From Squalus acanthias (taxonomy: Eukaryota), in NCBI GenBank assembly GCA_030390025.1, contig CM059432.1:70992001-71056000 (forward strand): 64,000 nucleotides of DNA. The letters are read 5' to 3'. Under the pieces are notes generated by a model. The model was not told the origin of the DNA. It saw nothing but the letters and a program-made list of their open reading frames with translations, and searched no databases. Below are positions 1 to 64,000 of the stretch, piece after piece; position 1 is the stretch's first letter, and the number at the start of each line of letters is the position of its first letter. Both the position numbers and the translations under genes were made by a program.

Positions 1-2254
1 CCATATGCCATTTGACACTTACATCCCTGCACCCTTACCCATTCCCTCTCTCTCTATGGTCACATTCACTTAACTATTGGACCATGCAGCCCTCACACTC
101 CCTATCACTGTGATGCCATGACAACAACAACTTTCAACACACAGGGAGGGTCCTTTGTATCCTTCTAAGCATCTATGTTATGGATTCTCTACACTCACTC
201 CTTCATTCTCACTCAAACTCCACTTGTGTCCCTCATTGCAGGAGAAGAGAGCCCACAATAAGAGGGAAAGGGCGAGGACAGGAGGAGGGCCACCCTCAGT
301 AGCCCAGCTCACCCACTGGGAGGAGGCGGCCCTGGAAATCGCTGGGATCGAGGAGGATACCCAAGTGGGGGATGGACAGATGGGCGCATCACAGCAAGCT
401 GGTGACAGAATAGTTTGGCATCTCTCTCATTGACATAGCATGAGTCACTGATAATGATTCTGATGCTCTAACAGATTGTCTTATGATCATCTGCAATATT
501 CAATGTGCATGTAAAATTGGCCTCACATCTCTGACTCTTTCCTTTACTCCCCCACAGGACCATCGAAAGCCCCCATCCCCACTATCCAGGAGGAACAGCC
601 TGAGCCTCCAGACTCCTCAGAGGAAGCTGCAACCTCTGAGGGCGCAGCGTCAGCAGAATTCAGCGCACCCAGCACCAGTGGAGAGGATGGCTATGTCCAT
701 GGAGGAGCTTAGTCGCCAGGGTATTGAAAATATGGTCATTGTTCAGAATAGAATGACATCTCTTGAGGAGCGATGGTCAGCTATTGAGCAAACAAACCAG
801 ACCTTCATGCAAGTCCTCTGGAGTAGGACTTCCAATGCAGAAACGGGTCCTCATGGCCCCCCTGCAGTGCAGCAAGGTGCTGTCAAGCCACTTGCTAGCT
901 CTGAAGTGGGGCTGACCCATGAGAGGGATGTTGGTGGCAGACAACAAGGAAGTGAGGGCTCCTCTCCAAGCGCTCACATGACCATGCCACAGCAAAGCCC
1001 TCGGTCAGAGCACCACCAGAGTCCTCACCCAACTGAGATGGGCGTCTTAGCCCCTGCACAGCTGCAGGAGCAGCAGACTGTTGGTGAGCCCGCACAGGTT
1101 CACCACCCCAGAGGACGCCTGCCAAAGGCGTCAAGATAGGAGCAGCAAGAGAGTGAGCAAGGGGCCTCCACATCTGCTGTAGCCACAGGGGAAGCACCAC
1201 GTAGGAGCATGCATAAGAGGAAGATAAAGCACAAGTAGTCACAAGGGTAGTCACTTGGGTGCTGTGTTGTTTTGTTTTTGGACCAGCCATCATTGTGATT
1301 GTATTATAAAGTGTTTTGATGGCAAACTGTTGAAGTTGTGGCCTGTGTCATTTCGCAAATGGGACTTACACATAGAGGGCTTAGGGCGCCTTGCGATTAT
1401 CAGAATGGTGGTCAGAGTGATAGGATTCCACAGGTTCTTGTCCATTGTCGATGCTCTGGTAAGAAGGAGCGAGACTAAAGTGTTTGATTGTGCAGGCTAA
1501 GCAAATCTGGCCAGGATGAGTGCATCCCTTGCATCCCGGGCAGCAATGTTGTCGCGCGCTGGCGCCTTCTGGCCTGTGCATCTTCAGGTGGGTGACTAGC
1601 AGCTTGCCGCTCCTGTTGATGCTCCTGCTGTTGGTGGTGCTGTTGCTCATGGTTCTGCTGCTGCCGCGGCTGGTCTGCATCCGAATCTGATGTCCAGGAG
1701 GAAAGGAATTAAATGTTCGCCATGCTTCTGGAATATGCCTCAGTTGAAGAAGCGCTTAGTCAAGGTGGGGGAGAGGGGTTTCCCAGGAGGTCACACTGGA
1801 GATGGGTGTCAGGCTCCAAACTTCCACAACAATGAGTATGCCTGCTAAAAGCTCCCCCAGACCTGAGACAACAAAGTTCTGCCACCTGCAAATGATCATC
1901 GGTGAAAACTCCTTTGTAATGGTGGAGCTGCAGCTGTGTGTAAACAATCCACTTGTGAGGCCACCAGGAATACCTGGCGTGTTCCAGAGGAGGTGTGAAG
2001 GATGGGGGGAATGTCTAAAAATTGGAAAGGCCTCTCAAAATGGGATTATAGAGGCTATTAAGTGGTTGTTAAGGGCCTTAAGGGCGTATCGCGCCTCTTG
2101 GAGGCGGGATGGAAAGGGGGTCAGAAAACACGCATTAGGGAAAATTGCTCGGAGGCGGGATGGAGGTGGGATTGGGCCCACCCGCTATTTTTGGCGATTT
2201 AAACAACTCACACGCCTCCAATCCCGCCTCTTCGGGCCTGGCAAAATTGAGCCC
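1..2254. mobile_element. PIF/Harbinger element, internally deleted, left end outside window; relative of 4852-9361
   Basis: Myb-gene exons 2-3 on + (EKRAHNKRERARTGGGPP..., QNRMTSLEERW) match 5717-7085. Transposase on - is reduced to the Q-rich N-terminus fused to the [12 protein letters not shown]-terminus. GGAGGCGGG subterminal repeats; terminus GGCAAAATTGAGCCC ends at 2254. Confidence 0.85.
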
Positions 2255-2382
2255 ATAATGTTCCATTTCCGAAAGGGGATGGGGTCCCATTACCTGGCCT
2301 GATTGATTGACAGGTACGTTTGATTGGAACGTTCGCAAAGCAGAAAGGAGGTGTCACCGTGCCAGTAAGACACGGACTGATT

Positions 2383-4133
2383 GGGCTGAATTTTGCCGGC
2401 ATTCAGAGTGTGAGTTTGGAGGTGGGTCTGCTGTCAAAATCGAAATGATTGACAGCGGGTTGGGAGCCCACTCCGAACCTGCCTCCATGTAAGTCTCCAA
2501 AATGTCGGGTCTGCAATTTCAGAACAGTCCCAACATCAAGCGGTGGGGGAGGCATTTAAGATAGTTAACTGCTTGTTAAACGCTTGTTAACTACTATTTT
2601 GCCAGCCTATTTCTATTTTACCACTTTTTTAACGAGGTTCACGTCGTTCGAGATCACGTCAGGTAAGTAGGTTGGGTTCTCCAAGTCTCCCCATTGTTGT
2701 GAATAGGTGACAGCTGCAAAAGTGGTATAAAAGCTACCATTTCACAGCTGTTCACTTTCCAATGTCAAAAGCTTGAGCCTTCAGGACTTGGAAGACACTT
2801 TTGAGCTGTATGCAGTTTGGAAGTGTTTGGAGTAAACTCTCTATCCACTGTCACCTCTTTGGAGCAAGCTCTCTCACCATTGACAGATCGCTTCTGTCAC
2901 CTCAACTTCAGCTGCCATCAATTCCAGCAACATCGGTGCCCTTGGAAAAAATCTCACCTTGGTCCTCTGAATCCCTCCATGATCAGCCCCAACACCAACA
3001 TCACCAGGCGCACAAACATCACCAACAACAGCACCAAACTTCTCCGCAATCACCTGATGCTGCACAGGACACAGGGCATCAGCGCCCGACAACATTGCTG
3101 CCTGGGAGGCCAGCGATGGCCTCATCATGGCTAGATTTACTTCACTTGACGCTGTACACCCTGGCTGCCACATGATGTGCCAGGTTGACACCACCCCACA
3201 CCAGCATGGGGGCAGGGGGTGGGGGGGTGGGAAAGTTATGTCTCAACATTCACTGGAGCTCACTAAGACACTGCCAAAGGTGAGCACAGATCTGTCCAAT
3301 AAGGTAAAGTGTTGAAAATATAGATTTCAATGTTTGACACCACATTAACAGAAAATTTACATGAACATTGCATAAAACACCCAAATGCCTACCCTTGTGT
3401 GTTGTTTGTTGGCATGATTGCACTAAGATGAGGGTGAGTGTGAGGGGTGACTACTGAGATGGGGAAGTGATAATGTAGATAGAGAGGGATGGGTGGAGGT
3501 GCAAGGTAAGTTGGTGTGAGTGAGGATGTGAAGGAGTAGGGTAGGGAAGGCAGAGTGATGGGGATGTGATGAGTGGCACAGCAGGATGAGGTTGGGTGTG
3601 GATTTGCAGTAACGTTTCGTGATCTACTGAGATCATTGAAAGGTTTGCGCCACTGCAGCCTCGTCTTCCTGATGACATCCCTGCTTGTGTCCTCCTGTGC
3701 AATGTGCAACCAGGCTGTGTTGGTGTCCTGGGGAGGTCTCTTCCGCCCTTGGAAGGGAAGACGACCTCCCTGCGTGCTGTGACTCCCTCCATAAGCATAT
3801 GGAGCGAGTCATGGGAGAGCCTGGGTGCAGGCCGTGCACCTCTGTGCAGTGCTTGTCAGTGTTTGCAGCATCTCAATGCTGTAGAACACTCACAGCAGAA
3901 CTGTCAATATCAATTTGGACATGGCCCCTTTAAGGAAACCGGCTGATGACGCGTCATCAAATGATGTCATCAGACCCGCTTCCTTTTAATTGGCTGGGAA
4001 CCTCGCAGAGTGGGTTAACAAGCCCAATCAACGTAAAATCATGTTGGAGGCCCAGATCGACACAACTGCAGGGTCAGGACTCGCCAAGGACGTCGCCCGC
4101 CCCGGACCCGCCGAGGTTGGTAAAATCCAGCCC
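2383..4133. mobile_element. Non-autonomous Harbinger deletion derivative
   Basis: TIRs GGGCTGAATTTTGCC / GGTAAAATCCAGCCC. Transposase N- and C-terminal remnants on + (about 2930-3140). Myb exon 1 remnant on - (LMEGVTARREVVFPS...WRKPFNDLSRSR). Confidence 0.8.
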
Positions 4134-4471
4134 AGTGTATTGAGATGGTTTTTCAAGGTGGGGAGAGAAGCAAGAGGTGGAGGGGTTTAGAGAGGGAGTT
4201 CCAGAGAAAGAATCGAGGCAGCTAAATGTTCTGCCACTAATAGTGAGGCGAAGGGACAGGGAACGCACAAAAGCCCAGGCTAAAGGATGTAGGAGGGGGT
4301 ATAAAACTGGAAGAGGTTGCAGAAGGTTGGGTTGAGGTCGTGAAGGGATTTGAAGATTCCAACAAAGATTCTAAATTTAAAAAGTGTTGGGGGACAAACA
4401 GCCAAAGTTAGTTTTGCAAAATGGGGATAATGGGTGAACAGGACTGAGTGCAGAAAAGAATAAGAGTGGCT

Positions 4472-4806
4472 GGGGGAAAAATTGAGTTGTGCCCCCCTTT
4501 GGGGCGCTAACTTTGCCAGGATGCTACTTTTAGCGCCCCGAAAAAATTAGCACCCCCGCAGCCGAAATTCATCGATAGCACCCCAAGAGGGATGCGGGGC
4601 GCTACTGGAAGCGCCCCGCCTACCTCTGGGGCGTTGCGAGGGAATATCGCGGTGCTACGTGCCGCGGTATTGCAGGCCTTCCTCCCCTTCTTAAAGGGGA
4701 GGGGCCTTGCGCAGCGCGACCCGGGGCCCAGCTGGGCCACTGGGGATCGGAGTGCCGGCATAAGAGGGCGCTAACGGAAGGCGCAAAGCAACCGAATTTC
4801 TCCCCC
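4472..4806. mobile_element. Harbinger-type MITE
   Basis: Termini GGGGGAAAAATT / AATTTCTCCCCC; GGCGCTA/TAGCGCC subterminal motifs; CpG-rich. Confidence 0.75.
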
Positions 4807-5134
4807 GTTAAGTTTTGGACAAATCAGAAATGATGTAGTTTGGAGAGTAAGGGGGCGATTTTCCTAATGGAGGCGGGTTGGAGGCGGGTTTCGGTTTGGG
4901 TGGATTCCAAACTCGCCTCCACTGAAAGGTGGGAAAAAATTGTGATTTTCTCCTAATTGGCCAGTTGATTTCAGAGGTGTGGGTTCCCCTGGGCCAATTA
5001 GTGTTTTGGGACTGAAACTCGCCTCTGCTGACGTCACTTATCCAACCTCATTTAAGGGCTGCTTGCTGCCTTGGCTCATTCCACTGGATTTTTGTCGATG
5101 CTGCACCACCTCCAACATTTTTTCAGATTCTACA

Positions 5135-7085
5135 ATGGCCAACTCCAAGGCAAGGGCCTCCCCGAGGTTCTCAGATGAGGTGCTGGGAATGCTGGTTGAG
5201 GGGACGAGAGCCAGCAGGGAGGTGCTCTTCCCCTCATCTGGGAGATAGCGGCCTCCCGAAGAAACCAAGGCTGTCTGGGTACAGCTGGCAAGGGAGATCA
5301 CCTCCAGATCAGTGTGCAGCAGAATATGGGTGCAGTGCCGTAAAAAGTTCAATGACCTTGTAAGATCAGGCAAAGTGAGTATACCTTCAGCTTGACCCTC
5401 CTTCTGCTCCCCTTCTCCTCTCATCACCAGCACTCTGCATTGTCAACCTCCTCCTACACATCCCACTTTACCCTTACAACCCTTGCACCCTTCACCATCC
5501 CTCTCACTCTATGAACCCAATCACTTGACTATTTGACTATGCTGCCCTCACACTCCCTTTCAATGTTATGCAATGACAACGACTAACAACACACAGGGAG
5601 GGCCCTTGGACATGGAACCTCACTCCATCTTTGTCTCCTTCTAGCATCTATGCTCTGGACTCTCTACACTCACTCTATCATTCTCACTCCAACTCCACTT
5701 GTCTCCCTCACTGCAGGAAAAGAGAGACCACAATAGAAGGGAAAGGGCGAAGAGGAGGAGGGCCACCTTCCATAGCCATTCTCACCCAGGCTGAAGAGGC
5801 GGCCCTGAACATCGCCGGCGCAGAGGTGGAGGTGGAAGTGGGGCTCGGACAGACGGACGAGGCAGAGCAAGCTGGTGACAGAATAGTTTTACCTCTCACT
5901 CATTTACACTGCTTGAGTGATTGAAATGGTTGCTGGTGTACATTATTAGAATGCCACTTGAGCATCTGCACTATTGCATGTGCATGCCACACTTCCGTCA
6001 AATGTCTAACCCATGCCTTTACTCCCTCACAGGACCATCCACAGAGCCCCACCACCCCCCCCCCCCCCCCCCCCACTGTCCAGGAGGAAGAGGCTGAGCA
6101 GAAAAACTCCTCAGGGGAACCTGCAACCTCTGAGGATGCAGCGTCAGCACCCAGCACCAGCGCAGATACGCACACCTCAGTGGGACCTTCGGGACATAGA
6201 TTAGCGTTGTCACCGTGTGTATCACATCTCACAGGTGAGCATTAGCAGGTGGTGGAGACAGGGACAGCAGTGGAGAGTCCTCGGTGGAGGGCGCAGGACT
6301 CTCCTAGCTCTGCTCCGCTGCATGTGGACCCTGTGCCTCTGGGTCCATCCAGAAATAGAGCGGTGCTGGAACTCCAGGAGCAGGTGCAGGAGTCTCTGAC
6401 AGGTCTTGTCTCCAGGGTCACTGCGAGTGTGGAGAGAATGGAGGAGTCCAACTCTAACCTGAGCAGTGCCATTGGAGAGGCAATGGCGCATATACGCAGC
6501 ACCACAGAAAGGATGGCAACCTCCGTGGAAAGGCTGGCTATGGCCATGGAAGCAATAAGTCGCCGGAGTGAGGAAAACATGGTGATTATTCAGAATAGAC
6601 TGACATCTCTGGAGGAGCGATGGGCAGCTATTGAACAGAGAAACCAGAGCTTCATGGAGGTCCTTTTGAGTAGGACTGCCAGTGCAGAGACGGTTCCCCA
6701 TGGCCCCCCTGATGTGCAGCAAGGTGCTCTCAAGCCACTTGCAAGCGCTGAGGTGGGCCTGACCCATGAGAGGGAAGTTGGTGGTAGACAACAAGGAAGT
6801 GGGGGCTCCTCTCCAAGCACTCACACTTCCATGCCACTGCGTAGCCCTTGGTCAGAGCCCCACCAGAGTCCGCACCCAACTGAGATGGGCGTCTCAGCCC
6901 CTGCACTGCCGCAGGAGGAGCAGATGTTTGGCGAGCCCTCACAGGCTCGTAAACCCAGAGGATGCCCGCCAAAGGTGTCGAAGCAGGAGCAGCATCAAAG
7001 TGAGCAAGGGGCCTCCACTTCTGCTGAAGCCATAGGGGGAGCACCACGTAGGAGCAAGCGTAAGAGAAAAATAAAGCACCATTAG
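5135..7085 (+). pseudogene. Harbinger Myb/SANT-like DNA-binding protein (NAIF1/Myb_DNA-bind_5-like), 3 exons, disrupted
   Basis: MANSKARASPRFSDEVLGMLVE...WVQCRKKFNDLVRSGK then GTGAGT donor at 5375. Acceptor CTGCAG at 5716; exon 3 from about 6032; C-terminal basic tail PRRSKRKRK. In-frame TAG at 5246 and 6243, plus a frameshift in exon 2. Confidence 0.85.
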
Positions 7086-7343
7086 TCACAGGGGTAGCCA
7101 CTTGGGTGAATGTTTATGTGTATTGATGAAATGCCATCCCTGTTGGAAAGTATAAAAATGATTTGATGGCAAACTGTTGGCATGATAGCATCTGTTATTT
7201 CGCCTTAGGCAGCTCCACATTGCGGGCTCCACGACACTTGCGTGGTCAGGTTGGTGGCCAGAGCGAAAGGAGGCCAGAGAGTCATGTCCATTTGTCTATC
7301 ATGTCTTAAGATGGAGCCAAGGACATGTGCCAACATGGGCAAC

Positions 7344-8606
7344 CTATGCAAATCTGGCCAGGATAAGTGCATGCCTTGCATCACGGGCAGCCATGTACTT
7401 GCATGCTGCCACTGCTGCTGGTCGATAGGCCGGCGCTCGGTCCTCCTCCTGCTCCTCCTCCTGCTCCTGCTCCTGCTCCTCCTGCTCCTCCTCACCCTCA
7501 TCTGAGGAGGCTATGAACTGAACCACTTGCTCATCAGGAAGCTGCAAGCCACGACGCTGTGCCATGTTGTGCGGTGCACAGCAGAGCACAACCATTCTGG
7601 AGACCCTGGCTGCTGAATACTGCAGGGCTCCACCTGATCTGTCAAGGCATCGGAATCGCATCTTCAACAAGCCAATGATTTGCTCGATGATGGACCTGGT
7701 TGAAGTGTGGCTGGCGTTGTAGCGCTCTTCAGCCTCGTTAGCTGGCCTCCTGATCGGCGTCATTAGCCACTTCTTCAGGGGGTAGCCCTTGTCACCAAGG
7801 AGCCATCCGTTAAGTTGGTTTGGCGGATTGAAGAGTGGAGGAACACTAGAGCTCCGCAGGATGAAAGAGTCATGGCAAATATCACAGAACTTGGCGCAAA
7901 CATGCAAAATCTCCTTCTTGTGGTTACACACCAGCTGTACGTTGAGGGAATGGAAGCCCTTGCGGTTAACAAAGATAGCTGGGTTGTGATGGGGTGCCCT
8001 AAGTGCCACATGTGTGCAGTCTATGACACCCTGCACCATTGGCAAACCTGCCATATTTGCAAAGCCAACTGAATGTGCGGTGACACTTGCTTGATCCCTT
8101 GAGAAGTGGATGTAATGCTGGGCCTTAGCAAAAAGGGCATTGGTAACCTGCGTGATGCAACTGTGGGTGGCCGACTGGGAGATGCCGCTGATGTCTGCTG
8201 ATGATCCCTGGTAGGAGCCTGAGGCAAAGAAGTTGAGTGCGGATGTGACTTTGACAGCCACTGGTAAGGGGTGTCCACCCGCTCCTCTGGGCTCCAGGTG
8301 TTGGTGCAGCAGTGCGCAGTTGTCTCAGACAACCTCTCGCGAAAGTCTCAGCCTCCTTTGGCACTGCTGCTCACTCATGTTGAGTTAGCTCATCCTCTGT
8401 CTGTAAACCCTGAGAGGGGGGTATCTCCTGCGGTGAGGTGCTTTGCTGTGCTGGCGCCTTCTGCCCTGTGCAGCATCAGGTTGGTGAGCAGGAGGTTGGG
8501 GCTCCTGCTGCTGTTGCTGCTGAGCTGGCTGGTTCTGCTGCTGCTGTGGCTGCTCCTCATCCGAATCTGAGCGCCATGGTGAAAGGAAATAAATGGTTCC
8601 TGACAT
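7344..8606 (-). pseudogene. Harbinger DDE transposase (HARBI1-like) with two in-frame stops near the N-terminus
   Basis: [58 protein letters not shown]. Upstream RRYPPLRVYRQRMS is in the same frame, with stops near 8385 and 8326. Confidence 0.9.
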
Positions 8607-11443
8607 GAATCTGTCATTCATGAAAGAAAGACTTAAGAAATAATGCTGAGTGGCCTGCGGGTGGCGCTGTCCAGGGAGAGTATAAATACTCGGGCACGGG
8701 CCCAGCTTGCGCAGGACATTCTTAACAGGAACCAGTGAAGGACACAACTAGACCTCCATGTTGTAAAACAGTTGATTAAAGCTTTGTTTAACGCTTAGAC
8801 CAAGTGCCTAGTAGTTTTCTTACGTCAGTTCCCGTGCTGCCGGCAGATACCTCCGTTGGGGAAGCGCTCAGTCCAAGCGGGGAGCGGGTCTTCCAAGGAG
8901 GTCCCACAGTTGAGAGATAGAAGATGCAGCACCTCCGATTTCGGTAGGCCTGCTAAAAGTGCCGAAAGACCTTTTGAACCAAAGTTCTGCCACCTGCAAC
9001 TGATCCCTGATGAAAGCTCCATTTTAATGGTGGAGCTGCAGCTGTGAGGAGACCACCCACTTGTCAACCCGCCAGGATTAGCTGGCGTGGTTTAGGAGGG
9101 TTGTAGAACACGCTGAAAATGTGGAAAAATAATGAGGGCCTATCAAAATAGGATTATAGAGGCCCTTAACTACTATTTAAGGGTCTTAACTACCTCTCTG
9201 GACTGCTGGAGGCGGGACCAAATCGCACCCATCAAAACCGCATCCGGCAAAATTGCGCGGAGGCGGGTTGGAGGCGGGTTCCGAACCCATACTCAATTTT
9301 TGCCATTTTGCCAACTGTCCCACCTCCAAACCCGCCTCCTCGGGGCTGGGAAAATCGCCCCTCAGAGTCAGAAATGGGGCATTGGAGAAAAATATTCTGT
9401 CAGTGACAAAAGCATGGATAAAGGGTTTCCACAGTGCAGGAGTTGCGGTAGGAGCAGAAACAGGCAGTGTTGCAGAGATGGAAACAAGAAGTTGTGGTGA
9501 TGGGTAGACTGGTGTTTGGAGCTCAGCTCTGGATCAAACAGAAGTCAAGGTCTCACACTGTCTGGTTCAGCCTGAATGAGTGGTTGGTGAGGAGGAGGAT
9601 GGAGCCAGTGATAAAGAGCAGAGTTTATGGTGGTGGCCAAAAATAATGATAAACCGTATTGTTACTTCTGGACTATCATACACAGCATGTATGATAGATT
9701 AGGTTTTGGTTTTGGTTCACAGGAGAGTTGAGTCTTGATTTTAACAGCAGGCATCAAACAGGCGGGCAGTGGGCGGAATGCTTGCCTTTCTGCTGGCAGG
9801 TGGCCTAACAATAAATATATATGCTTAATTGTATAACTAATTTATATTAGTCATCGTAACCTTAAACTGAGATGCATGGCAACGGGTAGGAATTTAAAAA
9901 AGTTTTTTGTAAAGCATTTTCAGATGCAGTAATATAGTTTTTGTGAAGAGCTGTGACCTGTTAGAGATTAAATAAAGCCACTAATGAGGTTTATAAACCA
10001 ACTGTCACTCTATATTGGTTTATGTTTTAAAAAAAATAGCAACTCATGATTTCTTACCAAATCTCATGATTTCTAAGAGTTTGTCTTATGATTTATGAGA
10101 CGGTGGGCTTGGCATTACTGGGTATTGTAAAATACATGTTATTTGATAAAAGTACTCTTGTGCTGAAATTTGAATTCATTTTCAGTAATCCAGGTACATG
10201 CTGATTTCTTTTTAAAACAAAATACTTTTCCTCCGTTCTTGATAAATCAATTTTTTCAGTTAAGTGAAATGATCACTGGCTACCTATGAAGTTCTTCATA
10301 TGTGGACCTAGCATCATTTTAGTGATTTGCCAGATTTGCCAAGCATGCAGTTTATTTAATGTTACTGTAACATGTATTCCAAATAATAAAAAAGAAAACA
10401 TGAAGTTGTTTTTAGAGAAATTAATCAGAGGCGGCAAATGTAAAGGGAAACAATCATTCTGTAATCTTTCAAAAGCCTAACCTAGGCCCAAATTAACAAA
10501 TTTGGCTCTTTGAAAGAAAGCCATAAAGAATATGTTTGACGACTTGTATCTATTACTTTGTCTCTCTAACTCATGCACACAGACACATTCCTGGTAGCAG
10601 CATCATCTAACTATAATAAATACATGTTAAATAAAAGTACAAGCAGCACTTTATTTCTCTGCAGTATTTAACAGAGACACAACATATAAAACCCAATTTA
10701 ATCTTTATTGTTTCCGATAGTCTTGTACTCAAGTAAAGAATTAATAAAAAGCTAAAAGCAAATTTAATGTTGAATGTAAGGTAGCATAGAACTTCTATGC
10801 CATTTTGTTCCAGCGTTTTTATGGGGATGTTGAGTGAACTCGACTATAAGTCCTAATAATTTAATACCTGTTCTGAGTGTTGGCTAATCTGTTTTTATTT
10901 TATATAATTCACACAACTTTTATTAAAGGGAATAGCTAGCAGATTGTTAAAATCAAAAAACAAAACATTAGTCAGAAACAAACTTAAGTATTTTCCAAGT
11001 GATACAATCATGAACGGAAGATTGTTCTTTAATAAAACTCTTCCCTTTGGAAAACAACTAAACAAAATGGTTTATGTGTAACCTTCCTCATATTTTCAGT
11101 TTTAATTTTCCAGTTTAGATAAATACAATTAAAACTTGTCTTATTTGATCTTTTTCTCCTCCCCTGACCTCAGAGTGACCTGAGCTCTTAATAGCTCTTG
11201 ATATAAATGATCCAAGTTCTGGTATTCATTCTTATTACTCTGTTCTCCTAAAGAGTCTTTTCCTTATACAGAAATTACCTGTGAGTTTTCTGACTGGTGC
11301 TTAGAGCTGCATTGCTGGAGATTGATTTTAGTTGAACACCCTCCATCAGAGGTTGATTTTTTTTCATACTTAAAGAGATCCTCTCAATATCTTGTTAACT
11401 CACTGGCCCAAGTTTTTCAGACATTGATGTTTCCCCATGATAC

Positions 11444-11825
11444 AAGAACATAAGAACATAAGAAATAGGAGCAGGAGTAGGCCATTCGGCCCCATGAGCC
11501 TGCTCCGCCATTCAATAAGATTATGGCTGATCTGATCTTGGCCTTAACTCCACTTTCCTGCCTGTTCCCCATAACCCTTGACTCCCCTGTAGTTCAAAAA
11601 TCTGTCTATCTCTGCCTTGAAAATATTCACTGACTCAGCCTCCACAGCTCTCCAAAGATTCACGACCCTCTGAGAGAAGAAATTCCTCCTCATCTCCGTC
11701 TTAAATGGGCGACCCCTTATCCTGAAACTATGCCTCCTAGTTCTAGATTTCCCCACGAGGGAAAACATCCTCTCAGCATCTACCCTGTCAAGTCCCATCA
11801 GAATCTTATATGTTTCAATAAGATA
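11444..11825 (-). mobile_element. CR1 LINE 3' fragment
   Basis: ORF2 C-terminus LIETYKIL.GLDRVDAERMF...RRNFFSQRVVNLW; (TTCTTATG)n tail. Confidence 0.9.
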
Positions 11826-12691
11826 TGTAACATTTAGATTCACTTCTGAACTGAAGGTCTGTGCAGGGTCTCTGAAAAGGAGAAAAGTGCCTGATTGAAG
11901 TCATATTTCATTACGACTATAAACAAATCTAACCTCGGATATGGGGGCTTTCTTGCATGCTCTGATACTGGTGATGGGAAGATGAAGGGACATGATCTGT
12001 GGATTCTATAACATTTGTACCTCCCTTTGAGAGTCCTGAAGTAAGTATCTGTATACAAGAGATAGCTTCCAGCTACCCAGTTATATACAGAAGCATTAGT
12101 TCCCCACAAAGACTTTATTGAAGATGCTCTGTTTCTAAAACTCCCCCCAACCCCTCCAAGATCACGGTGCCCTGCCCAAGGGCAAAGTTGTCACAATTTA
12201 TGTGAGGAGATACAAGATTATTAATTCATAATGGACTATAAGTAACCTGAATTAATAAGCAATACAAAGAAATAAAAATAATAAAAAAGAAACAAAATAA
12301 TTTTGCAGAATTTTAAGCAGAATTGTATAGCTTTTATTAAAAAAGATCTGATTAAGAACATTTACATATGCTTTAAAATACTTGCATTATACATTATTGC
12401 ATTGAGACAGGAAAATGTGAAGTAATAAATCTTTCAAAAACTTAAAGCCTACCAGAATCAGTAGAAGCAGAAGAGTGGTTCGGTCTTTAATACATGAGAT
12501 GCAATAATAGAGCTATCTGCAGGAATAGGGTTACCTGCAATTCTGACCAGGTCAGTTTTTTCTCTCTCTGGCCATATTTGGTTCTTTTAAAGTCAGTCTT
12601 CGTTAATCTCAATTTTTTGCCTAGTAATTTAATTTAGATACTTGATGCACTTCTTCCAGTCTTCTGGAGTTCGACTAACTTTATATTTGAT

Positions 12692-13275
12692 GGGGACGAA
12701 ATTGGGTGCCTTTGTGCCTCCTGCAAATGGCTTTGCGACCGTGCGTGGCGCTGACATCGACTCCCGCCATATTCGGCAGGAGTTTTGCGGCAGCGCTACA
12801 GTGATGCGCCCCGATCTCCTTCGTCCGGAGATCGTGACATCATCGCCGTGCGCATCGCCCCTGGTAGCGCCCTGGACCCGAAATTGACTTCTGCCCCCTG
12901 CAGCAGCATCGGTCGAAAACACCGACAGCTCCAGGAGGCAGCCGGCCGCTTCAGGGGCGATGATTAAAGGCGAGGTGGCCGAGGTTTTTTTCACGTGCTC
13001 CTGCCCGCGATCGATCAGCCCGGCCCTCCGCTTGAGAGCCGGGCTGATCGCGCGGGATCGCGACTGCCTTGGTGGTCCAGGTAGGTACTTTTTTTATTGC
13101 AGAGCCTGCAGCGATGGTCCTTCCCTTTAAGGGAGGGAAGGAGCCTTTGAACACGGCAGCGCTGCACGGCCCAGTGTGCAGCACTGCTGAAGTCTCCGCC
13201 CCACCTGCTGCCGATTGCACTCCAAGAAGGAAGTGGAGCATTTGATTTAGCGCTCCACTTCCTTCTTTGCTAATT
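12692..13275. mobile_element. Harbinger-type MITE, right end lost; same family as 50169-50902
   Basis: Begins GGGGACGAAATTGGGTGCCTTTGTGCCTCC; colinear with 50169-50800. Confidence 0.8.
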
Positions 13276-13440
13276 TTCTTCACAACAATTCACCAACCTC
13301 CTTGATGGAGTTCAGTCTGCATAGTCTCAACCATCGAAAGGGCAACCATCAAAAGGAACTTTTTAGCCATAATCAATTTGAGCAATACCTTCCTGAGTGC
13401 TTCTATGCAAACATTATTCTGCTTCAATTGGAAAGGTAAT

Positions 13441-14200
13441 GGACTGGAATTTGCAGTCTCCGTGATGGCGTACTCTCAGAGTACACTGTCGTAATCCATT
13501 GCAAAGGCCCCACAATGTTTGGGTTTCAGCATGCGCTTGCGCGAAATCTGGAACTTGCAATCTGTCAAGGTATGCCTTGACAGATCGTCCAAACCGACTG
13601 GAAACACTATAGGCGCAGAGTTGGGCTATTTGCCCAACAGCTGCCCAGCAATTGCCCATGAAACTCTTACTGCTGGTAAAAGCAGGAATTGGGCCTGCTT
13701 TCATCAGCATAAGGGTATATATAAGCTTTAAATTAAATATTTAAAAATCAAAAATGATGCACATACACAATAACTAAGTTTATGCAAATATTGGCCTGGA
13801 TTAAGATGTTTAAAATTATTTATCAAAAATTCAATTTTTATTGAGGTTGGTGCAGTGAAGGGACTTATGAATAAAATTGAAATTCAGTACATTTATATTT
13901 ATTAGAATTGTGTAAATTGTTTAATTATTTGGGGATTCCATTGCATCTCATTAGGGGATTCTCTTTGTAATTGACTGCAATGGAATCCTCCTTTGTGATT
14001 GGAGGACCGGACCCACGTGATCCCAGGGACGCTTCTGAACTACCTACGTCCCTGGGATCCGTGGGCCTTTACACAGCCGTCCGCTTGGAGGCCTGAGACT
14101 GGAACTCTCCGCAGCCAGGGTGCTTGGAGGTAGGTACGGATTTGTTTCCCGGGTCGGAAGCGTACTCCGGAGGTACGCCTCCAACCGCAATTTCTACCCC
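13441..14200. mobile_element. Harbinger-type MITE
   Basis: Degenerate TIRs GGACTGGAATTTGCAGT..GGCGTAC / GTACGCC..ACCGCAATTTCTACCCC. Confidence 0.6.
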
Positions 14201-14699
14201 AGTGTCTACCAATGGTTTGTCATGCTGTTCCTGTTTGTGACAGCTTTCAGAACATTTACCATCCTGTTTTATCCAATATCTATGTATTGATTTACCTGGA
14301 TATTCTAATGAGTAATAGAATGACATTCCTTCTCCACATTAAAAGCCATTTGCTATCTTTTGAAACTTCTGATGTTTGAGATCAATCATCTCTCAAAAGC
14401 CAGTAGAGATCTAAGGCTATATTTCTCTCTGTATTCATTTAAAAATAAAGTAGACATAAAGCACCTATGATTTCGACACTGCATCATCATATCGATTGAT
14501 GATACTGATTAGATCAGTGGAGCCCTGACTACCAAGGCTTTTATAGCAGCTGTTTGAGCATTCACAAGAATTTATACAACTGGCATTAAGAGTCCTACCA
14601 CTGTGAGCTCTGCGGCAAACATCTGTAGAGTTGCCCCACACTCCATGGTGGCTTTCAGTCATCAGCACTGCACACCAGCCCCTCTCCACATGTGTGTCC

Positions 14700-16800
14700 C
14701 TGCATCAAAATATGCTCCCTCCTAATTACCCCTATTTAATTCCCTTGAAGTGGATGCATCTGGACCAGTGCATGCAGTGTCTGGAGTGCTTGACAGATGC
14801 TCATGTCATGGATCCGGTTGCTGCTCCTCTTGTGCCAGCTTCCTGTTCTTGAAAAACCCCATAACAAATAGAAAGGGGTTGGAGCTACTGGCTGTGCACC
14901 AAGTTCAAGGCCATCATGGTGATGTGTACCAGAAGGGCAGGTGTTACTAGCTATTAGTCACTGATTGAACGTTAGTTGCTGGTAAGAATATGATGTTGAA
15001 GTGAGACATTGAACTGGCCTGAAGCCACCAAACTCTCACTCGTCCACTCCCTGAATGGCCTCCACCCTAATTATTTGGACAGCCTGCTCCTTGTAGCGGC
15101 TGAGTCATCATAGGTCAGATGGGCTGCCACCAGTGTTGGTTCTCTGCTGATGGCTATGTGCCGCCTTTTTTGAGCAATAAGGGATAATACGAGGGTTACC
15201 CCAAATGAGAGTTTACGTTCTACCTGGTGTGAAAGGATGAGCAGAGCACATGTATGTAGTTCAATGAACCATACAGTGAATTGGCGAGAAAACGTGCCAG
15301 AGCTGTATGAGTGAAAGGAAGCCTATCCCTTTGGTTGTCATCATGTCAGATATGCAGTTTCAGATATTTAGAAGGTTTAAAAAATAGATGTGGAGCGAGT
15401 GGTTTGCAGGTTGCATTGCAGATGTGGCTAGGTACTATAGGCAGATGTGGCTAGGTACTATAGGCAGATGTGGCTAGCTACTATAGGCAGATGTAGCTAG
15501 GTACTATAGGCTGATGTGGCTAGGTACTATAGGCTGATGTGGCTAGGTACTATAGGCTGATGTGGCTAGGTACTGTAGGCTGATGTGGCTAGGTGCTGTA
15601 GGCTGATGTGGCTAGGTACTATAGGCAGATGTGGCTAGGTACTATAGGCTGATGTGGCTAGGTACTATAGGCTGATGTGGCTAGGTACTATAGGCTGATG
15701 TGGCTAGGTACTATAGGCTGATGTGGCTAGGTACTATAGGCTGATGTGGCTAGGTACTATAGGCTGATGTGGCTAGGTACTATAGGCTGATGTAGCTAGG
15801 TACTATAGGCAGATGTGGCTAGGTACTATAGGCTGATGTGGCTAGGTACTATAGGCTGATGTGGCTAGGTACTATAGGCAGATGTGGCTAGGTACTATAG
15901 GCAGATGTGGCTAGGTACTATAGGCTGATGTGGCTAGGTACTATAGGCAGATGTGGCTAGGTACTATAGGCTGATGTGGCTAGGTACTAGGTACTATAGG
16001 CTGATTGCTTGGTGAGTACATAGTCCAGTCATCTTTTTACTTTGAGTGGGAAGAAATTTGCCTATCCCCCCCACCCCCCGGCACTCTCCTTCAGTCAGTC
16101 ACTGTTCTCATGAGCAACAAACAGAGGACACATCATTCAGACAATTGGTCACCTTCTGCCATGCTTCCTTTTATTTGGAGGATTTCCCTCTGCCCCTAAA
16201 ATTGTCACTTCCCTCAAGGCCTCCTCTTCCATCAAATACTGCAAGCTCTCTTCACAAGCCACTGTTTTCTTTAAGATTCTCTTCAGCCCTAGTGACTCAA
16301 TGCTACCGTGCACAGTATAAACATGCAGGGAGGTTATTATGTAAATAACCTGACCTTGTAGAATCTGGTAGGGCGGGCACAGTGCAGATGCACACAGAGG
16401 GCGTGGGCCATTTGGAATCTGATTGAGGAATTGGCACTTTGTGCCATGCATACTTTGAGCAGCTAATTAATATAAGGTAATGGTGAGTAGTCCCACATTG
16501 GCTGACCTGGTGAACTCTGTAAATTCCTTTTCACTTCCTAGTAGTTTCTCTAAGTGTTTTTCCCTGAGTTGACATGCATGGCCATCTCCTCCCAAGTACT
16601 TAGTTGCTCATCCGTACAGATAGTGCCCCAGAATACCAGACAATGCCACCTTCCTCTGCTGCACTTCAACAAAAAACATTAGTAAATCAAAGTACTCAGG
16701 CTACTGCATTACTTCTCTGCACTTGTCATTCAATGTATGGGAATTTTTCTGACAAAATCGCAGCTCCCCTTTAAATTGCTGCTGCAGGCCTTTAAATCCT
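14700..16800 (-). pseudogene. Highly degenerate Harbinger Myb-gene remnant
   Basis: Minus strand about 16490-16600 reads WEEMAMHVNS...EFTRSA, resembling W.EVA..VS...NDLTRS; CCCCTTTAAA upstream at about 16767, as in other copies. Boundaries approximate. Confidence 0.4.
15418..16005. repeat. 23-bp minisatellite GC(A/T)GATGTGGCTAGGTACTATAG, about 25 copies
   Basis: Directly visible, near-perfect tandem array with no spacers. Confidence 0.97.
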
Positions 16801-17360
16801 GAAGCAGCATAATATTTCCCACACTTCTAAACAATGAATTCCCAGTGGTGGACTAACTTCATACTGGGAGCACACAGACATGATAGGGCCGATTCCATGC
16901 TCCCTTGCTTTAGCAAGGAGCAACCCAACTAACGAATGCATCAGCCTGTAATTTTCTGTTCGGACTGGAAGGCCTATGTTAATGTGTTCTATTTGAAAAG
17001 GTAACTCAACATTAAACAATTTGAGGAACAGGTTATCTGGAATTCAAAACTGCATTTTCTCACCCAGAAAAATATATGGAAATTAGACAGTAGGGGGCAA
17101 ATGTGCAATACAGAAAAAGCTCCACAATGATCCAGTAGCTCTTTATGTCCCAGAAAGGATCCTTCAATATACCTGGGTGAGTTGTACTCGATTGTAAGGA
17201 ATGTACCCTGGCAATATTGGAAGAAATTAAAAAATATTGTTACCCAACAATCAACAGCACCTTGCATTCATATAGTGTATTTAACATACAAAAAATGTCC
17301 TGCGGCATAAAAAAAACTGGACGCCGAACCACAGACCTTGCATCCTAGGTTCTAGCTTTC

Positions 17361-17488
17361 AGGGTTGAATTTCCACAGCGGTTATCCCAATCGTCCGTCA
17401 TAATATTGGTGAAAGATTTGTGGAAGCCCCAGAGAAACGTAAATGGTATGGCACATGATCAGGAGAACCCCTGTGGAAATTCAACCCC
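17361..17488. mobile_element. 128-bp Harbinger-type MITE
   Basis: AGGGTTGAATTTCCACAG / CTGTGGAAATTCAACCCC TIRs; TTC duplicated on both sides (17358-17360, 17489-17491). Confidence 0.8.
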
Positions 17489-18803
17489 TTCGAGTTTTAT
17501 AAAAACAACAACAGCTTGTATTTATATAGCATCTTTAGCATAGTAAAATGTCCCAAGGCACTTCACTGGAGTGTCATTAAACAAAATTTTACAGTAAAGT
17601 TGTAACCATACATGTATGAAATTTGTCACAAGCTGCTTTGCTCAAAACCAAAAATTTCTGTTGCTGAAGCAGACCTCCTCAGATTTATTGACAACAGGAT
17701 CTCCATCTGATGTTCATCACGATTAAATTTATTTCAAGAGATAAAACACTTAGGAGTATGAAGTATTATTATAACCTGACCACATAGTTGGCAAGTAAAT
17801 GGTTTATATTCTATGCTTTCCTGTCATATATCCTCAAGATGCTGGCAAAATACTGAAAATCTGAATATTTAAAAAACATGATAATTATATTTATTAAGTG
17901 CTCCCTTCCACAGTGTGGAGTGATACATAATAATGCTGAGTGACAACGTTAAACATATATTAGGGACATTATAATGATTGCACACAGACCAAGCTATGGG
18001 TTTTCAATTAGGAGAAGTATGCCCCCTTTTTTGTGGAAGTTGAAACCTGAAAATGTATGTTTCTTAGCTGCTAAGCTGAATTTTTGTGTCTGAAAATGTA
18101 GTATTGGGGAATTAGGTCTGACGTGACCCAATTCTTAAAAAATGAAACAAATTGCATGAGATGAACTATAAAAGTTCTGATGGTTTCCATACAGCATGTC
18201 ATACATTGAATTAATTATTCTTGAAGCCTGTTGGAACATATCTCTTTGATTGCTATAATTTCTATAACAATCTACTTGGTTTTTAGAACATTCAGAATTA
18301 TTTAGTCTACAAGTGCCATTTAAGGATTGAAGGTTTCAATGTTCAATTTGTCAAGACTACAAAAAATTCCATGCATGACAGCTGCTCATTACCAGATGAT
18401 GATACGTAACAAGGGAATCCATACTGAAAACTTCATTTGCCATACCTTGTAAATTCTTATTTCAATCTCATATGTACTATTTTCCTACAAGAGAGAATCT
18501 GAGAAATAGTCTCGAGCCAGAGTTACAATGGGATACTAAAACTAAACAATATATCAGATACGTACTTATGTCTGTGATTTGACAGCCTCAGTTGTTTTAT
18601 TTGCAGGGATGTAACGGGCGCATTTTAGTTATAATTACATTTCAGTGACTAGATTTTTGTCAGTTTGCCTGTTTTTATAAATCTTGAAACTTGGATTCAT
18701 GGTTCCTTGTGTAAAAAAACCCCACTTAGGGCCTGTTATTTTCAGGGAGGCAGGGAGGGAGCACTCCTGCTCCTCTTGGCCCACAAACAGTACTTGAAAA
18801 GCA

Positions 18804-19495
18804 TTTCTGGGGATAGGCTATCGACAAACATCCACTATAAGCTCACTGACTCCCACAGCTACCTGGACTACATTTCCTCCCACCCCGCTTCCAGTAAGGA
18901 CTCTATTCCATTCTCCCAGTTTCTTTGTCTCCATTGCATCTGTTCTGATGATGCCACCTTCCATACTAGCACTTCCGATATCTCTTTTTCCTCAACTGAG
19001 GATTCCCCTCTTCCAGGGCCCTTGACTGTATCTGTTCCATTTCCCGCACTTCTGCTCTCACCCCTTCCCCTCCCTCCCAGAACCACGATAGGCATTTTAC
19101 AGCCCTCTTGACTCAACATTGCATTCAACAATTTCAGATCATAACTTCTGCGCTTATTTTTTCAGATGGCAGTTGTTGATATTTCTGCCAGTCCCATTTA
19201 CACCTCTTCTAGACTCATCTTTTGTTTCTTTACTTGTCTCATTACCATCTACTTTTGCTTTGTACAATCATCCCTTTTGTCATTCAATCTCTCCTGCCTT
19301 TCACCCTATCACAGACCTTCCCTTTTGTTCTTTTCTCCCCTCCCCCCTTTCCCTGCCTCTGCACCTGCTTAAAATCTGTTACATCTCTAACTTTTTCCAG
19401 TTCTGACGAAAGGTCATCGACCTGAAACGTTAACTCTGTTTCTCTCTCCACAGAGGCTGCCTGACCTGCTGAGTATTTCCAGCATTTCCTGTTTC
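18804..19495 (+). mobile_element. Penelope-like retroelement 3' remnant with 13-bp TSD
   Basis: Protein remnant LSTNIHYKLTDSHSYLDYISSHPASSKDSIPFSQFL..ICSDD, typical of the Penelope region downstream of RT; TSD TACTTGAAAAGCA at 18791-18803 and 19496-19508. Confidence 0.85.
19398..19438 (+). ncRNA. Minimal type I hammerhead ribozyme (Penelope-associated)
   Basis: CTGACGA-A-AGGTC-ATC-GACCT-GAAA-CGTT: core boxes, 5-bp stem II, palindromic AACGTT in place of stem III. Confidence 0.75.
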
Positions 19496-19508
19496 TACTT
19501 GAAAAGCA

Positions 19509-19800
19509 CTTACCTGCTGGATTCAGCAGCTCTCGCCTCCCGTTAGCTGCCAGGTTTCCCGAGCCCTGGGAAACCCTGGTCGCAGCCATTCAATTCACAT
19601 GGCTACTAAAATCTGAGGCGCACAGCCTCATTTAAATATTATAATTACTGACCCGCCTCCCAAGAGCAGCTTACTCGCCCGACCCCCAACCCGCCTCGGT
19701 TAAACCTGAAGTAGTCTTGTTTGCAGCTTGGGTTTCCCATTTTTAAGAATTTAACCCCCCCCCAACCCCTCTCATGTCCATCCTGTTAAACTTCCCCTCT
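19509..19800. mobile_element. Harbinger-type MITE fragment (host of the Penelope insertion; similar to 27400-27697)
   Basis: GTTTCCCGAGCCCTGGGAAACC matches GTTTCCCAAGCCCCGGGAAACC at about 27413; ends GTTAAACTTCCCC. Confidence 0.5.
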
Positions 19801-19810
19801 TAATATTTTA

Positions 19811-20251
19811 CCATGGCTTAGTTGGCAGCACTCTCGCCTCTGAGTCAGAAGGTTGTGGATTCAAGTTCCACTCCAGGGGTTTGAGCCTAAAATCTAGACT
19901 GACATTCCAGTGCAGTGCTGAGGGAGTTCTGCACTGTCGGAGTTGCCGTCTTTTGGATGAGACGTTAAACCGAGGCCTCGTCTGCCCTCTCAAGTGGACG
20001 TAAATGATTCCATGGCAGTATTTCGAAGAAGAGCAGGGGAGTTCTCCAATATTTATCCCTCAACATCACTAAAGCAGATTATCGTCTTTTACACATTGCT
20101 GTTTGTGGGACCTTGCTGTGCGCATATTAGCTGCTGCATTTCCGACATTACAACAGTGATTACACTTCAAAACTACTTTGTTGGCTGTAAAACATGTAGG
20201 GACGTCCTGCAGTTGTGAGAGGAGCTATTTAATTTTTAATCTTTCTTTTTT
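19811..20251 (+). mobile_element. tRNA-derived Deu-domain SINE (SacSINE1/AmnSINE-like)
   Basis: tRNA-like head with A/B boxes; GATGAGACGTTAAACCGAGG...GAAGAAGAGCAGGGGAGTTCTCC core; same family at 31617, 34023, 45511 and 61050. Confidence 0.85.
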
Positions 20252-20315
20252 TAATCTTTTGGGCCTTCATAGTCTGGTTGCTATGGTGCTATACCACTCT
20301 GACACAGCACACAAT

Positions 20316-21460
20316 CATAGAATCATAGAATGGTTACAGCACAGAAGGAGGCCATTCGGCCCATCGAGCCCATGCCGGCTCTCTGCAAGAGCATTTCAGG
20401 TAGTCCCTCAACCTGCCCTGCCACCTTCAATGATTTGTGCACATATACCCCCAGGTCTCTCTGTTCATGCACCCCCTTTAGAATTGTACTCTTTAGTTTA
20501 TATTGCCTCTTCTTGTTCTTCCTACCAAAATGTAACACTTTTCACTTTTCTGTGTTAAATTTCATCTGCCACGTATCTGCCCATTTCACCAGCCTGTCTA
20601 TGTCCTCTTGAAGTCTATCACTCTCCTCCTCACTGTTCACTATACTTTCAAGTTTTGTGTCATCTGCAAATATGAAATTGTGCCCTGTACACCCAAGTCT
20701 AAGTCATTAATATATATCAAGAAAAGCTGTGGTCCTAGTACCGACCCCTGGGGACCCCACTGTTTACCTTCCTCCAATCCAATAAACAACCGTTCACCAC
20801 TACTCTCTGTTTCCTGTCACTTAGCCAATTTTGTATCCATGCTGCCACTGTCCCTTTTATTCCATGAGCTTCAACTTTGCTGGCAAGTCTATTATGTGGC
20901 ACTTTATCGAACACCTTTTGGAAGTCCATGTACACCACGTCAACCGCATTGCCCTCATCAACCCTCTCTGTTACCTCATCAAAAAACTCAATCAAGTTAG
21001 TTCAATACGATTTGCCTTTAACAAATCCATGCTGGCTTTCCTTAATTAATCTACACTTGTCCAAGTGACTGTTAATTTTGTCCCTGATTATCATTTCTAA
21101 AAGCTTCCCCACTATCGAGGTTAAACTGATTGGCTTGTAGTTGCTGGGTTTATCCTTACACCCTTTTTTGAACAAGGGTGTAACATTTACAATTCTCCAG
21201 TCCTCTGGCACCAAGGAGGATTGGAAGATTATGGCCAGTACCTCTGCAATTTCCACCTTTACTTCCCTCAGCATTCTGGGATGTATCCCATCCGGTCCTG
21301 GTGACTTATCTATTTTAAGTACAGCCAGCCTTTCTAGTACCTCCTCTTTATCAATTTTTATCCCATCCAGTATCTCAACTACCTCCTCTTTCACTATGAC
21401 TTTGGCAGCATCTTCTTCCTTGGTAAAGACAGAAGCAAAGTACTCATTTAGTACCTCAGG
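20316..21460 (-). mobile_element. CR1 LINE fragment with internal deletion
   Basis: VDVVYMDFQKVFDKVPH, KSPGPDGIHPR motifs; (ATTCTATG) tail at about 20316-20330. Confidence 0.9.
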
Positions 21461-21821
21461 AAGTCCCTTCCCAGACACAATGCAGCTAAAACGTGCTTCT
21501 CCCAAAGGAGCTGTCAGGCTGTCTCTAGAGGGCAATTGATTCCCTCTGCATTTGAGGTCTATGAAAGTTCCATAATAGAACCTACAGTTGCTCTCAGCCC
21601 ACGACCCACTTACTGGCATTTCTCAGCCTCCTTTCAATTGGGCAGAAGCCAAGGGGGCAGGTTCTTCTCCAATTTTCAGCACCCCACCCCCCCCACACCC
21701 AGCACTTATACTGGAGCTGTGTCTGGCGCCTGATTGGAATTTCAGCACTAAACTGTTTAGCCAAAGAATCAAAAGGATATTATAAGTAAATGCAAACTTT
21801 TTTAATACTTCAAAACATGAT

Positions 21822-22590
21822 GGCCTGGATTTTGCGGTCAGCAGTGAAGGAACGGCGCGCGCCGTTCAGTACGCTGACAGCTGCCCACAGTGTTTTCATG
21901 AGCTTTTGAGTGGAGACTTGCTCTCATTGGGGATCTGATCCAGTGCAGCACCCTCTACAGAGGATCTGTGACGTGTGTGAACAGGGTAAGGAACAGCGAG
22001 ACTCTTCAACCAATCAGATTGAAGAACCCTCACTGAGCCACGCAGAGTCTAAACCCGGAAGTATAAACCAAGAAGTATAAATTAGATTCAAATCATGTAC
22101 AGAAAGCAAAATAAAGAGAGAGAATGAAAAATGGGATTAAGAGAGAGATGATAGAGACAGACAGTAAAAGTAAAAAATTATATATTTTTAAAATCTCCAA
22201 TGCTAATTAAATTCTGAATGAATGAGACTCCACACTTGTAAAATTACATTTACAGTGCCAAAGAGGTTGGCAGTAATTATGACTTACCATGCCATTAAAA
22301 ATTCACTTACACCTGAATGCACCAGCCCTAACTTTTTGTGGTCTGTTTAATAGGTAGCTAGTGGCTAAGGACAACAAATTCACGCCCGTACATGGATTTC
22401 AATGCTGAGTCTCTTGGCGAGGTACTGTTATAGTGCAGCTTGTGGAGGAGCAGGGTAACTTGGACCGCAACCTCCGGATTTCTGCATTTAACTGCGTATG
22501 TACGGACTCCGGAAGTTGCTGTCCGATTTACTCCATAATAACGGTGAGCACTGTTAGCTTCACCATTACTCTCAATGGAAAATCCAAGCC
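21822..22590. mobile_element. Harbinger-type MITE
   Basis: GGCCTGGATTTT / AAAATCCAAGCC termini. Confidence 0.6.
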
Positions 22591-23333
22591 ATTTGCTTAT
22601 TGAACTGAAATTAACAGTAAATAAAATCTTTCTACAAAAATGAACTGCCACTGCTGGAAATCTGAAATAAAAACAGAACATTTTTGAAATACACAGCAGG
22701 CCAGTAAACATCTGTAAAAAAAAAATGGGTTCATGTTTTGTGTGTGTAATCTTCCTCGGAACTGAAAGATACATAAGTCCTTTGTAGGATGAAATAGGAA
22801 CCTATTAAATTATATAAAAGATCACCTTATTGAGGCAACGAAAAGACATTAGAAGAATAAAATAATGTAGAAATAGCTAAGGTAACATTATAGGAAAAGC
22901 CCACAGAAGGAAAAAGTAAAAAAAGGGGGCGATTGGGAAAATAAAGATGCATGATATATGAAGTGAAGACGGGAAGTGCTAGAAACACACAATAGTCCAC
23001 CAGTCTAGAAAAGAGGAAAGAAAATTGCATCACCCTGGGAACAGAACCCCTACCCCCTCACCAGAGCTCGGTGGGTGGTGACATACTCACTTTATATTGC
23101 TAGTGTCCCCTACATCTTATATTTAATATATATTATATAGAGAGAGAAAGAAGGGGAGAGCAGGAAAGAGGAGAAGGGTGAGGTTAAGGGAAGGAGGTAA
23201 AAGGTGAAGGAGGAGGATGAAGGAGGAGGAAGGGGAAGGTGAAGGGGAAGGGGAGGGTGGGAGACCGGTTCGGAGATGGCTGTTTCTTCCCTTTATTGTA
23301 AGGACCTGCAGCTTGTAGTATTACAGAATAACA

Positions 23334-24300
23334 CTGAAATAAAAACAGAAAATGCTGGAAATACTCAGCAGGTCAGGCAGCATCTCTGGAGAGAGAAACA
23401 GAGTTAACGTTTCAAGTCGATGACCTAGAATCATAGAAGCATAGAATCACAGAACAGGACTGCACAGGAGGAGGCCATTTGGCTCATTGAGTCTGCGCTG
23501 GCTCTTTTGAAGAGCAGTCCAGTTAGTCCCACTCCCTGGCTCTTTTTTTCTCCTTCAAGTATTTATCGAATACCCTTATGAATCAGGCAGTGCATTCCAA
23601 ATCCTAACCACTCGCTGCGTAAATTTTTTTCCCTCATGTCACCTCTGGTTCTTTTGCCAATCACCTTAAACCTGTGCCCTCTCGTTATCAACCCTTCAAC
23701 CATTGTAAACAGTTTCTCATTATCTAAACCCTTCATGATTTTAAACACCATTGTCAAATCTCCTCTTAGTTTTCTCTGTTCTAAGCACAACAACCCCATT
23801 TTCTCCAGTCTATCCACGTAACTGTAATCCCTCATCCCGGAACCATTCTAATAAATCTCTTCTGTACCTTCTCCAAAGCCTCACGTCCTTCCTAAAGTGT
23901 GGTGCCCAGAATTGGACACAATACTCCAACTGGGGCCGAACTAGCGTTTTATATAGATTTAGCAGATCCTTTCGTCAGAACTGGAAGAAGTTACAGATTT
24001 AACAGTTTATAAGCGAGTACAGAGCTAGGGAAAGAAGGGGATGAGGAGGAGGAAAGGAAAGAACAAAAGGGAAGATCTGTGATAGGGTGGAGGTCAGGAC
24101 TCAGAAAATGACAAAAGGTTGATGGTGCAAAGTAAAAGAGGGTGGTAATGGGACAAGTAAAGAAACAAAAGATAGGTCTAGAGGAGCTGTAAGTGGCAAC
24201 GGCAAAACCATTACCAGCACCTGCTGTCCGTAAAAATGGGAGCAGTGGTTATGATCGGAAGTTATTGAAATCAATGTTGAGCCCAGAAGGTTGTAAAGTA
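23334..24300 (-). mobile_element. Penelope-like remnant split by a CR1 insertion
   Basis: Reverse complement of the 19100-19495 family; ...GTCGATGACCT | CR1 | CCTTTCGTCAGAACTGG. Confidence 0.8.
23427..23965 (-). mobile_element. CR1 LINE 3' fragment
   Basis: MRDYSYVDRLEKMGL..LEQRKLRGDL; tail-like repeats at about 23427-23450. Confidence 0.88.
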
Positions 24301-25028
24301 TTCTATTCTTTGCAAATATATTTCTGATATAATGGAATTAGCGCGAATGATAAAGGTATATTATTTTGTAGTTACTGAAGTAAAAGAGTTTAAAACTCTT
24401 AACAACAAATTTTATTTAGTGTAGAAAGCAATATATCCAAAACTACATGCAGGGCAGCCTGTGTATTATTCTTTGTCATTTATAAATTGCCTTAATTGAT
24501 TTCAGCTGTATAAATCAAAATACTTTTTGGGTTTGAACATTAATTTATATTTATAGCTCTTGGGAGAAGGGCCTGGACTCTCCCAGAACAGGCGAGCTGC
24601 CAAGAATGGAAAACAGGCAGAGAGCAGCGTGTTTAACTTCTGCTGAGGAGCTGCGGAGACCCTGTAAAAACAGTGTAAATGCCATTTACTTCCTTTTTCC
24701 AGTGTTTTCATGGCTTTTCTGCTAAAGTTATGGTGGACGAGCAGGAGAACATCCATGGAAAATGTCGAAATTCATTCCCTATATTTGCTGTATAAAATTA
24801 AAAGTTCAAAAAATAATTTGAAAATTAACTTACTTGAGAAGAAATATCACTTTGGGAAAAAAGGACAAGCTCGCAGTATAGCTGTGAGAGAAAGTTCACT
24901 AAAACAAAAGCAAAATACTACTGTTGCTGAAAATCTGAAATAAAAACAGAAAGTGCTGGAAAACACTCAGCAGGTCAGGCAGCATCTGTGGAGAGAGAAA
25001 CAGAGTTAACGGCCCCGAAATTAATCTC

Positions 25029-26453
25029 ACTCCTGTGCCCCTCTCTCCTGTGCCCCTCTCTCCTGTGCCCCTCTCTCCTGTGCCCCTCCCTCCTGTGCAC
25101 CTCCCTCCTGTGCCCCTCTCTCCTGTGCCCCTCTCTCCTGTGCCCCTCCCTCCTGTGCACCTCCCTCCTGTGCCCCTCTCTCCTGTGCCCCTCTCTCCTG
25201 TGCCCCTCTCTCCTGTGCCCCTCTCTCCTGTGCCCCTCTCTCCTGTGCCCCTCTCTCCTGTGCCCCTCCCTCCTGTACACCTCTCTCCTGTGCCCCTCTC
25301 TCCTGTACACCTCTCTCCTGTGCCCCTCTCTCCTGTGCCCCTCCCTCCTGTACACCTCTCTCCTGTGCCCCTCCCTCCTGTGCCCCTCCCTCCTGTGCAC
25401 CTCCCTCCTCGGTGCGCCTCCCTCCTGTGCACCTCCCTCCTGTGCACCTCTCTCCTGTGCCCCTCTCTCCTGTGCACATCTCTCCTGTGCCCCTCACTCC
25501 TGTGCACCTCACTCCTGTGCACCTCTCTCCTGTGCACCTCCCTCCTGTGCCCCTCTCTCGTGTGCCCCTCCCTCCTGTACACCTCCCTCCTGTGCCCCTC
25601 TCTCCTGTGCCCCTCCCTCCTGTGCACCTCCCTCCTGTGCCCCTCTCTCGTGTGCCCCTCTCTCCTGTGCCCCTCCCTCCTGTACACCTCCCTCCTGTGC
25701 CCCTCCCTCCTGTGCCCCTCCCTCCTGTGCACCTCCCTCCTGTGCCCCTCTCTCCTGTACACCTCTCTCCTGTGCCCCTCTCTCCTGTGCCCCTCTCTCC
25801 TGTGCCCCTCCCTCCTGTGCACCTCTCTCCTGTGCCCCTCTCTCCTGTGCCCCTCTCTCCTGTGCACCTCCCTCCTGTGCCCCTCTCTCCTGTGCCCCTC
25901 TCTCCTGTGCCCCTCTCTCGATTGCCCCTCTCTCCTGTGCCCCTCTCTCCTGTGCACCTCTCTCCTGTGCCCCTCTCTCCTGTGCCCCTCTCTCCTGTGC
26001 CCCTCTCTCCTGTGCCCCTCTCTCGTTTGCCCCTCTCTCCTGTGCACCTCTCTCCTGTGCCCCTCTCTCCTGTGCCCCTCTCTCCTGTGCCCCTCTCTCC
26101 TGTGCACCTCCCTCCTGTGCCCCTCTCTCCTGTGTCCCTCTCTCCTGTGCACCTCTCTCCTTTGCCCCTCTCTCCTGTGCCCCTCTCTCCTGTGCACCTC
26201 CCTCCTGTGCCCCTCTCTCCTGTGTCCCTCTCTCCTGTGCCCCTCTCTCCTTTGCCCCTCTCTCCTGTGCCCCTCTCTCCTGTGCACCTCCCTCCTGTGC
26301 CCCTCTCTCCTGTGTCCCTCTCTCCTGTGCACCTCTCTCCTTTGCCCCTCTCTCCTGTGCCCCTCTCTCCTGTGCACCTCCCTCCTGTGCCCCTCTCTCC
26401 TTTGCCCCTCTCTCCTGTGCACCTCCCTCCTGTGCCCCTCTCTCCTGTGCACC
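25029..26453. repeat. 15-bp minisatellite TGTGC(C/A)CCTC(T/C)CTCC, about 95 copies
   Basis: Directly visible tandem array. Confidence 0.97.
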
Positions 26454-26886
26454 TTTTATCTTGATAGACTGGAGAAGCTGGGGTTGTTCTCCTTGGAGCA
26501 GAGAAGATTGAGAGGAGATTTGATAGAGGTGTTCAAAATCATGAGGGGTCTGGACAGAGTAGATAGAGGGAAACTGTTCCCATTGGCAGAAGGGTGGAGA
26601 ACCAGAGGACGCAGATTTAAGGTGATTGGCAATAGGACCAAAGGTGACATAAGAAAAAACTTTTTTACTCAGCGAGTGGTTAAGATCTCGAATGCACTGC
26701 CTGAAAGGGTGGTGGAGGCAGATTCAATCATGGCTTTCAAAAGGGAGTTGGATAAGTACCTGTAGGAAAAAAAAAGGCTACAGGGAAAGGGCGAGGGATC
26801 GGACTAGCTGAACTGCTCTTGCAGAGAGACGGCACGGGCTCGACGGGCCGATTGGCCTCCTTCTGTGCTGTAACCATTCTATGATT
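26454..26886 (+). mobile_element. CR1 LINE 3' fragment inserted in the minisatellite
   Basis: [29 protein letters not shown]...FKRELDKYL; ATTCTATGATTCT tail. Confidence 0.92.
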
Positions 26887-27137
26887 CTCCTGTGCACCTC
26901 TCTCCTGTGCACCTCTCTCCTGTGCACCTCTCTCCTGTGCACACCTCTCCTGTGCACCTCTCTCCTGTGCACCTCTCTCCTGTGCACCTCTCTCCTGTGC
27001 ACCTCTCTCCTGTGTACACCTCTCCTGTGCACCTCTCTCCTGTGCACCTCTCTCCTGTGCACCTCTCTCCTGTGCCCCTCTCTCCTGTGCACCTCTCTCC
27101 TGTGCCCCTCACTCCTGTGCACCTCTCTCCTGTGCAC
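26887..27137. repeat. 15-bp minisatellite, distal part (about 17 copies, mainly TGTGCACCTCTCTCC)
   Basis: Directly visible. Confidence 0.95.
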
Positions 27138-28277
27138 ATGCTGATCCCACCACAGCATGTTGTCGCTGCCATTGGTGGTGATGGTCTTCCTCTTCTAATG
27201 TGCTGTCAAACACATCCAACATGCCTCCCATCCTGATCTTGTCAGTTTGAAAACCCCCAAAGTTTGGAAAAAGTTGCATCCACACAAGAACTCCCTGCCA
27301 GAGGGAACTGAGACACCAGCTGCATAAAGTGAGCTTTTATCCAGATGGGACAATCTCAAGTTTAAATATTCACCTGAACTGCGTCTCAATCTCAGGTCTG
27401 TTACCCTGATCAGTTTCCCAAGCCCCGGGAAACCTGTGCTGGAGACGTTAAATTTAAACCAAAGTAAAGTTCAATTAAAAAACACCTTATTAACCTCTCC
27501 CAAGGATGTTAATTGCATCAATAAGTACCCGTCTGCCTGCACTAATTAAAACCCCAACTTCAGTGAGTATTTTACTCTCAGGTATCCGAGCGCACCTCCA
27601 TTAAACCTGGAAGTGGGCGCATTCAAGCTGGGTTGCTGTTGCGATCAAAAAACAATTATTTTAACTACCCACCCGTTCCTGGGGTTAAAATTCCCCCCAC
27701 GTTTCAGGTCGATGACTATTCACATACAGTATTTGCAACACAGCACTACCTGGTGGTCAAATCCTGCAATTGCAGAGTGACAAACCTACAAGGGGGGAGA
27801 AATTCTGTTGGTTAGCACCTTCTGTTAGCGCCTGGCCGGGGCTCTAACGGGGCACTAATGAAGTAGCGCTGGGGTGAGGTAAATCCAGCACCACACGCCA
27901 AATCCAGTCGCCCCTTAGCGCCGCCGCTAACAGTTAGCGCCTGGGGCTTTAGCGCCAAGCAACTCGTGATGTCAGTGAGCTCACTCAGTGCCGGATCTGC
28001 TAAATTGATTATCGCCCCCTGCCTTAGCGCCTCGCCCCGACAACGACAGGAAGAGGAGGCGTGAAGCAGGCGGATGGAGGCTCCAGGGGCGATATTTAAA
28101 GGGATCAGTCGCAGCTGTCAGGTTAGTGCTGTTTCACTGCTTCCTTGTCAGTTTGCGATTGTGCAAGAGTTTCATTCAGTCATTTAAAGGTTCTTTAGTA
28201 TCAGGAGTGTTGTGGCTACTAAAATTTTTTTACATTTATTCTGACAAAATTTCAAAGTGTTACACATTGTTACATTA

Positions 28278-29351
28278 ATGGGGGCTGTACTGGCAGTCGA
28301 CCTCCCCCTCCAGGATCTACTGCGGAGGGAGCGCAGGCAGCGAGAAAGATTGGAACATGTGGCCACAGTGAGGAGGAGGGCCATCAGGGCTCTCAACAGG
28401 AGGCCTTACCCTCCGAGGGTATTCCAAGAGCACTTCTCCTACCTCGAATTAAGTGAGGAGCAGTGCATTAGAAGGCTCCGCTTCACCAAGGAGGTGGTCA
28501 CCGAACTCTGCCACATCCTGCAACCAGACCTCGAGCTACAGATCAGGGCGACCACGGCTCTTTCAGTGGCAGTCAAGGTCACCATCACCCTCAGTTTCTT
28601 CGCCAGCGGTTCCTTCCAGTCTGCAACAGGAGTTATATCTAACATCTCACAGTTTGCCGTCCATCGCTGCATCCGGGAGGTCACAGAGGCTCTCTACAAT
28701 AGGAGAAGGGACTACATTTCCCTCCCCATCACCAGAGAGAAGCAGGATGAGTGTGCATGTGGCTTTGCCAGGATAGCGGGTTTCCCCTTGGTGCAGGGCG
28801 CCATTGACTGCACCCACGTGGCTTTGCGGGCACCGCATAACAATCCTGAGATCTTCCATAACCGCAAAGGCTACCACTCACTTAATGTGAAGTTAATGTG
28901 TGACCACAGACAGCGAATCCTCAGTGTGAATGCCTGCTATCCTGGCAGCAGCCACGATGCCTTCATCCTGCGCCAGACTGGTGTGCCAGCACTCTTCCAG
29001 CCGTCACATCAAGCTCGCGGCTGGCTGGTCAGAGACAAGGTCTATCCGCTCTCCACCTGGCGCATGACTCCCCCCCGCAACACCAACACTCCTGCCCAGC
29101 ACTCATATAATGAGAGCCATGCTGCCACCAGGAACATCATCGAGCAGACCATCGGGGTGCTCAAGCAACAGTTCCGCTGCCTTGACTGCTCGGGAGCAGC
29201 CATCCAGTACTTGGCTGAGCAGGTGTCCCATTTTGTCATGGTCTGCTGCATGCTCCACAACTTGGCCATCATGAGGGCCCAGCCCTTGTCACCAGAGATT
29301 GTGGGACCACCTCAGGAGGAGGAAGAGGAGGAGGAGGACAAGGACGAGTAG
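28278..29351 (+). CDS. Harbinger DDE transposase (HARBI1-like), open reading frame with some motif damage
   Basis: RRPYPPRVF, AVKVTITLSFFASGSFQ, GAIDCTH, PGSSHDAFIL, RDKVYP (normally GDKGYP), IIEQTIGVLKQQFRCL; acidic tail ends early at TAG. Confidence 0.75.
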   Translation: MGAVLAVDLPLQDLLRRERRQRERLEHVATVRRRAIRALNRRPYPPRVFQEHFSYLELSEEQCIRRLRFTKEVVTELCHILQPDLELQIRATTALSVAVKVTITLSFFASGSFQSATGVISNISQFAVHRCIREVTEALYNRRRDYISLPITREKQDECACGFARIAGFPLVQGAIDCTHVALRAPHNNPEIFHNRKGYHSLNVKLMCDHRQRILSVNACYPGSSHDAFILRQTGVPALFQPSHQARGWLVRDKVYPLSTWRMTPPRNTNTPAQHSYNESHAATRNIIEQTIGVLKQQFRCLDCSGAAIQYLAEQVSHFVMVCCMLHNLAIMRAQPLSPEIVGPPQEEEEEEEDKDE

Positions 29352-29619
29352 GAAGAGGAAGATGAGGAGGAGGAGAAGGAGACACAGGAGCGAAGGAGGA
29401 GGCAGCCCCTCAATCGGCCTTCTGGAAGGGCAGTCCATGACCGCCCCATCAGACTGCTGTTCCAATAAATTAAACCCCAGATCCCCGTTGCTCACCACAT
29501 CCTTATCATTCTATGCCTGTCGCAGGCCATATCACAGCGCAAAGCTGAAATGAATCATCCAAAGCCAATGAATACATTTATCAATAATCAGTAACACATA
29601 TTTACAACAACAGTATTAA

Positions 29620-31546
29620 CTATTCACCCTTGTGCAATCCCTTAGTGCCTCTTGTTACTGTGCCTTTGCCTACTCTAGTGCTCCTACAAAGTGTTGGCCC
29701 AGTGGCTGCAGCACGGTCGGAGGAAGGCTGCTGAGTGTCCATGCGGGAGACTTCAGATGGCCTTGCAGGACGCCCTCGACCAGCTCTGGGCCTGGAAGGC
29801 CCGGCTGTAGACTGCGCCACCTCAGCATGGGCGGCAGCAATCTGGGCTGGCTGGATGACATGCAGCGACAAGGGCAATGGCGGAGTGGCAGTGGTGGGAG
29901 CAGGAATGCTGTCATCCTGAGAGAGGACAGTAGCTTCCTGCTCCACTGACCCACTGCCACTCCCTCGGGGCAGCACCTCAGCATCACGACCAATCTGCAG
30001 GAGCACAGATTGTGACCTGCTGCGACACCGTGACAGCCCCGGTGGACGGTGGTCGACCCAGCCACGGTGGCAGCAGTCAGAACTTGCGTGGCATCAAGCT
30101 GAGACGGTATGAGAGCAGTCTGAGATTGGATGCCACCAACCATAGACTGCATTACAGCACTAAGACGTTGCGTCGCTTCCGCCAGTGCTGCAATGGAAGC
30201 TGCCAGATCGCCCCTCACACATGTCATCAGGTCTAGGTTGCCACAATCTCTCTGGGACAGCAAATGATGGGCTCCATGGTGTGCGCAGAGCTTTGTGCAA
30301 TGTTGGAGGCGGACTCTCCACACTCCTTACCACTGCCGAGAGGCTCTCGGGCACCCTTGACATTGCACCCACCATCTCCTTGTGCATGCCCATCACCCTT
30401 CTTCTAAAGGCCTCCCCATTGAGGTCCTCATCTGAGTCCTGTGCGGCAGAACTCGCACACGAACTTGCCCTGCGGGGAGCTGATTCCCGAGCTACCCTTT
30501 CCCCCTGGCCTTGCTGCAGCCCACTCGTCCCCGGTGCCTCACACTGTGCAGATCCCGCTACTATACTAGCCTCTAAAGAATGCCTAGCGCCAGTATCTGA
30601 GCTGGCGCCAACGGGTGAGACATGCAGTGACACAGTGTGTTCTTCGTCCTCCTCTTCTCCCACCTCGCTCTCTGCGGTGCCCTCAGGGAAAGGCTGCTCA
30701 GGTGCTTGCTCATTATCTGAAAGCATAAAGGCACAAGAGTCGGGTTAGGGTGAGGGGATGGGGACAGGAAGGGAGAAATGCATGCGTACAGCATGATTAG
30801 CTGGAAAGTCCAAAATGCCTGTGGGGTGAGGGGGAAGTGGGATGTGAGAAGAAGGAGTAGGGATGAACATACCCTTGTTGTCCCCAAGGGGGTCAACGTC
30901 ACCGGTGGCCATGCATGGCGTCCACCACCTGGCACCCAATGATTTGCAGAACTCTTTCCTCCAGCTCAGAAAGTGGTTGGGTGTCATCTTGTCCCCCGCC
31001 TGTGCGCTCCTGCTCCCTGCTGTTGTGAGCCACCTTGGCCTGCAGGAGAAAGGAAAGTGTGAGTGAGTGTGGAGCAATGTGTTTGGGAGATGTGCCTGCC
31101 ATAGTTGAATAGTTGTCATTGTGTGCAAGGTGTGAGATGTGGGTGTGAGTGTTGGTAGGTAGAGATTGTTGGTGGGTGAGTGCCAGGAGTGTGGTGCTTT
31201 GGGCAGTGTGTGCAGACTGTGGTTCAGACGGTGGTATGTAGCATTTGTCGAAGAATTGACTCACCCTGACCACCCGAGTGAGGTCATTAAATTTCTTCCT
31301 GCACTGTGTGTGGGTCCTGGGGACCACAGTGCTGCCCGAGACCTGATGGGCAACCTCCCTCTACATGGCACGAAGACTTGGGGCGAAGGCCTCCTGCCAC
31401 TTGTTGGGTACAGCACCGCCCTCAGTCTCTCCACAGCGAACACCAACTCCTCCAATGCTTGGTCCCAGAATCTGCCAGAAACAGACTGGTGTCTCATTAG
31501 TCCATGCAGGTCGGGTCCTATGACGTTGGCAGTACGTTGTTGCCAT
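29620..31546 (-). pseudogene. Harbinger Myb/SANT-like gene, 3 exons, frameshifted
   Basis: RFWDQALEELVFAVERLR..., RTHTQCRKKFNDLTRVVR|GTGAGT, AKVAHNSREQERTGGG; exon 3 is spread over three frames. Confidence 0.85.
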
Positions 31547-31616
31547 TTTAGTCTGCGAACGCACGGCAACTCCGCAGCGCCAGGCCCGCCACAACCAGGA
31601 TCCCTTTCTAACCAGG

Positions 31617-31634
31617 TGTCAGCCATGGCTCAAT

Positions 31635-31665
<31 letters not shown>

Positions 31666-32081
31666 GTGGGTTCATTTCCCACTCCAGTGACTTTAACACA
31701 TAATTGAGGCTGGCACTTCTCTGCAATGCTGTGGGAGTGCTGCACTGTTGGAGGTGTCATCTTTCAGATGAGACGTTAAACCAAGGCCCTGTCTGCCCTC
31801 TCAGGTGGACATAAAAGATCCCATGGCATTATTTCAAAGAAGAGCAGGGGAGTTCTCCTTGGTAACCTGGCCAATAATTATCCCTCAATAAAAATCACCA
31901 AAACAGATTATCTGGTCATTATCATATTGCTGTTTGTAAGACCTTGCTGTGCGCAAATTAGCTGCTGTGTTTCCTACAATGCAAAACACTGACTACACTT
32001 CAAAAGTGCTGTAAAATGCTTTCTGATGGCCTAAGGTTGTGAAAGGCGCTATTAAATGCAAGTTTTTCTTTTTCTTTTTTA
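31617..32081 (+). mobile_element. Deu-domain tRNA SINE
   Basis: Same family as 19811; L2-like tail GTGAAAGGCGCTATTAAATGCAAG. Confidence 0.88.
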
Positions 32082-33834
32082 AAGGGATCACCGAAGGCTA
32101 TGGTGGGAAAATTAAAAAATAGGTTTGGTAAGGATTTTTTGGCAGCAGGATCAACTTGGCCCTCCCTTTAAATTGATTTCTGTGGGCTCGGTTCTGCGAA
32201 AGGGGTGCCAGATGTAGTTTCCTCCCACCCCCCCCCCCCACTTGCCTTCCCCCCCCCCCCACCCCACAGAACAACAAGCTGCCTGTTAGCACTCAGATTG
32301 CTGCTGTGGCAGCTCACTATTTCCATGCAAATGAGGCCCAACCATTAAAATAGTTCAGGCCTCGTGCTGCATCGGGCAGATGTTCATTCATTGACGAAAA
32401 GTTCTTGGACCAAGGCACAGTAAAATAACTTCCCATGGGCTGAGCTTTGAGGCCCTCATGCTTCTTCTCATCAATGTCTCCTTTCTGCTGGAAAGAGCAA
32501 TAAGGGAAATGCCTCTGTCCCTCACAATGTTATGGGGTAGGCAATGACAATCCCCTTATTGACAACACTCAAAATTACGTTTGAGATCGGCGCACGTTTC
32601 ATTTCAATCTCTCCTTCTGCAATGCAATTAAAAATTGTGTTATTGTTTAAGGATTCATAGATTAGGAATATTTGCCTCTTATTTTACGGGTCTAACCACA
32701 GCAAATGGGACCCTTCATTTTTATGAAGCTGCTTTCTAACTCTTCTGGAAGTTAGGTTTTAATTTAAAAAACTGAAATGAAGCTGATTGCTGTTCAAATA
32801 GAAACACAATGCTTCCAACAACAAAAAGTAACGGACTGTTGCTGTAAGTGTAATTTTTTTTTTACCTAATCACTGTTTTCGAATTATTGCTGTATTTGTG
32901 GAGGTCGTACTTTTAAAAATCAAAGTACAGCAAATGTTTTTAAGCCAAAATAAACCCTGACTGCTGACATTTATACTTAGTGGGGAATTCTAGGTATACC
33001 ACTGCGTGTTAGTAACGCATACTGACACATTGTGTTATACTCTTCTTTTAATATTAGACTGCTAGCTCATTCTGACTCAAGGCCATTGAAGAGATGCTTA
33101 AATTACATAGAATTAGAATATAAAACATCTTCTCAGCAGACAATGGTAGCCTGTGCAAAACAATTAGAGAAGGGAGCCCAAGCTATTGTTAAAACAATGT
33201 AGTCGTGCATGTTTGTGATGAGCAAATATCTTGGGTAAATGAACCAAACACTACAGTAACAGCTCAATTTATCCATCCAAAGCAGATTTAAATAACAATA
33301 TTACACATCTTTTTCAATACAACATTATACAGCAGTACATGCTGCAAATCAGCTCAATGAACATCCTACTAATAAAGTGCGATATATAAAGTAGCAGCTG
33401 TTGTAGGTAACAATGCAAAAACATGAGTGCCTCAAGCAGGCTCTTCAGATACAATATGTGTGTCTGATACACTCTGGAAATTTGCAATCAAATGCTGCTT
33501 TTAGTGCTGTGACTACACTTGTAAAATGGTGGTCGTGAATGGATATTTTGAGACACATTTTAAAACAGCATCTTAGTTTCTTTTGAGCTCTCAGAGAACA
33601 TGTATGTACCCAAATGTGATTTTGTGTAATTTTGCAAAACTTGTAACTGTTAATAAAGGATGGAATGAGTGTTTTTGTTTTTAACCTATGTCACAGAATC
33701 ATCCTAGAAATTAAAGCTTGGCACCCAAAGCAGGGGAAGGTTGTATAAACAATTCAAATGCATTTAACACAAGTAAATGCAATATTCTAAGTTAACAACA
33801 ACTTGCATTTATACAGCATCTTTAGTCTAGAAAA

Positions 33835-33966
33835 TAAGAACATAAGAAGAATATAAGAAATAGGAGCTGGAGTAGGCTATTTGGCCCTTCGAGCCTGCTC
33901 CGCCATTCAACAAGATCATGGCTGATCTTCTACCTCAACTCCACCTTCCCGCACTATCTCCATATC
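33835..33966 (-). mobile_element. CR1 3' UTR stub inside an L2 3' fragment
   Basis: AAGAACATAAGAA...ATAGGAGCTGGAGTAGGC matches the CR1 tails at 11444 and 42692. Confidence 0.75.
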
Positions 33967-34022
33967 ATCCCAAGGTGCTTCACAGAGGTGTAAGGGGAAA
34001 ATAAGGGATGGCGAGCCAAAGA

Positions 34023-34410
34023 AGGAAAGAAAGACTTGCATTTATATAGCGCTTTTCACGACCTCGGGATGTCCCAAAACGCTTTACAGCCAATGAAGTA
34101 CTTTTGAAGTGTAGTCATTGTTGTAATGTAGAAATGCAGCAGCCAATTTGCGCATAGCAAGGTCCCACAAACAGCAATGAGATAACGACCAGATCATTTG
34201 TTTTAGACATATTGGTTGAGGGATAAATATTGGCCAGGACACAGGGTGAACTCCTGTGCTCTTCTTCGAATAATGCAATGGGATCTTTTACATCCACCTG
34301 ATAGAGCATTCGGAGCCTCTGACAGTGCAGCACTCCCTCACTACTACACTGGTGTGTCAGCCTAGATTATGGGCTCAAGTCTCTGGAGTGGGACTTGAAC
34401 CCACTCCAGA
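34023..34410 (-). mobile_element. Deu-domain tRNA SINE
   Basis: Reverse complement of the 31617 family. Confidence 0.85.
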
Positions 34411-34820
34411 ACTGTATTTCCCTCACTCCCACTGGCAATAAGTCAATGAATGGTGGTTTCCTGGGGGTAGAAATTAGGTCGCGCCCCATTTGGGGCGCAA
34501 ATATCGTCCGCGCGCAAATATTAGCGCCTGGCGCTAATTATCGGCACTGACAGGAAACTTCACTTTTACCGCCCCGGGAGGTGAGTGGAGCGCTAAATTA
34601 GGCGCTGCACACCTCTCTTAAGGCGCAAAGGCCTAGGAGTGAGGCGCTAACTCAGCGCACGAGCGCAGCGCAGCTGCTGCCAGTTAGCGAGGGAGCACAG
34701 ACACACTGGCGCCGGACACTTCTTAAAGCGGGGGGGGCCACTTGCTCCCCAGCCACACCCTGCTCATTGCAGCCTTGAATCTCAGCCTGGAGAGACCTGT
34801 AATCCATTTTGCTGCCAAGC

Positions 34821-36839
34821 ATGGAGAGGGTGAGAGAACGCGCTCATCGCTTCACCGAGCGGGCCTTGGATGCTCTGGTTGACGCAGTGGAGCGCAGACG
34901 ATGCATGCTGTTCCCAGAGAGTGGCAGGAGGCCTTTGCCACGTGAGTTCAGAAGAGTGTGGAGGGAGGTGGCTCAGAGCGTCTCCTCCAGGAGCATGGTG
35001 CCCAGGACCCATGTCCAGTGCCGCAAAAAGTTCAACGACCTCACTCGGGTCGTCAGGGTGAGTGGCTTTTTCTCAATACCTCTCCATCCCTCCATCTCAA
35101 CCTCACTCTATGGCCAGAGGGTCTTAAAACCCCAATGCACAACACTCATCCAACACCTATGGCCCTTTCATGAAACACACACACACATTCCACACTTTGC
35201 ATACAGTAAGGGCTATTCACCTATGGGAGGCACATCAGGCAAGACCATGGCTGCATACAGTAAGGGCTATTCACCTATGGGAGGCACATCAGGCAAGACC
35301 ATGGCTGCATACAGTAAGGGCTATTCGTCTATGGGAGGCACATCAGGCAAGACCATGGCTGCATATTGTAAGGGCTATTCACCTATGGGAGGCACATCAG
35401 GCAAGACCATGGCTGTATATTGACTCAGATGCTGTCCTTTTTCTTGCAGGCTAAGCTGGCTCATAATCGGAGACAGCAGCAACGGACGGGTGGAGGGCGG
35501 CTTCAGCTGCAACCCCTCAGCGATCTGGAGGAGCGCGTCCACAGGATTGTGGCAAGCCGGGTGATCGGTCCCGTCGCCACTGGAGACGCCGACCCCGTTG
35601 TGGACAGCAATGGTAAGGTCATCACCTTTTAGTCCTCTGTCCTTCCACTTGTCCCTCACAATACCAGCCTTTGACACTTTCAATCCAACTTGCTAACTCG
35701 CTGCACTTATTCCTCCCTTACTGCCACCCTGTCCTCACGCTAAAGCCACTCTTGTACCTCCCTGCTTTCAGATGGTGATTCACCAGCTGAGGAGATGGTC
35801 CCTGAAGCTGCCACTGGGAGTGATGCTGCAGCTGAGGAGGAAGAGGAAGCCGGAGCATCAGTGCCACACTCTCCCGAGGAAGCCCATGGCCACACTGGGA
35901 ACACGCCTTCCCCGGAGGGGAGCAGGGGGGAAGGGGCTGATGATGGTGAAGTTCCAGGACCCAGCGGGCTGCAGCAACGCCATGGGGGGGGGAGGGAAGA
36001 ACGGGGGAGCAGGGGGGAAGGGGCTGATGATGGTGAAGTTCCAGGACCCAGCGGGCTGCAGCAACGCCATGGGGGGGGGGAGGGAAGAACGGGAGCCTTC
36101 TCCCCAGAGGGAGAGTATGCCAGACACTCCTAATGCAATGGACGCAGAGGAGGAGCGGCTGATTGCAGAAATGAACAGCCAGGCGGTGGTCATGCACACT
36201 GAGCTCATGGGTGCAGTGGGAAGGGTGCCCAAATGCATTGAGGCACTGGCAAGGAGTGTGGAGCACTTCGCTGTAGCACAGGCGGATGCCACACTAAAGC
36301 TTACTGCTGCAATTCAGTCACTGGCTGCCAGGAACCCATCTGAGCCTGCTCTCATGCAGACTCAGATTGAGGCCACGCGAGCACTGACTGCTGCCATCCT
36401 CGATGGTTCGTGCACATGTCCCCGGGGCTGTCACCGCGCCGCAGCAGGCCAGCAATCTGTTCTCAGGCAAATTGCTCCGGATGCTGAAGTGCTGCCCCGT
36501 GGGAGTGCCAGTGTGTCGGGCGAGCAGGGAGTTGCTGTCCTCTCTCACGATGACAGCATTCCTGCTGCCAACACTGTCACTTCTCCACTGCACTTGCCAC
36601 CGCCTGTAGGACAGACTGCTGCCGCCCATGCAGAGTTGGTGCAGTCTGCAGCCGGGCCCTCCAGGCCCAGAAGTGGTCGAGGCCGTCCTTCAGGGGCATC
36701 TGCAGTGTCAGGGTCTGACAAGCAGCAGCCTTCCACCAGCCTTGCTGCAGCCACTGAGGTCCCATTACGGAGGAGCAGTAGGGTTAGAAGGGGGGAAGTG
36801 CGCAAGGGAAGGAGATCACCCTCGAAGGGCAAAAAGTAG
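34821..36839 (+). CDS. Harbinger Myb/SANT-like protein; exons 34821-35057, 35450-35612, 35772-36839; one +1 frameshift in the G10 run at 36071-36080
   Basis: MERVRERAHRFTERALDALVDAVERRR...WREVAQSVS...QCRKKFNDLTRVVR; GT-AG introns with compatible phases (0 and 1); basic C-terminus LRRSSRVRR...KGKK. Confidence 0.8.
35199..35418. repeat. 54-bp tandem repeat x4 in intron 1 of the Myb gene
   Basis: GCATACAGTAAGGGCTATTCACCTATGGGAGGCACATCAGGCAAGACCATGGCT repeated. Confidence 0.95.
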
Positions 36840-37133
36840 GAGGTGTGCCAAAATGCTGGTCATTTTTTTATTAAAGGCCGAGGTTCATGGCCCAACTTTT
36901 GTTTAGTGTTTTGGACATTATCTCCAGGTTGTGAGAACCAGTTATGTTATTGACTGTTTTTTTGTGTTTATTTCTATGAGTTTGTCATGAGGAATTGACA
37001 CACACAGAGTTTGTACAATAAATAGGTTTCTGTATTCAAAATATACATGGCTGGTGGTTGGAATTATTGGTGCCTTGGCCGGCTTAGGGGTTGCGTGCTG
37101 GGTTGATTCGTGTTTGTAGCACTGGCAGGGGCC

Positions 37134-38294
37134 CTAGAAGCGGCTTGCTATTAGTCGTTGACGGACGGCCCTTGCAGTTTGACCATTGTGGGCCGCCCTC
37201 CTGCCTTGGTGCTGCTGCTGATCATCGTCCTCGGCCTGTTCCTCCTCTTCCTCCTCCTCCTCTTGTGGTGCTGCAAGGCCTGGTGGCATTGGCTGCGTCC
37301 TGAGGATTGCCATGTTGTGCAACATGCAGCACACCACTACGAATTTGGAAACTTGCTCAGGCGAGTACTGCAGGGCTCCTCCGGAATGGTCCAGACAGCG
37401 GAATCGTTGTTTGAGCACGCCGATTGTGCGCTCAATAATGTTCCTCGTTGCTTGTTGGCTTTCCTGGTACCGCAGCTCAGCAGGGGTGTTTGGCGCACGG
37501 AGCGGTGTCATCAGCCAGGTGCTCAATGCGTACCCCTTGTCCCCCAGAAGCCAACCAACTGGCTGATGCGGTGCCTCGAAAATTTCTGCCACAGTACTCT
37601 GGCGCAGGATGAAAGCATCGTGGCAGCTGCCCGGATAGTGGGCATTGACAGCGAGAATCACCTGTCTGTGGTCACAGACCAACTGCACATTCAAGGAATG
37701 GAACCCCTTTCTGTTCCGGAACTCCTCTGCATTCTCTCGCGGAGCACGCAAAGCCACATGCGTGCAGTCAATGGCGCCCTGCACCATGGGGAAGCCCGCT
37801 ACCCTCGCAAAGCCCATAGCACGGTCATGCTGCTTGTCTGGGGTCATAGGGAAGGAGATGAAGTCTCGTCTCCTTGTGAAGAGGGCATTGGTGACCTGCC
37901 GGATGCAGCGATGCACCGCAAACTGGGAGATATTGGCGAGGTCCCCAACAGCAGCTTGGAATGAGCCAGTGGCGTAGAAGTTCAAGGCCACTGTGACCTT
38001 CACTGCCACCGACAGAGACGTCCTGGACCTCAGCTGAGGCTGCAGATCTGGCTGCAGCAGGTGGCAGAGCTCAGTGACCACCTCCTTGCTGAATCGCAGC
38101 CTTCGCAAACACAGCTCCTCGGACATGTGGATGTAGGAGAGCTGTTCACGATATACCCTGGGAGGGTAAGCTCTCCTGTACATGCGCCTGATGGGCCTCC
38201 TCCGTCTGGCCATCATTGCCACTCTCTGTCTGCGTCTCACTCTGCTCCGATTGAGCTGGAGCAGGACGACGCCCCCAATCATTGCAGCCCCCAT
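37134..38294 (-). CDS. Harbinger DDE transposase (HARBI1-like), intact 386-aa ORF
   Basis: [59 protein letters not shown] all present; no stops. Confidence 0.93.
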   Translation of the reverse strand: MGAAMIGGVVLLQLNRSRVRRRQRVAMMARRRRPIRRMYRRAYPPRVYREQLSYIHMSEELCLRRLRFSKEVVTELCHLLQPDLQPQLRSRTSLSVAVKVTVALNFYATGSFQAAVGDLANISQFAVHRCIRQVTNALFTRRRDFISFPMTPDKQHDRAMGFARVAGFPMVQGAIDCTHVALRAPRENAEEFRNRKGFHSLNVQLVCDHRQVILAVNAHYPGSCHDAFILRQSTVAEIFEAPHQPVGWLLGDKGYALSTWLMTPLRAPNTPAELRYQESQQATRNIIERTIGVLKQRFRCLDHSGGALQYSPEQVSKFVVVCCMLHNMAILRTQPMPPGLAAPQEEEEEEEEQAEDDDQQQHQGRRAAHNGQTARAVRQRLIASRF

Positions 38295-38934
38295 CTTCTC
38301 TTTGCCAGAAAAGTAATGAGGTACAGCAACGAAAGTAGCAGCAAAGTTAGGATGAACTAGGCCAAACTACCTCACAAAGCGTTGAGTCAATGTAGAAGTC
38401 TCTCTCTCTCTCTCTCCGAATCTCTCTCTCTCTCTCAGAACGAGTGGTGCATAAATGTCGACCACAGAAAAAGACAGGAAGAGGCCCCCTTTAAATAGCG
38501 CCCCCCCCAGCCCCAGACCGATTGATAACGTTCCAGTCTTCCGGTCGTTGGAAGCGCCAGGCGGTAAGGCAGGGGGCGCCACTCAATTTCCGCTCCGGGG
38601 CGCCCCAAGGGCGTTGCACCACGGACTGACGTCACAATCTGCGCGCGCAGGTGGTCGCAGCGGTAAGTTTTAGCGCCACCGCACAATCTCAAGTTAAGTT
38701 CTCGAGCGGCGCAAACAGCGCTGCGCCCGGGCGTTAGCGCCTTAACGCCCCATTAGCGCCCATTTAAGGCGCTAACGGGAGGCGCAACCAACTGAATTTT
38801 TACCCCCTGGCCTCTAAATTGCTCTGCATGGCTAATGATGATTTGGCAAGGAAATTGTGGTAGGTTAGCAGCGGTTTCACATTGGTGAGCATTAGGATCA
38901 CCCCGTTGCAAACCATAGTTAGACATCCCGTTAT

Positions 38935-39443
38935 AGGAAGGATATAATAGCAATGGAAAAGCTACATTATAGATTCATTAGCATTTTGTCAGATATGAGA
39001 GGTTGCAGGTATGAAAACAGACTTAAGAAATTAGGACTTTTTTCACTAGAGCCAAGAAGGTTCATGGGTGACCTGATAGAGATCCTCAAGATCCTGAATG
39101 GTTATGATGAAATAAATAGTGATAGATTGTTTCTATTGGTTAGCAAAATGGCACAAATTTAAGATAATTACAAAAAGAATTAAAGGGGAGTTTAGAAAAA
39201 ATATCTTTACACCACAGGTGATTAGAATGTGGAATTATCTGTCATAAACTGTTGTTGAAGCAATTGGATGCAATGGTGCAAGATTGACATCCATCACTGC
39301 CAATTGATTATTTTAAAGGGATTTGGAAAGTTGTTTGTAAAAAATGAATATTAAAGGGCTTTTGGAGCAGGCAAGGGAGTGGGATTAGAATAGGTGGCTC
39401 ATCTTGTGCTTAAATGGCCTGTTTCTGTGCTGTAATGTTCCGT
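38935..39443 (+). mobile_element. Old CR1 LINE 3' fragment
   Basis: [31 protein letters not shown]. Confidence 0.8.
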
Positions 39444-39919
39444 GGGGGTGAAATTGGCTTTCAATGAAAAAGAAAATCAGGTGGGGTGTAAATATGGGCT
39501 GCCGCTTTGCTATTCTTGCTCAACAAGAACAACAACAAGAACAACTTGTATTTATATAGCGCCTTTAACGTAGTAAAACGTCCCAAGGCGCTTCACAGGA
39601 GTATTAAAAGACAAAAACAAATTTGACACCGAGCCACGTAAGGATAAATTAGGGCAGGTGACCAAAAGCTTGGTCAAAGAGGTAGGTTTTAAGGAGTGTC
39701 TTAAAGGAGAAAAGAGAGGCAGTGAGGCGGAGAGGTTTAGGCAGGGAATTCCAGAGCTTAGGGCCTAGGCAACAGAAGGCACGGCCACCAATGGTTGAGC
39801 GATTATAATTGGGGGGTTCTGGGGCTGAAGGATTTTACAGATTACAGAGATAGGGAGGGGTGAGGCCGTGGAGGGATTTGTAAACAAAGATGAGAATTTT
39901 GAAGACCAATTTTACCCCC
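39444..39919. mobile_element. Harbinger-type MITE containing an L2 3' fragment (about 39521-39900, minus strand)
   Basis: GGGGGTGAAATTGG / CCAATTTTACCCCC termini; internal AACAACTTGTATTTATATAGCGCCTTT L2-type tail. Confidence 0.65.
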
Positions 39920-40069
39920 TGTGGTTCTATGAGACTGTTTCTGACATTTCAGTAGTGTTATTATTGTAATATTTTGGTTAGTTTCAACCCAACAGTGTGT
40001 GTTGAAATAGGAAGACTGGAATTTTCCTCGACCTGCAACCAGTCCAATAGCCCTTCTATTGTTAATGCT

Positions 40070-40287
40070 ATGATGTGGAGATGCCGGTGTTGGACTGGGG
40101 TGGACAAATGTGAGAAGTCGCACAACACCAGGTTATAGTCCAACAGCTTTATTTGAAATCACAAGCTTTCGGAGCGCTGCTCCTTCGTCAGGTGAAGACT
40201 TCACCTGACGAAGGAGCAGTGCTCCGAAAGCTTGTGATTTCAAATAAAGCTGTTGGACTATAACCTGGTGTTGTGCGACTTCTCACA
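40070..40287. mobile_element. Palindromic Penelope-like terminal remnant with 12-bp TSD
   Basis: 89-bp inverted arms 40109-40197 / 40199-40287 (one mismatch); TSD ATTGTTAATGCT at 40058-40069 and 40288-40299. Confidence 0.85.
40201..40237 (+). ncRNA. Minimal type I hammerhead ribozyme (mirror copy on - at 40159-40195)
   Basis: TCAC-CTGACGA-A-GGAGC-AGT-GCTCC-GAAA-GCTT-GTGA: stem I TCAC/GTGA, stem II, palindromic AAGCTT. Confidence 0.8.
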
Positions 40288-41027
40288 ATTGTTAATGCTG
40301 GGATTCTAGAAGAATAATGTCCAAACAAAGCCTCACAAGCCTACTTTAAATTTGGAGTGTGCCATTAGCTACTATTGGACCTGTTTGAAGGACTACTAGG
40401 ATGGAAGTTTGCATTTTGCATTGGATGTGCATGATTCACCTCTTTATATTAATAATATGCTGTTTGTGGTGGAACCTAGTCACTGATGACACCCAAGAAT
40501 GTGCTTTATAGTGTGCATATTTGATACATACAAAGCAAAAGCAGAAAATGGCTGTCTCTCAATTAGTGGGTTGACTGGTGTTGCAGTCGACATGCACTAA
40601 TCCATACAATTGTGTTTAATTCAATGTGAAAAATGTAAACCTGCTATAATTACTTCAAATGTAGGATCAATGCCCAAAAAACAGACTGTTATATAAGGGC
40701 TAACTGGGCTGTAGCATCAGCACATATAAGATGGTTCCAACCAGAGAATTTTTGTTAACAGATTTCACTCTTTAATAAATACTCCTAAAAATGCATTAGG
40801 TTTAACAAGGTTTATGGTTTAATTAGTCCATTTGTGACAAAAGAAAACTCAAATATTCTGCCACAGAAGAAGGCAAAGGATTATGTATTATCCAATTGAG
40901 TATTAACTTACCCTGTGGTAAATAAAAGTTGATGATGTTTTAATGTTGTAGCTGAATATAATGGAATGAATGTGTTCATGCAAGTTGATAACAAAAGATC
41001 TTTGCAAAACCTAAAACGCAATAAAAG

Positions 41028-41092
41028 TGAGAAGTCGCACAACACCAGGTTATAGTCCAACAGTTTTATTTGAAATCACAAGCTTTCGGAGC
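41028..41092 (-). mobile_element. Short fragment of the 40070 Penelope-like family
   Basis: GTGAGAAGTCGCACAACACCAGGTTATAGTCCAAC...GCTTTCGGAGC. Confidence 0.8.
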
Positions 41093-41462
41093 TTTGAAGC
41101 TGTGGTGAAAAAGTTAAGTAGTATTAAAGAATGTAGCAGTAAGTAGACATTTTCCCATCAAATTTGGTCAGATCTAAAGTCTGTTTTTATCCATTAAACC
41201 GTTGCTTATTAAATTCAAAGATTTCTACAGTTTTATGGCCGTGGGTTGGCGTTGACAAGACAGTTTATTCAATCTCTAAAGAACATAATAGATGTTGTTT
41301 AACAAAGATGTTTCAGCAGGATATCTAGTATGCATTGAATATGTTCCTTTAGTAACCGTAAGTAGAAACTCCTACTCAAAATGACCTATTCTGTGAATTT
41401 TCTGATTGGGATTCTAAAATCTCAGATTATGGATCTTAATTTGATTAATTTCTGGTCATTTG

Positions 41463-42680
41463 AGGAATATAGGAACAGGAGTAAGCCATTCAGCCACTCG
41501 AGCCTGTTCCACAATCCAGTGAGATCATGGCTGATCTGCATTCTAACTCCATCCACTCACCTTGGCTCCATATCCCTTAATAACCTTGGCTTGCAAAAAT
41601 TTATCGATCTCAGATTTAAAATTATTAATTGAGCTCTCATCTGCTGCTTTTTGCGAGGGAGGGCTCCACACCTCTACCACCTTTGCGTGAAGAAGTGTTT
41701 CATAACTTCTCTCCTGAGTGGCCTAACTTTGAATTTAAGGCTATGCCCCCTTGTCCTAGACTCCCCCACTGTGAAAAAAGTTTCTCTCTATCTACCCTAT
41801 CAATTCCTTTCAAAATCCTAAAAACCTCAATCAGATCACCCCTTAACCTTCTATATTCAGGGAATACCAAGCCGAATTTATGTAATCTCTCCGCCTAATT
41901 TAACCCTAGGAGCCTTAGTAATATTCTGGTGAACCTGTGCTGCACTCCTTCTAAGGCCAATATATCCTTTCTAAGGTGTGGTGCCCAGAACTGTACACAG
42001 TACTCCAAATGTGGTCTAACCAGGGCTTTATATAGCTGTAGCAAAACTTCCTCCTCTTTATATTCTAGCCTTCTAGTTATGAATGCTAACATTCCATTAG
42101 TCTTTTGATTTTTTTTTACCTGCCCACTATATTTTAGTGATCAATACATGGACCCTTAAATCTCTTTGGACCTCCACTGTTCCTAGCTTTTCACTATTTT
42201 AGAAATACTTGGATCTATCCTTTTTTGGTCCAAAGTGGATGTTCTCACACTTACCTGTGTTGAAATCCATCTGCCACAATTTTGCCCACTCACGGATTCC
42301 ATCAATGTCTCTTTGTAATTTTATGCTTCCGTCTACACGACTTACTCTGCCACCAATCTTTGCGTCATCGACAAACTTGGATATATGGCACTCTAGCGTG
42401 TTATCTAAGTCATTAATAGATATAGTGAATAGTTCTTACCCCAGCACAGATCCTTCTGGGACACCACTAGTCACTTCCTTCCAATTCGAGTACATACCCA
42501 TTATCCCTACTCTCTGTATTCTACCACCTAACCAATCTCTGAACAAGATCAATAATTTGCCTTCAATTCCATGAGCTTTAATTTTAGCTAACAGTCTCTT
42601 ATGTGGAACCTTATCAAATGCCTTCTGAAAGTCCATATAAACTGCATCCTTAGATATTTCCCTGTCTGCTACATCAGTGG
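41463..42680 (-). mobile_element. Older CR1 LINE fragment
   Basis: MDFQKAFDKVPHKRL, YKALVRPHLEYCVQFWAP; frameshifted. Confidence 0.9.
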
Positions 42681-42691
42681 CTTGTAAAGAA

Positions 42692-45510
42692 AGAACTTAT
42701 AAGAACATAAGAAATAGGAGCAGGAGTAGGCCATTCGGCCCTTCGAGCCTGCTCTGCCATTCAATGAGATCATGGCTGATCTTCTGCCTCAACTCCATTC
42801 ACCGGCCCTATCGCCATATCCCTTGATGCCCCTACTAGTCAGAAATCTATCGACTTCTGTTTTGAATATACCCAATGACTGAACCTCCATAGCCCTCTGG
42901 GGTAGGGAATTCCAAAGATTCACCACCCTCTGTGTGAAGAAATTTCTTCTCATCTCAGTTCTGAATGGCCCACCCTTTATCCTGAGGCTGTGGCCCCTGG
43001 TTCTAGACTGCCCAGCCAAGGGAAACATTCTCCCAGCATCCACCCTATCAAGCCCTGTAATAATTTTGTATGCTTCAATGAGATCCCCTCTCATTCTTCT
43101 GAATTCAAGAGAATACAGGCCTAGTTTAGTCAATCTCTTCTCATACGACAGTCCCGCCATCCCAGGAATCAATCTCGTGAACCTTCGTTGCGCTCCCTCT
43201 ATGGCAAGTATATCCTTCCTTAGGTAAGGAGACCAAAATTGTACACAGTACTCCAGGTGTGGTCTCACCAAGACCCTATATAATTGGAGTAAGACTTCTT
43301 TACTGCTGTACTCAAATCCTCTTGTAATGAAGGCCAGCATACCATTTGCCTTCCTAATGGCTTGCTGCACCTGCACATTCACTTTCAGTGACTCATGTAC
43401 AAGGACACCCAGGTCCCTTTGGGCATCTGCATTCCCCAATCTTTCACCATTTAGGAAATACTCTGCCTTTCTGTTTTTTCTACCAAAGTGGATAACTTCA
43501 CATTTATCCACATTATATTCCATCTGCCATGTTCTCGCCCACTCACTGAGCCTGTCGAGATCCCCTTGAAGCCTCTTCACATCCTCTTCACAACTGACAC
43601 TGCCACCTAGCTTTGTATCATCAGCAAATTTGGAAATGTTACATTTAGTCCCCTCATCCAAATCATTGATATAGATTGTGAATAGCTGGGGCCCAAGCAC
43701 CGATCCTTGCGGTACCCCACTAGTCACAGCCTGCCATCCTGAAAAAGACTTGTTTATCCCTACTCTTTGTTTTCTGTCTGTTAACCAATTCTCAATCCAT
43801 GTTAGTATATTACCCCCAATTCCATGTGCCCTAATTTTGTTCACCAACCTCTTGTGTGGGACCTTATCGAAGGCATTCTGAAAATCCAAATACACCACAT
43901 CTACTGGTTCCCCTTTGTCTACTCCACTAGTTACATCCTCAAAGAACTCCAATAGGTTTGTTAAACAGGATTTCCCTTTCATAAATCCATGTTGACTCTG
44001 CCCAATCTTACTATTAGTTTCTAAGTGCCCAGTTATTGCATCCTTTATAATAGATTCCAACATTTTCCCAACTACTGATGTGAGGCTAACAGGTCTGTAG
44101 TTCCCCGTTTTCTCTCTCCCTCCTTTCTTAAAAAGCGAGGTTACTTTTGCTATCTTCCAATCTGCAGGAACCGTTCCAGAATCTATAGAATTTTGGAAGA
44201 TGACAACCAATGCGTCCACTATCCCAATGGCCACCTCTTTCAAAACCCTAGGATGTAGGTCATCTGGTCCTTGGGATTTATCAACTTTTAATCCCATTAA
44301 TTTTGCTAGTACTGTTTTTTTTACCAATAATAATTTCTTTAAGTTCCTCATTCTCGCCACACCCTTGGTTTTCTCGTATTTCTGGGAGTTTTTTTGTGTC
44401 TTCCTCCGTGAAGACAGAAACAAAGTATTTATTTAAATTCTCAGCCATTTCCTCATTCCCCATTATAAATTCTCCCGTCTCTGACTGTAAAGGACCTACA
44501 TTTACCTTTGCCAGTCTTTTCCTTTTCACATACCTATAGAAGCTTTTACAATCCGTTTTTATATTTTTCGCTAGTTTGTGCTCATATTCCATTTTCCCTT
44601 TCTTTATCAATTTCTTGGTCCCCCTTTGCTGATTTCTGAAAAGGTCCCAATCCTCAAGCTGACCGCTTTTCTGGCAACTTTATAAGCTTCCTCCCTTGAC
44701 TTAATACTAGCTTTAATTTCTTTTGTTAGCCATGGTTGGATCACTTTTCCTTTTGGGTTTTTATGCCCTAGAGGAATATATGTTTGTTGCAAATTATGCA
44801 TTATTTCCTTGAATGTTAGCCATTGTATGTCCACCTTCATACCTTTTAGTGTAGTCTCCCAATCTACCAGGGCCAACTTGTCCCTCATACCCTTGTAGTT
44901 TCCTCTGTTTAGATTGAAGACCTTAGTTTCAGATTGGACTACATCACTCTCAAACTTAATGTAAAATTCAATCATATTATGGTCACTTGTCCCTAAATGC
45001 CCCTTTACCACAAGATTATTGATTAACCCTTTCTCATTACACAGTACCAGATCCAGAATAGCCTGTTCCCTGGTTGGTTCCTCCACATACTGATCCAGGA
45101 AACCATCTCGCATGCATTCCAAGAATTCGTCCTCCACACCATTAGTGGTAATTTGATTTGCCCAGTCAATATGTAGATTAAAGTCCCCCATGATTACCGT
45201 ATTGCCCTTGTTACATGCACTTCTAATTTCTTGATTGATACTGTGCCCTACATTACCACTACTGTTTGGTGGCCTATACACTACTCCCACCAATGTTTTC
45301 TGCCCTTTGCTGTTTCTTAGCTCCACCCAAACTGATTCCAGTTCTACATCACGATCTGCCGAGCCAAGAACTTTTATCTCTACCGTAACTATCTCATCCC
45401 TTATTAACAGCGCTACGCCACCTCCTTTTCCTTTTTGTCTGTCCTTCCTAAATGTTGGGTACCCTGGAACATTCGGTTCCCAGCTTTGGTTACCCTGCAA
45501 CCATGTTTCT
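42692..45510 (-). mobile_element. Young CR1 LINE with nearly complete ORF2 (APE endonuclease + RT), two frameshifts
   Basis: VTETWL, VYRPP, GDFN, SDHN (endonuclease); GVPQGSVLGP, FADDTKL (RT); (TTCTTATG) tail. Confidence 0.95.
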
Positions 45511-45915
45511 GTAACTTGCATTTATATAGCGTCTTTCATGACCTCATAATTTTCCAAATGTACTACAGCCAATGTAGTACTTTTGAAGTGTAGTCACTGA
45601 TGTAATGTAGAGAAACACAGCAGCCAATTTGCACACAAGGCCCCACAAACAGCAATAACCAGATAATCTGTTTCAGTGATGTTGGTTGAGGGATAAATAT
45701 TGGCCAGGACCTTGGGGAGAACTTCCCTGCTCTTCTTCGAATTGTGCAAGGTGGTGTTTTACATCCACCTGGGAGGGCAGATGTAAAACACCTCCGACAG
45801 TGCAGTACTTCTTAAGTGTCAGTCTAGTTTATGTGCTCATATTTCTGGAGTGGGACTTGAAGCCACAAACTTTTGACTCACAGGCGAGAGTGCTATCACT
45901 GAGCCCAGGCTGATA
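45511..45915 (-). mobile_element. Deu-domain tRNA SINE
   Basis: Same family as 34023. Confidence 0.85.
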
Positions 45916-46928
45916 CTTCAATGCCGTACTGTCGGAAATGCACAAGATTAGCAATACAATACAGAAATAATGATCTAATGGCTCATTACCCAACTAAATC
46001 CCTTCAAATTAAAAAGGAAACAGCCCTTCTCAAACACTTTCACAATCCATAAGTACAGTTGGAATCTACATGGCGTTGGAATCTCCAGTAGTCGTTAACT
46101 CATTCTGATATCTTTTTCTGGTTATTCATTGTTACATGTCTATCCTTCATGGTCCTGAAATTAATCTGTGAGAGTGCATGGATGCTCAACAAGTTTATCT
46201 GAACAAAATTCCTATCTTTGCTATTTTAGTGGAGGCATTAACCCATTTATTTTAAATGCTAGGATCCTATGAGGTAATTTCAGAGCCCATAGGGGAAATT
46301 CTCCTCTGCAAACATGCCTGAAATCAACAGAAAATATAGGAAAATTTGGGTGGTGATGCCTACTGTAGCCTTGCCGCCCAACAAAGATTTCCCTCTCTCT
46401 GCCCTTGCCTGGACCGCTGTTGGCCACTCCTTCATTGCCCTTCCCACATGCAAATGGTGGGAGGGAGTGAGACCCAGGTCTCCAGTAGATTTTCCTTCTT
46501 TCCATCCCATTTGTTGCTTCTTCCTGGGGCTGACATATGGAAAGTGGTGGTTAAGACCCAGAACTCTCCCAATGGAGGAAGAGGGCCTTGCAGCAGGCTC
46601 CTCCCCCTCCAGTTGGCTCAAGAGACTTAACTACCAGAAGTCTTGATCTCAGCCAAGGCGTTCAGTGGGAGCCTTCTTTCCAATCTTCAGGGCTTTTCTC
46701 CCATTTTAAGGTGTTGCATGATTGTCTGCAGTAGAAAAGTTTGAATTGTACCCTTAGAATTGAATCCTAATTATAATTGTATCAAAAGCAGTCAAAAATT
46801 GTTTTAACCACTGTTTACTATCTGTCACTGGATAATAAAACAAGGACTAGTGTAGTTTATATCACTGGCTGTAAATGGTGACTGTAAGCAGACATTCTTC
46901 CTCAGGTTGCACAAGTAAACTTAGATAT

Positions 46929-47226
46929 GCACGGTGGCATAGTGGTTAGTACTGTTACCTCACAGCGCCAGGGACCCGGGTTCAAAACCGGCCTCGGGTG
47001 ACTGTCTGTGTGGAGTTTGCACATTCTCCCCGTGTCTGCGTGGGTTTCCTCCGGGTGCTCCGGTTTCCTCCCACAGTCCAAAGATGTGCGGGTTAGGTTG
47101 ATTTGGCTATGATAAATTGACCCTTAGTGTTAGGGGGGATTAAATACGTGGGGATAGGGTGGGATATGTGTCGGTGCAGGCTCGATGGGCCGAAATGGCC
47201 TCTATCTGCACTGTGGGGATTCTGTG
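46929..47226 (+). mobile_element. tRNA-derived SINE (V-SINE/HE1-like)
   Basis: GCACGGTGGCATAGTGGTTAG...GGTTCAAA head; GTGTCTGCGTGGGTTTCCTCCGGGTGCTCCGGTTTCCTCCCACAGTCCAAAGA V-domain-like core; CR1-like tail. Confidence 0.8.
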
Positions 47227-49551
47227 ATATGCACTAATACTGTCAGCTTTTAACCTTTGTCCCGTCTGACCAGCTGATCCTACGTGTGCTAAGTGTAATG
47301 AAATCATAAACATATTCTTTATCAATGTATGACAGATGATTTCCACCATATGTAGTAAAATTGTAAATGTGTTCAGAAAGAAGGCCTTTATGATTTCATT
47401 ACATATAGCTCACATAGTAGCTCTTTCCTGTATATTATGGTAATGGCGGTTGTCATGGCACAGTTTGTGGCTTGGATGCTCCCTCCCCCCACTTTTGCTG
47501 GTTGCTGACTGTTGAAAGCAAGAAGCTGTCTTCAGTGGAAAACAAAAATAGAGAGAAGGGAAACAATTACCTGTCATAATGGACCAATAATGCATCAGAC
47601 TATAGCAGCAATTTGCTATAAAGGTACTGAGCTTTTTCACATTATAGCTCATTTTGCATTGACTAAATCAATTTACTGTCGCTTGCACAAATTTATGGGA
47701 CAGATTTGCTCCGTGTCACTAAGTTTGTTATTTCCAGCGAACAGTACTGTAAATTATTTTCAGAAATAACCTTCCCTGTAAATGAGCAATGTGTGTGTAT
47801 TACTAATTATGCATTTACATTTAATTGAAACTGCCGCTGATTAATAAATATCAAAATTGAAATATATTCCAAACCTTCTGAACAAGTCTTTAAATGGCAG
47901 TGCGCAGTTGTGGACTTCAATCTGTTCAGTTTATATGTATTTATTACACCAAGTAGATCCACAGAATTATCTGAAAGATTGTAATATAAAGTTTCAGCAT
48001 ATATTTCAACCATACAAGAAACAATAAATGGATTCACATGATGCTTGTGCGTTGCCATAGCTAAGAAAGCTACTTTACCTAACTTCAGCCCATTGTGACC
48101 ATTTAATTTCCAGTTGGTACATTATGAATAGTACAAATTACATCTCCCAGTAGGTTGTTGCTACACTAACACTGGGAGTTCCCAATTCCCTGGCTCAGAA
48201 GGGAGACAACATATTGCTAGTATGCTGGGAAAGATGAGCTGTACCGGTCTCCAGATTGGTGCGAGTAGGGCACACTGGAGGGGGATCAAGTGATGGAAGC
48301 ACCCCCAAAGAAGAGTGTAAGGGATAAATTGGATGGGGTCAGTTTTTGGCCTGGGCAGGTGTCCTTTAGGGAAGGAACTCTGCACCCTTAATTTGGTCTG
48401 GCCTATATGTGACTCCAAACACACAGCAATGTGGTTGACTCTTAACTGCCCTCTGAAATGGCCTACCAAGCCATTCATTGTACCAAGCCACTGCAAAGAA
48501 TAAAACCGGATAGACCACCTGGCATCGACCTAGGCACCAGACACGACAAAGGCACACCCAGCCCAGTCGACCTCGCAAAGTCCTCCTCACTAACATCTGG
48601 GGACTTGTGCCAAAATTGGGAGAGCTGTCCCACAGACTAGTCAAGCAACAGCCTGACATAGTCATACTCACAGAATCATATCTTTCAACCAATGTCCCAG
48701 ACTCCTCCATCACCATCCCTGGGTATACCCTGTCCCACGGCAGGTCAAACCCACCAGAGGAGGCGGCACAGTGGTATACAATCAGGAGGGAGTGGCCCTG
48801 GGAGTCCTTAACATTGACTCCGGACCCCATGAGGTCTCATGGCATCAGGTCAAACATGGGCAAGGAAACCTCCTGCTGATTACCACCTACCGCCCTCCCT
48901 CAGCTGATGAATCAGTACTCCTCCATGTTGAATACCACTTGGAAGAAGCACTGAGGGTATCAAGGGCACAGAATGTACTCTGGGTGGGAGACTTCAATGT
49001 CCATCACCAAGAGTGGCTTGGTAGCACCACAACTGACTGAGTTGGCTGAGTCCTGAAGGATATAACTGCCAGACTGGGCCTGCGACAGGTGGAGAGAGAA
49101 CAAACATGAGAAAAAATCCTACTTGACCTCGTCCTCACCAATCTACCTGTCACAGATGCATGTGTCCATGACAGTATTGGTAGGAATGACCACCACACAG
49201 TCCTTGTGGAGAAGAAGTCCCATCTTCACCCTCCATCATGTTATGTGGCACTACCACCGTGCTAAATGGATAGATTCAGAACAGATCTAGCAGCTCAAGA
49301 CTGGGCATCCATGAGGCGCTGTGGGACATCAGCAGCAGCAGAATTGTATTTCACCACAATTTGTAACCTCATGGCCCGGCATATCCCTCACCCTACCATT
49401 ACCATCAAGCCAGGGGACCAACCCTGGTTCAATGAGGAGTACAGAAGAGCATGCCAGGAGCAGCATCAGGCTTACCTAAAAATGAGGTGCCAACCCGCTG
49501 AAGCTACAAGAAAGGATTACATACATGCTAAACAGCGGAAACAGCATGCTA

Positions 49552-52500
49552 TAGAATCATAGAATCACAAAATGGTTACAGCACGGAAGGAGGCCATTTG
49601 GCCCATCGAGCCCGTGCCAGCTCTCTGGAAGAGCACTTCAGCTAGTTCCACTCCCCGCCCTTTCCCCGTAGCCCTGAAATTTTTTTTCCTCCAGGTACTT
49701 ATCCAATTCCCTTTTGAAAGCCACGATTGAGTTTGCCTCCACCACCCTTTCAGGCAGTGCATTCCAGATCCTAACCACTCGCTGCGTAAAAAAGTTTTTC
49801 CTTATGTCGCCTTTGGTTCTTCTGCCAATCACCTTAAATCTGTGTCCTCTGGTTCTCGACTCTTCCACCAATGGGAACAGTTTCTCTCCATCTACCCTGT
49901 CCAGACCCCTCATGATTTTGAATACCTCTATCAAATCTCCTCTCAACCTTGTCTGCTCTAAGGAGAACAACCCCGGTTTCTCTAGTCTATCGACATAACT
50001 GAAGTCCCTCATCCCTGGAATCATTCTCGTAAATCTTTTCTGTACCCTCTCTAAGGCCTTCACATCCTTCCTAAAGTGTGGTGCCCAGAATTGGACACAA
50101 TACTCCAGTTGAGGCCGAACCAGTGTTTTATAAAGGTTCATCATAACTTCCTTGCTTTTGTACTCTATGGGCTAGTAATTGGGTGCCTTTGTGCCTCCCG
50201 TTAGCGCCCCCGGGGGGTGCTAACAGGTCGCAAATGGTTTTGCTACCGGGTGCGGCACTGACATCGACTCCCGCCATATTCGACAGGAGTTTTGCGGTGT
50301 CGCTACGGCGTTGTGCCCGATCTCCTTCGCCCGGATATCGTGACATCATCGCCATGCACACCGCCCCGGTAGTACCCTGGACCCGAAATTGACTTCCGCC
50401 CCCTGCAACCTCACTGGTCGATAACACTGACAGCTGCAGGAGGCGTGCATTGGGCGGCCAGCCACTTCGGGGGCGATGATTAAAGGCGAGGTGGCCGAGG
50501 TAAGTAAAAAATTTCCTGTTGAAGTTTTTTCCCGGGTTCCTGTCCACGATCGATCAGCCCCCCACTCTGCTTGAGTGCTGGGCTGATCGCGTGGGATCGC
50601 GGCTGCCTTGGTGGTCCAGGTAGATAATTTTTCTATTGCAGAGCCTGCAGCGATGGCCCTTCCCTTTAAGTGATGGGAAGGAGCCTTTGAACGCAGCAGC
50701 GCTGCACGGCCCAGTGTGCAACGCTGCTGAAGTCTCCGCCCCGCCTGCTGCCGATTGCGCTCCAAGAAGGAAGTGGAGCGTTTGATTTAGCACTCCACTT
50801 CCCTCTTGGGGTGCTAAAACTCAATTTTGCAGTCGCCGGTGCTAATGTTACCGCCCAGGCGATGTCAGCGCCCCAAAATGGTCGATACCGAATTTTTCCC
50901 CTTATGCCTCTATTTATGAAGCCCAGGATCACTTATGCTCTTTTAACCGCTTTCTCAACATGCCCTGCCACCTTCAACGATTTATGCACACATACCCCCA
51001 GGCCTCTCTGTTCCTGCACCCCCTTTAGGATTGTACCCTTTAGTTTATATCGCCTCTCCTCATTCTTCCTACCAAAATGTATCTCTTCGCATTTTCTGCA
51101 TTAAATTTCATCTGCCACATGTCCGCCCATTTCACCAGCCTATCTATGTCTTCTTGAAGTCTATCACTATCCTCCTCACTGTTCACTATACTTCCAAGTT
51201 TTGTGTCATCTGCAAATTTTGAAATTGTGCCCTGTACACCCAAGTCCAAGAAAAGCAGAGGTCCTAGTACCGACCCCTGGGGAACACCACTGTATACCTT
51301 CCTCCAGTCCAAAAAACAACTGTTCACCACTACTGTCTGTTTCCTGTCACTTAGCCAATTTCGTATCCATGCTGCCACTGTCCCTTTTAATCCATGGGCT
51401 TCAACTTTGCTGGCAAGCCTATTATGTGGCACTTTATCAAATGCCTTTTGGAAGTCTATGTACACCACGTCAACCGCATTGCCCTCATCAACCCTCTCTG
51501 TTACCTCATCAAAAAACTTGATGAAGTTAGTTAAATATGATTTGCCTTTAACAAATCCATGCTGGATTTCCTTAATTAATCCACACTTGTCCAAGTGATC
51601 TTTGTCCCTGATTATTGTTTCTAAAAGCTTCCCCACTGCCGAGTTAAACTGACTGGCCTATAGTTGTTGGGTTTATCCTTACACCCTTTTTTGAACAAGG
51701 GTGTAACAATTGCAATTCTCCAGTCCTCGGACACCACCCCCGTATCTAAGGAGGCTTGGAAGATTATAGCCAGTAACTCCGCGATTTCCTCCTTAACTTC
51801 CATCAGCATCTTAGGATGCATCGCATCCGGCCCTGGTGACTTATCAACTTTAAGTACAGCCAGCCTTTCTAGTACCTCATCTTTATCAATTTTTATCTCA
51901 TCCAGTATCTCCACTACCTCCTTCTTCACTATGACTTTGGCAGCATCTTCTTCCTTGGTGAAGACAGCTGCAAAGTACTCATTTATTACCTCAGCCATGC
52001 CCTCTGCCTCCATGCGTAGGTCTCCTTTTTGGTCCCTTATTGTCCCCACCCCTCCTATTACTATCCATTTATTATTTATATGCCGATAGAAGACTTTCAA
52101 ATTCCCTTATTATGTTAGCTGTCAATCTATTCTCAAACTCTCTCTTTGCCCCTCTTATTTTCTTTTTCACTTCCCCTCTGAACTTTCTATATTCAGCCTG
52201 ATTATCACTTGTATTCTCAACCTGGCATCTGTCATATGCGTTCTTTTTCTGCTTCATCTTACTCTCTATCTCTTTCGTCATCCAGGGAGCTCTGGCCTTA
52301 GTTGCCCTTCCCTTCTCCCTCGTGGGAATGTACCTCGACTGTACCCGAACCATCTCCTCTTTAAAGACAGCCCATTGTTCAATTACAGCTTTGCCTGCCA
52401 ATCTTTGATTTCAATTTACCTGGGCCCGATCCGTTCTCAACCCACTGAAATTTGCCTTCCTCCAATTAAGTATTTTTACTCTAGATTGCTCCCTGTCCTT

Positions 52501-52860
52501 TTCCATAGCTAATCTAAACCTTATGATACTTTGATCACTGTTCCCTAAATATTCCCCTACTGACACTTGCTCCACTTGACCCACCTCGTTCCAGAACCAA
52601 ATCCAGCAATGCCTCCTTCCTCGTTGGGCCGGAAATGTACTGATCAAGAAAGTTCTCCTAAACACACTTCAACAATTCTTCCCCCTCGCTGCCCTTTACA
52701 CTATTACTATCCCAGACCATATAAGGATAATTGAAGTCCCCCATTATCACTACTCTATAGTTCTTGCACTTCTCTGTAATTTCCTTGCAAATTTGCTTCC
52801 CTATATCTTTCCCACTAGTTGGTGGCCTATAGAATACACCTTGTAGTGTAATGGCATCTC
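49552..52860 (-). mobile_element. CR1 LINE, decayed ORF2, interrupted by a MITE
   Basis: GDFN, APWMTKEI, KSPGPD, DFQKAFDKVPH, FADDTKL, YKTLVRPQLEYCVQFW; ATTCTATG tail. Confidence 0.92.
50169..50902. mobile_element. Harbinger-type MITE with TAT TSD
   Basis: TAT at 50166-50168 and 50903-50905; removing the element restores CR1 TACTCTATGCCTCTATT; termini GGGCTAGTAATT / AATTTTTCCCCT. Confidence 0.88.
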
Positions 52861-54014
52861 TCCACTTGCCTGGATGAGTGCAGTACCAACAACACTCAAG
52901 AAGCTCGACACCATCCAGGACAAAGCAGCCCGCTTGATTGACACCCTATCCACCACCTTAAACATTCACTCCCTCCACCACTGGTGCACCGTGGCTGCAG
53001 TGTGTACCATCTACAAGATGCACTGCAGCAACTTGGCAATGTTTCTTCAGCAACACCTCCCAAACCCGCAAACTCTACCGCTTAGAAGGACATGGACTGC
53101 AGGCACATGGGAACACCATCACCTCCAAGTTCCCCTCCAAGTTACACACCATCCTGACTTGGAAATATATTGGGCTGTATATTCCGATCCCTACGGGTGT
53201 GTATGGGCTGTGTACATACCCATAGGGACATCGGAAATGCCAGTTTCAGGCATGTGAAGCACATACGCTGAAAACCGATATTTCCGATCTGTCAAGAATG
53301 CTCTTGACAGATCAAATGCATGTGCAGGAAAGGCAGTCCTACCGGCTCATAGTTCCGATTATTTCTCAAATGCTTTAGTCCAGGTACGTCCGAAACAGCT
53401 GCGACTAGTAAAAGCAAGCGTACAGCCTGCATTCTACCAGAAGAAGCTGCAGGAAGAAGAAGTCTTTCAGCAGGGGGCTTGGAAACAGAACATTTTTAAC
53501 TGTGAAAGTGAGCAAAGTTCTTTGTAGAAAGCCTGAGGTAAGTTTTTAACAACTTTAATTTGTTAAAAACTTTATTGGTTTTGGATCTTGTTTTGAGGAG
53601 TTTAGTTAATTTAAAGAGCAACTCTCGCTGTGTGCAAGGTAAGCATTCTATTGAATTAGATTTCATTTTCTTAAATGTGAAAATGACTGTTTAAAAATGA
53701 ATTATTTAACATTTACTAATATTTTAAATAATTATGCCAGAAAATATGAATTAGTTATATGTTAACTTTTCTATTCCCTTTAAAAATTGTATGTATGACT
53801 TTGTGAAAATGTTAAAGTTCTTAGAAAATCATCTCGGGCCGTGATATTCATCAGGTGGGTATGATGTGTGCCCGATCCGATACCGCACGTTTCCCACCAT
53901 AGCCCGACGTGAATTTCTAGCCACTCACTTTATTAAAATTACTTTTACAACTCTTTCCATCTTTTCCTTACAATTACTTCATCTGTTTAAAGAGGAAGCC
54001 TGTGAGGGAGAAAC

Positions 54015-56690
54015 ATGCCCTTTGACGATGTTGCCCTGATCCTCGGTGCAATTGTGGATCATAGAATCGAAAACGCCAGGGAACAACAAAGAAGACTGAG
54101 GAACCAGCACCGTCTCCTGATCAGGAGGAACTACTACCCACCCCAGAGAGTGTACAGGGAGAGGCTGTCATTTGAGATGTTGTCGGAGGAGCTGTGTGTG
54201 AGGAGGCTGCGCTTCAGTAAAGAGGCAATTGGCCGACTATGTGACATGTTAAAGGACGACCTTCAAACACGCTCGAAGACCCGCACTGCCTTGTCAGTGA
54301 ACATGAAGGTAACCACATGTAAGGGGTGACGTGTGGCTCTGTGCTTAGCCTGGGTGCTAGTGCGGGGTTAGGCCTTGTTGCCTGTTCTGGTCTCCAGCCA
54401 GCCTGGTAACACTAGACACCTGTGAGTGGTTCGACCCACTTGCCCTTACGGTTCTGACACTGGACTTAGGTGCGAGAGCAATAATGCAGAGAAAACTCAG
54501 GTAGACCCAGTTGAATAGTGCGAAATGGAAAATCTTTATTGCATATTATTCAAGATTACGAGATACATGTCATAAGCACAGATTAATGACAGTACAATCT
54601 TACACACAGTTATGAAACTAATTTTAGGGAAACGAGGAGCGCACGACACATCGTAAAAGGGGACACACATTATAATTATCCTTAAAACTTAAACCCTCCC
54701 CTATCAATACCTGTCCTAATCTAGATTTGTAGGATCGAGACTCATGCTCACCACTCGTGATAACTTGGAGGATTCTAAATCGATGTTCGGATGCTTTCGC
54801 CACCGCACCTGACCACTCACGTGTTGGTCAAGGGTCTCTGCGCCTCACTTGTTTACTCGTTTCTGCTCCGGCTAGTAGGCTGGACCGCCTGCGGCCATGA
54901 AGATCTGTGTTGGTTTTCAGAGTTCGGACACCCCTCAAAGAAGAGTCTTCCTGTGCCCTCACACCGGTTGCCGTGGCGATACGTATTGTCGTCTTCTTCT
55001 CTTCTCATCTCATCTCATCTCATCTCTCTCGGGCCTTCTGGTTCCAACACCGTTTACCGACTTCTCGGGATGGTGCGCCCGCCTCCAGGCCTCACAGCCC
55101 AGTTCTCCACAGATCTTCGCGGCAAGCCACGAGGTTGATCCTAGCGGATCAGAGTCCAGAGTCGTCAGGCAAGAGAATAAGAGTTCAGCAGCCTTCCAGC
55201 GAGTCAAAGCAGCAAGAGAAAGATGGACGGTTGTACTTTACAGTTATAGTGCTGTAATTCCTCTTTTCCCGCCCAATCTTAATGTCTATCTTTTGTCAGG
55301 TTTTTGGCGCTCAAACTTCTTGTATGGGGTGATCTCAGTCTTTAATGGCTTCCGGTGACACTTGTAACTGTCTGAGTACCCGTTAATATTTCTCCCATTG
55401 TGGAACCGGTTAGTAGTCTCCCTGGAGGGGTTTTGGGGCTTCCAAATGCTTGCTGTGAGTACCCACGAACGGCTCTCTCATCGTAGAGCCGTGGGGATTT
55501 TGCATATTAATGTCTTTGGATGGGTCCTTGATCGCTCAGTACAATAGCCCTTGTTTGCACCTGGGAGACCGATTCCAGTATTTATGTTTAAAATGCAAAC
55601 CCATCATGTCTTGTCATTAACTCAAATGTGCTGAGTCCTGTTCGATCTTGCTGAAATGTTTATTGAAACGCCATCTTGTCTGTCTACTGAAAGTTTCTGC
55701 CACGAGGCGTGGCGGCCATTTTACAGGCTGTTTGTGTCCGTTTTGAAACCTGACAGCATTCTGCTGAAATAAAGCTGTTTATACGAAACTTTATGTCTCC
55801 TTCTTATTTTTATAAAATCGTGATAATTTTGCGAATTCTACACACAGCATTGAACTTCTTTGCAAGTGGGTCATTTCAGGCAGGCACCGGTGACATTTCA
55901 AACATCTCCCAGAGTGCTGCGAGGGCCTGCATTCACCAGGTCACAGATGCCATTTTCCGTAGGACTTCAGAGTTCATAGACTTTGACTTGTCCATGTGTC
56001 ATCAAAAGGCGATGGCCCTTGCATTTTATAGCATTGCTGGATTCCCCAAAGTGATTGGGGCCGTCGCTGGAACCCATGTTGCATTGAAGGCACCACTGGA
56101 TGCACCTGTGACATACATCAACAGGAAGGGGTTTCATTCATTGACTGTCATGATAGTCTGTGATGCGCAACTCAGGATCCTAAACGTGAATGCAGATCAC
56201 CAGGGAAGTGCTCATGACTTCTTCGTCCTCTGTCACTCGGACTTATATGGCACCCTCAGCACATTGCCTCCAGGATCCGCATGGATATTGGGCGACAAGG
56301 GCTACCCGCTGAGACCATGGCTGATGACTCCCTACTGCAAGACCAATAATGAGGATCAGGAGAGATACAACCAGGCACACGTGTCAACACGGCAAGTGGT
56401 GGAGAGGACAATCGGGGTTCTGAAATCACGCTTCTGGTGACTGGACAGGTCAGGGGGGAACTTGCAGTATTCTCCTCTGAAAGTGTCAAGGATTGTGGTG
56501 GCCTGTTGTGCTTTGCATAACTTTGCCCTGCAGGAAGGACTGACCCTTAACACTGCAGAGGAGTTCAATGCTGAAATGGAGGACATGGACGATGCCAATG
56601 TGCCTGAGGCCAGGCCTGACACGGAGGAGCCAAATGCTGCCGAAAGCAAGGCTGCTCGGTAACTGCTAGTAGCCAACACCTTCATGAGGT
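54015..56690 (+). pseudogene. Harbinger transposase split by a solo LTR
   Basis: ...SVNMKVTT | LTR | [11 protein letters not shown]...; first catalytic Asp altered (GAVAGTH); TGA at 56438. Confidence 0.9.
54318..55842 (-). mobile_element. Solo LTR (1525 bp) of an LTR retrotransposon or endogenous retrovirus
   Basis: TGTA...TACA termini; CACA TSD (54314-54317, 55843-55846). On -: CCAAT/GC box at 55268-55277, TATAAC at 55243-55248, AATAAA at 54535-54540. Confidence 0.85.
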
Positions 56691-57205
56691 GATGATAGTC
56701 TCGCCTTTTCCCTCCCCCTCCCCCAGCAAGGCAAAGAAAGGAACACACACAATTTAAAGTGAAACAGTGAACTTTTATTGCAGCATCAAAGACTTTTGAG
56801 GTTCAGTTGTGATGTTCTTAGTTTTTAACTTTTAACTGTTAACTAGCTATTTTTGACTTTGCAAGCATTTGCAAAGATAATGTTTTTGATTAAAATTTGT
56901 AAACAGTTTAAAGTGACTTTTTTGGTGTCTTAGTGCAATAAAGACATTCAAGATGGAAACTAGCTATTTTCTAATTTTCAAACAGTAGCAAATAAAAAAG
57001 TTGACATTTTTCAAAGTGATTAGAGGCTGTACTTTTTAAACGAAACGGTTACATACACTTTCAGTCACAAATATATATTTCAATAAAAAAAGCAACGACA
57101 ACATTTAACATTTAAATAAAACGAAACATTAAAGAATTGAACGATTTGCCCCCTCGCATCTGTGCCTGAGGGTCAAAGGAGGTGGATTGTGCAAAAGGTG
57201 ACACC

Positions 57206-57780
57206 CTACTGTCTCCTGCGCTTTCCCCTTCCCCGTGACCGGAGCCCTCTGCTGCCAAGTGAAAGGCCCTTGTGTGCCATCTCTTGCCCTTCAGCAATTG
57301 CCTCGTGACAGGGTTGTTGCTGCTGCTGCTGAAAGGCAGCGTTTGCTTGCATCAGAATTGGTGGAGCTGCTGTCTCGTGGGCCTGCACTGTGTCTGCGCT
57401 GGGAGCAGGCAAGGGCGGTTCTGCGGGAGTCAAAGTAATGGCAGCAGAAACTGTTTTAAGCAACTGCAAGAGTTGAACAAGAGATTTGTTTATCTGACCA
57501 AGCGCCATAGTAACATCATTAATTGCCTGTCCGATAGAGGCAAGAGAGTCAACTTGCGGCATTGTTCTGCTGTCCATGGAATGGTGGAGTTCGCGCTGAC
57601 AGCCTGGGCAACTTCTGTCCAAGCTGTCATCTGTCCTTTGCGTGGCACCCTGGACTTCTCATTCCCAATGATCCGCAGGCGCTTCGCCTCAACCTCATTG
57701 AGAAGTGTGCTGATGTCATCGTCAGTGAAATTCTGAGCTCTCTTAATCAGGCGAATTGTGCTTCGGTCCTTCCATTTCAC
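57206..57780 (-). pseudogene. Harbinger Myb/SANT-like gene, internally deleted
   Basis: KRAQNFTDDDISTLLNEVEAKR...AWTEVAQAVSANS..WTAEQCRK, then an abrupt jump to the C-terminal region ending RGRGKRRRQ. Confidence 0.82.
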
Positions 57781-58744
57781 TTTGCTGATTCATTCAAATT
57801 AATGAAAATGTTTCCAGGGCTTTTAAAACTCTTTAAATTGCTTGAAATCTCTTTAAAACTATTTCAAACTACTTGAGTTTCTTCAAATCCATGTAAGTCT
57901 TTAAAAGTTTCTAAAATTTAAAATAAAAAAAAAACTATAAAGAAAGAACTTACCATTGAGATTCACAGCTATTTTCAGTGTTGATGGCCTCTGAAGAGTT
58001 TTTAAAAACAGGGGGCGTGGCCTATGCAAATATAAATTTTGACAGCTCTTGTGGGCGGGTCTCCCCTACGATCGAAGCTCTAGGCTCCGCGCACGCTGCG
58101 CTCCTGGGCAGCGTGACATCATACGCTGACCAGGAGTCCTCAGGATGAAAGCAGAAATATACGTGGGCCCAGAGCATTAAGGTCGGTGCGGATCTTTTTT
58201 GCAGATCGGGGGCTTCCGTCCGCGGGAAGCCTCCAAGCGGAAAATACGGCCCATTACCATTTCTTCATCGTCACTGGATCAACATCCTGGAACTCCATAC
58301 CTAACAGCACTATGGGAGTACCTTCACCACATGAACTGCAGCGGTTCAAGAATGCGACTCACTGTCACCTTCTCAAGGGCAATTAGGGATGTGCAATCAA
58401 AGCTGGCCTTGCCAGCGACGCCCACAACCCATGAATTAATTTTTTAAAACAGTGCCAGTGTCGTGAGGTAGGTGGGCACCGGAGATAGGCTTGTGGGTGT
58501 AAGCGTGCCCCATGCAAATGAGGTGCCTCCCCACTGACCCCATGATTTCTAGCTGGATCAGCACTGGAGGGCACCTGCGGGTGCGATCCTGGTGTAACCA
58601 CTGGGATCGCAGCCCATAGATTTTCAGGGCGTCTGTCATGTGCACAGTTTGCTGACTCAGGCTTGTGGCGGTAAACCCATTCTTTAAAATTTCACTGTGC
58701 CTGCTTTTTAACAGGGTTGGTTGTCCACAACCTGCGACTGACAG

Positions 58745-59590
58745 CGGAGCTAGAAATTGGGTTGCAGGACATTGTGATGCCATAATGCTCCAACCTCAGA
58801 GCTGGCCAAGGACCGCATTGTCTGTGGCTGCCAAGGTGACTGTGACTCTGAACTTTTGTGTGTCTGGCTCCTTCTAGGCTGCTGCTGGAGATATGAGCAA
58901 CATCTCACAGTTAGCATTACACTGCTGCATAAGGGAGGTCACTGAGGCTCTCTATACACAGCGAGACAGCTTCATCCCATTCCCTCTTGCCAGAGAGAAG
59001 CAGGTGGAGCGAGCAGAAGGGTTTGCTTGGATTGCAGGCTTGCCCATGTTGCAGGTTGCCATTGACTGCATGCACATTGCTTTGTGTGCATCGCATGTCA
59101 ACTCTGCCATTTTCTTGAACCAAAAGGGATTCCAATCCCTCAATGTGCAGCTGGTGTGCGACCACATGCAGCACGTCATGCAGGTCAATGCCCGGTATCC
59201 TGGCCATAGTCATGATTCATTCATTCTGTGGCAGTCATCTGTGCCAGCTGTATTTGAACCACCACGGCAAATCAAAGGGTGGCTACAGGGCGACAAGGGT
59301 TATTCCCTCATGACATGGCTCATGACTCCGGGTCCAGAACCGTGCAGTATTCAGCTGAGTGGGTATCAAGAATTGTGGTGGTAAGCTGCATGCTGCACAA
59401 CCCAGCCATTATGAGGGAGCAGCTTTGCCACTACCTAGCAAATGAGAAGCTCAGGAGCAGGAGCATGAGGAGGAGGAGGAACTGGAGGAGGAGGAAGAGG
59501 AGGAATAGGAAGAGGAGGAACAGGAAGAGGAAGGAAGGCTGCAATATAGACAGCCCTTTCTGCCTGCCTGCTACGTGATCAAATAATTAG
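58745..59590 (+). pseudogene. Degenerate Harbinger transposase
   Basis: [45 protein letters not shown]; stops and a deletion. Confidence 0.85.
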
Positions 59591-59779
59591 TGAGCGGTAC
59601 CAGTAACTCCAACCACAGCTCCCCATTCACCAACAGTTCCACACTCCTTACCTTTCCTCTTTCACTAACCATCACATCGTCCTCTTTCCCACAATGCAAA
59701 AATAAAAGCCAACACAAAAAACACATTCCAATCCAAATTTATAAATTAAATCATGACATAATGCATACAAAAATAAACT

Positions 59780-60795
59780 AATCACCCTTGTGCATTCTCT
59801 TGGTGCCTCTTCCGTGTGCCTTTTCCTCTCCTCGCGCTTCTACGATGTGCTACCCCAGTGGCTGCAGCATGGCTGGTGGCTGACCTTCAATTGAGAAGAC
59901 TGCAGATGGTCTTGAAGGGCGACCATGGGTAGCTCTAGGCCTAGAAGGCCCGGCTTCAGACTGCACCATCTTGGCATGGGCAGCAGCAGTCTGAGTTGGC
60001 TGACTGACAGGCATCAGCAAGGGCACTGGCAGAGTGCTGAGAGAAAGCAGCAGGTTCGTACTCCATGGAGCCACTGCTACTCGCCCCGGGTGGCACCTCA
60101 GCATCCTAGTAATCTGTTGGAGAACAGATTGCTGGAGTGCTGTGATGCCCTGGATACCCCTTTGAACACTAGTATCCAAAGCCATAATGGCAGCAATCTG
60201 AGCTTGCATGGGAGCAATCTAAGATTGCATGACAGCTGTCTTAGCTTCCACTGCAGCACTTAGACTTTTGCTGGAAACTGCTTGTGCTGCACTGGAAGCT
60301 GAGACATCGGCCATCAGACACTGCATGATGGTTGGTTCCACAGTTGTGCTGATGGAGGAAGACACCCGTTCCATGTTGGAAAAGGTGAGCTCCAAGCTCT
60401 GCGCAAAGCCCTGAGCCAAGTTGGTGCTGGACTCCTCCATGCTCCTTGACATTGAGCGCAGGCTTTCTGGCAAGATTTCCAGTGCACCAAGCATTTGGTT
60501 ATGTATACCAATCAACCTTCTTCTGTAGCCTGACCCATCGAAGTCCTCATCTGTGTCCTCTGCAGCAGAACTAGTGTGCGACCTGCTCTATCCTTTCCCC
60601 CCGCCCTGGCTCCTGCGCACTTGTGCCCGGTGACTCATCACGTGCATATCCCTCCTCTATCCTATCCTCTAAAGTACACGCATTCTCAGTATCTGAACTG
60701 GTGACTGTGAGATCAAATGATGGTGTATCTTCATCTTCACTTTGTTCTTCCCCTTCCTCCACTTCCTGGACAGATTCCAGTCTTGAGTATCTGAA
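59780..60795 (-). pseudogene. Degenerate Harbinger Myb-gene last exon
   Basis: Similar to 29620-30717 (TTTCAG acceptor, acidic run, QSVLQQI, AGPSRPR). Confidence 0.7.
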
Positions 60796-61049
60796 ATGAA
60801 AAAGGGACAAGGGTTGGGTTGTGGTGAGGAGAGAAGAGAAAGTAGGAAGTGCAAGGATTTGGGAGCAGGTGAGGGGTTAAAACCAGCGAAATTGACAGTG
60901 CATCGAGAAGCTGGCTCCAACTTGCTGACTTCTACATTTCACTGCGGCGTGTTAGGCTGCGTGTGAGAAACCCCCTCGGGAGAGGTGTGTTGCCACTTAG
61001 GATGCGTTAATTACTTAATTAGAGCGATAGTGACATGAGTTTTCTACTT

Positions 61050-61430
61050 TACTGACACTCCAGTGCAGTGCTGAGGGGGCGCTGCACTGTCGGAGGTGCC
61101 GTCTTTCAGATGAGATGTTAAACCGAGCCCCCGTCTGCTCTCTCAGGTGGACGTAAAAGATCCCATGGCACTATTTCGAAGAAGAGCAGGGGAGTTATCC
61201 CTGGTGTCCTGGCCAATATTTATCCCTCAACCAACATAACAAAAACAGATTATCTGGTCATTATCACATTGCTGTTTGTGGGAGCTTGCTGTGCGCAAAT
61301 TGGCTGCCGCGTTTCCCACATTACAACAGTGACTCCACTTCAAAAAGAAAGTACTTCATTGGCTGTAAAGCGCTTTGAGACGTCCGGTGGTTGTGAAAGA
61401 CGCTATATAAATGCAAGTCTTTCTTTCTTT
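61050..61430 (+). mobile_element. Deu-domain tRNA SINE, 5'-truncated
   Basis: Same family core and tail as 31617. Confidence 0.88.
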
Positions 61431-61659
61431 AACTTTGGGTCCACGATTTTCCTGGGCTTCCTGGAACTCGCCAGAAAAAGAAAGGTGAGAACACGACGGC
61501 AATTGAGGGGGCTGAAGCCATGCCAGGGTAATATGCCAATAAGTACTCAGTACTTTCCTGCTTGTGGGAAAGGGTTTTTCATAGCACTTGTGCTGAGAGG
61601 TTACTCTATGTACTTTGGAGGTTTCTTCAACACTTTGGAGATTTGGAGGTCTGATCAGA

Positions 61660-62850
61660 ATGGTCGTGGTGTTCTGCCTTATATTGGACCTTATATGAGG
61701 ACGAAGATGAACAACAGCAGCACCAGCACCAGCACCAGTAGCAGCAACAGCAGCACCAGCAGGACAAGCAACAGGTTGCTACTCACAGACCACAGGAGGG
61801 AGGGGAGCAGGAGGCCATACCTGGCACACAGGGTCTATAGACAGAGCATAAGCTCCCTCGACATATCTGAACATCAGTGTCTCAGGAGGCTCAGAGTGTC
61901 GCGTCAGATGGTGGCAGACATTTGCAGCCTGCTGGTACAAGACCTGCTGCCAACTGGACCTGGTGGCCACGCTTTACCAGTGCTTGTCAAAGTCACCACC
62001 AACCAGGGCTCTGAGGCTGGAGACATTTGTAGGATCTCACAGATGGTGGCACACAAATGCATAGGCCAGGGCTGCCAATTATGTCAACTTTGCCTGCGAT
62101 GACACCAGTCAGAATGAGCGGGTGATTGGGATTGCGGCTCTCGCTGGCTTCCCACAGGTGCAGGGTGTCATCGACTGCACACATGTGGCAGGTAAGGCAC
62201 CCCCGCATCACCCAGGAGCACTCGTCAACTGCAAAGGCTTCCACTCCATCAATGTGCAGCTGGTGTGCAACCACAAAAAGATCTTTATGCAGGTGTGGGC
62301 AAGATTCCTGGGCAGCTGCCATGATACTTTTGTCCTGTGGCAGTCCACCCTCCCTGATCTCTTCGCACCTGGAAACAGAGTTACCGGCTGGCAACTTGGA
62401 GACAAGGGATACCTACTTAAAACATGGCCTCTTAGAAACCCGAGGTATAAGGCCCAAGAGCGATACAATGAATGCCACATCACCACCAGATGTGTCATCG
62501 AACAAGCCATCAGCATGCTGAAGATGAACTTCAGGTGCCTGGACAGATCTAGAGGCACCCTTCAGTACGTATCAGCCAGGGTCTCCAGAATGGTCGTGGT
62601 GTGCTGTGCTCTGCACAACATTGCGCAACAGCAAGGTTTGGACCTGCAAGAGGAGCAAGGTGCAGAGCGCAGTGCCTCTTCAGACAGTTCCGAGGAGGAG
62701 GAGGAGGAGGTGGAGGAGGAGGAGGAGGAGGAAGACAAGGAGGCGGAAGGTGATGCGGCAATGCATCACCAGCAGCGCACATTACTGCCCGGGATGCCTG
62801 GGCCCCCTCATTATTGCGTGGTTCACTTAGGTTCCACCAGTGCACCCATC
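61660..62850 (+). pseudogene. Degenerate Harbinger transposase
   Basis: [47 protein letters not shown]; small deletions and frameshifts. Confidence 0.88.
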
Positions 62851-63149
62851 TAACAACCACATGCAAAAGCCACTTTTGCAGCCCCCCCTCTCCCCCCCAA
62901 TGCTGCTAACACAAAGCAGTCCTGAAAATAACCAACCATCCCTTTCACAGCCCCACATTAGTTGCTGTCAATTCATGTCTCCCATTCATCATTGTACAAC
63001 TGAAAAGGCCACTTGCCAGCCAGCAAACAAGAATGGGCAAGAAGGGAAAGTAGTGCAAAAGAATAATATTTATGTGCTTCAAATAGACAAAAGAAACTCA
63101 ACAAGAGAACAACATCACAATGTGCAACACACTCATGTGCATAACCTGG

Positions 63150-64000
63150 TGCAACTACAAATCTTTACTCTTCCTTTTCCTAGCGCTTCTATGTGGTGCT
63201 ACCCCTGTGGCTTCAGCAGAGGTAGAGGCAGGCCGCTCAGATCCCTGCTCTGACTGTTGAGTTGCTCTTGGCTGATGTCCTCTGGGTTTTGGAGCTCATG
63301 AGGGCCCCTCCAAAGATTGCTCCACCTGCACCTCTGCAGGGGCAGACTCGGCCATCGGGACACAAGGCAGCATGTCGGGTACTGATTGATGTGGAGGCAA
63401 TGGGTGGGAAGTGGATGCGCTTTGAGCCAAGTCCCCACTTCTATGTCCCCTTTCACCATCATCCCTCTCATGGCCCAGCCGCACTTCGCTGCTAGCAATG
63501 AGCTGGAGAACACTTTGCTGCAGATCAGTGGGGCGATGAATGGCCAAGGCTAGGGCATCATTCATACTATTTAAGGTGGCATTCAGAGTGTGCAAGCCAT
63601 TGTTGAAGGCCTGCATGCACTCGTGTGATTGCCGCGTTTAATGCTCTATGCAGGTGGCCACTCTTTCCATGGAAGAAGACAACATCGCAAAAGCCTGCGA
63701 CATCATGCCACTCATACTTGAGACGGACTGCTCCAATCTCTCTGCAATCGTGCACAGTGCGCTTGGAATGCCTACCAGTACATCGCACATTCTCTGCTGC
63801 TGCTCAAGTAGTATCCTGTTCATCGATGGCCCCCGAAGTACTGCCTCTATGTCCAGTTGAGCAGAGCTTGAAGAGTCCTGAGCACTCCGATGTGGACTCT
63901 CCACTGCTGTCCCTGACTCCACCATCCGCTCTTGCTCACTTGTGAAGTGCGAGTCACCAGGTGAAAACCCAATTATCTCTGTAACTGGTCCCACCGAAGT
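63150..64000 (-). pseudogene. Degenerate Harbinger Myb-gene last exon (continues beyond the window)
   Basis: VESGTAVESPHRSAQDSSSSA matches VETGTAVESPRWRAQDSPSSA at 6249. Confidence 0.75.

Follow-up and report, generated by a model that had tools for sequence, protein, structure and literature searches.

Harbinger3_DR of zebrafish combines a transposase gene with a Myb-like gene, and its reconstructed proteins proved active in human cells (Sinzelle et al. 2008, as described in PMC3016246, PMC2836001, PMC9710019). The rice Ping/Pong/mPing system likewise depends on two required proteins, generates a 3-bp duplication, excises precisely and has MITE derivatives; unlike the element described here, its members belong to plants, target TTA/TAA and have been shown to be naturally active (PMC2836001, PMC4561436). 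In sea kraits, the horizontally acquired Harbinger-Snek has expanded massively into two-gene, single-gene and short non-autonomous copies, and 269 of the copies in L. colubrina were reported as fully intact, along with RNA reads across both ORFs in L. laticaudata (PMC8437027). For cartilaginous fish, a 2022 survey found the elephant shark to be without Harbinger and called for the study of others (PMC9179366). Papers on the whale shark and the grey reef shark name the superfamily in their lists but leave the elements undescribed (PMC8455134, PMC12498223); their repeat tables may bear on the novelty of shark Harbinger elements. We found no paper with a detailed description of a shark or ray Harbinger family in the main texts (not the supplements) of the literature outside subscription journals, Repbase and Dfam.

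Here, we analyzed an element of this group in a 64-kb window, i.e., the whole stretch of DNA under study, to which all positions refer. The host of the element is a shark or ray. With Harbinger3_DR the element shares the pair of transposase and Myb-like genes, duplication of CWG within a CCWGG core, and a repeated subterminal motif. The likeness to the zebrafish element is one of description. From Harbinger-Snek, the element studied here differs in belonging to a native cartilaginous-fish clade and in that this copy is broken.

Structure and ends of the element

The first-pass annotation had described a nearly intact, possibly autonomous Harbinger transposon with a perfect CTG target-site duplication, terminal inverted repeats (TIRs) and little-decayed CpG-rich ends. 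The locus is indeed a PIF/Harbinger element with real anatomy, 4,343 bp in length (34464..38806; Table 1), and the CTG duplication is perfect. TIRs exist as well, but the pair GGGGTAGAAATT / GGGGTAAAAATT comprises merely 12 bp with one mismatch, and we found no extension of the identity between the ends beyond these 12 bp. The TIRs are therefore shorter than the 25-50 bp commonly quoted for the superfamily (PMC9179366). The boundary is formally ambiguous, since the same string can be read as a 3-bp CTG duplication with four-G ends or as a 5-bp CCTGG duplication with three-G ends; we preferred the former because it follows the habit of the superfamily. The rejoined empty site, a single case, matches the Harbinger3_DR target consensus AAACACCWGGTCTTT at 8 of 15 positions, including the entire CCWGG core.

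Table 1. Features of the element and its target site
Feature	Position	Strand	Basis
Left target-site duplication CTG, in CCWGG target core	34461..34463	+	flank comparison
Left TIR, 12 bp	34464..34475	+	11/12 match to right TIR
Left subterminal CpG-rich region, four TAGCGCY motifs (34522, 34530, 34589, 34643)	34476..34760	.	motif search
Myb-like exon 1, trihelix domain, 79 aa	34821..35057	+	PF13873 E 1.3e-9; donor conserved in neighbor element
Myb intron 1, GT-AG, phase 0, holds tandem array	35058..35449	+	splice sites
54-bp x 4.1 tandem array inside Myb intron 1	35198-35419	.	repeat finding
Myb exon 2, 163 nt	35450..35612	+	53% identity over 45 aa with neighbor exon 2; same acceptor/donor contexts
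Myb intron 2, GT-AG, 159 nt	35613..35771	+	neighbor intron 156 nt
Myb exon 3, acidic linker, C-terminal region and basic tail; frameshifted, stop 36131-36133	35772..36839	+	
87-bp tandem duplication in exon 3, in frame	35917..36093	+	single unit in neighbor
Shared 3' region of both convergent genes; AATAAA on + (37017) and - (36867, 36967)	36840..37133	.	sequence
Harbinger DDE transposase, intronless, 386 aa	37134..38294	-	open frame and domain match
Right subterminal CpG-rich region, five TAGCGCC motifs (38496, 38671, 38735, 38754, 38768)	38496..38794	.	motif search
Right TIR, 12 bp	38795..38806	-	11/12 match to left TIR
Right target-site duplication CTG	38807..38809	+	flank comparison

The window contains 30 matches to TAGCGCY compared to 5.2 expected, and they cluster at Harbinger ends. 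These repeats are candidate Myb-binding sites, and the left and right subterminal regions could serve as promoters of the Myb-like and transposase genes, respectively. The ends are CpG-rich as claimed (observed/expected ratios of 0.90 and 1.12; window, 0.40) but not special in this respect: a further four termini of Harbinger type, located at 4.5 kb, 12.7 kb, 14.2 kb, and 27.8 kb of the window, have ratios of 0.80-1.06. Because the decayed neighbors retain them too, CpG-rich ends give no date and were rejected as an age marker. The transposase ORF has a ratio of 0.57 versus 0.37-0.51 in four decayed neighbors, which hints weakly at relative youth. The 64 kb contain at least five additional Harbinger remnants, and a related 335-bp element is found at 4472-4806. 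No Rfam match was obtained around the element.

The two genes

The uninterrupted transposase of the earlier annotation was confirmed. A domain search assigned it to PF13359 (E 5e-38) and also to PF04827, and the alignment shows the catalytic residues D176, D252, and E288 to be intact; this triad is kept in 52 of the 109 relatives that cover all three positions. The closest protein among the matches listed is a "putative nuclease HARBI1" of Pristiophorus japonicus with about 65-66% identity. Since none of these matches is closer than 66%, the family has no annotated near relative in the database searched. The first 64 protein matches come from sharks and rays throughout, and a quick tree without bootstrap places the transposase within a clade of 33 rows (support, 99), of which all named ones are cartilaginous fish. 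The shark and ray "putative nuclease HARBI1" proteins thus share its clade, but their database entries carry no element anatomy. In the 3' region shared by the two genes, the three AATAAA hexamers may act as polyadenylation signals.

The three-exon Myb-like gene with canonical splice sites also held up: introns have GT/AG ends, and the splice sites recur in a diverged neighbor element. In this neighbor, which is ~27-35% diverged in DNA, the Myb splice sites and reading frame are conserved. Intron 1 of the neighbor measures 225 nt, versus ~230 nt here after subtraction of three extra array units. One extra G had been named as the sole defect of the gene. It is the only frame defect, but the 87-bp duplication, absent from the neighbor, and the intron 1 array come on top of it. 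The first duplicated unit contains a run of nine G (35984-35992) and the second one of ten (36071-36080). Because the ten-G run shifts the frame, the product ends after 253 of about 488 aa, and the copy is not autonomous as assembled, contrary to the initial proposal. Family contigs show in-frame six-G and nine-G versions of the run, and the ten-G form is displayed in no run. The tenth G may be an assembly error, in which case the copy would be intact. Joining exon 1 to exon 3, with exon 2 skipped, leaves an open frame of 434 aa.

A weak search revealed no longer relatives of the C-terminal part of the Myb-like protein, and comparison with solved structures gave only a low-complexity chance match. 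A complex prediction for transposase residues 1-340 and part of the Myb C-terminal region, in which the alignment was not used, yielded no verdict (score, 0.00). No RNA data set is on record as containing the element, which speaks neither for nor against its expression. No spliced junction was found among the 15 of 61 joints displayed in X18, a data set guessed to be RNA that may contain DNA or read-through and was therefore left uncounted. Its contigs run unspliced across the exon 1 donor (34979-35227) and the whole of intron 2 (35601-35795).

Family size, divergence and insertion age

We compared 4 of the 24 listed sequencing runs with the element for contig and depth figures and drew no evidence from the shares of the remaining 20. 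In the two deep DNA runs, 38,050 and 47,305 contigs aligned; these tens of thousands of contigs reveal an interspersed multi-copy family. Summed depth, which is not copy number, gave rough bounds of about 1,400 to 87,000 copies. The family is thus large, on the order of 10^3 copies or above. It is also heterogeneous. In all four runs the element ends were covered deeper than the interior, as expected if non-autonomous derivatives share the ends. A head-to-tail junction of right end, A, and left end is present in both deep DNA runs.

About 50% of the contigs in both deep runs are merely 90-95% alike, and 16-18% are at least 99% alike; these contigs are short and cannot be phased into copies. 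The copy differs from the dominant contigs by 1.7% (40/2287) and 3.1% (57/1814), and at a minimum of 11 displayed sites it deviates from almost the entire family depth of the two deep runs. All three such near-fixed sites in the transposase change the amino acid, as neutral drift would give, albeit with a post hoc threshold and few sites. In the transposase and trihelix exon together, 14 of the 22 differences shown are synonymous versus 23% expected (p 6e-5; 40 of 225 differences displayed), and this excess suggests purifying selection between subfamilies.

One contig of an independent sample (X2, record 24) matches the right flank, with its alignment starting exactly at 38806 after 78 unaligned letters, and differs from the flank of the window at 3 of 245 letters (~1.2%). 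Its start is the one predicted for an empty site, and the contig thus fits an empty allele; the joint itself is inferred, as the left part of the contig is not displayed. Precise excision would look the same, and the contrast may lie within or between species. With an empty allele and a flank divergence of about 1.2%, the insertion would be lineage-recent. The family had been called young, and this holds in a relative sense only: the family is heterogeneous, and on the slow shark clock lineage-recent can mean millions of generations. The window may also come from a species other than organism A, and its private divergence would then look larger than it is.

Discussion

Taken together, the data support the assignment to Harbinger, the gene model, and the view that the family had an intact founder. 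We consider it probable that the locus is a true insertion from a PIF/Harbinger family that is large, comprises several subfamilies and is native to sharks and rays, and that this copy arrived late, acquired private changes and is non-autonomous alone. In intact members, the Myb-like protein would bind the repeated subterminal motifs (candidate TAGCGCC) and would bring the DDE transposase first to the nucleus and then to the element ends; the element would be excised and inserted at a CCWGG site, with duplication of CWG. This mechanism is established for Harbinger3_DR and rice Ping/Pong and would apply to the shark element by analogy. On this reading, the copy inserted late in its lineage and then acquired a few private changes, the 87-bp duplication and the one-base slip in the G run that truncates Myb. 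The ends look mobilizable, and the copy could supply transposase in trans.

Alternatively, the family could be transposing now, with this copy a working autonomous element whose 434-aa frame is restored by exon 2 skipping or whose tenth G is an assembly error. The intact D-D-E transposase and ends, the contigs at least 99% alike, the inferred empty allele, the open exon 1-exon 3 frame and the lack of a displayed ten-G form all agree with such activity. We nevertheless regard it as quite unlikely, given that some 50% of the contigs are no more than 90-95% alike, that the dominant contigs are 1.7% and 3.1% off, and that the copy departs from nearly all family depth at the sites described above, with drift-like changes in the transposase; the exon-skip product would also lose a conserved exon 2 segment and read the linker in another frame. 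At the other extreme, the whole family might be an extinct fossil that looks fresh merely through slow shark mutation. At the epaulette shark rate of 7e-10 (PMC10587355), the near-fixed difference of 0.25% corresponds to about 3.6 million generations, or to 18-90 My under assumed generation times and the range of rates, and decayed neighbors also keep CpG-rich ends. This rate belongs to another species, its confidence interval spans a factor of ten, and part of the near-fixed differences may separate subfamilies instead of postdating the insertion. The inferred empty allele differs at only 3 of 245 flank letters; extinction thus seems to us possible but somewhat doubtful.

Part of the stretch is present in 20 of the 24 listed runs, which cover 10 studies and seven organisms (A-G), and horizontal transfer among these could account for such a spread. 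But X9 (organism C), the one run of another organism that was compared, contains the host SINE of the flank as well, with a comparable ratio of SINE to element, at tiny depth and without the unique flank. This is what traces of shark DNA, or a relative sequenced only thinly, would give. With the first 64 protein matches also coming from sharks and rays only, we rejected horizontal transfer as very unlikely. Domestication as a HARBI1/NAIF1-like host gene pair would fit the intact ORF and the label of the database relatives, but these labels are automatic and span dozens of paralogues per shark genome. The element has TIRs, a target-site duplication, a very high copy number, and a probable empty allele, which is not the picture of a single fixed locus without TIRs or target-site duplication; domesticated HARBI1/NAIF1/MSANTD genes were rejected as extremely improbable, being contradicted by copy number.

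We thus favor a late insertion of a native shark/ray family, and see in the locus a well-preserved copy and ordinary member of a known group that belongs to a very abundant family. The rarity of intact vertebrate Harbinger elements implied in the first-pass annotation was overstated, because intact copies have already been published for sea kraits (PMC8437027). It is a long shot that a subfamily transposes today with native, unreconstructed proteins and that the head-to-tail junction is a joined-end product (a circle or re-inserted circle) forming the CCWGG target. If true, the slow shark genome would gain an internal clock, and vertebrates a two-component transposase that is active by nature and narrow in its choice of targets. 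As a gene-transfer tool, it would be subject to the limits of the group, i.e., two proteins and the narrow target preference. The importance of the locus is modest: it yields the full anatomy for a shark/ray Harbinger family, offers a candidate motif for Myb binding, and speaks for a large expansion. Should a subfamily still be mobile, it would supply vertebrate Harbinger proteins in their native form, and its insertions would provide markers for sharks.

A new PIF/Harbinger family in the shark and ray lineage

The element at 34464-38806 is 4,343 bp long, and both the target duplication and the terminal inverted repeats (12 bp, 11 of 12 positions identical) described in the first-pass annotation, a reading of the sequence by a model, were found. 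Its claim of an uninterrupted DDE transposase also held, with the catalytic residues D176, D252, and E288 kept in the motifs GAIDCTH, GDKGY, and IIERTIG. Sharks and rays account for the first 64 of the 120 relatives listed, the best of the matches listed sharing 65% identity. A 53-row tree, built by a quick method without bootstrap, places the protein in a clade of 33 rows with support 99; every named row of this clade is a cartilaginous fish. Rejoining the empty site in silico gave a target that agrees at 8 of 15 positions, including the CCWGG core, with the target consensus of zebrafish Harbinger3_DR (PMC3016246). The element is real and represents a new family within the PIF/Harbinger superfamily, belonging to the shark/ray lineage.

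No Harbinger was detected in the elephant shark, more cartilaginous fish being called for (PMC9179366), and the superfamily is listed for the whale shark and grey reef shark (PMC8455134 and PMC12498223). A detailed account of a shark or ray Harbinger family was not found in the openly accessible literature that was searched.

The motif TAGCGCY occurs 30 times in the window versus 5.2 expected, nine times within the element's ends, and TAGCGCC is a candidate Myb-binding site. These ends are indeed CpG-rich (observed/expected 0.90 and 1.12), but this gives no date for the copy, because values of 0.80-1.06 also occur at four other Harbinger-type termini of the window.

Features of the studied element and of other repeats in the window
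Feature	Position	Strand	Remarks
CTG target duplication	34461-34463 and 38807-38809		flanks both element ends
Myb-like gene	34821-35057, 35450-35612, 35772-36839	plus	convergent with transposase; introns GT-AG; PF13873 in exon 1
Intronless transposase, 386 aa	38294-37134	minus	PF13359, E 5e-38
Decayed Harbinger elements of different families, at least 5	~4.8-8.5, 27.8-31.5, 54-56.7, 57.5-60.3, 61.8-62.9 kb		
335-bp non-coding element	4472-4806		ends resemble the studied element's left and right ends
Long open frames	42789-45521	minus	304 aa and 547 aa
15-bp minisatellite (95 and 17 copies) in CR1-like fragment, and 23-bp x 25 array	25026-27137 and 15421-15989		

Five further transposase remnants lie within the window, and the density of Harbinger elements in these 64 kb is very high. 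The 27.8-kb element (the neighbour) still has D-D-E in a long open transposase frame, but its Myb gene is frameshifted. The 335-bp element is a Tourist-like MITE from a related family, and a clean duplication can no longer be made out in its flanks. At 12692-14200, CpG-rich Harbinger-type termini face each other with no transposase match in between, possibly as a 1.5-kb non-autonomous element. Judging by motifs, we take the two long open frames to be a CR1-type LINE, the shorter endonuclease-like and the longer reverse-transcriptase-like.

The Myb-like gene is frameshifted as assembled

The proposed three-exon gene with canonical splice sites is independently supported, because the neighbour, at 65-76% DNA identity, has its donor and acceptor sites in the same contexts and its introns are of nearly equal length. 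The product of the modelled splicing ends at 253 aa, and the downstream frame would finish at about 488 aa. The shift sits in a run of ten Gs (36071-36080); the neighbour keeps one frame through the matching region, and family contigs carry runs of six or nine Gs, either of which stays in frame. The ten-G form appears in no run displayed; since contigs drop rare variants, the tenth G may be either a genuine slip or an error of assembly. The extra G had been considered the gene's only defect. The frameshift was borne out, but the first-pass annotation had missed an 87-bp tandem duplication (35917-36093), whose second unit contains the ten Gs, as well as the 54-bp x 4.1 array that lies within intron 1. 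The neighbour has a single unit of the 87-mer.

With its Myb frame interrupted, the copy as assembled is non-autonomous, contrary to the earlier proposal. As the premature stop lies in the last exon, a truncated DNA-binding Myb protein could be produced. Skipping of exon 2 (34821-35057 joined to 35772-36839) cancels the extra G and yields a 434-aa frame with the C-terminal region kept; this product is a possible rescue isoform, though a conserved segment is lost.

The family is heterogeneous

Part of the stretch was matched by 20 of 24 listed sequencing runs, four of which were compared in detail: X1 and X2 (deep DNA from separate samples and studies of organism A), X9 (organism C), and X18 (presumed RNA). 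Matching contigs number 38,050 in X1 and 47,305 in X2, and summed depth, which does not equal copy number, gives rough copy bounds of ~1,400 to 87,000. The family is heterogeneous: similarity is 99% or more for 16-18% of its contigs and lies at just 90-95% for 50-53%. In X9, after exclusion of two variant contigs of low depth, the longest dominant contig differs from the studied copy at 40 of 2,287 letters; in X18 the figure is 57 of 1,814. In all four runs the element's ends are covered more deeply than its interior, which would be expected of ends shared with short derivatives. At 34801, many contigs of X2 and X9 leave the left end for another shared sequence, which suggests a derivative or a sister family with a common left end. 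Among family copies, transversions outnumber transitions in all four runs (110 versus 75 in X1) and there is little signal of CpG decay, an unusual pattern for repeats of a vertebrate.

Counts of selection rest on 40 displayed of 225 differences. In the transposase and trihelix exon, 14 of 22 are synonymous versus 23% expected (p 6e-5), which argues that the subfamilies diverged while the proteins were working; all five in the acidic linker alter the residue. Eleven displayed sites (0.25%) depart from at least 86% of the depth in both deep runs. The three near-fixed transposase differences all alter residues (P34, S233, and K317); S233 and K317 are present in relatives, and alignment column 34 is poor. 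With 7e-10 per site and generation, the rate for the epaulette shark (PMC10587355), 0.25% corresponds to ~3.6 million generations. This figure is a caution and does not date the copy, as the rate has a tenfold interval and the window may come from a species other than organism A.

A probable empty allele and an end-to-end junction

From letter 79 onward, X2 record 24 (457 nt, depth 7.4) matches 38806-39050 with three differences. Because an empty site has exactly four letters in common with the right junction of a filled one, it is expected to align from 38806 onward, and the 78 letters upstream of the joint would reach the end of the upstream SINE; a filled allele is expected to align from letter 1. 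From the right piece of this record we infer that it is the empty allele. It shows that a closely related haplotype, of the same or of another species, is free of the element. This may reflect the insertion polymorphism suggested as a check, but precise excision, usual in the superfamily (PMC2836001 and PMC4561436), would leave the same sequence.

Both X1 and X2 contain a head-to-tail junction of the right to the left end (38806 to 34464, separated by one A; depths of 45 and 26), which spells the CCAGG target core. Its recurrence in two samples, at roughly one to a few copies, speaks for a fixed tandem junction; a joined-end circle would be the bolder reading. In X9, the element has a depth of ~25 and the flanking SINE ~103, a ratio resembling that in X1 and X2, and the unique flank is absent among its contigs. 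Traces of shark DNA, or a relative sequenced at low depth, would account for this pattern, which lends no support to horizontal transfer.

Implications for activity

Both Harbinger proteins are required for transposition, the Myb protein binding a subterminal motif and bringing the transposase into the nucleus (PMC2836001, PMC9392472, and PMC9710019, citing Sinzelle 2008). Among sea kraits, one species is reported to have 269 fully intact copies, and RNA reads cover an intact copy in a second (PMC8437027). We consider it improbable that some subfamily of the shark Harbinger is active today using its native proteins. The studied copy would rely on Myb protein supplied from elsewhere and may itself supply transposase.
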